A stretch of DNA of 64,000 nucleotides from assembly GCA_951406725.2 (NCBI GenBank), contig OX597825.1, positions 83,824,001 through 83,888,000 of the forward strand, in the 5' to 3' direction. The translations under genes and the position numbers were made by a program. Every line of letters begins with the position of its first letter. Positions within the stretch are counted from its first letter, which is position 1. The notes under the pieces were generated by a model, which was not told the origin of the DNA, did not search any database, and saw nothing but the letters and a program-made list of their open reading frames with translations. Source of the stretch: Octopus vulgaris (Eukaryota). Positions 1 through 64,000 of this stretch are shown in pieces.

Positions 1-6
1 TTAACC

Positions 7-1148
7 ATATGATTACAGACGTTACAATATGATTACAGATGTCACAATATGATTACAGACGTTACGATATGATTACAGACGTTACAATATGATTACAGAC
101 GTTACAATATGATTCCAGACGTTACAATATGATTACAGATGTCACAATATGATTACAGATGTCACAATATGATTACAGACGTTACGATATGATTACAGAC
201 GTTACAATATGATTACAGACGTTACAATATGATTACAGACGTTACAATATGATTACAGACGTTACGATATGATTACAGACGTTACAATATTATTACAGAC
301 GTTAAAATATGATTCCAGACGTTACAATATGATTAGGGATGTCACAATATGATTACAGACGTTACAATATGATTACAGACGTTACAATATGATTACAGAT
401 GTCACAATATGATTACATACGTTACAATATGATTACAGACGTTACAATATGATTACAGACGTTACAATATGATTACAGATGTCGCAATATGATTACAGAC
501 GTTACAATATGATTCCAGACGTTACAATATGATTACAGACGTTACAATATGATTCCAGACGTTACAATATGATTCCAGACGTTACAATATGAATACAGAT
601 GTCACAATATGATTACAGCCGTTACAATATGATTACAGACGTTACAATATGATTACATACGTTACAATATGATTACAGATGTCACAATATGATTACAGAC
701 GTTACAATATGATTACAGACGTTACAATATGATTACAGACGTTACGATATGATTACAGACGTTACAATATGAATACAGACGTTACGATATGATTACAGAT
801 GTCACAATATGATTACAGATGTCACAATATGATTACAGACGTTACAATATGATTCCAGACGTTACAATATGATTCCAGACGTTACAATATGAATACAGAT
901 GTCACAATATGATTACAGCCGTTACAATATGATTACAGACGTTACAATATGATTACAGACGTTACAATATGATTACAGATGTCACAATATGATTACAGAC
1001 GTTACAATATGATTACAGACGTTACAATATGATTACAGACGTTACGATATGATTACAGACGTTACAATATGAATACAGACGTTACGATATGATTACAGAT
1101 GTCACAATATGATTACAGATGTCACAATATGATTACAGACGTCATAAT
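7..1148. repeat. 20-bp tandem minisatellite (GATTACAGACGTTACAATAT), ~57 copies
   Basis: Head-to-tail 20-mers with few variants (gaT-gtC, gattCc, gaAtac); no spacers. Confidence 0.98.
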
Positions 1149-1925
1149 ATGCCATTGATTTTCAGGAAGTCATAGTTAACACCCCTTTTTAGAGGTGTCC
1201 GTATACTCAAAATATGTGTGTGTGAGTGTGGTTGTTTTGTGTAAATAAAAAAGGAAAAGTGAGACTCTAATTGATGTAACGATCGTTTTAGAAAATGTAG
1301 AAGGACTGGACCCAGAACCACATAGTTTACAAAACGAGACGGCCACAATTAGTTTGCCATTCATCATCGTCCACCATGATTCTCTTATGAAATTTCAAGT
1401 GGGCTGAGAAAGATCTACAACCAAATATTTTTTTAGGAAACAGTGCGCTAACCAATTAATTATTGCCCACTTAAACTCTGGAATTTTGATTCTCAGAGAC
1501 CAAACATTCCAGTTATAAATTAGAATTTAGATCAGTTATGAAAAATCCAAAATTCTAGAATAAAGAACTGCAACGTTGAGTAGTAATAGAAATACAATAT
1601 TACATACACTTGAATATGTCTCGATATTTCTTCTTTTCTATAAATTTACAAGAATTTTTGTTGTGATTAATCACTAGACTGAGTTAATTAACGATTCGGT
1701 ACGCTGTATGCTATTTAAGTTAGCAAGTAAATATTATCTCTTTAGGCACAATGTCTTTTTGTCTACAACATCTGTCAAATTTTCGTGATTTGTAAAGTGC
1801 AATATTTAACCCGCCGGAATATTTTCTTTGTACGTTGATTTTTTTATCATTGAAACTCTGAAAATAATTCAACCGCTTTTAATTAATAACTAATCAGGAA
1901 GCTTGTGGCATATACACCATTCGTT

Positions 1926-2420
<495 letters not shown>

Positions 2421-2438
2421 GTCACATAGACATATATA

Positions 2439-2489
<51 letters not shown>

Positions 2490-2499
2490 AACATAGATT

Positions 2500-3462
2500 C
2501 ATGGTGACCACTGAAAAACTGAAGGATTTGAAAAAATCATAACTTGTTCATTTTCCATCTTTTTTTTATTTTCTTTTTTCTTTGGCATGTTATAGAGCAT
2601 CCCTTGCAGATTAAAATGGCTATTTATGATGTCCAGCAATGAATAAAACTGATTGAGTGTTTCTATTCAAGTAAAAGATGAATTCTTTAAAACCAGATAA
2701 AATACCGGTAAGCGATAACATGATTCGAAACCTAATCGCCCAGTTTGAAAGAACTGGATCAGTCAGCGATCTTCCGGGAACAGGTCCTAACCGCACTGTC
2801 CGCACAGACGCAGCGGTGGAAGCTGTACGGCAGAATGTCATTGAAGGCGGTCAGCTGACGGAAACGTTAGCACACCGGGCGAAATGCTAAGTGGTATTTC
2901 GTCTGCCACTACGTTCTGAGTTCAAATTCTGCCGAGGTCGACTTTGCCTTTCATCCTTTCAGGGTCGATTAAGTAAGTACCAGTTACGCACTGGGGTCGA
3001 TATAATCCACTTAATCCGTTTGTATGTCCTTGTTTGTCCTCTCTGTGTTTAGCCACTTGTGGGTAGTAAAGAAATAGGTATTTCGGCTGCCGTTACGTTC
3101 TGAGTTCAAATTCCGCCGAGGTCGACTTTGCCTTTAATCCTTTCGGGGTCAATAATTTAAGTGCCAGTTACACACTGGGGTCGATATAATCGACTTAATC
3201 CGTTTGTCTGTCCTTGTGTGTCCCCTCTATGTTTAGCCCTTTCGTGGGCAATCAAGAAATAAGAATGGCCTTGAGGATCCATCAGCTTCTACCCGTTGTC
3301 GCTCTGCTCAAATAGGCATCGCCAGAACATCCCTTTAGAACATTCTGAAAGTGAAATTTTAAAATAGTGATAAAAAAGAATGATAAAAACAAAATTTTAA
3401 AACCGTGTGTTTGTAAACGTTATTTTTGCTTTATATCATTCAATCTTTCAGTGGCAACCCTG
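2500..3462 (+). mobile_element. Internally deleted Tc1/mariner element with N-terminal HTH (DUF4817-like) remnant
   Basis: Imperfect ~27-bp TIRs (catggtgaccactgaaaaactgaagga at 2500; tcattcaatctttcagtggcaaccctg-TA at 3436-3464). Peptide IRNLIAQFERTGSVSDLPGTGPNRTVRT..VRQNVIE continues after the SINE as EDPSASTRCRSAQIGIARTSL*NILK. Confidence 0.85.
2845..3261 (+). mobile_element. tRNA-derived SINE family A with duplicated 3' body, inserted in the mariner remnant
   Basis: B-box-like gagttcaaattc; central gcctttcatcctttcggggtcgat..aagtaccag (Meta/Sauria-SINE-like domain); ~13-bp TSD agaatgtcattga (2832) / agaatggccttga (3262). Confidence 0.9.
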
Positions 3463-3742
3463 TATTAAGAATCAAATGAAGAAAAGCGCTTTGGGAATTT
3501 TATCATAGATAAAAGAAAGAGTATTGATATTTTTATCAAGGTAAGCTGCCGAGTTCAATTGCGTAAATAGCCGATTTAGCTTAAATCGCCTTTTTTTAGC
3601 GAATGAAACCGGCAGCGTGTTTGATAAAAACTAAAATACGTTTTCTCCTGTTATTCATAACAAAGTTCTCAAACTATTTTCTGCTATTTGCTATTTTTTT
3701 TATTATAACCTTACTCGTAGAAATCCTCTTAATCTTTCCAAT

Positions 3743-3779
<37 letters not shown>

Positions 3780-4108
3780 GTGAAGGCGCGTAGCTTAGTG
3801 GTTATGGCATTCGGCTCACGATTGTAAGTTCGTGAGATCGATTCCCGGCGACACGTTGTGTCCTTGAGCAAGATACTTTATTTCACATTGCTCCAGTCCA
3901 CTCAGCTCAGCTGGCAGAAATGAGTTGTACCTGTATTTCAAAGGGCCGGCCTTGTCCCACTTTGTGTCACGCTGAATCTCCCTGAGAACTATATTTAGGG
4001 TACACGTGTCAATGGAGTGCTCAACCACTTGCATGTTAATTTCATGAGCAGGTTGTTCCCTTGATCATATCAGCTGGGACCCTCGTCGTTGTAAGCGACG
4101 GAGTGCTC
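3780..4108 (+). mobile_element. tRNA-derived SINE family C
   Basis: A-box tagcttagtgg, B-box-like gatcgattccc, tgtgtccttgagcaagatactt core; 3' tail shared with 36745-37122. Confidence 0.85.
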
Positions 4109-4110
4109 CT

Positions 4111-4198
<88 letters not shown>

Positions 4199-4201
<3 letters not shown>

Positions 4202-4486
4202 ATTAGGGAGTAAATCCAAGCTTACTGGGAAAAATTAGATTTAGGATTAAATCTAATTTTATAGTATAAATATAAATTAATGATTTAAAATTTTTAACAT
4301 TGAATTTTATATTTTATATATTTTGTATATTATATTAATAGATTTTATTTCTATGTTTTGGTTTATGTTTTTCACTGTTTGATTTGCCTAATAGTGGTTT
4401 TATCTCTAATTTATATTTATACGGTAAAATTAATTTTAATCCTAAATCTAATTTTTCCCTGTAAGTTTGGATTTACTCCCTAATAT

Positions 4487-4487
<1 letters not shown>
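4199..4487. repeat. Fold-back element with ~80-bp inverted arms in (TA)n
   Basis: aatattagggagtaaatccaa... / ...ttggatttactccctaatatt; related ends at ~56001-56135 and ~62819-62885. Confidence 0.85.
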
Positions 4488-4527
<40 letters not shown>

Positions 4528-4528
<1 letters not shown>

Positions 4529-4708
4529 CTATATTTAAGAGATGAAGAATTATGTACACTACTTACATTATTTACGTTTGACGGATATTTGTCCTTATCT
4601 TGTTTGTTGCTGACACAACGTTTCGGCTGATATACCCTCCAGTCTTCATCAAGTGTCTTGGGGGAAATTTCGAACCTGGATTCTCATTCCTAAGGTATTT
4701 TTCGATGC
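4528..4708 (-). mobile_element. Penelope-like pseudo-LTR fragment (inverted partner at 5224-5375)
   Basis: Inverted match to 5224-5375; contains a minimal hammerhead. Confidence 0.7.
4612..4657 (-). ncRNA. Minimal type I hammerhead ribozyme (degenerate, C3U)
   Basis: GACAC-UUGAUGA-A-GACUGG-AGGGUAUA-UCAGCC-GAAA-CG-UU-GUGUC; palindromic ACGU stem III. Confidence 0.7.
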
Positions 4709-4785
4709 TGTTATTATTATTGTTGTTGTTGTATTTGTTATTATCATTATTATAGTTTTTATTATCATTATTATTATTATTATTC

Positions 4786-5122
4786 AGTAGTTTTATTTTT
4801 ATAGAGTGCTTTCACTTCACTACCGAGCGCAGCTCTGTGTGCCTTGGGTATGTGCTGTGATTTGTTGTAATGCTCTGATGGTTATTGTATGGAAAGTGTT
4901 CTGCGTAGGATGTGTGCAGTGCCTAGTATTGCAATTTTCTGTATGTCATATGTGTTTGTAAGTCCTGGTGTTTTTGTTATGTATTTGTCTGAATATTTTT
5001 TTATCATGCCTAATGCACCTACTATGATAGGAATTGTTTCTGTTTTCAGGTTCCACATTCTAGTTACCTCTATTTCCAGGTCTTTGTATTTTGAGAGTTT
5101 CTCCATTTCTTTTAGAGACACG
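4786..5122 (-). mobile_element. 5'-truncated R4/Dong-clade non-LTR retrotransposon 3' end (restriction-like endonuclease C-terminus plus 3' UTR)
   Basis: KEMEKLSKYKDLEIEVTRMWNLKTETIPIIVGALG..IQKIAILGTAHILRRTL; flanked by (TTA)n on both sides. Confidence 0.85.
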
Positions 5123-5199
<77 letters not shown>

Positions 5200-5273
5200 G
5201 TTATTATTTCTCTTATTACAATAACATCGAAAAATACCTTAGGAATGTGAACCCAGGTTCGAAATTTCCCCAA

Positions 5274-5317
5274 GGCACCTGATCAAGGCAGGAGGGTATA
5301 TCAGCCGAAATGTTGTT
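5274..5317 (+). ncRNA. Minimal hammerhead, degenerate inverted copy of 4612-4657
   Basis: GGCAC-CUGAUCA-A-GGCAGG-AGGGUAUA-UCAGCC-GAAA-UG-UU. Confidence 0.55.
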
Positions 5318-5432
5318 AATACAACAAACAAGATGACAAATATTCTTCAAATGTAAATAATGTAAATAATGTGTGTAAATACATATATATATATATATGA
5401 ATTTGGGAGACGGAAACTGAAAGAAGCCCATC

Positions 5433-5462
<30 letters not shown>

Positions 5463-5466
<4 letters not shown>

Positions 5467-5620
5467 GATGGGCTTCTTTCAGTTTCCGTCTCCCAAATTC
5501 ACTTTCAAGACATTGGTCAGCCTGAAGCCATAGTAGATGACACTTGCCCAAGGTGTCCCGCAATGGGACTGAACCCGGAACCATGTAGTTGGGAAGCAAG
5601 CTTCTTACTACGGTGCCACG
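5463..5620 (-). mobile_element. SINE family B 5' half
   Basis: Matches head of 63535-63700. Confidence 0.8.
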
Positions 5621-5651
5621 TCTGATAAAGAAATAAGCTATGAACTTTATT

Positions 5652-5712
5652 AGCTGACAGCTGTTTCTGCTTTTTGAATGCTTCTGTATCACTCTACAGC
5701 TTCACCGGAGCT
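5652..5712 (-). ncRNA. Degenerate hammerhead-like motif
   Basis: AGCU-CCGGUGA-A-GCU...AGC-A-GAAA-CAGCUG-UC-AGCU. Confidence 0.45.
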
Positions 5713-5764
5713 TCAGAAATGTAGTGCAATTTTATTTAGAAAAGCGATTGCTTATATATATATA

Positions 5765-5904
5765 GTTTTTTCTGTGTCCCTTTCTGTAGAAGAGCGTAGG
5801 CTCGAAACATAAAAGACTTTTTCTATTCCTGAGCGTTATACTAATACATCTGTTTGTTTTGTACACCACATGTCTTCCTCTTCTGTTTTTGTTCGTAAAC
5901 GCTC

Positions 5905-5908
<4 letters not shown>
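5765..5908 (+). mobile_element. Short (TA)n-embedded PLE-like non-autonomous element with CUGUNGA hammerhead (5780-5815)
   Basis: Same family at 13329-13500, 27185-27330, 38228-38430, 52223-52433. Confidence 0.7.
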
Positions 5909-5974
<66 letters not shown>

Positions 5975-7073
5975 CAAAAGAAATAAGCATAAACGTATGT
6001 AGGAAATGCAGTCAGGAGTTTGATGTGTGGAAATAGATAGGTATAGGAAGAACCTGTATGAAAAGATTTAAAAAAAGAAAACTTGTAAAAATATTTATAG
6101 CGAAAGAAGATGGATTAAATGTAACAGAACCCACGACAATTTAAGAAAGAGCAAAGAAAAGGGAGAAAGAAATAAAAGTGAACCAGAAAGCGTTTATGAG
6201 CATCAATAAGGTTTTTACTAGTGAAGGAATCCAACCAGATTGTCAATGTGTAATTACCAAGGTGCGAGGCGGGATATACTCTGGAGACATGTTATAGATA
6301 ACTGTGTGTGCAGCTGTGATATGTGTATGAAGAGAATGAAGGGAGATAATCACACAGCATTATGCCGACTCACTGTGGGTGTATCTCTGCTATGATACAC
6401 AAGAGGTGACATTGATTTAATGCTACTCCAGTAGCATAAACCGAGTTTAATAATGTCTCGATAATTCTAAACTCTCTTGGAATTTGCTACTGGATTTTTC
6501 CTTCTTTCCTTAAGAAATGCTATTGAAGTCTTGCATTATCTGTATTTGTACCAGTTCTGCGCCAAAGAGATCCTATCTTCTTTGCAATAGAATCTGTCTT
6601 CTGGAAATGTAAAAACCCGTCATCTTTTGGTATGCAAAGAAATAGAGATTTTTTGCTTTGGAGCAAGTTGTTCCTCGTGCGAAAATAATTTGGATTTTAT
6701 CCACATCAGCACACGATTTCTTTTTTTCTTTTCTTTCTTTTTTAACGCATATCTAACACAAACAACGGGCATAACTTTATCTTTCAACCCACGTTCTAAT
6801 TAGAGACTTTTAGACGCTGTTTTTTAACATGAAAAAAAATATCACATACTTCCATCGAAAACTATATTTCTTCACATTTAAAAATCTCTTTTCAAAAGTG
6901 TTTATCGTGAAGGAACAATATTTCGCCGAAGTTGACTTTGTCTTTCATTCACTTGGGGTTGATAAAGTAAGTGACAGTTGAGCAGTGGGGTCGATCTAAT
7001 CGACTTATCCCCTTTCCCAGTGAACTTGCTGGCTTTTTGCCAAAATTTCAAGCCACTATTAAGAAAGAATTCT

Positions 7074-7290
7074 AAGGCAGCGAACTGGTAGGACCGTTAT
7101 TGCAGCGGGCAAAATGCTTAGCGGCATTTCGTCTGTCTTCACATTCTGAGTTCAAATTCCGCCGAGATCGACTTTGCTTTTTATCCTTTTGGGGTTGATA
7201 AAATAAGTACCAGTTGAGTACTGGTGTCGATGTAATCGACCTACATCTCCCTCAACATTGCTGGCATTGAGTCAAAATTTGAAACCATTA
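7074..7290 (+). mobile_element. SINE family A
   Basis: Family consensus match. Confidence 0.85.
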
Positions 7291-7313
7291 CTGTTGTTAT
7301 TATCACCATCTTC

Positions 7314-7527
7314 AAGGCGGCGATCTGGCAGAATCGTTAGCACGCTGGACGGAATGCTCAACAGTGTTTCGCCTGTCGCTACGTTGAGTTCAAATTCCGC
7401 CGAAGTCGACTTTGCCATTCATCCTTTCGGAATACGTAAAATAAGTACCAGTAAAATACTGGGTCGAAGTAATAGACTAGTCCCCTCCCCAACAATTTCA
7501 GACCTTGCGGCTATAGTAGAGAAGATT
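7314..7527 (+). mobile_element. SINE family A
   Basis: Family consensus match. Confidence 0.85.
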
Positions 7528-7546
7528 ATTATCACGATCATCGTTG

Positions 7547-7602
<56 letters not shown>

Positions 7603-7603
7603 G

Positions 7604-8191
7604 AGTGAAAGAGCAGTGCATGCCATCAATGTGACACTGGGGTAAAATATACGAAGCCCAGTATACCCATCAGGACTACCCGTCTGATAAAGGTACACCA
7701 GGCAAATGCATCACAACCATATGTGCACGACATGGTGATCTCATAACAAGATAAACAGCACATGACCTTGCGGGTGGGGCCCAGTTAGAATTTTCTTCTG
7801 GTTGGGTAACCCATCCCACTCAAAAGGTCCTTGATTTAGGGTTGTTTAAGGATGTTGAATGAAATACCCATGTTCCCAGGGGTGAATCATTCAAACCCAA
7901 AAGAATCCCTCTCAACACATGGCTATGATGCTCCCCCACTACTTCTACTCGTGATCAGAGATGCACATATCGTCAGCCACTAAGGGACATGCTCAACTGT
8001 TTAAGGTCAAACAACTGACAAGCAAATCTGTGGTATTGAGCAGAATATTTGCTGTAGCCCATCTTTTATACCAAGACAAAACAATGTACATGATAACACT
8101 ACCAATCAGTTAAGATCAGAAGCCATGAGAGCCACTGCCTGGTACTAGACAAAACAATGTACATGATAACACTTCCAGTCAGTTAAGATCA
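7604..8191 (-). mobile_element. ~550-bp non-coding interspersed element inserted in (TAA)n (probable Dong/R4-mobilised non-autonomous element)
   Basis: Second copy at 21425-21952; flanked by TAA repeats; internal ~45-bp duplication 8074-8119/8147-8191. Confidence 0.7.
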
Positions 8192-8212
8192 TTTTTATTA
8201 ATATTAATAATA

Positions 8213-8287
<75 letters not shown>

Positions 8288-8852
8288 CATTATGGCGGCG
8301 AGCTAGCAGAGTTGTTAGCTCACCAAATGAAATGTTTATCGGGATTTCTTCCGTCCTTACGTTTTGGGTAGTTTTACAGTATTTGTCGCTGTTCCTCACG
8401 TTTTGAACTTAAATCCCGCTAAGACCAATTTAGGCTTTCAGCCTTTCCGGTTCGATAAATTAAATACCGGTCAAGTACTGGGATTAGTGGTATCCGTTAA
8501 TTCCATCCTCTCAAAATTGCTGGCCTTCTGCCAAACTTTGAAATCGCTCTTATCGAATAGCTCAAGACTATTCTATCAAGAAGTTCCTATACGCTTAGTT
8601 CTTATGTTTTGTGAATTAGCAGAGATATTGGTCTTGAAGAATATGGCGGGTAAGTTAGGAGATGAAAAACGATTTTTATCATACTTGAGACTGTGGACTA
8701 AAAGAATAAATATCCATCCGAATGCTGTATGTATCATGACCTAGTGGTCAAGGTTGCACTCACGAACGCCAAACCGTGGATTCGATTCCCAGACGAGGCA
8801 GCTTTTCGTATTCTGGAATAAAACATTTCGTTTCACAATACGCTACTGCTGT

Positions 8853-9170
8853 AAGGCGGCGAGCGGGAAGAATCGTTAATACGCCGGGTTAAATGCTTAG
8901 TAGTATTTCGTCTACCTCTACATTCTGAGTTCAAATTCTGCCGAGGTCGACTTTGCCTTTCATCCTTTCGGGGTCGATAAATTAAGTACCAGTTACGCAG
9001 TGGGGTCGATAAATTAAGTACCAGTTACGCAGTGGGGTCGATTTAATCGACTTAATCCCTTTGTCTGTCCTTATTTGTCCCCTCTGTGTTTAGCCCCTTG
9101 TGGGTAGTAAAGAAATAAGTATTTCGTCTACCGCTACATTCTGTGTTCAAATTCCGCCGAGGTCGACTTT
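8853..9170 (+). mobile_element. SINE family A with internal tandem duplications
   Basis: 32-bp duplication at ~8970-9040; body restarts at ~9119. Confidence 0.88.
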
Positions 9171-9424
9171 GACACAAACATGATAAAAGGATGTTTGTGT
9201 CGTATTAAGCGCTTTCGCTATTTTCAGCTTTTCAAACACTCGGCGAGAAGTAATTAGCGCCACACGATATCGTTCTCAATTAAGGTTTGTCTCACTCTCC
9301 TTTTTTTAAGAATATTTTTTAGCATTAATACCTTTAATTTAATACAATCTTCCCTCACAAAATACTTATAAAATGCGTCGCCTTTTATCCAACTTCAGAC
9401 ATTATCTCGCTGTAACATAATCCC

Positions 9425-9617
9425 ATATTCTATTGGCGCTGAGGTTTTGATCGATTACATCGAATCCCGGTACTGCACCGGTACTTATTTTATCGACCCC
9501 GAAATGTTGCAAGGTGAAATTGATCTCGGTGGGATTTGAACTCAGAACGTAAGGACTGGAGAATTGCCACCAAGCATTTTGTCCGGTGTGCTTATGGATT
9601 GGCCAGCTCACCGCTTT
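9425..9617 (-). mobile_element. SINE family A (diverged)
   Basis: Reverse complement match. Confidence 0.75.
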
Positions 9618-10530
9618 AGCTCTCTGTAACGTAATGCAGTAAAATGTTTTTCTCGGTGATCTGTAGTGATTCAGAATCCAATTGCACTCGGACCATCCAA
9701 TAATAAGTTACGAACAACCACAATGTTGAAACGTACGCAGGGAACAAACATAATCTTGCGATCATTGTAATTTGTGCTATGTACCTATATGCGTGTATGT
9801 GTGTGTAAGTGTTTATTATTCGTGTGTATGTGCGAGTGTGCGAGTGTGTGTGTATGTCTGTGTTTGCATATATAATATGTAATATAGATCTATATGTGTG
9901 AGTAGATTAGTGATAAATTAAAGAATAGATGTTTATATATTTTATAAATAACCACAAGTATAGGATTCAAAGGACCAATATTTGAATGAAAATATAATTG
10001 AATTTTTAATGTTAGAAAATATGCGCAGTGTTGAAAGTACTGCAACGCCTTAGGGCCTCAAACGGCGTATCAGAATCGCGAAATGCATCGGAATTCCGAC
10101 AAATAAATTTCTTTCTTTTACACTCCAATAAATTTCATTATATACTATTCGCCATTCATTTCGCTATTAAAGGCTTTACAAACTTACGCATTTGCTTGTT
10201 TGATATTTTTTCTCGTGTATTTTTTTTTTGTCTTCTTCCTATCCTCTTTCTCTTTCCCTCCTTCTCCCCTCCTCTTCCTCCTCCTCCACGTTGTCATCGT
10301 CGTCGTCGTCGTCGTCGTCATTCTTAGTCTAACATGCAAAGCAATACAATGCAGAAACATACGCACACACACACACACATATATATTTATATTTATTTAT
10401 AAATGTATATATATGTGTATAGCACACACACATACACACATTGACACACACACACATATATATATATATGCATACATATATATATGTGTGTGTGTAGGCA
10501 TATTACACATATATGAGTGTGTAGATGTGC

Positions 10531-10576
<46 letters not shown>

Positions 10577-10723
10577 GTGTGTATATATATGTATATATAT
10601 ATATATATGTATATACATGTGTGTATAAATATATATGTGTGTATATATATATATATATGTGTGTGTGTGTATATATATATGTATATATATGCGTGTATAT
10701 ATATGTGTTTATATATATATATA

Positions 10724-10831
<108 letters not shown>

Positions 10832-11695
10832 TCTGTGTGTGTGTCTGTATCTGTGTTAGAAGATCTACATCCTTTATTGAATTAAGGTCGTTTTAAATTT
10901 AAGATAGCGAAAAATCCTTCCGGTGTATACAAATATTTCGAATCAATAATAAAAAAAATAAACAACACGCAAAAAGCAAAAGAAATAATGATGCAATTTT
11001 TCTTCTTTAAATTTCAATTATAGAATGAAATTTATAAATGAAATTGAAAAGTTTCCCCATATAAACTTTATTTCTAATCACTGTACTTTTAATCACCTAA
11101 ATGTAAATCTGTACTTGATTAAAACTAAAAAAAAAAATAATAATAATAATAACACGGTCTCAGGCTGTTAAAATCGGCCTTCGTAACGGACTGAAAACGT
11201 TACTAATAGCAACGAAAGAGCTTTGACTAAATCATACAACTAAACAAAACAATTGGCTTACCCTAATTAAATATTCTCAATGACATGAGGTACTCGTCCA
11301 GCCATGGTTTCGTTGTCCTTTTTCCTCTAATATTTACGTGGTAAAACGGAAGACTACTACGGATCCCTGGCTCCAGCCTCAGCTGTGAACTTGGAACTTA
11401 ACGGACGACCAATCATAGCACTTACACGTCTAGATCACCAGTGAACTAAACCCCTAATATTCTTTATATATGGAGAAGGCGAAGCAGGGGCAGCTGAAGA
11501 AGGGGAATAATCCTTGTGTTGTATGTCTTGTACTCTGCTTTTTCGTTGTTTGAAAAAAGTCTGTTTCCATGGTTTTGATTTTATGTGTTCGTTTCTCATT
11601 TTGTTCGACGTTTTTTTGGTGTCCTGTACCCATATATGCATGTATATATACATATAGATGTATGTAATATGCATATTTTTTATTTATTATTTTGT

Positions 11696-11742
<47 letters not shown>

Positions 11743-11745
<3 letters not shown>

Positions 11746-12137
11746 GCGCAGGAGTGGCTGTGTGGTTATGGTTCCGGGTTCAATCCCACTGTGTGGCACC
11801 TTGGGCAAGTGTCTTCTACTATGGCCTCGGGCCGACCAAAGCCTTGTGAGTGTATTTGGTAGACGGAAACTGAAAGAAGCCCGTCGTATATATGTATATT
11901 TATATGCGTGTGTGTGTTTGTGTGTCTGTATTTGTCCCCCTAGCATTGCTTGACAACCGATGCTGGTGTGTTTATGTACCCGTTACTTAGCGGTTCAGCA
12001 AAAAGAGACCGATAAAATGAGTACTGGGCTTACAAAAGAATAAGTCCCGGGGTCGAGTTGCTCGATTAAAGGCGGTGCTCCAACATGGCCGCAGTCAAAT
12101 GACTGAAACAAGTAAAAGAGTAAAAGAGTAAAAGAGT
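11743..12137 (+). mobile_element. Full-length tRNA-derived SINE family B with internal TA/TG microsatellite and (GTAAAAGA)n tail
   Basis: tggctgtgtgg A-box, ggttcaatccc B-box, ccttgggcaagt core. Confidence 0.9.
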
Positions 12138-13328
12138 ATACATACATAGACGGAGTTTTACACAAATTCTATCTATCAAGTTAACTCACAGAGCATTGGC
12201 TTGCTCATGATGCCGTGCAGTAACACTGAATGCGTTACGTGTTTACGACGCGAACCACTGAACCACACAACCACGTGTATGGTGCAGATAAATCCCGCTT
12301 TTAAATCGTCGAACTAACAGTGTTAAATTAAACGTATTAGACATATTATAAACTGGAGCAAATTGAAACTTCGTAACTACCAGCTTTAAAACACGAGTAC
12401 AACATATTCCTTTTTTCCTCGAGTATCCGCTAAAGTTTGTTTTGATGATAGCTACGATGAGACTTGTCATATTCTTGTGAAGATTTCTAAGAGAACCTAT
12501 AAGAGAAAAGAATTTCTAAGCTGTTTGTTCTGTTTCAGCTCCTTAACAGTTCTCACAACGGTTTTTCATTCGTATGACACTAGTAAAATAAAATATTTAT
12601 TTCCAAATATACATTTCTCCAATATAAGAATCCTTCTCTATCTTTTTTCACACAAACATTCAATGTAACAGATACGTAGTTTCTTTCGAAAACAGTTTTC
12701 ACTTTCATATTAGCAAAGTAGATAAATAAAAAAGATTTTGACATCTCAGATTTGGTTCAAACAACAGATTATATTCTATAAGGAAATCTTTTCGAATCTT
12801 TGAATGTTGATTATAAATTTTATTTTGTATCAGTACAACACGTCTTTGTAAATGGCTGTCTATGTATATATTACATAAACATATGATTCTGAGCTACAAT
12901 GCAAATACGATGCGTTCACACATTTACACATACAAGCATACACATATACACACACAGATATATATATATATATGTATGTATACACACACACACACATAAA
13001 CATATACACATACTTTAATGCACACACACACACACACAGGATATATATTTCCACCTCGGCATCCGAAACTCGGAGTTTTATCTTGGCTACCGAATAATTG
13101 TCACATATTACATTTACAGATAAATTCCTCTCTTTACATAATATCGAGGTCTCTTTCATTCTTTTGTTGTCTTACCGTTTTTATCAATATATATATATGC
13201 GTGTATGTATTGAATTTTCCATGTTAATAGTAAACATAGGATAATTCATTCACCCATCAAAATATATATATGTATATATACACTTATATATGTATATATA
13301 TATACACATATATATATATATATATATA

Positions 13329-13499
13329 GGGAGAATTCACAAAAAAATAAAAGACGAAGACAGGTGATGTAGATGCATTAGTATAACGCTGGAGAAGTGA
13401 AAAAGTCTAACGTTTCGAGCCTACGCTCTTCCACAGAAAGGAAGACAGAAAGAAACAAGTAGAGAAAATAAAGAATGTGTAGTGGCTAGCGATCTATCG

Positions 13500-13500
<1 letters not shown>
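13329..13500 (-). mobile_element. PLE-like short element with CUGUGGA hammerhead (13405-13440)
   Basis: CUUU-CUGUGGA-A-GAGC-GUAG-GCUC-GAAA-CG-UU. Confidence 0.7.
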
Positions 13501-13555
<55 letters not shown>

Positions 13556-13593
13556 TATACGTATACATATGCATATATGTACGTATATATATG

Positions 13594-13648
<55 letters not shown>

Positions 13649-13981
13649 AGAGGCAAAATTGTAGATTTGGTAGAAATCATGTAAGAAATTACTTCTTTGA
13701 GATTCTTCAGACAGAGAATCAAATAATGTTATTATGCTACTACATGTATAATTTCGTAACACCTATTAGCAAATGAAACACGCGTAATGGTGATTTGGAA
13801 AAAACATAAGCTTACCAATTTTCCGATTTGATATTATTACTTAGCAAAACGTCTGACCCGTTGTTTTGAACTCTTATGCATGCCGCTCATAAATATAGCA
13901 TCTACATAGAGATTTGGAAAACAGAAATAAGGAGATGTGTTTCGAAAGGACACCGCTTAGATTTTAACTCTGTCTACAAAA

Positions 13982-14148
<167 letters not shown>

Positions 14149-15261
14149 TGAGAAATTATGATAAACACAATTAACCACAACTGATCGTCAGGGGAACACT
14201 TTATTGTATTATGTTACTGAGATCAAATATCTGAAGCTGAACAGATGGCGAGACATTTTTTTATTTGTTTATTTGTCTGTTGAGTAAAACCCAGCAAGTG
14301 TAAGGTCATGACCAACTCATACCATTATATTCTTGTATATTTGTGCTTATATTTATTTTTCCAATATCCATCCGTCTGTTTCACTGAATGTATTAAAAGA
14401 CTGACCATTACAAGACACTCCCTTTTTTCATTGTCTCTGTCATTCTACTCCCTCCTCTCCTCTCTTTTATTTTACATATTTCCTTTTCATTTCTCTCTCT
14501 CGCTTTGCTTTTTTTTTATATATATCTCATTATCTCTATGATATATTTATTTATTTATTTTTCACTTATATACACTACTTTTTTAGGTTTTTTCTCCTTT
14601 CTTTTTTAATGACAGTCGTAATTGTTTCATTCTTTTTCTCTCTTTCTCTTTCCCTTTCCCTAGTTTTTCCCTCTATCTTTCCAAGCCATTTGCTTTTTTT
14701 TTTATCTAATTCGCTCTCATAATACTTATATAGTGTCTTGCCATCTACCCAACTTCAAACATTTGAACTCTGTAACATAATGTAATGAAGTACTCCCCTG
14801 ACGATGCCCTGTGGTTAGGCATCCAATTGCACACTGAACATTCAATGCAGAGGTTTCAAGCAACAAGAATTGTCATACGCGCCGAGGAAACAAATAATAT
14901 AAACTTGCTTCTATCGCAATTTCTTTATTATGTATATGAACGTGGTTACAGCATAAATGACAGTACACCCGAAACAGCTGTCAAGATCAGACTATTACAT
15001 AACCCCTTTCATTTCATGTAAACACGCATTAATCCTACATGTTTATCTGCTTTTTCTTTTCAATACCGGCACGATGAGGAACGTTCTTATAGCTAACTTT
15101 CCATGGCTGGGGCACCCGTCCTGGAATAAACGGGATTTAAACTCTCTTCTATCCGACCACTATTCCAACGATGTCCACACCACGCTTGTTTCCCTTCTCC
15201 TACACATTACATAGATATATATACATACATATATGAGCGTGCGTGTACGTATGTATGTTAG

Positions 15262-15326
<65 letters not shown>

Positions 15327-15735
15327 GTGTGTGTGGTTAAACAGGTAGGTTATGAAAGTAGGTTACTTGATAACTATAATCAGATAATTCTTAGAAAACT
15401 TAAATTTGTCTTCGAGAAATATTTCCTTATGATAACATTCCAGATTATTGACATTTATTAGTGAAAAACCTACCCAAAATAAGAGGCTTATTTCAATGTT
15501 TATCATCATCATCATCATCATCTTCATCGCCAGCAGTATCATTATCCTTAACATCAACATGACAATCATATTTCTACTTTTACTAATCTATCTTCTTCTT
15601 CTTCTTCTTCTTCTTCTTCTTCTTCTTCTTCTTCTTCTTCTTCTTCTTCTTCTTCTTCTTCTTCTTCTTCTTCTTCTTCAGAATAATCATCATTACCCGC
15701 ATCATCGTCGTCGCCGTCGTCGTCTTTGTCGTCAC

Positions 15736-15768
<33 letters not shown>

Positions 15769-15869
15769 TATTATGATTACTATTGCATCATGAATAATCT
15801 CAAATTTATACTGCTTTGTGCGTTCGAAACTTTCCCTTGTCCACAGTCAGCACACTGAAGTGACACTTG

Positions 15870-16200
15870 TTCAGTGACCATGCTTCAAGACCCCTATGGA
15901 GTACTCTTGCTCTTCCAGGCAATGAGGATATTTTGTGCGTGTTTACATTCGTTCTAGTCTTTTTGAGCCTTGCTGGTAGTCGAGTCCTGATACTTCCAAG
16001 TGCACCAGTCACTATTCGAATCACATCTGCTTTCTTCATTGCCCACAACCTGCGTATTTCCCGCTCCAATTCGTCTTAGCTGTGCAGTTTTATCGTTCTT
16101 TTCTTCGATCCTGCTGTCACCAGGACAGGCTATGTAAATTATCGTTCGTTTTGTTTCTGTACACTACAATAATGTCAGGTTTCCGATGTTTAAACTGATT
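15870..16200 (-). mobile_element. Degenerate R4/Dong-like restriction-like endonuclease fragment
   Basis: RKPDIIVV...IACPGDSRIEEKER / ELEREIRRLWAMKKADVIRIVTGALG with frameshifts. Confidence 0.75.
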
Positions 16201-16291
16201 GTCTCACACTGAAGCATTGCCTTCAACAGGGTTTTGCAATCCAACCCTCATTTTCAGTAAGTCTTGGGATTTGCTCTTTGGAGGCCATGGT

Positions 16292-16355
<64 letters not shown>

Positions 16356-16484
16356 TAATAATAATAATAATAGCCTGTTGTCTCTTGAGCTCTCTGGGTG
16401 AGACTTGGAGCCAACTTGTACAAATATAAAGCAAAAGTCAAACATAGAATAATAATAATAATGATGATGATAATGATAATAATG

Positions 16485-16606
<122 letters not shown>

Positions 16607-17595
16607 AAAAGCTGGGAGCTCGAAGTATCCTCAAAATGTCGGAGAAAATGCTTAGCAGCATTTCTTCGGGGTTTTTTTACTTTAAGATTTCAAATTCCGC
16701 TGAGGTCGACTTTGACTTTGCCTTCAGCTTATCTAGATCGATAAAATAAGTACCAGTTGAGCTCTGGGGTTGATGATAATCGACTTACCCACTTCTGCGA
16801 AATTGCTGGCCTTGTGCCTAAATTTAAAACTATTATTATTGATGTTGTTGTTGCTGTTATTATTATTATCTTAAGTTTTGTTGGTAGTGATGATTATCAT
16901 GATGACGATGTTCTTGTAATCCTCATCATCATCATCATCATCATCATCAACATCATCATCTTAATTATTAAATCTTTTTTTTTTACATCATTACCGTTAC
17001 CGAATTTTGAACGAATAAAAACGAAACTTTAAAATACCTTTTATCTCATTAAATATATATTTTCTGTACGGTTACCCATTCTCTTGCCGCCCAGAAGCTC
17101 TCTTTTGTCTTAAAGCTTATAAAGTAATTTAGATACTTCAAAACGATTTTTCGTTGTCGTTTTTAAATGATTACTTGATATTATGTGAAGTTTATGAGGT
17201 GAACACTTTGGCATCTTTTCAACAACTTGTCACGAGCATTAGACAGTTCATCCTAACAAGATATTTCGTAATAGCTATCTATATCTCTTTAAACCTACAA
17301 ACAGGTTATCGTATTTCATTTCCCTTTCAAAATCTTCAACAATTCTCTGATACGTAGTCTATAGTTTTTACAACCACTAAGACTAGCAAGCCAGAATATT
17401 TCTCGCTGTTTCAGTCCCGACTGTGAAATTTTCCTTACAATATTAACGTCTAAATAAAGATTATATTATTTCGAAGAATGTTGTAGTTCGCTTGAAGATT
17501 TGTAGTAAAGGAATTGAATATTGAGTGAATACAGAATGGTGAAAGCTGCTAACAATGCAGAATTTTTTTTCTTTTAATATTATATTTCAAAATAT

Positions 17596-17760
17596 AGGCG
17601 CGGAGTGGCTGTGTGGTAAGTAGCTTGCTTACCAACCATATGGTTCCGAGTTCATTCCCACTGCGTGACACCTTGGGCGAAACTCTTCTATTATAGCCTC
17701 AGGCCGACCAAAGCTTTGTGAGTAGATTTGGTAGACGGAAACTGAAAAGAAGCCTATCGT
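17596..17760 (+). mobile_element. SINE family B 5' half, followed by expanded (TG/TTTG)n to ~18005
   Basis: Consensus match. Confidence 0.85.
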
Positions 17761-17766
17761 AATATC

Positions 17767-17803
<37 letters not shown>

Positions 17804-18079
17804 TTGTGTGTTTGTGTGTGTTTGTGTGTTTGTGTGTGTTTGTGTGTTTGTGTGTGTTTGTGTGTGTTTGTGTGTATGTGTGTGTGTGTTTGTGTGTTTG
17901 TGTGTTTCTGTGTGTGTGTTTGTGTGTGTGTGTGTGTGCGTGTGTGTTTGTGTTATTGTGTGTGTGTGTATGTGTGTTTCTGTGTGTTTGTGAGTGTGTG
18001 TGTGGGGGGGGGGGGGTTAGGTGTGGGTGTGTTCTAAGGCTTAGTCAAAGAAAAGGATCCTGTCCAGTTTTTTTCACCG

Positions 18080-18345
18080 ACCTCCGACACCAGTGACATC
18101 AATGAATATCTGTAACTCGACGTCGTCTACATGCAAATACGCTGGCGAGGTGGGCATGTCAGAAGGTCATCGTAGTTCGGAGGAAGGTTTAAAAGAAGAA
18201 TCTTGTGCGGGGCTTGGAAAGTGAAAAGCGGTACGGGTTACAAGAGGAGACAGAACGGCTTTTCCTTTTGTTAGTTGGCCTTTAGCTGATGGGGCATACA
18301 CGCCAAATAGTAATTTCAGATGAGCAGCAGCCATTGTAATTATGA
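18080..18345 (-). mobile_element. Possible old CR1/L2 LINE 3' fragment
   Basis: NYNGCCSSEI resembles the YYxGxCSSEL motif of L2/CR1 ORF2 ends; heavily decayed. Confidence 0.35.
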
Positions 18346-19512
18346 TCTAACGATGAAATGATAAAACGAGATGGAAACCAAAATTTGAATTCAATACGAT
18401 TAAAACATTCTTTTGATCATTTGTATAAATAACGAAATTTAATTTATTTCAAAATTAAACTATTTTAAAGTTTTCTTTTATTCTTTTCGTTCCCATTTTC
18501 TTTCTTCTCGGTTCAGACTTGACCATGATGAAAATCCAAATGAAAAAAATAAATGGAATCCGAGTGAGATTTTTTAATTAAATAGAAAGCTAAAATTATG
18601 TAAATTTTGGGATTCCAGTTTTGGTAAGACATGAAAATTAAACCACGGTGTACTTCGAAATCTCACGTCTTCGTTTCAATCTCAAACAAACACCAGAGAG
18701 AGAGAGAGAAAGAGAACGTATGAGAGAAAAAGAGAGAGAGAAAAAGATAGAGAGAAAAAGAGAGAGGGAGGGAGAGAGAAGAGGTTTAATGTGTTTTTCG
18801 AAAAAATTTTAATCAAGCTTCATGGTATTCCATCTCACGCTACTTTACGAACCAGACGCAAGAGAAACGTGAACAAAAATGTAATGTAAAAATGATAGGC
18901 TTTTAACATCCATTCTTCCTTCTGGCAACAACGAAATTTATTTTTTGATTAAATGTCGTATTTTCCAATACTTTTGCGCGCGCGTGTGTGTCTATGTGTA
19001 TGCGATGTTTCCTTCGTATTTTTTTATAGAAAAAAAACACAAAATTAAGCATTTCTATTTAACACATTCGTTCTAGAAAAGTAGGCTTTGATAAAGGGAA
19101 AAGCATGAAAGAAAAAGGTGGCAAATATTTTAAATTAATCTCTTTTTTAAAATTATTTTATAATCTATGTGTTTTTAAAAAAAAAAAAACATCAGATTTA
19201 TTTGCTGCATTTTTTCCAATGCTATTTGCAGCTGCACAAGAATTCTGAAGAAATATGGAAACCTAATTCTATCTAATTACGACGCCCCGTTTGATCATGT
19301 AATGGTTATGTTAAATGCAATGACTTCGTAAGAAAAATTCGCTATTTGCTGCAATACATATTATATTATAATTTTACAGTGTAACGTATCCAGGAAATTT
19401 AATTGAGTATGTCAACTTCAGCAGTGACTATATTTTACTCCATATATAGAGAGAAAGAGAACTCCATGTGTCCCAGCATGGCAGCAGTCCAATGACAGAA
19501 ACAAAGGTATAT

Positions 19513-19548
<36 letters not shown>

Positions 19549-19631
19549 GTGTGTTAATAAATAAATATATACATATAGTCTTGGACTATTTTTCCTCCTC
19601 TACGGACTTTTTCTCTTTCCTCCTTCTGATA

Positions 19632-19865
19632 TAAGGCGGCGAGCTGGCAGAATCTTTAGCGCACCGGGCAAAATGCTTAGCGGCATCTCATCGGCCTTCA
19701 CGTTTCTGAGTTCAGATTCCACCGAGGTTGACTTTGCCTTTCATCCTTTCGGGGTCGATTAAATAAGTACGAGTTACGCACTGGGGTCGATATAATCGAC
19801 TTAATCCCTTTGTCTGTCCTTGTTTGTCACCTCTATGCTTAACACCCTGTGGGCAATAAAGAGAT
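19632..19865 (+). mobile_element. SINE family A
   Basis: Consensus match. Confidence 0.88.
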
Positions 19866-20961
19866 TAATATAATGTCAACATTACTTGAATGTATTTCAG
19901 ACAAATCCGTTCTTTCGTCTGGAATACCCATTTCTTGCAAGCCACTAACGCGAACTTTGATATCGTTAAGCAATCTCTGTAATTGCTTGACATACAGAGA
20001 TTTATAGTGTGAAGTTCAGAGTCAGGAAGGTAAACTGCACCAACACGCGTCTTTCTACATTAAAATATGAATACTGAGCATCTGATAAGGGCGAGATTCA
20101 AATGATGACCTCTATGCAAGATACAAGAATGCCGTGATCTTCCGCAAGTGTTTGTCAACAACACTTGTCGAATATATATACGCAAAATATATCATACCTG
20201 GCAGTAATACACTAATCATCAGGTTATATATTATTCAGAAATGATACAATGTTGATATAAAGCGCAATAAGGTGACGAAAACAATTACCTTTTGACATGA
20301 TATTACCACCCTTGAAATAAGTTTCAATTATCTTTATTAATAATTAGTTAACCTTTGGTTTCTGTAGTAAATCTTCGAGCAAAAAGTATTTCGTTTCTTA
20401 CTGCTGATTATCAGCTAAAAACGTTTGGCTTCAACAACTGTCTGAATAACCCGTGGCATCCAGGAAACCAGCATGTAATATTGTTTGGGCTTGATGGAAG
20501 CTCAGGCATCAAGAAATTACGATGCATAATATCAATTAATTAATTAATTAATGAGAAAACAAATTGAGCTACAAAAACTCCTTCATTGGCTTACAGCTGT
20601 TTTCGCTACAAGGTATCGCACGAACACTGAACTCTAATTTATTATAGCAGAAACAGCTCTGAGCGAAAGGAAATGATTGCATAACGCTTGTTTTTTTGTC
20701 ATTTATGAATTGATAAATATGTGTGTGAATCGTTTTGATTATGTTGGTATGCATGACTGAGTGTATATATGTATCTACACATACGTTTATGTGAGTGTCT
20801 GTATGTGCGGATGTGTTCATTTGCATTTCTTCATAAAAGTAGATCAAGTATTTAGAAGCACCCCGCCTCCTTAATACCGTCTAATTCTACCATCCTTAGT
20901 ACGCTAATGGCAGATATTAATTAAATCTTGCTATTCTTCTCCAGATAACCTTTTCTTCGAA

Positions 20962-21081
<120 letters not shown>

Positions 21082-21082
21082 A

Positions 21083-21139
<57 letters not shown>

Positions 21140-21195
21140 TATGAGCAGAAGTAGTGGTGGAGCATCATAGCCATGTGTTGAAAAGAATTCTTTGT

Positions 21196-21400
21196 AGCTG
21201 GCAGAATCGTTAGTACGTCTGGCGAAATGCTTAGCTGTATTTCGTCTGCCGCTAGGTTTTGAGTTCAAATTCCGCTGAGGTCGACTTTGCCTTTCATTCT
21301 TTCGGGGTCGATGAAATAGGTACCAGTTACGCAATGGGGTCGATATAATTGATTAACCCCCTTCCCTTGAAAATTTTCAAGGCTTTGTACTTAGAATAGA
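21196..21400 (+). mobile_element. SINE family A
   Basis: Consensus match. Confidence 0.8.
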
Positions 21401-21424
21401 AATAATAATAATTATTATTATTAT

Positions 21425-21952
21425 TGAGCGAGCAGTACATACCATCAAAGTGACACTGGGGTACAAATACACGAAGCCCATCATGACTACCTGTCTGATA
21501 AGGGTGCACCAGGCACATGTATCACAACCATACGTGCGCAACATGGCGATCTTATATCAGGATAAACAGTGCATGACCTTGTAGGTGGGGCGTAGTGAGA
21601 ATTTTCTTCAGTTTGAGTAGTCCATCCCGCACAAAGAGTCCTTGAATAAGGTTTGTTTAAGGATGATTAGCAAAACACACATGTTTCAAACTACAAAGAA
21701 TTCTTTTCGACACATGGCTATGATGCTCCGCCACTACTTCTGCTCATGATCAGAGAGGCACATATCGTCAGCCACCAAGGAACATGTTCAACTGGTTAGG
21801 GTCAAGCAGCTGACAAACAAATCTGTAGTATTGAGCAGAATATTTGCTGGAGCCCATCTTTTATACCGAGACAAAACCATGTACATGATAACACTTCCAG
21901 TCTGTTATGATCGAAGCCAATAGAGCCAGTCTAGTACTGCATCAGGGCATTT
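21425..21952 (-). mobile_element. Second copy of the TAA-associated 550-bp element
   Basis: Colinear with 7604-8145; inverted piece at 21143-21192. Confidence 0.75.
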
Positions 21953-21978
21953 ATGTATTTATTTAGTAGTAGTAGTAA

Positions 21979-22063
<85 letters not shown>

Positions 22064-22890
22064 CGTGCTTGTTCGTCAGTCTTCTGTTTCAATTCTGCTT
22101 CTTGTTTTCCACTTTCTCATAAAAGACAATCAATTCTGGATTTATAATCCCCCCACACATACGCACACACACAAAACAAAGTTTTCCTTTCATGTAAACA
22201 CTAACAGAATATTCGAGTAGGTAGGCTGGATTTTTAATGTCTGGGTGCTTCACATGTAGTTCGATCGAGGAATCGTCAAAGAGAATGGTAAATAAAATCG
22301 TTGGTGTTTAGAATCATTGGAATATGGTAGCCTGGCAAGATCGTTGAAAGTAAAATAGCATCGGACGTTTTATGAAGAAGATGATATTGATTTCCAGCGT
22401 AAGTACGCGGCTATGCATTTTAGTCAAGGAAACCGATCGACTAAACCGGTCCTGTATTTTTTCTTATATCTAGAGCTACATTATCCGACGTATCCTCATC
22501 ATGTTTTTTAAAACACATGGGTGTTATCGTAGAACATTTAGTCGTTATTTCTAGCAGGTCGAGAGAATTCATAGAGGCACCTTTATTCTACTCATCATCA
22601 TGCAAGCTGTCGTATTAAACAACAATAATTTGTGTAATACAGACATTTTGAGTGTTGTGGCGCGCATTGCTTTCTGTAGTGTATCAGTGACTCTGCTCAA
22701 TTTGTATCCTAAACATATCTCTTTCTCTTTACCTTCCCCTTCCCACTCTATAGCACGTCGTTAACACTTCTCTCTCCCTCTTTTCTCTCACTGTTTTTTC
22801 TCTCGCTGTTCCCCTCTCCTTTCAACTAACCACGTGACACATTTGGACTTATTGCACTTCTTTCTCTACTTTCTCACTTCCGTCTCTGTT

Positions 22891-22921
<31 letters not shown>

Positions 22922-23386
22922 TATACACATACTGTTACTCAACCTCTCATTCACTCCACTTCCACCTCCCTGACTAACTTAAGTATAACCGGGGAACGAC
23001 CAAGCAGGTTATTAAGTAAATAATACAATTTAATGTCTATATAAACTACAATATTACTCGTCATATGACGGTTATCTTTAGCAGAATACTTTTGCGACAA
23101 TGCTTACGATCAGGAAATATGGCATATACATAATAATCATAATTTAAGTTTTATCAAGTTCCTTGGTCTTTATACAAAATAATGAAATGAATCCTGATTT
23201 TCAACGAAAAGATGTTTAATGTCTTAAAATCACATTAAATAAACCTATGTTCGAGAATCTGAAAAAAGAAAGAAACATGAAAATGAAACTATTGTCCATG
23301 TAGATTTCATATTATGGAAGCTCACACATTCTCTCTCTTCTCTATCTCTCTCTCTCTGTCTCCCTTACATATAAATGTTTATATAT

Positions 23387-23442
<56 letters not shown>

Positions 23443-23447
23443 GATAT

Positions 23448-23665
23448 CAACAGTTAAAAAATGCGGACGACCTAAATGTGGTACATGGCCATACCAAACT
23501 GAAGGCTCGGAATTCACATTCCAGCAAGGAGAAAAATTTTCAATTAAGACCAACTTCGTTGTGCTCCCGAAACCTAATTTATGTCCTAACCTGCTCAGTT
23601 TGTGGCCACAATTATGTGGGCCAAACCAGCCTTACTTTGAGACGCAGAGTTACGATGCATAAAGA
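23448..23665 (+). mobile_element. Penelope-like (Neptune-type) Cys-linker plus GIY-YIG endonuclease fragment
   Basis: KKCGRPKCGTW..F..KTNF / frameshift / SRNLIYVLTCSVCGHNYVGQTSLTLRRRVTMHK. Confidence 0.85.
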
Positions 23666-24364
23666 TTGGTTTTCCTCAATTCAGGCAGATAGCTCTGAGC
23701 GAACATACACACTTATATACATATACATATATATATATATATATACATAAATTCATGTATGTATATACTTATAAAGAAAAACACAGATGTGATTCAGAAT
23801 TTACAATAGGTGCTTCGGCAACATTTTGTTGACTATATATTGGGATTACATCATGGCAAAAACCCATCGTCAGGCAAATTTTTGACATATAAACAGGTAA
23901 GAAGAAATAGGTGACTATGCATGTATGTATAGATATGTCTATGTACATGTATATATGTATGTGCGTGTGTATGTATGTACGTACGTATGTATGCATGAAT
24001 GTACGTACGTATATATGTATGTATATATCTATCTATCTGCCTATCTATGTAAATATGCATTTGTGTATAGGTCGGACGCAGGCCAATAATAGAATCCTCC
24101 GCACGCGGTTGAGCGGCTTGCTTGAATTTGATGCCAAATTTTCATCAAATCAACCATTAATATCTTTAAGAAATACAAGGGCATATTGGATTTTGTAACT
24201 ATAAAACAAGATGGGCACGGTAGAAACGCTTTTAATCACATATTTACTGAATGACAATCAGCCTAGGGTTAAAAAACATAGAGATATCTGGCACGCAGAT
24301 ATAACTGCTCAGATCAACAAAAAAAAAGAAAGACAATGAAAGGAAAAGTGATGCATATCAACTC

Positions 24365-24470
24365 CAACGCCATTTCGTTTTTCTCACAAATACATAATAA
24401 GCAATGGCGGCTATGAATATTATTAAGATGGCGTAAAATATCCAATGACGTCACCGTCTACTTCCTGTGC
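24365..24470. promoter_or_regulatory. Cluster of YY1-like, CCAAT, CRE and ETS motifs
   Basis: CGCCATTT 24368, AATGGCGGC 24403, AAGATGGCG 24425, CCAAT 24442, TGACGTCA 24446, ACTTCCTG 24460. Confidence 0.35.
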
Positions 24471-24841
24471 ACAGTAATTTTCGTTGTTCGGTCATCCTTT
24501 TATAACACATATCCTCTTGCTTATTCATCAGATAGGCAGCCAAAAAATAGAAATCTCAAAGCTATCCGAGTTCGGAAGAAGAAGGTTAAGAAAAGGGCTT
24601 TAGAAAATAACAGACTCGGTTTGCAGCCGGACAATCAAAAGCAATAATAAAACCATCACAAACTAGAAATTAGCAGCTTTCATCTTCAATAAAAACTAGA
24701 AACCCATTAACTTTTACTTTGAGATTTTATAAATTGAACACCAGCTTCCAAAGTTTAAAAAGCTGACAACATCTTATCTATTTTATAGTTCAAAACACAG
24801 AAATAAGTACATACTTCTTACAAACGCATCCAGTACTCACT

Positions 24842-24890
<49 letters not shown>

Positions 24891-24951
24891 ACACACATAT
24901 ACACGCAAATGAATATGTGCAAATGTTTGTATGTGTGTGTGTATATATATA

Positions 24952-24994
<43 letters not shown>

Positions 24995-25062
24995 GTATTT
25001 ATATACATATATATATATATACATATATATACATATATATATATATATATACATATATATAC

Positions 25063-25121
<59 letters not shown>

Positions 25122-25210
25122 CATATATATATAGACATGCATACAAACATATATCACACACACAGTTATCCTTTGATGCACATGCACACACACGTCCGTA
25201 TGTACGTATG

Positions 25211-25255
<45 letters not shown>

Positions 25256-25419
25256 ATGTGTGTGTGTGTGTGTGTGTGTATATGCATGTATATATTTCTA
25301 CATATAAATATATCTATATTCATATATATTAATACATATTTCATATGCACTTTTATGTTTGTGACTATATATACGCATATATATATTCATGTGTGTCTCT
25401 ATGTGTGTATGTGTGTGAG

Positions 25420-25467
<48 letters not shown>

Positions 25468-25562
25468 TGTTTTTACATATATTTGCATACATATTTCTGT
25501 GTCGCTGTATATGTAGGTTCATTAATATACACACTCACACACATACATATTGTTTCAGTGTG

Positions 25563-25626
<64 letters not shown>

Positions 25627-25921
25627 CTGTATAGACTGTTATTGCTTTTGTATTAATAAGAGTACGAAAGTATTGTCTAGAACCGACTTTTAGCGAAAAT
25701 AACATCATACATGAGAAACAATATATTGTTCATATCTACAACTATATTTTGTTTTTATTGCTTATATCTTTGTGTTTTTTATGTATTGTTTACTGCATTT
25801 ATTTTTATCCTAATATTTGCATTATTTATTGCTTTGCTGTTTATTTTTATTATTATTATCATCATCATCATCATTGTTATTATTATTGCTGTTATTATTA
25901 TTAATATTATTATTATTAATA

Positions 25922-25977
<56 letters not shown>

Positions 25978-25987
25978 GTTGTTGTTG

Positions 25988-26022
<35 letters not shown>

Positions 26023-26199
26023 GTTGTTGTTGTTATTATTATAATGATCATCATCATCATATTTCTCATTATTATTGCTACCCTCATCCATCTCATCCAC
26101 ATCATTGGATTGGCAAAATCGTTAGAGCATCGGTTAAATTTGCGTGCAGTATTTCTGGTACTTTATGTTTTGTGTTCAAATCTCCCGAGTCACCTTTTT

Positions 26200-26350
26200 C
26201 AGTGCGTAACTGGTACTTAATTGATCAACCCCGAAGGAGGAAAGGCAATGTCGACCTCGGGGGAATTTGAACTCAGAACGTAACGGCAGACGAAGTAACA
26301 CTAAGCATTTCGCCAGGCCTGCTAACAATTCTGCCACCTTGCCGCCCTTA
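26200..26350 (-). mobile_element. SINE family A
   Basis: Reverse complement match. Confidence 0.8.
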
Positions 26351-26768
26351 CTGATTCGTTATAGTCCCTTAGGTAATCCGTAGCAGTTATTGTACAAGGC
26401 CTGTATCAATTATCTTGGATAACGATATACGGTTTGTTCGCACTTACATCCTCGTGTTTATGTTCATCTTTATACCGTGAGAGTCACGCTACAATATGCC
26501 ATTGACAGTTTCTGTAGGAGTTAGTAATTCTATTCTACTTTCTCTGTTCTTGTGCGATGCAAGAAATTTTTGAATCATTGATTGTGTGAATGGCGCTAAA
26601 ACTAGCAAGAAAAGGCACTGACAACTGGTGATATATAAATGAGACCATATCATATCACATCATATCATATAATACATGGCTGAGTTCAGCTATGGGCTCC
26701 TAAGGAGCATCTTCGTTCGAATTGCTGTGCCTCTGTTTTGTTTTGTCCTGTCAACGGAATTCCAGTTA

Positions 26769-26861
26769 TTTTTCCTGAAGAGAAAGCCGCAATATGGTAC
26801 CCTTATTTAAACAGAATTTGGAAATTTGTGGCCTTCGAAACATGTGTAGTATGTAATAAAA
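26769..26861 (+). ncRNA. Type I hammerhead ribozyme, intact core, extended stem II
   Basis: CUGAAGA-GAAAGCCGCAA...UUGUGGCCUUC-GAAA-CAUGU-GUA-GUAUG-UA; stem I eroded. Confidence 0.7.
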
Positions 26862-26906
26862 GGTATTCTGTACAATCTTCGTTCAACTCCATTTATTCCA
26901 TTCACT

Positions 26907-26955
<49 letters not shown>

Positions 26956-27184
26956 AACATACATACACATATATTTACATATACATATGAAAATGTATGT
27001 ATATATATATATATACACATATATACATATATATATGTATTTTTTTATATGCATATATGCAATATATATACATTCATATATATACATATATATATAGATA
27101 CATAAGTGTGTATATACATGCATATGTATATATATATGTGTGTATACATATATATACATACATACATATATATATGTATGTATA

Positions 27185-27330
27185 TATTATGTGCTTATTT
27201 TCTCTTATCCCTTTCCGTTGAAGACCGTAGGCTCGAAACGTAAAAGATTTTTTCATTTTCCCGACCGTCATACACTTGCTTGTTGTTCATACACCTATCT
27301 TCACCTTTTCTTTTTCTATAAATTTCAACT
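27185..27330 (+). mobile_element. PLE-like short element with variant hammerhead (27211-27246)
   Basis: CUUU-CCGUUGA-A-GACC-GUAG-GCUC-GAAA-CG-UA-AAAG. Confidence 0.65.
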
Positions 27331-27347
27331 ATATATACATACATACT

Positions 27348-27512
<165 letters not shown>

Positions 27513-28007
27513 GTTATGCCTGCCAACTTCCTTTGTTCGACAATGAGCTTAACCTCAAATTCTTCTAGAACCTATAAAACCCTAACAACCATTTTCTGTC
27601 TCTACATCCAGAATTTAATCATCCATCAATGTTATTCTGTATTTATCTAAAAAAATAAGCAAACGCATAGGATGTCTCTCATTCGGTGTTGTAGTTTTTT
27701 TACACGAGGAAAGACTAGTATATCCATATATGTATGTATTTATATATATTTTTTTATCTTTCATTTTTTTTTTTTTTGTTTCACTCGTTAGACTACCTCA
27801 ATGCTGGGCCACCGCCTTGAAATACGTGAGTATGAAATTATGTGCTTTTATGGTTAGTACATTCGTGTTCACCCACACGAGGAAAGGCACCCGCTACAGT
27901 ATTTATATCATGTGAAATTCTCTGTTTATAGCGTATATACAGATTTCAAGTTATTTTAAAGTTCACAGCCAACAACTGGGGTTGTTATGTATGCGGATAA
28001 AAATCCA

Positions 28008-28350
28008 AATTTAAGGACTGAAACAGGTAAAATCCAGGATACATATGCCTCCTAGCTAACCGAACCTAGGAACCAGTATTCACTTAGTACAGTAGCTACT
28101 GATCAGGCCTATGATACCTTAATTAAATGAAGGTGACATTGTCGTCAAGAGATCCCAAGTTAACTCGGAGGGGCTTTGATCGAAATCTCTTGAGATCCTT
28201 TGATGACAGTGTAACCTTCATTTAAATAAGGTCTCTTCGTCCTGAAGAGTAGCCAATGGAGTACTCCTTGTTGAGTAATTATTACTTTCGAGGTTCTGCT
28301 GGCTAGGGAACATATGTAGCCTGAAACTTACCTATTCCATTCCCTAAATT
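28008..28350. mobile_element. Old MITE/fold-back element, ~150-bp imperfect inverted arms
   Basis: caggatacatatg..aaatgaaggt..gatcccaag / cttgagatc..accttcattt..catatgtagcctg. Confidence 0.7.
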
Positions 28351-28411
28351 TGTTTATACATACATACATACATACATATATGAATACACACACACACACA
28401 CACACACACAT

Positions 28412-28466
<55 letters not shown>

Positions 28467-28574
28467 AAATAATGAGGGAGATAAATTGAATATTAATTTA
28501 ATTAATATCAATTTAAAACCAGTAGCCTAGCATACAAATATATGAGTGTGTGTGTGTGTATATATATATATATG

Positions 28575-28725
28575 ATATAAAATTCGTTCTGTCTGTCTGT
28601 GTGTGTGTCTTCTAGGATCTCGGGCATCTTCCATCCAATTGCGCTCAAATTTGATATGTAGATACCGACGGTATCAGGGCGTGTATAAATCTTGAAAGAA
28701 TTACAAAAATCGATTCCAAGTGAGA
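28575..28725 (+). mobile_element. Possible non-autonomous Helitron-like 5' fragment
   Basis: tataaa..(ctgt)n..atccaattgcgctcaaatttg pattern; similar at 48950-49200 and 53782-54130. Confidence 0.35.
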
Positions 28726-29215
28726 TAGATAGATAGATACATACATACATACGTACATACATACATAAATACATAGATACATACTTATATACATACATAC
28801 ATACATGCATACATACATACATACATAAATACATACATACATACTTACATACATACATACACACACATGCATATATACATACATACATACATACATACAT
28901 ACATACATACATACATACATACATACATACATACATAGAACTACTGATATCTACACAATGGAGATACTGTACGTATTAGTTACATTGCCATACAAATGGG
29001 ATGCTCCAATCTCTTTATAAGTTGTCAATCTGATTATAGTTTAGTCTTTTCTTTCATTCCATTTCTATGTACTTATCGGTGGGGGTCTGTCATTCTAAGT
29101 ACATGTTTAGTTCATGCATATATACACACATACATATATGCTTGTATATAATGTAAAATATATATATAGATAGATAGATAGATAGATAGATACGTATAGA
29201 AGTACATATACGTAC

Positions 29216-29268
<53 letters not shown>

Positions 29269-29281
29269 GATATATATATGC

Positions 29282-29321
<40 letters not shown>

Positions 29322-29453
29322 ACTCCGTACCATCACCATCAACATATCCGCCAGTACTCACTGTCGAGGTTACTGCAATATCCTTGACAGAAAGTACATT
29401 TTGCACACACAGACGCACGCACACATATACACACTCTTACAGAAGTGAGCTTA

Positions 29454-29500
<47 letters not shown>

Positions 29501-30135
29501 GTAAGTATATATATGTATGTATATATATGACATAGCAATCCAATTCGAGATGTAAAATATCTGAATACTAAAGTCTAACGTCAAATAACTGTCAAAGCAT
29601 TTAGCATCGGAATCAATATTAAAAAAGCAGTCTTTTGTTATATTTTGTTTTTTTTATTTTGTTTTACTTCCTTCTTCGTTTTCATTTTTTTTTCTATACT
29701 TTTATTGAAATTTTGTAGTTTTTATTTTTTTATTTTTTGTGTTTGGTTTTCAATACCAATGTTCGGGTTGCTTTGGTATGAGAAGTCTGGCAACATGAAG
29801 ACATGTCGCTAAGTTAAACTGTTAGACAACTCCACATTGCGCTTTTGTGATTGTCAACATGTTGTTTGCATGAAAAATGAATGGTATTGAGGTCGAACTG
29901 TCACTCCATTCCATCAATCATTCGCTAATAGTGATTATATCGACCTAATCCAAAACAAAAAACAACAAAATAAATAAAATATATCTCTTATTTCTTCTTA
30001 TTTCTGCGGATAGTTTTTTAAAAGTTTTCGTTTTATATATTTAGCACTTCTGGGGGGAAATTTTTTTGTTGGGTAGAAGTGGTGAATGCGTTGAGTGGAC
30101 ATTTTGTGTGTGCTCATATGTATGCGGCTATTACA

Positions 30136-30180
<45 letters not shown>

Positions 30181-30311
30181 TGCGTGTGTTTGTGTGCATG
30201 TATACATATATATGTACATATATATATGTATATATATATGCATGCATATATATATAAATATGTATATATATGTACGCCATAGAGCATATAAGCATTTATG
30301 TGCACATGTGT

Positions 30312-30371
<60 letters not shown>

Positions 30372-30483
30372 GTAGATAGATACTGACAAACAGAAATTCA
30401 TACTGTGTTTAAATAAATAAAAACGTATTCTTAGTGTGCATATAAATATATGCATGTCAGTGTATCTGCCAATATAGGATATT

Positions 30484-30523
<40 letters not shown>

Positions 30524-30951
30524 AAATATAAGTGTAAATATATGTGTATAATATATACATTTATATCTATGTATTTATATTTATATCTATATGCTCATGT
30601 ACGCATATATAAACGTACATGTATTTAAATTGTATTTCTTCTTGAATATGCAGTTCGTCACCAAGTTACATATATCCATATATATACACGCACGCACACA
30701 TGTGTGTGTGTGTGTGTGTGTGTGTGAATATGTGCACGCGGCCCTGTGTGTATTCACATAATTGTATGTCTATACTTATATATATATATACATAAATCTA
30801 TATAACTCTATAAATCTATTTAAGTCTGCTTTCTTGAATCATTGCTGACGTTTATTTAAAATTTCTTACCTCCTTCGTTGACATTTTTATTACTATTACC
30901 ATTATCATTATTATCATTATCATTATCGTTATTATTATTATCATTATTATC

Positions 30952-30987
<36 letters not shown>

Positions 30988-31269
30988 CATTATTATTATT
31001 ATTATTAGTTAAAATATTTTCATTGTCATGAATTTTCTTACATTTAAATGAATATTGTTTCTGTTACTTTTTCACATGTTAGCTGTGGATGTAGATTTTT
31101 TTTCTTCTTCTTGTTCCAGTTGCTGTTGTTAACCGCTGTATTCTTGTATTTTGGTATTTTTGATATTTGTTATTTGTTTTTTATATTTGTTTTTGTCTCT
31201 TGGAGCGGACTTGTTTTTTGTTTTTTTTTTGCTTACTGATTGTAAGCATCTCTTAGCCTTTCTATATGT

Positions 31270-31790
31270 GTGTATGTGTGTGTGCGTACGTATATGTACT
31301 TGTGTGTGTGTGTGTGTACGTATATATACTTGTGTGTGTGTGTGTACGTATATATACTTGTGTTTGTACGTATATATACTTGTGTATGTGTACGTATATA
31401 TACTTGTCTGTGTGTACGTATATATACTTGTCTGTGTGTACGTATATATACTTATGTGTATGTTTACATATATGTACTTGTGTGTGTGTGTATGTATATA
31501 TACTTGTGCGTGTGTACGTATACATACTTGTGCGTGTGTACGTATATATACTTGTGTGTGTGTTTACATATATGTACTTGTGTGTGTGTGTGTACGTATA
31601 TATACTTGTGTGTGTGTACGTATAAAAACTTGTGTGTGTGTACGTACATATACTTGTGTGTGCGTGTGTACGTATATATACTTGTGCGTGTGCGTGTTTA
31701 CGTATATATACTTGTGCGTGTGTGTGTGTGTACATATATATATCTGTGTGTGTATGTACGTATCAATACTTATGTATGTACCTATATATA
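31270..31790. repeat. ~22-24-bp minisatellite (TGTGTGTACGTATATATACT) derived from TG/TA repeats
   Basis: Direct reading. Confidence 0.9.
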
Positions 31791-32079
31791 CTTACACGTG
31801 CCTTGTATATACAAGGATGCTATACAAGTGTAATAACAAACTCAAACACACATGCAAACACACACACACATATTATGGAGTGGGTATTATATGTATTAGT
31901 AATTGGGTTATGTATCTACAAGATATATATATATATAATAAATATACTATTTATATACATATATATACCTTATACATATATATATTTATATTATATATAT
32001 ATATTTGTGTGTGTATTCATATATATGTATGTGTATGCTTATGTAAAATTATATGTATATATGCATATATGCATTTCTG

Positions 32080-32112
<33 letters not shown>

Positions 32113-32385
32113 AAAATTATATGTAAATATACATATATGTATCTATCTCTCTCTACTCGTGTGTGTGTGTGCGTGTGTATGCAGAACTCTATGTATATAT
32201 GCATACGCACACATGTATATACGCACACGCACACACAAACACACTCACGCACACAAACACATTCATACACCTACTCACACAGCTCAAACATTTCATATCA
32301 ACTAGGATTGAGGAATTTTTGCTTTTTAGCATCATTAATAAAAATAGATCTTCCCATTCACTGTCATCTCTCTCCCCTTCTCTGC

Positions 32386-32417
<32 letters not shown>

Positions 32418-32765
32418 TTCTCTCCCCCTCTCTCTCTTCTTTCTATATTGTTTTGTTCTTTTACGATTTTCTTTTTGTATATGTGTTTCATATTTTTCTG
32501 ATTTTGCTGAAATATAAAATAATTTAGGTTGAATTGTATTTCCTAACATTTATCCAGCATCTTGTGACAGAATCAATCAAGGTTTCAAACTCCAAAGCAT
32601 CATATCTTTAACTTGTTCCCGTTACTGGACTAAGGCCATGCTGAAGCAACTTCTTGAATTATTTTTGTGAAATGAATCGACCCGGTAACATTTTTTTACA
32701 CTTACGGGGACGTAAACACACCAACACTAGTTGATGGGACAAACAGACACACACATACACATACA

Positions 32766-32798
<33 letters not shown>

Positions 32799-32821
32799 TT
32801 ATATATATATATATATATATA

Positions 32822-32980
32822 TAGAAGTGGCTGTGTGGTAAGTAGCTTGCTTCCCAACCACATGGTTCCGGGTTCAGTCCCACTGCGTGACACCTTCGGC
32901 AAGTGTATTCTACTATAGCCTCAGGCCTACCAAAGCCTTGTGAGTGGATTTTGTAGACGGAAACTGAAAGAAGTCCGTCG

Positions 32981-33064
<84 letters not shown>

Positions 33065-33250
33065 TGTGTCTGTGTTTGTCCCCCCAGCATCGATTGACAA
33101 CCGATGCTGTTGTGTTTACGTCCCCGTAACTTAGGGGTTCGGCAAAAAAGACCGAAAGAATAAGTCCAGGGCTCGATTTGTTCGATTAAAGGCGGTGCTC
33201 CAGCATGGCCGCAGTCAAATGACTGAAACATGTAAAAGAGTAAAGAGAGA
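32822..33250 (+). mobile_element. SINE family B
   Basis: Consensus match. Confidence 0.9.
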
Positions 33251-33438
33251 GTATGTGTGTGTGTGTGTGTGTGTGTGTGAAATGCAACGGTCTGTTTTCA
33301 GTGATATGGTGACTTGTTTGAGTATTTTTCGACTCCTATTTTTAGCAACGCTGGTTCTTCGTGTACCCCCAAATATAAAGCCTTTTGGCTTTAATGCTTA
33401 CTGGCCACGAATATTATTGTTGTTATTATTTATTGATG

Positions 33439-33471
<33 letters not shown>

Positions 33472-33553
33472 TTGTAAAGATTGTTTGCCAACATAACATG
33501 GCAGTTATGGACGAATGTTGCTGTAATTTAGCCCAAGGAGACATCGTCTCCAG

Positions 33554-33745
33554 CTGGCTAATACGACACGATCTGTGTCCTTATATTTTCGAAGAAGGGA
33601 ATCTAGCACCCCCACTCAGCTCAAAACAATATCTGTGAAGAGAAATAACCCAAAAATTGCGATGCATATATTGTTTTGAAATGAGTGAGGGTGCTAGATT
33701 CCCTTCTTCGAAAATATAAGGACACAGATCGTGTCGTATAGCCAG
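33554..33745. repeat. Inverted repeat, ~75-bp arms
   Basis: atacgacacgatctgtgtcc...ggacacagatcgtgtcgtat. Confidence 0.9.
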
Positions 33746-33789
33746 ACTTTAGTCTTACTCATATCAATCCTTAGCTCACGCACTACACG

Positions 33790-34235
33790 TCACTCAGGGA
33801 TTGTTGCTCTTTTAGGTTCAATGTAACGGCATTGCAGTTTGTGAGCACCTACTTGGAACTTACCTGCATTTAATTGCATTTTATATATGGCATCTAGGTG
33901 TTTCTGTAGAAGATCAACAACAGAAGTTTCCTTGACTGCTTCTACTGCTTTTGTGTGGTCGACATAACTAGTAATTCTAGCTGTTTGTGTAACTGATGAC
34001 ATGCCAGAAAGAGCTACCATGAATAGTTGCGGCCCCAATACAGTTCCCTGGGGCAATCTACTCTCTATTACTGTCTCCTTGGAGACGACGTCATTGGCTG
34101 TCAGAGCCTGGTTTCTGTTTTTTAAGAAGTCATACAACCACTAACCCAGTTTTCCGACAAAGCCAAGTTTCCGTAGCTTGTGACATATCATCCCATGATT
34201 AACCATATCAAAGGTCATTGTAAAATCGTGATACA
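33790..34235 (-). mobile_element. CR1/L2-type LINE reverse transcriptase fragment
   Basis: DFTMTFDMVNHGMICHKL..WLYDFL..PQGTVLGPQLF..YVDHTK..MQLNAGKFQV. Confidence 0.85.
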
Positions 34236-34333
34236 TGTTTGAGCGATTCCTTAATTGTTACTTACAAATCTATATTTATACATATACATACACATTTATG
34301 TATATATACATGCATACATATAAATATAAATAA

Positions 34334-34367
<34 letters not shown>

Positions 34368-34403
34368 CGGAAGGTTTGGAGATGATGTACAGGTATTATA
34401 TAT

Positions 34404-34642
34404 TAGAAAAATTGAGGTAATCAGATCAGATGGTTCATATTTGTAGATATTTATTTATATATTACATTTTTTACATATATATCATATCATTCGGATTAGC
34501 GCTTGCTCCCATTCTAGTGGGTTTTCAAACCCACTAGAATGGGAGCAAGCGCTAATCCGAATGATATGATATATATGTAAAAAATGTAATATATAAATAA
34601 ATATCTACAAATATGAACCATCTGATCTGATTACCTCAATTT

Positions 34643-34647
<5 letters not shown>
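34404..34647. repeat. Perfect palindrome, 121-bp arms, 2-nt loop
   Basis: Arms 34404-34524 and 34527-34647 are exact reverse complements; same family as 56157-56320. Confidence 0.95.
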
Positions 34648-34697
<50 letters not shown>

Positions 34698-34808
34698 GAA
34701 ATTAAATGATGAAGGACCATTCTGTTCATTGAATATCACACAAACTTTTGAATTCATTTAAGATTTTGACTGTATTTTGTGAGCTGTCAATGAATAGACA
34801 TACATACA

Positions 34809-34883
<75 letters not shown>

Positions 34884-35521
34884 GTATATATATACGTTAT
34901 ATTTAATAATTTATATATAAATATATACATACACACGTCTTTATACGCACGCATGTGTAGAAATACATCGGCACGCGGTCATTGTTTGTAAAAATACAAC
35001 ATCGCAGATACAATGTATGGAATACCAGAATGCATTGAAAGACATTTCCCGATATTTGTCTCATACTGTAGTTTTTTTTTTTTCCTTTGTTATTTTTTTT
35101 GCTTTTTGTTTGTTTTTCGTTTTGCTTTGTTTCGGTTTTCCCATATATTTTAATTGTCATTATATCGAGCGTTTTTTTTTTCCTCTCAGAATATTAACCT
35201 TGATATACGATGACCAAGATCATTATCTTCTCACATATTCTTCAACAACAACAAAAAAAAAATGTTAAATTCGCATCGGTTCTCTCTATATTGTTGTATT
35301 CTTTCTTCCCTGTTTCTATTTATATATTTCATTACCATCGACTTTTGAAGCTCTGAACAACTTTGTTAATAATCGTAGGCAAGTTACTAAAAGCCGATAC
35401 GATGTTCTATTTGATATGGTTATAAAAAGTAAAAAAACGTTTTCTGCCACACATTTTTATGTGACTTTTGATGTGCTGCCACATTTAAATAATAATATAC
35501 CTGGAAACCATAAATTTATTT

Positions 35522-35572
<51 letters not shown>

Positions 35573-35813
35573 CAGCCATAGCACTGCAGTCATGCTGGAG
35601 CACCGCTTTGAAGGGCTTGGGGGAACACATTGACACAGGTACTTAGAATTATTAAAGTGTGTTACTTAATTTATCAGTTTCTTTTCATGGGACCGCTAAG
35701 TTACGGGAACGTAAACCAACCAACACAACTTTTCAAGCGATGTGACCACAATCTACGTGTTGACAGACGATGCTTCCAGTTGATCCGATCAACAGAAAAG
35801 CCTGCTCTTATAA

Positions 35814-36101
35814 ACAATTACAAATAAGGACAAAAGAAAAACATTTTTGATGCCTATATGCTGAGAAATAGACTTTAAATTATCAATCACCACATACAAT
35901 ATACATCACTATAAATACACATCGTGTTGACTCGAGGAAAGCAAGCTAAAAGAATTTAAAAAAGAAATTCTGTTAGCTTGCTTTCCTCGAGTCAACACGA
36001 TGTGTATGTATAGTAATGTATATTGTATGTGGTGATTGATGATTAAAGTCTATTTCTCAGCATATAGGCATCAAAATGTTTTTTATTTGCCCTTATTTTT
36101 G

Positions 36102-36106
<5 letters not shown>
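35814..36106. repeat. Inverted repeat, ~140-bp arms, 7-nt spacer
   Basis: gactcgaggaaagcaagcta / tagcttgctttcctcgagtc; ends in (TA)n. Confidence 0.9.
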
Positions 36107-36148
<42 letters not shown>

Positions 36149-36309
36149 CAACAATCAATAATTTGTGTGAAGAAAATCATATCTTTATTTTAAGTCGCAC
36201 CTTAAAAATCCAACAATTGTTTCACTTGTATTAATATATATTAACATATATTTGTGCTTCCTTGATATCTGTCAGGAATTTTAAATCCCGTTTTTTTACT
36301 TTTGTATAT

Positions 36310-36740
36310 ATGCAAGACTCAAGAGAGATTTAAGGAAGAATGTTGCGATCGAGAAGGTGAATCACAATGACCTTTTTGTATGAGCAGTCTGTGACAGACC
36401 ATGCCTTTCTTTTGCTGGGCTCAAATCTCATTTACGAACCTATGGAAAACGAACCTCCTCCAACTATTCTGACTATATATCTGTGCACACTTTTGAATGC
36501 AGTGTATGCCAGAAGGTTTGCAAATCTAATGGAAGCCTCAAAAGACATTTTAAGATCCACAAAGATCAGGACTTTATCTACCGCTGCTCTTGGTGGTCCA
36601 AATCGGATATGCAATCTATGTGGGTGTCTTTTTAAAACGTTGTCTGGTTTTAAATGCTACGTCAGATGATATGATGGTCCTAAAGTGTAAATACAGGAAG
36701 TGATCAAACTCTGCATAGGGAGTAGACAACTACCATATGT
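36310..36740 (+). mobile_element. 5'-truncated RTE LINE 3' end encoding C2H2 zinc fingers
   Basis: Homologous to 50657-51075; CSVCQKVCKSNGSLKRHFKIH, CNLCGCLFKTLSG. Confidence 0.8.
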
Positions 36741-36744
36741 ATCG

Positions 36745-37119
36745 TGGCACTCCGTCGGTTACGACGACGAGGGTTCCGGTTGATCTGATCAACAGAACAG
36801 CCTGCTCTTGGAATTAACGTGCAAGCACTCCACAGAGACGTGTACTCTTAACGTAGTTCTCAGGGGGGATTCAGCGTGACACAGAGTGTGACAAGGCTGG
36901 TCCTTTGAAATGCAGTTACAACAGAAACAGGAAGAAAGAGTGAGAGAAAGTTGTGGTGAAAGACTACAACAGGGTTCACCTCCATCTCCTGCCGGAGCCT
37001 CGTGGGGCTGTAGGTACCTTCGGTCAATTAACACTCACAACGCCCGGTCTGGGAATCGAAACCGCGATCCTTCGACCAAGAGTCCGGTGCCTTAACCGCT
37101 GGGCCATTGCGTCTCCGCA

Positions 37120-37122
<3 letters not shown>
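36745..37122 (-). mobile_element. tRNA-derived SINE family D (3' tail shared with family C)
   Basis: tggcccagcggtta A-box, ggtttcgattccc B-box. Confidence 0.85.
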
Positions 37123-37200
<78 letters not shown>

Positions 37201-37726
37201 CGCGTGTGGGTGCACACGCGCGCGGGCACAGACACACAGGCACATGTACAAGATACACACACACGCATATGTATATATTGTACATGTGTGTGTGATGTAT
37301 TTGCTAATATTTAGCAGAATCAACAGAGTGACTCAAGGAAGAGTTTCCAGATTGAGGGGTTGTGAATTTCATTTACAAAGTGGGGAATAACAGAGGTTGA
37401 CAGACACCGAGTAGACAACGCATGTGCAGAAGCGAACGCTGCATATTTTCTCGATTTATATCGTGAACGGAATTTGTAGTCGCTAACTTGTCGACTGTGG
37501 AATCGTGCGGCTTAGTAGCTAGCGTGTTGCGCTCATGATCTTAAGACTATAGTTTCGATTCCTGAGCTGGCCGATGAGTGGTGCTTCTGAGCAAATACGT
37601 CCTCTCATGATGGTCCAGTCCGCTCGGCTGATAAAAGTTAGTCTTCCTACGGCGGACCGGCGTCCCGTCCAGATTGGAGAATGTACGCAGAAAGCAGAGA
37701 AACCAGCCTTTTAACTTAATAAGTAG

Positions 37727-37779
<53 letters not shown>

Positions 37780-37989
37780 TGTGTGTGGGTGGGGGTGGGG
37801 TGTGTGTGTGAGAGAGAGAGAGAGATGGACTCTCTGGTCGAAAACAACGTATAAGCATTCATATTTTGCTGAACGACCTGCACAAGGGTTTTGTTTATAA
37901 TAATCAAGTTCTTGTGTCACACGTTGGCTCACTCTCTCCATCGAATCGACATTGTTCGAACAGGAACATAGGGGGCTACGCGTCGGGTG

Positions 37990-38125
37990 TTGAAGGGATC
38001 GCTGAGCAACGTAAGATGAAGTGTTTTACACAAGAACAGAACGCACCCCTCCGGTCTAAGAATTGAAACCACGATCTCGCTATCGTGAGTGCAACTCCCT
38101 AATCACTAGGTCATGCGTTCTCATT
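37990..38125 (-). mobile_element. SINE family C head
   Basis: tRNA-like head; related heads at 37503-37600 (+) and 49670-49798 (-). Confidence 0.65.
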
Positions 38126-38160
38126 TATATAGAAAATATATAGACAAAAGTATATATATA

Positions 38161-38227
<67 letters not shown>

Positions 38228-38229
<2 letters not shown>

Positions 38230-38430
38230 CGGGAAGCTTTATGAAAATAGACAAAAGACGAAGGCAGGTGGAAAACAAACACACAATTGTATTAGTATGG
38301 CGCTCAGGAAATATAAATAAAACAAGTCTTTAACGTTTCGAGCCTACGCTCTTTAACAGAAAGATACACAGAGAGAAAAAAACACAGAAAGAAGGAGAGA
38401 AAAAAATGCGCGCAGTAACTAACGAACCAA
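38228..38430 (-). mobile_element. PLE-like short element with variant hammerhead (38327-38364)
   Basis: UCUUU-CUGUUAA-A-GAGC-GUAG-GCUC-GAAA-CG-UU-AAAGA. Confidence 0.7.
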
Positions 38431-38444
38431 CATGCATATGTATA

Positions 38445-38515
<71 letters not shown>

Positions 38516-38856
38516 ATATATATATATAGATAGATATAGATATATAATTATATATATATATAAGTATATGTATATATAAGTATATGTATATATATATATA
38601 TGTGTGTGTATATATATATTTATATATATATATAAGTATATGTATATATATATGTATATAAGTATATGTATATATATAAGTATATATATATAAGTATATG
38701 TATATATATATACATATATATGTATATTTATCTATGTGTGTGTGTGTAAGCTTCTATAAACACCCACACATGTATAATAAAAATATGTAGAAATATAAGT
38801 GTATATTTGTGAAGGTGCATGGTAATTAAAGCTACAGGAGGCGATTCATGCTATTC

Positions 38857-38892
38857 TGTCTTGACGAAGGAGTATTGCCCGAAACGTTAACA
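38857..38892 (+). ncRNA. Minimal hammerhead-like motif (C3U)
   Basis: UGUC-UUGACGA-AGG-AGUAUUG-CCC-GAAA-CG-UU-AACA. Confidence 0.5.
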
Positions 38893-39479
38893 TGCTTTTA
38901 TCTCTCTCTCCCGCAGTGACATATAAATACACTGAGTTTCCCTCTATTCATCGTTGTTACTGTGTTCACTTTGCCGTTGCCTGTGTTGTAATTGGCGTCC
39001 CTTCGTTATAGTATTTTCTGTAAATGCTGTTATCTGTGTGCGTGTATGCGTGTGTGAGTGTGTGTGTGTGATCACTGTGTGAGAGCTCATATAGAACTCA
39101 AAAACGCGAGCATGATTATTTTTTAACGACCTAGTGAGACGTGAAGGCATCTTTCATGTGCAAACGTCTTCGAGAAAGCAATATGCTCTAAACAATTCTT
39201 CGCTCAAAGTATTACCCATCAACCCACGCATTCACACACACACACACACACACACCACACACCTGACCCCCACCTCACACACACATACACAGACGTGTGC
39301 ATATTCCAAGACTCCATACCTACCGACTCTAAATAAAATAAATAATGGAAAAATACACACGTATATATTTGAGCAAACATTACTTTTCAATGGAAAAATT
39401 CTCTGCGTGTACACAATGGCTCTTAATAATCATTGCAGATTGAGTGGTAAACAACCAAAGTACAAAGTCAATATAGTCG

Positions 39480-39523
<44 letters not shown>

Positions 39524-39771
39524 GTGTGTGTTTTGATGTATGTATGCATACATATGCATGTATGTGTGTGTATATATAATTATATGAATGTATCTGTATA
39601 CATATATATATATATATATATATACACGCATGTTTGTATATAATATATGCATACGCATATATGCGCGTGTGTGTGTGTTTGTGTCTGTGTCTTGAAGTAT
39701 GTATGCATAAATATCTATGTATATATACATATGCACATATGTGTGTGTATATATATAATTATATGAATTAC

Positions 39772-39809
<38 letters not shown>

Positions 39810-39838
39810 GCACGTTTGTATATAATGTATACATATGC

Positions 39839-39870
<32 letters not shown>

Positions 39871-40017
39871 ATGTGTGTGTTCATATACGTATATGCTTAC
39901 ATACATATACCCATATGTATATATCTACGTATATATGCATATATGTATGAATGTGTATATATATAGGCATACATATATATATACATATATGTTTACATGT
40001 AAGTGTGTACATATTTC

Positions 40018-40096
<79 letters not shown>

Positions 40097-42139
40097 AGAA
40101 ACTGGAGCACCATTAAATCGTTTGCAAAACGGCGATAGAGAATGAGAAAGCAACGTAAAAACATAGACATCATGAACAAACAAACAAATAAACAGAAACA
40201 AGGAAAAAAAACACACACACAAACAAAACAAGAGAAAACAATTCAGAAACACAACAACAACAACAACAATGAAGAAACATTTCTTCGTATTTCTTCATTT
40301 TTCTTCTTCCCGTCAGAAAAATATCAAAGGCAGAGACGAAAGAGAGAGAGAGAAAAAAAAATGTTGGACGAAACAAATTATAGGTAGAAACGGTGTTGGT
40401 GAAGCTAGCGACATTCGTAAGTTTGTAGGATATTAGAACGAAAATGCTAAGTGTAACTAACGCAACAGAAAATAAAATGAAAAATACGAATGAAATAAAT
40501 ATATGGGGAGGAAAATAATGAATGAATAAAGTAAATAAACAAATTAATAAATAAATAAATATAAGAGATGATGAGAATAGGAGAATGAGAGAATGGGCAG
40601 CTGGATTCGTAGTGGAAATAATTGAAAACATTGGTTTAAATTTCGTAACAGAACGGTGGAATATAGACAAAATGAGGAAGGAAGAAAGGAACGCGAATTT
40701 GAAATGAATACACACATACATACATACATACATACATACATACATACATACATACATACATACATGCATACATACATACATACACACACACATATACATA
40801 CACACATACATACATACATACATACAAACATACATACATACATACATACATATATAAATAGATTCATACATACAAACATACATGCATGCATATATGCATA
40901 CATACATACATGCATACATACATACATGCATATATATTGGGATATGCACACTTATGCGTGCATACGTAAAGGTGTACGCAAATGACAGCGCATAACACAT
41001 GCACAAACATAGGACCACTAATAAATACTTCAACGTACAATGCCTACACCCAGACACTAACAGACCCCTAGCTGTATACATACATACACATACATACATA
41101 CATTATATATTGATACATACAGGCATACACACACATTCATAAATATAGACATACATACATAAATACATGCACACACACATACATACACACATATGCATTC
41201 GTACATACGAACATACATAGCCACACATACATACACAAATACATACATACATACATTATATATATAGATAGAAACATGCATACACACACATACGTACATA
41301 AAGATAGACATACATACATAAATACATGCGCACACACACATACATACTACATACATACATACACACATACACACGCGCACATACGCACACACGTACATAC
41401 ACGCACATACACACACTTACATACAAATACACACATACATATATACACACATATACATAAATACACATACATATATACACACACATATATACACACACAT
41501 CCACAAACACACATACATACATACATACATACATACACATACATAAATACACACATACATAAATACTCACACATACATACACATACACACACACACACAC
41601 ATACATATATACATAAATACATTGCAACACAGGTACGCATCAAAGATATCAACGTATTAACACTAAGGCAAACACAGCCATACACACACACACACATGGT
41701 ATAAACACGTACACAAACAAACGCTTTCACACACGCACACATACGGATACACTCAAGCACACACACACACACAAATATTTTTTTTTATAAAAAAAGCGAG
41801 AGAGAGAGAGAGGGAGGGAGCATGATTAACGTGGTTTCATTGAGTGAAATAATAGAGAAATCAATACGGAATAGGGGAGAAACACGTAGATTACATCTGC
41901 ATTAAAGACAACGAAATACAACAACAGAAGCAGCAGCAGGGGCAGCGGCAGCAGCAGCAACGGCAAAGAACAACAAGTGTAACAGCGACGCGGCGGCGGC
42001 ACCTGCAGCAGCAATGACGGTTCATGCATAAAGGAGACAACAACAACAACAACAACAACAATGATACTAATAATGTTATCATTACTACGAATGAAAGTGG
42101 GATAATATTTGAAAGTGCATGAAATGAAAAGCTGCGGAG

Positions 42140-42199
<60 letters not shown>

Positions 42200-42562
42200 G
42201 TGTATATGTGTGTGTGTGTGTGTGTTTGCGTGTGTGTGTGTGTGTGTTTGCATGTCTGTGTGGGTGCATGTGTGTATAAATAAGTGTGTGTGTTTGCGCC
42301 CGCTGTGTGTGTCTGTGTTTGTCCGCCCCACTATCACTTGACAACCGATGTTGGTCTGTTTAAGTCCCCGTAACTTAGCGGTTCCGCAAAAGAGACCGAT
42401 AGAATAAGTACTAGGTTTACAAAGAATAAGTCCTGGGGGGGTCGATTTGCTCGACTAAAGGCGGTGCTCCAGCAAGGCCACCGTCAAATGACTGAAACAT
42501 ACCAACATTAGTTGTCAAGCGATGGTGGGGGAAAGATGCACAAACACATACACATACATACG

Positions 42563-42611
<49 letters not shown>

Positions 42612-42644
42612 CATATACGACGGGCTTCTTTCAGTTTCCACGCC

Positions 42645-43392
42645 CTGTCAAAGTATGATGGTGGTGTCACTATTCGCTACAGATGTGACGGTCGATTCTT
42701 TGACCTCAGACGTCTGAAGGCAAAAACCAAAGTCTTGGACGCCCTAGTGAGAGACTTCCTCTTTGCAGACGATTGTTCGCTTGCAGCATTGAATGAACCA
42801 GACCTGCAAGAACTTGCCACTTGTCTCGCAGAAGCAGCAAAAGCCTTCGGACTGACCATTAGCCTGCGAAAAAACTGAAGTGATTCTTCAGCCTGCACCT
42901 GGTCTGACACATCTTGAGCCTCAGATAGAGATTGAGGACACAACTCTAAACAACGTGGAGAGCTTTACACACCTGGGAAGCTGCCTGGCCTTAAACTGTA
43001 GCATGAACAAAGATGTCTCCATGAGGCTTGCAAAAGTAGGAGCTTCGTTTGGCAGACTTTGGACACGTGCGTGGGCCGAACGAGGCATCAGAATTTCCAC
43101 CAAGCTGGCAGTCTATAGGGCAGTCGTCATCACCTCTCTGCTCTACGGCTGTGGGTCGTGGATGCTGTATTGGAGGTAAATGCGAGTACTTGACCAGTTC
43201 CACTTCTGCTGCTTGCGACGAATCATGGGAATTTCCTGGGAGGACAGAGTCTCCGACACTAAGGTGCTACACAGAGCCGAAATGCCCGGAATTGAGGCCC
43301 TCATCATGAAGGCCCAGCTCCCGTGTATTCTGAATGGACGACGCGCGTTGATGATCTTCTGTGAGTTGGCTTCTGGAGCAAGAAACCCTGGA
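42645..43392 (+). mobile_element. RTE (BovB-like) LINE reverse transcriptase fragment
   Basis: IRYRCDGRFFDLRRLKAKTKV..DFLFADDC..AFGLTIS / FTHLGS..SFGRL..TKLAVYRAVVITSLLYGC..FHFCCLRRIMGISWEDRV; frameshift and stop. Confidence 0.92.
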
Positions 43393-43508
43393 ATTCATTC
43401 GTCTATATGGATTTGGCTTGTGTTGTCTATCTCCTGCTATCTCCGATGGCGCGAGCTCGAGAAGCAAGAGGTATGTAAATTAACATTTGCAAATCTATCT
43501 AATAGAGT

Positions 43509-43568
43509 GTTGCCCTGTAGACGGGGATGAAATTATTTATAATTCTAACCAAGAAACGCGTCTGTAAC
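43509..43568 (+). ncRNA. Hammerhead-like motif with CUGUAGA core
   Basis: GUUGC-C-CUGUAGA-..stem II..-GAAA-CGCG-UC-U-GUAAC. Confidence 0.5.
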
Positions 43569-43674
43569 TAACCGAAGACTTTGTTTTCGTTATATTTGTA
43601 GAAAATAAAAATAAGCGGTCTTTGACTGCTATTTCTAAATTTTCGGTATGTGGCTAAGCAACCTGTTGCTTACC

Positions 43675-43726
<52 letters not shown>

Positions 43727-43734
43727 ACGCATAC

Positions 43735-43864
<130 letters not shown>

Positions 43865-44280
43865 CGACCTACACATGTGACTTGTTTATAGTGATCAAAT
43901 ATTTATACTCAACATAAGCTCGCTCACTCCACCAAAATTGACAGGTGCAAGGTGTGTGTCACACATTAGACAGGACACTGGTCGCAGAATAACATAAAAA
44001 CGACGGAAGCATCATCTTGCAGTCGTAATTACAAGACTCTGGCCACTATATTTTATTTAGCGTGGTGCTATTGATGAAAGCCACAGCACTGCGTTATTCG
44101 GTTTCAGAAAGTATCACGCATGGCTACTATTATTATCTTACTAAATTTCCATTCTATTTTTCTTTTTTTTCTTTTTTTTTTAGGAAACCGTCTTATAAAT
44201 TTCTGTTGATTTTATTCTTATTGTCTTCCATATTTAAATTTTTTTTTTTTTAAATTGATTCTGCCATTTCGAAACGATAT

Positions 44281-44481
44281 TCTTTTATTCTATTACTTGT
44301 TTCAGTCATTTGACTACGGCCATACTGGAGCACCACCTTTAGTCGAACAAATCGACCCCAGGACCTATTCTTTGTAAGCCTAGTACGCATTTTATCGGTC
44401 TCTTTTGCTGAACCGCTAAGTTACGGGAACGTATACACATTAACATCGGCTGTCAAGCGATGGGAGGGGGTCAAACACACA

Positions 44482-44540
<59 letters not shown>

Positions 44541-45100
44541 TCTTTTACTCTTTTACTCTTTTACTTGTTTCAGTCATTTGACAGCGGCCATGCTGGAGCA
44601 TCGCCTTTAGTCGAGCAAATTGACCCCGGGACTTATTCTTTGTAAGCCCAATACTTATTCTATCGGTCTCTTTTGCCGAACCGCTAGGTAACGGGGACGT
44701 AAACACACCAGCATCAGTTGTCAAGCAATGCTAGTGGGACAAACACAGACACACAAACACACACACATACACACATATATATATACATATATACGACAGG
44801 CTTCTTTCAGTTTCCGTCTACCAAATCCATTCATAAGGCATTGGTCGGCCCGGGGCTATAGCAGAAGACACTCGCCCAAGATGCCACGCAGTGGGACTGA
44901 ACCCAGAACCATGTGGTTGGTTAGCAAGCTACTTACCACACAAAGTATATATACACGACGGGCTTCGTTCAGTTTCCGTCTACCAAATCCACTCACAAGG
45001 CTTTGATTGACCTGAAGCTACAGTAGATGACACTTGCCACGAGATCATGGGAACTCGGGATCATGTGATTGGTAAGCAAGCTTCTTACCACCCAGCCTAT
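44281..45100 (-). mobile_element. Cluster of SINE family B copies (partial 44281-44480, full 44541-44942, extra head 44950-45100)
   Basis: Reverse complement consensus matches. Confidence 0.88.
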
Positions 45101-45242
45101 GTTGAGGTATTATTTTTAACATGGATTTCGTTTAACCTAAATGGTAGCTTAATATCTTAATTAATTTAAAGATTATATGTACACACACACACACACACAT
45201 ACACACATACATACATATACATATATATATATATTTATATAT

Positions 45243-45310
<68 letters not shown>

Positions 45311-45354
45311 CGGGATTGTAAATCACGGCGTCGTAATAAAAAAATACATTCGCA

Positions 45355-45401
<47 letters not shown>

Positions 45402-45521
45402 ACAATCAAGGAACGGCCATAATAGGCCATTCACCCACTAGAAATAACAGCCAAAAGCTTTAACCGCAAAATAACATTAATTCCGTAAACCAGGAGAAAA
45501 TTGAAAAACATTTACCCTGTA

Positions 45522-45628
45522 ATTTCTTAGACGATGCACCGTTTCATCTACCGTTTAATGGTAAACTAACCTGATTAAATTAAATCAAGCCAATCCACCA
45601 TAGGCCCTTAGACTCATCAGTAAGAAAT
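45522..45628 (-). ncRNA. Intact type I hammerhead ribozyme
   Basis: AUUUCUUA-CUGAUGA-GUCUA...UAGAU-GAAA-CGGUGCAUCG-UC^UAAGAAAU; 8-bp stem I; cleavage between 45530 and 45529. Confidence 0.92.
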
Positions 45629-46014
45629 AGCCAAGTCGGAACAGATATTTTTCACGAGGCATTCCTCTTGCTACCTCGGCAATATCTGACCTAAAATTGT
45701 CAAATCGTCGCACTCGCGCCAAATTTATCGGCAGCAAATAAATATAAGCCACTGATTCCATTACGGAACTAACCAGAAAATTCATAATTAATCAATATAG
45801 GGTGGCAAAAAAAATTTTGTAGAATTCTTTTGCCACCAGCGGCCTAGTGGGAAAAAAATTAAATAGTCATAAACCATTTTTAAGTTCAACATCAACAATC
45901 AAGGAACGGCCATAATAGGCCATTCACCCACTAGAAATAACAGCCAAAAGCCTTAACCGCAAAATAACATTAATTCCGTAAACCAGGAGAAAATTGAAAA
46001 ACATTTACCCTGTA

Positions 46015-46121
46015 ATTTCTTAGACGATGTACCGTTTCATCTACCGTTTAATGGTAAACTAACCTGATTAAATTAAATCAAGCCAATCCACCATAGGCCC
46101 TTAGACTCATCAGTAAGAAAT
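46015..46121 (-). ncRNA. Intact type I hammerhead ribozyme (second copy)
   Basis: As above with loop III UACA; cleavage between 46023 and 46022. Confidence 0.92.
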
Positions 46122-46283
46122 AGCCAAGTCGGAACAGATATTTTTCACGAGGCATTCCTCTTGCTACCTCGGCAATATCTGACCTAAAATTTTCAAATCG
46201 TCGCACTCGCGCCAAATTTATCGGCAGCAAATAAATATAAGCCACTGATTCCATTACGGAACTAACCAGAAAATTCATAATTC

Positions 46284-46340
<57 letters not shown>

Positions 46341-46625
46341 CAGGCTCGTAATTTATCATTTATAAAACATAATAAAATAAATTGTCTATGCATGTTATTA
46401 AGCTGCAAAACAACTGTCTTTAGATAAGAATATCCGATGATAAAATAGGTTTTATTATTGGATATTTCACTTGTTATCAATAATTTTATATACTCATGTT
46501 TTTTTTTTTTCGTATAGTAAAATATATTCTATGTGCTTTGTAGAATGATACCTTAAGGACGGTTTTTAATGAGTACCAAAGGATTAGATGAATCCATCTA
46601 CAGTGACTTACATGTGTGTGTGTGT

Positions 46626-46788
46626 AGGCGCAGGAGTGGTTGTGTGGTAAGTGGCTTGCTTACCAACCACATGGTTCCAGGTTCGGTCCCAATGCGTGGC
46701 ACCTTGGACAAGTGTCTTCTACTACAACCTTGGGCCGACAAAAGCCTTGTGAGTGGATTTGGTAGACGGAAACTGAAAGACGCCTGTC

Positions 46789-46831
<43 letters not shown>

Positions 46832-47058
46832 GTATGTATCTATCTATTTGTGCGTCTGTGCTTGTCCCCACCCCACTACATCAACATTGCTTGACAGCTG
46901 ATGTTGGTATGTTTATATCGCCGTAAATTAGCGGTTCGGCAAAAGACACCGATAGAGTAAGTACTAGGCCGACAAATAATAAGTCCTGGAGCCGATTTGT
47001 TCGACTAAAAGGCGGTGCTCCAGCATGGCCGCAGTCAAATGACTGACACAATAAAAAA
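46626..47058 (+). mobile_element. SINE family B
   Basis: Consensus match. Confidence 0.9.
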
Positions 47059-47092
47059 AAAGCATATATATATGTATATATATGTATGTATG

Positions 47093-47141
<49 letters not shown>

Positions 47142-47199
47142 GTATGTAATGTATGTATGTATGTATGTATGTATGTATGTATATATGTATGTATGTAAG

Positions 47200-47230
<31 letters not shown>

Positions 47231-48099
47231 GTATGTATATATATATATATATATGTATGTATATATATATATATATATATATATCGATTAAATACATGTA
47301 ACAGTGACACACTTGCTGTGCTGTGGATTTCTTCTTACAATACATTCAGATTTTCTTTATCATAGCATATAATCATTCTGTATTCTGCAAAGATAAGAAA
47401 AAATTCTTGCGGAAAAACAAATAAATATATATTCCGTCAATATACACCTACATATCTTCTGCTTATTTTGACATGATTGCTGATTGTAAAGGTTGTGAGG
47501 ATGGTTTGCAGACAACGTTCCATACACAAAAGAAAAAATATACTTTTGTATTTATTCTTACGAATGTCTAAATATTTTCCGATATCGATGATACGCCCGA
47601 GTTTCGTCTAACGTATCATTAAATTCTGTGAAGATATACATTTCTATACATACGTATGTATATATGCATAGAAATGTATTTATCTGTGTGTGTGTATACA
47701 TATATATACGTTTGTGTGCTTATACATACACATTTATATATGTGTGTATGTACACATACACATATATATGTGTGTCTATATACACATACATACACATATA
47801 TATTTCTATTTACATATATAGATATATGTATATGTATTTATATATATATACATATGTATATATATATATATGTATATATGTATATGTATGTATGTATATA
47901 TATATATAGGAACAGACGTGGCCGTGTAGTAAAAAGCCTGTTTCTTAAAGACATGGTTCCGAGTTCAGTCCCAATTCATGGCAGCTTTGGCAAGTGTCTT
48001 TTGCAGTCCCAAGTCTCTGGCACACCAAATCCTTTAGAATAGATTTGGAAGACGGAAAGGGTACGATTGGTAACCCGTTGCCATTTTATATTTTTCATT

Positions 48100-48950
48100 T
48101 CGCACATGTTCATTGTTTGTTTTGGATTTTGTCGACTACAGAGTATAGTAGGGTCAACTGGCACCGTCTGTAAGAAAAACAGCAACATAATGTAATCCAC
48201 TCTGCCAGAAATTTGGAAACAACATGCTGTACTGCTTGGCTTTCATGCCAGATACTCCAATACGAATATTTCAATGTTTGGGTATCAATCTAAGGACAGG
48301 GCAATCTGAGGACGTGTATCGAGAGTGATAAAAATCAAATATCCAGTCAACATCATGATCATGGTGTTTAGAGTGATTACTAGTGATGGTGACATTATCC
48401 GTCCATTCATCTTCCCACATGGCCTCAGACTCACTACGGAAGCCTACATCAAGTGCCTGGAGGAAGTAATGCTGCCCTGGGTGAAGAGGATGACTGCTGG
48501 AAGAACCTATGTCTGCCAACAGGAATCTGCACCATGTCACACGAGCAAGAGAAACCAGTCATAGCTGTTAGACAATTTCTGCGAACACATCACCCCTAAG
48601 ATGTGGCCATTTAACTCACCAGACTGCAACCCCCTTGATTATTATGTGTAGAGCGCAGTTGAGTAAGAGACCAACAAAATTCCTTGTAACACCAAAGTGG
48701 AAGTGAAGGCAAGGTTTATGGCAGCATTCACCAACTTAAGCAAGGAGACCGTCTAGAAAAGCTGCAGGAGATTCAGAAGTCGTCTGGAGCCCGTGGTTGA
48801 AGCCAAAGGTGATTTTATTGAATAAATTAACTCTTTAGTATTTCAAGATATTTTTATGTAATTTTGGTAAATATATCTCTTAAAATGAGATGCCAGGGTT
48901 ATTTTCAGTTTTGCGTAATTTTGACGACAATATATTCACCGCACCCTGTA
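48100..48950 (+). mobile_element. Tc1/mariner DD37D (maT-type) transposase pseudogene with right terminus
   Basis: QQ(E)SAPCH..WPFNSPDCNPLDYYV with 37 residues between the catalytic positions; ends ..EAKGDFIE*; terminus caccctg-TA at 48942-48950. Confidence 0.88.
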
Positions 48951-50656
48951 TATCTGTATAGATATAGAACTGAGAATGTGTGTCTGTCTGTTTGTATGTG
49001 TGAATCCCTAAAACTCGAGAAGTACCCAACCGATTTCATTCAAATTTTACACATGCATTACGTACGGTTCATGGGGTGTCAAGGATCAAAAGCATTTTCA
49101 GCTTCTTGTCTAATGCGGGCCCGGAGCAATCTTTGAGACTGGTTCGGAATTACGTGTCAAAAGTGAATATCGTTTCACTTTTATTCTTTCACTTGTAACT
49201 GGTCCAACGTATATAAAAAATACACATTTACCGTTCAATTACCAGTTGATAATTATCGCAGCAGTTACAAGGGTTAATATGTAACTGTAAATAACTTGTT
49301 AATGTCATTATTGGTGGCAGGTAAGAACTAAGTAATTGGTATTTGACGAAGAGATAAGATAATCTCGCTTGAAAAAATTCAGGTAATTATCTAAGTTCTC
49401 AAAAACGAAATCCAATAATCTGAACAGCTTTCGAATAAATAACATTTAAATATCCACAGAAAACTATTACTTATAGAACTTTGGTTTGAAGACCAAAAGT
49501 GTGCTGAACCTATGCATTCATAATTACTTCACGTGATCACGTGACCGACCAGGCTATCAGGTGTTGTTGCGCATCGCTGGTCACAGTGTGCTTTTGCATT
49601 GTTTTAGCCTTCGAATGACGCCAACCCGCTGGCTAGGCGAAGGGGCCAACGATCCTCATCTGACCGAAAATGGGACTGGGGCAACGTGAAATGAATCGAA
49701 TTTGCTCAAGAAGACAACACGCCGTTCGGTCTAGGAATCGAACCCACGATCTAGCGATCGTGAGTGCAACAATCTAACCACTAGGCCACATTCCTTCATT
49801 CAGAATTCCTTAACAATTAGAATTGGGATCATCGAAATATATACATTTCAAAAGGACTTTTTTTCGCTACCGATATCATTTCACAAAGAGTCGCAGTTGT
49901 GAGATATGACCCAAGTGTCTTCAATGAATATCTATTGTTCTCTTCCTTTTTACTTGTTAGCCATCATTTATGTCTGTCTGTTAGTCATTTTCTTTGTCTG
50001 TCTGTCTGTCAGTCGGTCGGTCTGTCTAGTTATTATACACTCTACCTAACTTTATTCCTTCTTACACCTATATGTATATCGGTTTATGTCTATTGTTCAT
50101 AGATGAGGTCCAGATATTCTCCCGTAGAGAATACAATTTGTACAGTTCAAAATATTCAAACTTGAGCATAATGTTTGTAGATTAATTCGAACAGAGAATG
50201 AAGCCGCCCCATAAATATAGATACAAGGTGAATAAAGAATAGATATATATAGAGAGAGAGATATATAGGTAGATATGAGTGTGTGCGTGTGTGTGTGTGT
50301 ATGCGTGTGTGTGTGTGTGTGTGTGTGTATGCGTGTGTGAGTAGATAGACTAACAGACTGATAACTTATCAAACTATCATTCTATGTAATACGCTTCTAT
50401 GTATGTGTATATATACACGGCACATAGACACATACACTCACATACAGACAAACATACAAACATACATGCATACATATACGTTTCTATGTATGTGTATATA
50501 TAAACATCACATACACACATACATTTACATACACTTATATACATACATACAAACATACAAACATACATACATATATACATACATACATACAAACATACAT
50601 ACATACATACATACATACATACATACATACATACATACATACATACATACATACAT

Positions 50657-51590
50657 GGTGGTTGTCGACTCCTTTTGCAGAGTCTGGCCACCTCCTGTAC
50701 CTACTCTTTAGCACCATCATGGCATCTGATGTGGCTTCTTAAACCAGACAATATTCTGAAAAGACACTCACACAGATTGCATATCCGATTTAAACAACCA
50801 AGAGCTGCAGATAAGTTCTGACCTTTGTGGATCTTAAAATGTCTTTTGAGGCCTCCATTGGATTTGCAAACCTTCTGGCATACACTGTATTCAAAGGTGT
50901 GTAAAGACATCGTCAGAATAGTTGGTGGAGCTTCGTTTTCTATGGACTCGCAAATGAAACTTGAGCCGAGCAAAAGAAAGACATGGTCTGTCACAGACTG
51001 TGCACACAAAAAGGTCATTGTCATTCACCTTCTCGATCGTAACATTCTTCTTTAGATCTCTTTTGAGTCTTACGTGTGTTATCCTGGCCTCTTCAAATGC
51101 TTTCACTCCGCTCCACACCTTTGTTCGCCATCCACCTCGATCCGAAGCAAGGGTTTCTGTCTTCCGGATCCATTCCCAATGACTTCATTGTAGTCCTTAT
51201 GCCTTCCTTAAACCTTTTTTTTTTAGGTTTACACCAAGAGTGTTTCCCCTGTGCAAGCTCACGATAAAACAGCTGTTTCGGCATGCATTCATCTGCCATT
51301 CGAACAATATGGTCACAACATCTCATTCGGTTCCTCAAAATCATAGCTTTAATTGAGGTGATGCCTGCAGATGCAAGGGCATCAGTGTTTGGAGTAAAAG
51401 AACTCCATTTGATTTTTTAAACGCGATGAAGGCATTTTTGGTGGAATTGTTCTAACAATTTAAAATACCTTTCATAAGAAGTCCAAGTTTCACAGGAATA
51501 CAACAGGGATGATAAGACAAGTGATTTGTAAAGAGCCAGCTTAAGAATACAAAGCTGACCCTTTACAAATCATTTGTCTTAACATCCCTG
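50657..51590 (-). mobile_element. 5'-truncated RTE LINE: ORF2 C-terminus with three C2H2 fingers, (TATG)n tail
   Basis: KLALYKSLVLSSLLYSCETWT..HIVRMADECMPKQLFY..; CTVCDRPCLSFARLKFHLRVH, SVCQKVCKSNGGLKRHFKIH, CNLCECLFRILSGLRSHIRCH. Confidence 0.9.
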
Positions 51591-51846
51591 TAAATATAGG
51601 TACAAGATAAATAAAAAATATATAGAGAGAGAGGGAGGGGGTAGATATATGAGTGTGTGTTTGTTTGTGTGAGTAAAGAGATTAACAGATTGATAACTTA
51701 TCGAACTATCAATCTATATACATGTTTCAATGTATGTGTGTGTGTATATATATATATATATGTATGTATGTATGTATGTATACAACACATACACACATAC
51801 ATACAAGCATGCATGCATAGACGTATGTGTATATATATATATATCA

Positions 51847-51925
<79 letters not shown>

Positions 51926-52222
51926 TGTAGTAGTAGTAGCAAAGGCCTTTTATTAAAATCAACAATGGCAGTACATATAGTTGTGTGTGTTATATAAACA
52001 CTACATGGCACACCGCGTACTAAACAAACACTCCAGTCGCAACCGTTTTAAATAAACACATTTCTAAGTGTATTATAAACATTACAGTAAAAACTGCTTC
52101 ATGTAGAAACACAGCATTTGTAGTTAACGAGGTACGCTCGGTACGGCCGTTTGTGTTGCTAGAAAGAATAGCTAAATCTTGGTGAAATCACATTACTGTA
52201 AAAACTGTGTTTCTTATAGAAA

Positions 52223-52433
52223 GGGAGAGTTTGCGAGAAAAAAACAAACGACGAAGACAAGTGGTGTACAAAACAAACAGATGTATTAGTATAACGCTCA
52301 GGAATAGAAAAAGTCTTTTACGTTTCGAGCCTACGCTCTTCTACAGAAAGGGATACAGAAAATACAAGGAGCGAAACAAGGAGGGAAAAAAATGTGTGTA
52401 GTGGCTACCGATCAATCATGGCGACTAATGGCG
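52223..52433 (-). mobile_element. PLE-like short element with CUGUAGA hammerhead (52315-52350) and 19-bp TSD
   Basis: actgtgtttcttatagaaa at 52204-52222 and 52434-52452. Confidence 0.8.
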
Positions 52434-52859
52434 ACTGTGTTTCTTATAGAAACACAGCATTTGTAGTTAACGAGGTACGGTCGTTACGACCGTTTGTGTT
52501 GCTAGAAAGAATAGCTAAATCTTGGTAAATCACACATTTATTGTTTTAAAAACACAAATGCTAGGACATTTTATGTAATGTTCTCCTAGACATACGAGTC
52601 TTGAAAAGAAAACTCCAGATAAAGACGGAATAGTGAGAATTGATCAATAGGTCTATTCGATTTTACCTGAAAGAAATAAGCTGGCGCTCCGTCGGTTAAC
52701 GCGATGCGCAAGTGACTGAGGACTCCACAGACACGAGTACCTTGCCCAGGGACATAATATCATCACGCTCCCCAACACCCCCCTCTTCCACTTCTACAAC
52801 CACCATCACCAGCATCAGCATCATCCTCATCCTCATCATTCCCAGTACCATACCTACTT

Positions 52860-53088
52860 CATTACTACCCACAAGGGGCTAAACGCAGAGGGGACAAACA
52901 AGGACAGACAAACGGATTAAGTCGATTACATCGACCCCAGTGCTTAACTGGTACTTAATTTATCGACCCCGAAAGGATGAAAGGCAAAGTTGACCTCGGC
53001 GGAATTTGAACTCACAACGTAGCGGCAGACGAAATACAGCTAAGCATTTCGCCCGGCGTGCTAACGATTCTACCAGCTCGTCGCCTTA
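52860..53088 (-). mobile_element. SINE family A
   Basis: Reverse complement match. Confidence 0.9.
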
Positions 53089-54658
53089 ATCCCCACCCCC
53101 ATACCATCACCATCACCCTCATCAGCACAGTCATCATCATCATCATCATTATCATCATCATCATCATCGCCACCGTCGTATAACAATATGACGGCGACAG
53201 AAATAGCAAAATAAGTTCAGGTTTTGGAATTATTTTCTTTATTATTTTTTTTTTTTTTGCTTTTTTTCCTTCTGTTGTTTCGCATGAAAATCTTCAATAG
53301 CAGCAAAACTAATTCATAGAGTCTTGGAGAAAAGAAATGATGAAATGATGCTAATATGAGTTTGTCTTTTGAAGATCATTCTGATTTTCTTTAATTTCCT
53401 CCTGTTAATATATAACCAGATTTTGGGTTGCTTGAAGTTTTATCGTCACACGTCGAATCTGGTAGAATAATAAATATTTGAAATTAGATTCTCCAAGTCG
53501 TTTTATGTAAGCGTGCTATCATCGTAAGTTGTGGATGAGTGAATAGATAGAATTGTACCAGACAACCAGTGAAACTACCTAACCAACTGACCAGCTGACC
53601 AGTTGATTTGTTAACCAGTTGGGTGATCTATGGTTCGTATTCTGTTGCCGGCGTGACTCGTCAGATGATCAGCCGAACCAACGGTTCTCAAGAAGGATTC
53701 GTATGCTTTGTGGGGTTCCATGCAAGATTTTATTCTTCTATTTGCAATAATTTATTTATACTTCTACAATACGCATAATCTCTCCATATATATAAAGCTG
53801 AAGTTGTCTATGTATAGCAGGTTTGGTAGCCTTCAACTAACACTATCTCCTCCGAGACCCTGCGGCGCAAATTGACGAAAATTGTGAGTATGATAGAAGG
53901 CTTGCTCTTCCTTCCGTGGAAGAAAAAAATTAAAATTGGACCATGTTAAGACCAAAAATTATTTACATCAAAACGATGCTTTTTTTTCTATGACAATCCC
54001 TATTTCTTACGACTTTTTTACTGCCTAATAATATTTAATTATTAAAAAAATGGAGTTGGGTATTTTAATCATCGAAAAGCTATGAGGGCCCACTCGAATA
54101 GAACACGAATCAAACGCGTCCATAAATTTTTTAAAATAGTATTTGAGAATCTCCGAGATAAAACAAGTACCAGTTGAGTACAGGTTTCGAGACAGCCGAC
54201 TGAAGCTCTCCACTTTTATTTGACTCTCTCTCACTCAACGTTCCAAAATACATTCTACAGAATACTAACAACTGATCGTAAGGACGTGTAGTTGCTTTAT
54301 AATACTTTCGCTTTCTCATCTTGTTAACGACCAGCGGCATATCGACAACTCCTCTTCAGCAATCTTACCTCTGATTCTGCAAACCACTAATAAGCAACCA
54401 ACAACAAAACAATGGAATTGCGTGAGTGGGCGCTGCTTTAAAACTGATCAAAACAATAAAAAAAAAATCTTCGTAAAATAATTGTAATATGATGAAAGTA
54501 GTAAGTATATATAACACTCGAGGGAATGATGAGATGTTGATCTACTCTGGACATCTTGGAGAAGGTGAGAAGGATTATGTTTTCCCTGTCATGTATCATT
54601 ATTATACGCCGGAAGATCCCTTTTGCAAGAACGTAAAATATGATAAAATGAAACATAG

Positions 54659-55222
54659 GAAGGAGGAAGAGGAGGAGGAGGAGGAGGAGGAGGAGAAGGA
54701 GGGGGAGGAGAATAAGAAGAAGAAGAAGAAGGAGAAGGAGAAGAAGAAGAAGAAGAAGAAGAAGAAGGGAAGAAGAAGAAGAAGAAGAAGAAGGAGAAGA
54801 AGGGGAAGAAGAAGAAGAAGAAGAAGAAGAAGAAGAAGGGGAAGAAGAAGAAGAAGAGAAGAAGGGGAAGAAGAAGGGGAGAAGAAGGGGAAGAAGAAGA
54901 AGAAGAAGAAGAAGGAGAAGAAGGGGAAGAAGAAGAAGAAGAAGAAGAAGAAGAAGGGGAAGAAGAAGAAGAAGGGGAAGAAGAAGGGGAGAAGAAGGGG
55001 AAGAAGAAGGGAAGAAGAAGAAGAAGAAGAAGAAGAAGAAGAAGAAGAAGGGGAAGAAGAAGAAGAAGAAGAAGAAGAAGAAGAAGAAGAAGAAGAAGAA
55101 GAAGAAGAAGAAGGGGAAGAAGAAGGGGAAGAAGAAGGGGAAGAAGAAGGGGAAGAAGAAGAAGAAGAAGAAGAAGAAGAAGAAGAAGAAGAAGAAGAAG
55201 AAGAAGAAGAAGAAGAAGAAGA
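54659..55222. repeat. (GAA/GGA/GGG)n polypurine tract
   Basis: ~560 bp almost purely purine. Confidence 0.95.
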
Positions 55223-55897
55223 ATGAATGAATGAAATGAGAAAACGTAATGCGATTCTGTTTTCGAAATTTTACTGCCAGAGGTGAGGTAGATGTATGAC
55301 AAAGAATGAAGGAGGCTGACATTTCCAAGTTAATAAATATTGACAGATTATGGTATTAGTTATAATGATGGAGTGATAAAAGCAATGAAGACACCTCGCA
55401 ACCAATTGTATCAAGAGACACAAGGAAAAGCAAAGGAGGAGGGGGGGAGGGGGGAAGAATTCATTTTAATGGAGAGAGTTATGACTGTTAGTTTTTGAAC
55501 TGGAAATTTAACGATAACACGATAAATAAAGAAGAGCTTCAGTCTTAAGTTACGGTGTTTGTTTGCTTTAGGAGAGAGACCAAGAATATCCGTCGTATAA
55601 AGTGAGTTGTTGGAAAGAGGGTAAAGCTGATCAGTGAAATCAGGTACTAGACTGTTAAATGAAGGAGGCAGTTCCAAGTTCGAATCTCATCATGAAAGCT
55701 GGGCCAATGACAAAGAAACAAAATGGACTTTCTTTAATGGCAGCCAACAAGAAAGACCTCTAAATAATTTTACACGTTACGACATCTAAAATTTCTATTT
55801 ACCTATCCAACAATGATTTGTTTTACGAATTTCTCTTAAGTCGTTCCGTATTGTCTTGAATAAAAGAAAGATGCATTAGACGATGCATATACAACAC

Positions 55898-55992
<95 letters not shown>

Positions 55993-56156
55993 ATAATAAT
56001 AAATATTAGGGAATAAATCCAAATTTACAGGGAAAATTAATTAAGATATCCACATATTTAATTTATATAAATTTTTTTTATGTATTGGATTAAGTCTTTC
56101 TTTGTTTGATTTGCATAATAGTGGTTTTGTCTCTAATTAATATTATATATATATAT

Positions 56157-56320
56157 TAGAAGGTTTGGAGATGATGTACAGGTATTATATATTAGGAGGA
56201 ATGAGGTACTCAGAATCTGGATGGTTTTATATTTACAGATATTTATTAATATGCCACATGTTTTTATAAATCGTATAATAGCGCTTGCGTCCACTCTAGT
56301 GAAGTCGTCAGATTGAACTT
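56157..56320 (-). mobile_element. PLE-like fragment with hammerhead-like motif (GCAA variant) at ~56276-56315
   Basis: CAAU-CUGACGA-C-UUCAC-UAGA-GUGGA-C-GCAA-GCGC-UA; homologous to 34368-34530. Confidence 0.6.
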
Positions 56321-56345
56321 TATCTATATATATATAGTTAAATAG

Positions 56346-56533
56346 TTAAATGCATACAATATAAAGTTATGAGCTACTAATAGTATCATACATTGGAGAT
56401 CTTGTCTTGACAGGTTTTAATAAGATTTCTTGGAGAAACTAAGCTTCAAGCAATCTTATTAAAACCTGCCAAGACAACATCTCCAATGTATGAAACTCTT
56501 ACTAGCTCATAACTATATACTATGCACATTAAA
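56346..56533. mobile_element. MITE-like fold-back, ~88-bp arms
   Basis: catacattggagat..ggttttaataagatt / aatcttattaaaacc..atctccaatgtatg. Confidence 0.8.
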
Positions 56534-57270
56534 CAATGTTTATATTTCACCGGATGGAGTATATCTAGTTTGTTTGGGAAATTTAGACTATATATATATA
56601 CATAAAAGATGGTACGGTCATGACTGAAATGTCTTTGATCACTGGGATGCCAGTTCAAATCTAAACAAGGGTCAAACCACAGCAGAACCGGCAACAAATT
56701 GAACTTATTTTGTTAACTTTCAATACTTATATTTGCGAATGGTAGCGTTGTATAATACAAACACACAAATGAGGCGAGAGAGAGACAGACTGACAGACTG
56801 ACAAACAGACAGTTTCCCACGCACAAATACACACAGACACACACAGTTGCATATATCTATGCAAAATGAGAGAAGATGTGAGGAAGCTGAAAAAGGGCAA
56901 GAAAGCGAGCATAAACGGGGTAAATATATGCTTTCAGTGATTAAGTCTATTCACCGTTCCACAGCTGGAACCGGGACAGGACTTAAAAATTGGAAATCAT
57001 TTCTAGAGAGACCACGGGAGACACGGTATACAATATGGTTTCTTTCTGTTTTGTGGTTATTGTTGAAATGAAAGAGTTTAATAAACTCCAAATATGGACG
57101 ATATAGACACAGCAACCAAGAATTGCGTTAGTTATCAGCGAGTTAATGCGATTCTATACACAAGTAGAGAAATTTGTAAGCAATCAGGAATTCTAGAATA
57201 AAAAGCACATATCTATACACACATACACACACACATACATACAAACACACACATATATATGAGTGTGTGC

Positions 57271-57330
<60 letters not shown>

Positions 57331-57340
57331 ACACACACAT

Positions 57341-57371
<31 letters not shown>

Positions 57372-57714
57372 CGAGATATATGAATGCGTGGATGTGGTTG
57401 TGTTATTAGTCTATAGGTGTGTGTGTGTGACTGTGTGTGTGCATGTATGTGAGTGTATAGATGTTCTCATTTATCTGTGTGGGTACATGAGTGTGGGTGT
57501 GTTTGGGTGTGCAAATGCACCTAGTGTGTGTGTGTGTGTGAGTGCACGTACTTGTGTGTTCATGTGTTTATCCAAGTATATGGAGACGGAATTAGGGGCG
57601 AAATTACGGGATGCATAAAGTTGTGGGGTTCAGTCTGCGGGGGCATTGGTGCGTTGGAACTCTGCCCTTGGTTGTGGTTCTAGAGAGCAGCCGATTTTAA
57701 GGTGCAACGTCTGA

Positions 57715-58245
57715 GTTGTCGGCAGCCAGTGGTTCACAAAGAGAGAATACAACTGGTGGCAGCAATGGGAAAGTTCATATTTCCGGTTGATAGATACTGC
57801 AGGTTGATGGAGGATGTGCAGACGTTTATGCAGGCAAAGATGGCAACTGCGGCTGTTGGGTGAATAGGATAGCGCCTTGCCGACAATGGTCTATTTGATG
57901 CTAGATATTTCATTCCAGAGGTCAGGGAGGCTCCAGAGGGAGTGAAAGAAAGATGTGGAATTCGCTTTACCTCTGCATCTGAGCGAATGCACGTGCTGTG
58001 TGTATCTTCCCTTGAAATACTTGACTGTCATGCTCGTTTAGTGCCTTGTGATGCAAACAGATGGCGTGAGGGTGACTCTGTAGACCACAGACCTTGAGAA
58101 GCAGGACTCTCCTAGAGAGCATCTAGTAGGATTTCTGGAGTTACAGGATGGGGTTGGAGGTTGTGCAGATGCATGTTTGCGACTGTTGTAGTGTGCAAAA
58201 TTAGAAGTTATGTTACTTAAGCAGGAATAACTCACTTTGACGTTA
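57715..58245 (-). mobile_element. Penelope-like (Naiad-like) GIY-YIG endonuclease pseudogene
   Basis: SYSCLSNI..CNSRNPTRCSLGESCFSRSVVY..FKGRYTQHVHS..ANST..IVGKALSYSPNSRSCHLCL..INRKYELSHCCH. Confidence 0.8.
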
Positions 58246-58273
58246 TATTTGTTGAAATATTTATATACAGACC

Positions 58274-58311
<38 letters not shown>

Positions 58312-58313
58312 CA

Positions 58314-58382
<69 letters not shown>

Positions 58383-58879
58383 CAAGCGAGTCTTCATTAA
58401 GTATGTTCTTTCAACAAGATAACAGGTTACAAATTGTTACAACAGTTGGAAATTCTATTTATCTCTCTTAGCAATATCTTTTCCCAGTGACACCTTTACT
58501 AAACTCTAACATATCATTTCTATGTCTCCTTTCTAAACAGCTTCTCTATTTTTCTTTATATATATGTAATTCAATATTTTTCAGCCTGGTTACAAAACAA
58601 ACTCGCCTTTACAAATATGACAGTTATAACATTATATAAAAATGATGTGACATTTCTTTGCCGTTAATCCAACCATCCGTTAATAAAAACATTAGCATTC
58701 GTTTATGCGGCAATTTTCAACCATTCCGTTCCATACAAAGTTGGTTGATCCTTTCCCCCTTTTCTTTAGTATTTCCTCTCCTTTCTGTTTTATTGTTGTC
58801 TACAACAGGCCACCACCACTACCACAGCCGTTTCATCAAATTATTTTGACATATGCAATATTTCTATTACCTTGTTACT

Positions 58880-58915
58880 TTTCCTGAAGAATCGCGCGCT
58901 GAAACTGCAGTGAAA
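58880..58915 (+). ncRNA. Minimal hammerhead-like motif
   Basis: UUUC-CUGAAGA-AUCGCGCGCU-GAAA-CUGCAG-U-GAAA (position 17 missing). Confidence 0.55.
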
Positions 58916-59051
58916 TTGTAATGGCTAACAGCTGCAACTTTGTTGAATAATGAAATATACATGTATACATGTTTTGTGCTTGTATGTCTGTATATGCAGC
59001 GAAAAGCTGTTGGCCATTGAGTAACTTTTGTAACGTTCCGAGAATTCGAAA

Positions 59052-59097
<46 letters not shown>

Positions 59098-59120
59098 ATG
59101 TATGCATGTATGTATATATA

Positions 59121-59153
<33 letters not shown>

Positions 59154-59250
59154 AAATGTATTACACTGTATGTATACACACAGATACGTCTATATATTCA
59201 TGTGTATATACTAACATTATCTATATATATACACATATATATACATACAT

Positions 59251-59356
<106 letters not shown>

Positions 59357-59375
59357 GTATATATATATATATATA

Positions 59376-59610
59376 ATGGCGGCGAGTTGGGAGAAACGTT
59401 AGCGCACCGGGCGAAATGCTTACTTAGCGCTATTTCATCTGTCGCTACGTTGTGAGTTCAAATTCCGCCGAGGTCGACTTTGCCTTTCATCCTTTCAGGG
59501 TCGATAAATAAAGTACCAGTTACGCAATGGGGTCGATGTAATCGACTTAATCCTTTTGTATGTCCTTGTTTGTCCTCTCTATTTTTAGCCCCTTGTGGTA
59601 GTAAAGAAAT
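59376..59610 (+). mobile_element. SINE family A
   Basis: Consensus match. Confidence 0.9.
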
Positions 59611-59921
59611 ATATATATATATATATATATATATACTTTCGAAATCTCGGAACGTTACAAAGTTACTCAATGGCCAACAGCTTTTCGCTATTTGAGTCGC
59701 CTACGTTTCTGCTGATAAAAAAAATAAACAAGCGGACAAAGGCTTACTTGATTTGGTTGCTCGACGTATTTTGGCGTTGCATAATGCTTTGCGTAATCTA
59801 AATATTCTTATAATGTCGAACTAAAAACTCCTGAGGAAACAATTGCAGCTACATCCAAAACGCATTCAGGTTCTTATTATTAGATGTATCCACACACACA
59901 CATTTATATATGTGTGTGTAT

Positions 59922-60108
59922 TGAAGGGGAGCTGGCGGAATCGTTAGCACGCCGGTCGAGATACTTAGCAGCATTTCGTCCGTCTTCTGCCGAGATTGAC
60001 TTTTATCCTTTCGAGGTCGATAGAAGAAGTAGCAGTTGAGCACTGGAGTTAATGTAATTGTCTTGCCCCTACCCCTGAAATTGCTGGCCTCATGCTAAAT
60101 TTTGAAAT
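59922..60108 (+). mobile_element. SINE family A (diverged)
   Basis: Consensus match. Confidence 0.7.
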
Positions 60109-62059
60109 ATCTGTATCTCTACCCATATATGCGAGTTTGTGTATGTGTGTACGTATATGTACGTGTGTGTATAAATATAAATGTATAGGCGTAGGAGACC
60201 GATAGAATAAGTGCTAGGCTTACAAAGAATAAGTACTAGGTTTACAAAGAATAAGTCCTGGAGTTGATTTGCTCGACTAAAGATGGTGCTCCAGCATGGC
60301 CACAGTCAAATGACTGAAACAAGTAAAAGAGTAAAGAGAGGATACATATATATACACACATATGTATACATATATATATATAGGTGTATGTCTATATGTA
60401 TATAGACATACATATATACATATATGTGTACATACATATGTATATAAATTGATACACGTACACAGGATGCGCTCCTGCATAGCTTCTCTGTAACAAATTC
60501 TTCGTGTAGTTTATTGGTCAACAACACCAATGGCGAAGACGAGTACGACATTTCTTGCTTAAGCTGTCAGACACTGATAAAACGCAGTTGAGAAGCTAAA
60601 TTGCAAACGGCGCGAATCATGGCTGCTCCCATTAATAACCCATAACGTAGCCATTTAATAAACGATATCACCGAGTTGATCGTTGTTTGTTTATTTTTGT
60701 TTTATTTGTTTCGTGTCAATAATGGCAACAATGCAAGTAGCAGCGACAAACAGCCTTGTTTAAACAAAATTCTCTCGTTTCACTCAACTGGTATTTAAGA
60801 AAATACCATTTTAAAACAGATGTCTCCGACAGCAACAAAAGCAGTAACAGATATCAACAAATAATTATATTGAAAGAGAGATTTCAACAAGTTTGCCATA
60901 CAAAATAACCCGTATGCAAGTAGAACGTCCACAGTTTGCAATAAATTGAATTAATAACCAAAGTACACAGATTCTGAATAAATTGTCGTGTTTGCTGTAT
61001 AACTTTAATAAGGTACTTGAATAAATATGTCTTCCCTCTTTTTATTTCTTGCCTTTCGGTTCCTTCTTTCTTTCATTTAAATCCATAACATCTCTGTAAT
61101 CATGCTCCTGTCGTTAGTGGTGTCGCAGTTGCTGCTACCACCGGTTTTGCTGTTATTGTTGTTGTGGTACTGTTGTTGTTTTTAAATAATTGGATTCATT
61201 TTCTAATCCGTCTTCCATGCGAAATACACACACGAACTAAAGCAACATAAATATCATAAAACAACAGAAAAGAAAAGCAATGTTTGGTTTTAGGTTCTTG
61301 TAATGGTATTTTCCTACATTATTCTATCGAGCATTGGTTGTTTGGAAAGAATAGCAGAGTCAGAACCGATATTTCGTTTACCAATAAAAATATTGGAAAA
61401 TTTAAATTCTACATTAAATTCCAGCAACACGCATTGTATGTAATATTTGCAATCGTTTTTATTGAAATGTCATTTGTCTCTTTCTATTAACCTTTTGGGC
61501 TTATCTGTGCCATTACCATTCTTAGGATTAGAAATTATTCCGTAATACTTAATTCAAATCAACAAACGGATCAATACTTTGGTCAAAACAGACCGTTGGA
61601 ATTATCCATCTGATAAGAACTGAATTCTGTGTATTTATATATGTGTGTGTGTGTGCGTGCGTGTGGTGTATGTATCTGTGTGTGTGAGTGTATGTGTCTC
61701 TGTGTGTGGGGGAGTGTGTGTGTCTATGTGTGTATGTGAGTGTGTGTGTGAGTGTGTGTGTGTGCGCGTGTGAACCAATTCTTTTATCACATAAACGTCA
61801 GCTTCCGTTAACATTCGATACGTAGAAATGGGAATAAAATGTGAAAATTACCGATGCAATAATCCCGGATTAGCAATATTATAGGATTAAAATTATTAGA
61901 AGAGATAATTCAGGATATCATGACAAATTACGGAAACGTACCTACGTGAACGTCCATATATATATATACATAATTATGTAGTATCAACCCTATATATATA
62001 TATATATATGTAGTATCAATCCAATCCGTCCGCGTCCTTATATAGATAGATAGACAGAC

Positions 62060-62162
<103 letters not shown>

Positions 62163-62163
62163 G

Positions 62164-62233
<70 letters not shown>

Positions 62234-62716
62234 TTAGATAGATACATCCATCCATACATACATACATGCATACATACATACGTATACACATACATACATA
62301 TACACATACATACATATACACAAAGACACACGCACACACACGCGTATACACATGCACGTTAACATTCAGAATCTCGGAATTACTGCATCTTTGATCCCAC
62401 AGAGCTAAGATGTAATCGGTTTATTTTGGATTAACAATGATTGGTTATGGATTGTATATTATCAACATTTAAGAATTGTGTGATTCAGTCAAGCGGAAAC
62501 TTGTTAAAACCATATCGGTTGAGTGTGTTTGTATGTGGCTGTATTTGTTGACTGTGTATGCGTGTATATGTGTGTGCGCTGTAGGTAGGAAGAACATCCG
62601 TCTGTTGCAAGTATGTGTGTGTGTGTGTGTCTGTGTCTGTGTACATATTTATGTATGATCTTCTGTGTGGGTGAAAGAGAGAGAGAGAGAGACAAAGCTC
62701 CTGTTGTACATATGCT

Positions 62717-62810
<94 letters not shown>

Positions 62811-62902
62811 CATATATATGAGGGAATATTAAAAACTTACAGGGAAAAATTCAATTTAGAAATACTAAATCAAATTTCACAAAATATAATATATATATAT
62901 AT

Positions 62903-62946
<44 letters not shown>

Positions 62947-62955
62947 TATATATAT

Positions 62956-63051
<96 letters not shown>

Positions 63052-63083
63052 ATGAATTGATGAAAGGTGGTTTTTGTCTAATT

Positions 63084-63116
<33 letters not shown>

Positions 63117-63534
63117 ATCTATATATATATGATATAATGTATGTATTTATAATAATAATAACAATAATCCTTGGAAGGAATTTATAAACATGTAATGCAT
63201 CGCTACACGCGTTTCCACAGGTCACATGACTCTTAAAATCACAGTCCATATTCCTGGGATGCTTACAGCGTTGTCCGTAATAGCTGACTATACTGTAAGC
63301 CCGATTTTACTTTTCATCTTTTTGAGGTCGATAAGATATGTACGAGTCAAGTAATCGCCTTCCCCTTCCCCTCAAAAACTACTGGCCCTGTGCCAAAATT
63401 TGAAGCCGTTCTTTTATGGATCCTTGAAAAGTAGATATTTCTTCTTTGGGCAATCTATTTTAGAAGATTCCATGCAACATTTAAATTTAATAGAAAAGTG
63501 CAAAATCGGAAACGGAAAACTGTAATATATACAT

Positions 63535-63698
63535 AGGCGTAGGAGTGGCTGTGTGGTAAGTAGCTTGCTTATCAACTACACGATTCCGGATTCAGTCCCA
63601 CTGCGTGGCATCTTGGGCAATTATCTTCTACTATAGACTCGGGCCGACCAAAGGCTTGTGAGTAAATTTGGTAGACAGAAATTGAAAGAAGCCCGTCG

Positions 63699-63767
<69 letters not shown>

Positions 63768-63957
63768 CTATGTTTGTCCCCTCAACATCGGTTGATAATC
63801 GATGCTTGTGCGTTTACATCGCCGTAACTTAGCGGTTCGGCAAAAGAGACCGATAGTATAAGTAATAGGCTTACAAAGAATAAGTACTAGGGTCGATTTG
63901 CTCGACTAAAGGTGGTGCTCCAGCATGGCCACAGTCAAATCACTGAAACAAGTAAAA
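63535..63957 (+). mobile_element. SINE family B, full length
   Basis: Consensus match. Confidence 0.9.
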
Positions 63958-64000
63958 TAATATATTTAAAATATCGCTCACACGTTGGACAATAGTACTA

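Follow-up and report, generated by a model that had tools for sequence, protein, structure and literature searches.

A dispersed hammerhead-bearing 493-nt element of Octopus vulgaris with Penelope-like insertion ends

The stretch of Octopus vulgaris DNA analysed here (the window; 64,000 nucleotides of contig OX597825.1) contains a short tandem repeat in which each copy carries a hammerhead ribozyme motif. The locus raises the question of whether this repeat is an animal retrozyme and, if so, which enzymes inserted it and from what form of RNA. Animal retrozymes are a known class and their dependence on Penelope-like elements (PLEs) has already been proposed, with support from co-occurrence and from homology to pseudo-LTRs (pLTRs) in the sections cited of PMC7229834, PMC7761336 and bioRxiv 10.64898/2026.07.22.740005. 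The same sections treat as open which enzymes move these elements and whether circles or cut RNAs are the templates. No description of an octopus or cephalopod retrozyme, of this family or of the ends of retrozyme insertions was found in a partial coverage of the literature, Repbase and Dfam aside.

The tandem unit and its hammerheads

The initial annotation reported a 493-bp unit repeated 1.8 times with about three differences between (TA)n tracts, and the period scan agreed: positions 45398-45789 matched 45891-46282 at period 493 with exactly three mismatches over 392 bp (45459/45952, 45537/46030 and 45699/46192), and periods 492 and 494 gave about 280 mismatches each. Positions within the unit are given as q, counted from the predicted hammerhead cut site along the hammerhead strand. 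The whole insertion (45398-46282, minus strand) is a single-arm, 5′-truncated family copy composed of q234-493, q1-493 and q1-132, and includes one complete 493-nt monomer bounded by two predicted cut sites (45530-46022, minus strand). A (TA)21 target microsatellite adjoins the 3′ side of the element (45358-45399), and a 4-nt filler followed by (TA)25 adjoins its 5′ side (46283-46336, the (TA)n itself at 46287-46336). No stop-to-stop frame of at least 80 codons lies wholly within the unit and no tRNA was found in it; the G + C content of the 2-kb bin containing it is 0.365. The circular fold of the monomer was predicted at −146.5 kcal/mol with 65% of positions paired, against −112.3 ± 6.1 kcal/mol for 40 shuffles (z −5.6), and the opposite strand gave −88.2 kcal/mol. 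Elsewhere in the window, a 20-bp tandem repeat occupies positions 7-1151 (57 copies, 91% matches).

Scanning both strands of the entire window for type I hammerheads gave three matches: the two complete minus-strand motifs already claimed (8-bp stem I, CUGAUGA, GAAA and a GUC triplet) and a weak chance match in a GAA repeat. Hammerhead 1 (46015-46121, minus strand) comprises stem I at 46121-46114/46022-46015, CUGAUGA at 46113-46107, stem II at 46106-46102/46043-46039 and GAAA at 46038-46035, with the predicted cut after C46023; its loop III is UACA, a palindrome broken by the change at 46030. Hammerhead 2 (45522-45628, minus strand) has the same layout, with CUGAUGA at 45620, the predicted cut after C45530 and a self-complementary stem-loop III with loop UGCA. 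In both, stem I has 8 bp, stem II 5 bp and stem III 4 pairs. The predicted cut sites lie 493 nt apart, so that cleavage at 46023/46022 and 45530/45529 would release one monomer, as first proposed. In the Rfam search suggested at that stage, both motifs matched the full Hammerhead_1 model (RF00163, model positions 1-45) at 22 bits (E 0.015), below its gathering score of 34 bits, and Rfam at gathering thresholds gave no match in the window. The low score is probably caused by the long stem II insert, which carries a 19-bp hairpin (46051-46094, minus strand; second copy 45558-45601) absent from the initial annotation. The hammerhead region folded at z −3.5 to −4.0 against 200 shuffles, with the active fold 3.9 kcal/mol above the minimum (−30.3 versus −34.2).

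Conservation of the motif was assessed on 11 multi-copy or subfamily variants together with 8 copies of a sister family with 70% identity. The core was invariant, with variation at N7 only, and the triplet was GUC or GUA. In 95.5% of cells the stems paired, compared with 40-46% in slid controls, and both sides had changed in 7 of 13 pairs; these double changes count as few events, because most of them separate the two families. These alignments indicate that the ribozyme is under selection.

All multi-copy variants tested had a self-complementary stem-loop III, with UGCA or UAUA as the loop. Its predicted stability was only −0.2 kcal/mol as a hairpin and −17.5 kcal/mol as a homoduplex (0 to −1.0 and −13.6 to −18.7 across the multi-copy variants), and cleavage is therefore likely to be dimeric, as described for axolotl motifs in the cited part of PMC7229834. 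The changed loop III of the upstream window copy (UACA) weakens the predicted homoduplex to −7.1 kcal/mol, so the window locus itself may cut poorly.

The genome (2.8 Gb, 227 contigs) was searched for relatives. The best 40 of 1148 candidates gave 229 matches on many contigs; the best listed copies were 97-99% identical and other subfamilies about 89-95% identical. The full unit in the window differs by 3 substitutions from its nearest sampled relatives. An exact 17-nt hammerhead word of the window's subfamily occurred 439 times in the genome. One variant of the 3′ end designated A below, joined to (TA)n, matched 256 times, and end B joined to (TA)n matched 812 times, with no match for either reversed control; there are therefore at least 812 insertions. 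On these sequence comparisons the family appears dispersed, young and recently spread, which agrees with the recent activity proposed initially.

An older sister family that looks retrozyme-like was also observed (L132:1337-2077; L165-L174). It is about 70% identical, has a unit of about 420-465 bp and 2670 candidates, and carries a type I hammerhead of its own; its fixed ends are analogous, and it too targets (TA)n. A further 70%-identical variant (L215:2133-2586) has a hammerhead that keeps the UGCA loop III and an A-site end in (TA)n.

With consecutive type I hammerheads, no coding frame, a G + C content below 50%, a dispersed distribution and a self-paired monomer, the family would, by every testable genomic criterion, be a genuine animal non-LTR retrozyme. 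A target-site duplication of more than 4 bp, when present, is a further retrozyme criterion; such duplications are unreadable here because the targets are (TA)n.

Insertion ends and Penelope-like elements

In the window copy, the 3′ end joined to (TA)n, end A, lies at q128-133 (45398-45420, minus strand). A second site, B (q~239; 45784-45800, minus strand), is internal in this copy and forms a second fixed 3′ end in most family members. A and B lie 132 and 239 nt downstream of the cut, and the distance between them, the tail, is 107 nt. We infer that end A is the first reverse-transcription start site.

The ends of 128 loci were mapped in three samples: the 40 best matches, 48 loci picked by their A end and 40 picked by their B end. 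Before counting, arms shorter than 30 nt, arms ending at neither A nor B and arms cut by the locus edge were excluded, as were columns next to homopolymers, the complex loci L102 and L137 (from hazard and variant counts) and L035 (from the variant count). End A fell at about q126-142, mostly q128-133, and end B at q234-243, and nearly all ends ran into (TA)n. The 3′ ends of the insertions are not at the ribozyme cut, but at two fixed internal sites. Head-to-head inversions whose outward 3′ ends were one A and one B made up 82 of the 128 loci; A+A was found once (L114) and B+B never, 10 loci had one odd end, and 35 were single-armed or unclear. Locus L215 was not counted as A+B, its second arm being an unrelated 70% element; that arm is still among the 27 A arms of the B-end sample.

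Insertions of PLEs show an inverted truncated partner copy and a one-sided tail of 30-40 bp (10.1101/2021.04.23.441226; PMC3846280, sections cited), and a PLE protein was found to nick and extend both strands, the tail being the gap between two internal reverse-transcription starts (PMC11167929, section cited). The insertions of the present family show PLE-type ends, with an inverted 5′-truncated partner and a tail at one end only. In several single-arm copies, namely the window copy (46277-46282), L046, L059, L069, L097, L115 and L190, the 5′ end lies at q221-242, adjoining the AT-rich B site, which suggests joining to the (TA)n target by microhomology.

Intact PLEs are present in the genome, with RVT_1 and GIY-YIG ORFs of 753 aa and, in many copies, 781 aa. 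Their linker carries the C-x4-C-x2-C motif that is assigned to the Neptune and Nematis clades (10.1101/2021.04.23.441226, section cited). These elements follow the same two-end rule in (TA)n with tails of 33-43 nt: all 4 two-armed loci of family P1 paired a short end with a long one, the tail being about 43 nt, and family P2 had a short end and an end about 33 nt longer, with one of each in the two-armed locus L153. By our own reading of the motif, P1 and P2 carry minimal hammerhead-like motifs in which U3-A8 would replace C3-G8. Young intact PLEs at L125, L126, L127 and L145-L155 include copies up to 99% identical and have a palindromic stem III (ACCGGT, ACATGT); the 3′ UTR of P2 contains tandem CCAAT/TGACG-like repeats.

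The initial annotation had also placed two endonuclease relics of the mobilising machinery in the window, at 23448 and 57715. The first is a frameshifted PLE fragment covering the Zn-linker and GIY-YIG region (23450-23666, plus strand), which lies between (TA)n tracts, is 72% identical at the amino acid level to intact P1 and is not part of the element; the second found no support from Pfam or from tblastn with 5 PLE proteins. The machinery must come from the intact PLEs elsewhere in the genome rather than from these relics. The second relic, on the minus strand at 57590-58000, belongs to an old repeat family (65-76% identity, 96 candidates). The sequence TATATACACG precedes the insert at the 5′ junctions of both the PLE relic (23440-23450) and the element (46283-46290), possibly by chance.

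The proposal of a non-autonomous element mobilised by PLEs is thus upheld by the inverted ends with a one-sided tail and the lack of coding continuation at the mapped loci. We consider it probable that the family is an animal non-LTR retrozyme inserted in (TA)n with PLE-type ends, and that intact PLEs of the same genome supply the reverse transcriptase and endonuclease that copy it in trans. Against this explanation, no sequence-matched partner PLE was found among those compared, and the 107-nt tail is 2-3 times as long as any PLE tail, whether from this genome or from the literature (30-40 bp). As young intact PLEs exist in the same genome, the partnership is open to an in vitro test.

RNA templates and the proposed cycle

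The 5′ ends of the arms bear on the template. In the two separately chosen samples, 35 of 125 first passes stopped within q1-40 (6.5% expected): 21 of 71 in the A-end sample (5.6% expected) and 14 of 54 in the B-end sample (7.9% expected). In the A-end sample the peak was present in both A arms (11/43) and B arms (10/28), despite their different distances to q1-40. Stops in other q bins amounted to 0-10%. Both arms stopped in q1-40 in 14 of 60 A+B pairs (9/34 and 5/26), and crossing of the cut site was correlated between arms (p 3e-4 and 5e-4); arm-level p-values are overstated, because the arms of one insertion are not independent. Exact starts at q1 were seen in both arms of L062 and in L106 and L195. 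Most stops were 5-36 nt past the cut rather than on it, and some were blurred by AT-rich filler. The sample of 40 best matches, which is biased to full units, was left out of this pooled test; 1 of its 61 first passes stopped there. The simplest reading is that about a quarter of the insertions were copied from RNA with its 5′ end at the cut. At L103, L106, L110, L121 and L122 the filler in the inversion junctions consists of reiterated (T/A) runs similar to q16-33, which suggests that slippage recurred at the template 5′ end.

Published results weigh against copying from cut RNA: Anolis PLE hammerhead mutants inserted normally with no reads ending at the cut site (PMC11167929, section cited), and of 9 Xenopus retrozyme dimers just 1 showed cleavage in vitro (bioRxiv 10.64898/2026.07.22.740005, section cited). 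Later-pass stops were also somewhat raised here (8/54, p 0.02; first versus later passes p 0.09), a pattern in favour of partly cut multimers or a local pause in addition to circles.

The units within insertions were then compared (155 units, 61 loci). On average, two units differed by 1.9 substitutions if they lay in the same arm, by 0.9 if they lay in opposite arms and by 14.5 (median 8) if they came from different insertions. Among 28 inverted insertions there were 82 singleton variants, 7 variants shared by units of one arm and 1 shared across arms. In 8 of 44 insertions every covering unit carried a variant that no other sampled insertion had; such variants are private with respect to the 88 insertions sampled, out of at least 812. 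The 254 cut-site junctions that were read are without exception precise, which argues against sloppy template jumping. The single haplotype of each insertion speaks for one monomer that was multimerised anew, in keeping with the rolling-circle model (PMC7229834; PMC7761336, sections cited); on these haplotypes the insertions would fit a circular or re-read monomer template, and transcripts of fresh uniform arrays would give a similar pattern. Internal initiation of reverse transcription removes the need for an RNA 3′ end and would thus permit a circular template. Locus L035 (G000:C10:17475022-17483859) comprises 18 units in direct orientation, with variants that recur among them, and looks like a mini-satellite that grew out of one insertion; these recurring variants and the 7 shared within arms indicate that DNA-level expansion also acts.

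Public sequencing runs were also considered; none of those containing the sequence is on record as RNA. Fourteen runs from 4 studies, only guessed to be RNA, contain 35-56% of the unit words, and the contigs of 4 of these runs cover 29 of 29 unit bins, which is no more than suggestive. Summed depth over the unit was about 2,000-21,000 in run X1 versus 17-440 in three others; these depths are not taken to show expression. This depth in X1, about 100-fold above the other runs, could reflect a total-RNA library rich in unit RNA, or DNA.

These data suggest the following cycle. Tandem copies would be transcribed on the hammerhead strand, and the hammerheads would cut, probably as dimers via the self-complementary stem III, to leave linear RNAs with a 5′ end at the cut site, a step to which the 5′-end pile-up points; some cut RNAs may then be ligated into 493-nt circles. 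A PLE protein would nick both (TA)n strands and start reverse transcription internally, 132 and 239 nt past the cut; this chemistry is taken from the Anolis PLE in vitro, and the two fixed ends are observed here. On cut linear RNA both cDNAs would stop near the cut site and yield short palindromic inserts, and on an endless template, either a circle or an uncut multimer, both would run on for up to several units. The two cDNAs would join head-to-head by microhomology or short filler, a structure that is observed, and some arrays may later grow by unequal exchange.

A more specific form of this cycle is plausible, although we give it somewhat less than an even chance. The element would be a standalone circular-RNA parasite that mimics, and is not descended from, current PLE termini: the PLE protein would reverse-transcribe the 493-nt circle in rolling-circle fashion from two internal sites 107 nt apart, a dimer-only hammerhead would cut multimers and spare the monomer circle, and the short palindromic copies would record cleavage in vivo in the germ line. 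If true, the insertions would prove the retrozyme cycle directly from the genome, and they would be the first evidence that RNA cut by a hammerhead serves as a PLE template.

It is somewhat unlikely that PLE mobilisation proceeds with no circle at all, from linear multimeric array transcripts, both cut and uncut, with arrays growing at the DNA level. The raised later-pass stops and the recurring variants of L035 fit such a scheme, precise junctions are equally compatible with uncut multimers, and unprocessed RNA was the main substrate for one PLE (PMC11167929, section cited). However, copying of old arrays should pass unit-specific variants to both arms, which occurred in one case against the 82 singletons; in 6 insertions, variants are fixed throughout both arms, which requires a bottleneck of one unit; and arrays cannot become longer if copying truncates them at the 5′ end, although as many as 8 full units are present in inverted copies.

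It is more doubtful still that the pile-up reflects a transcription start, or a pause of reverse transcription at the folded hammerhead, with the ribozyme motif being structural and without self-cleavage. The position of most stops, past the cut in the region of stem I and a small hairpin, would suit this, and PLE pLTRs carry promoters (PMC11167929, PMC3846280, sections cited). Against it, no peak is seen at the far stronger hairpins of q176-222 and stem II, the upstream edge of the pile-up is sharp at q1 with several arms starting exactly there, and the catalytic core and NUH triplet are kept between families 70% apart.

Relation to known elements

The proposed copying in trans leaves the relation of the unit to PLE termini to be considered. 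The initial annotation had held that the element would be a pseudo-LTR if all genomic copies were termini of a coding PLE; at none of the 128 loci does the element continue into a PLE ORF. By tblastn, PLE sequence lay near one locus in the set of 88 and near two in the set of 40 (L051, L209 and L217), always outside the element. The neighbouring endonuclease fragment of L209, read by eye, is a separate palindromic PLE insertion; the 69-71% match beside a PLE ORF in L132 is a separate sister mini-element insertion, split from the PLE by (TA)n; and the non-unit continuation of L035, considered as a possible ORF, is a simple-repeat flank. By BLAST the 493-nt unit had no similarity to 32 PLE loci including UTRs (about 5-6 families; thousands of candidates exist), and folding of the post-cut regions of the unit, the sister family, P1 and P2 gave no clear common structure.

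It is therefore very improbable that the copies are solo or tandem pseudo-LTRs of an unsampled coding PLE family, produced by 5′ truncation. The family matches none of the PLE termini sampled. In Xenopus, matches to known TEs were reported for 24 of 57 retrozyme families, and almost all of these TEs were PLE termini (bioRxiv 10.64898/2026.07.22.740005, section cited), a precedent that speaks for such an origin, as does the small share of PLE candidates compared; but the unit has a canonical hammerhead, unlike the minimal U3-A8 variants of the PLEs in this genome. Derivation from an ancient pLTR, as the cited section of the same report proposes for Xenopus retrozymes, is compatible with copying of a retrozyme in trans by intact PLEs. 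It is scarcely credible that the family is a satellite propagated by DNA recombination or extrachromosomal DNA circles alone and that its hammerhead-like motif is incidental: the 18-unit array of L035 does behave like a small satellite, but the A+B end rule contradicts this reading, as do the strand specificity of the fixed 3′ ends, the varying extent of 5′ truncation, the preference for (TA)n targets and the compensatory ribozyme changes.

Like the animal non-LTR retrozymes of coral, mussel and axolotl (PMC7229834) and of vertebrates (bioRxiv 10.64898/2026.07.22.740005), as described in the sections cited, the family has a non-coding AT-rich tandem unit with one type I hammerhead each, a highly self-paired monomer, and coexists with PLEs. 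Its palindromic loop III resembles that of the axolotl HHR_Amex1 motif (PMC7229834, section cited). The unit of 493 nt exceeds the 150-450 nt given in PMC7229834 but lies inside the 51-972 nt of bioRxiv 10.64898/2026.07.22.740005, in the sections cited. Unlike the animal retrozymes described in those sections, it has a long stem II hairpin, mostly dispersed head-to-head inversions and two fixed ends; circular RNA has been demonstrated for described retrozymes (PMC7229834, section cited) and is only proposed for this family. The end structure and 5′-end mapping of retrozyme insertions are not described in the parts cited of the main texts of PMC7229834 and bioRxiv 10.64898/2026.07.22.740005, supplements aside.

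With EN+ PLEs of the Neptune/Nematis type the family shares an inverted 5′-truncated partner, a one-sided tail and (TA)n targeting (10.1101/2021.04.23.441226; PMC3846280; PMC11167929, sections cited), as well as a first 3′ end that lies about 75-130 nt downstream of the hammerhead. It differs from them in having no ORF, a canonical rather than minimal hammerhead and a tail of 107 nt versus 30-45. Many family copies start near the cut site, while none were detected for PAc in the cited section of PMC11167929. Non-autonomous Chlamys PLEs (MRC1, Chlamydomonas) are without a hammerhead and generally share 3′ sequence with an autonomous partner (10.1101/2021.04.23.441226, section cited); the present family, in contrast, has a hammerhead, and no partner was found by sequence. 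The unusual points of the family are therefore its 107-nt tail, its extended stem II and the lack of a sequence-matched partner. The family bears on the role of the hammerhead in the PLE cycle, because hammerheads were dispensable in the only in vitro system. To the proposed link between animal retrozymes and PLEs it adds evidence at the level of individual insertions: the PLE two-start signature, the pile-up of 5′ ends at the cut site and arrays of a single haplotype.
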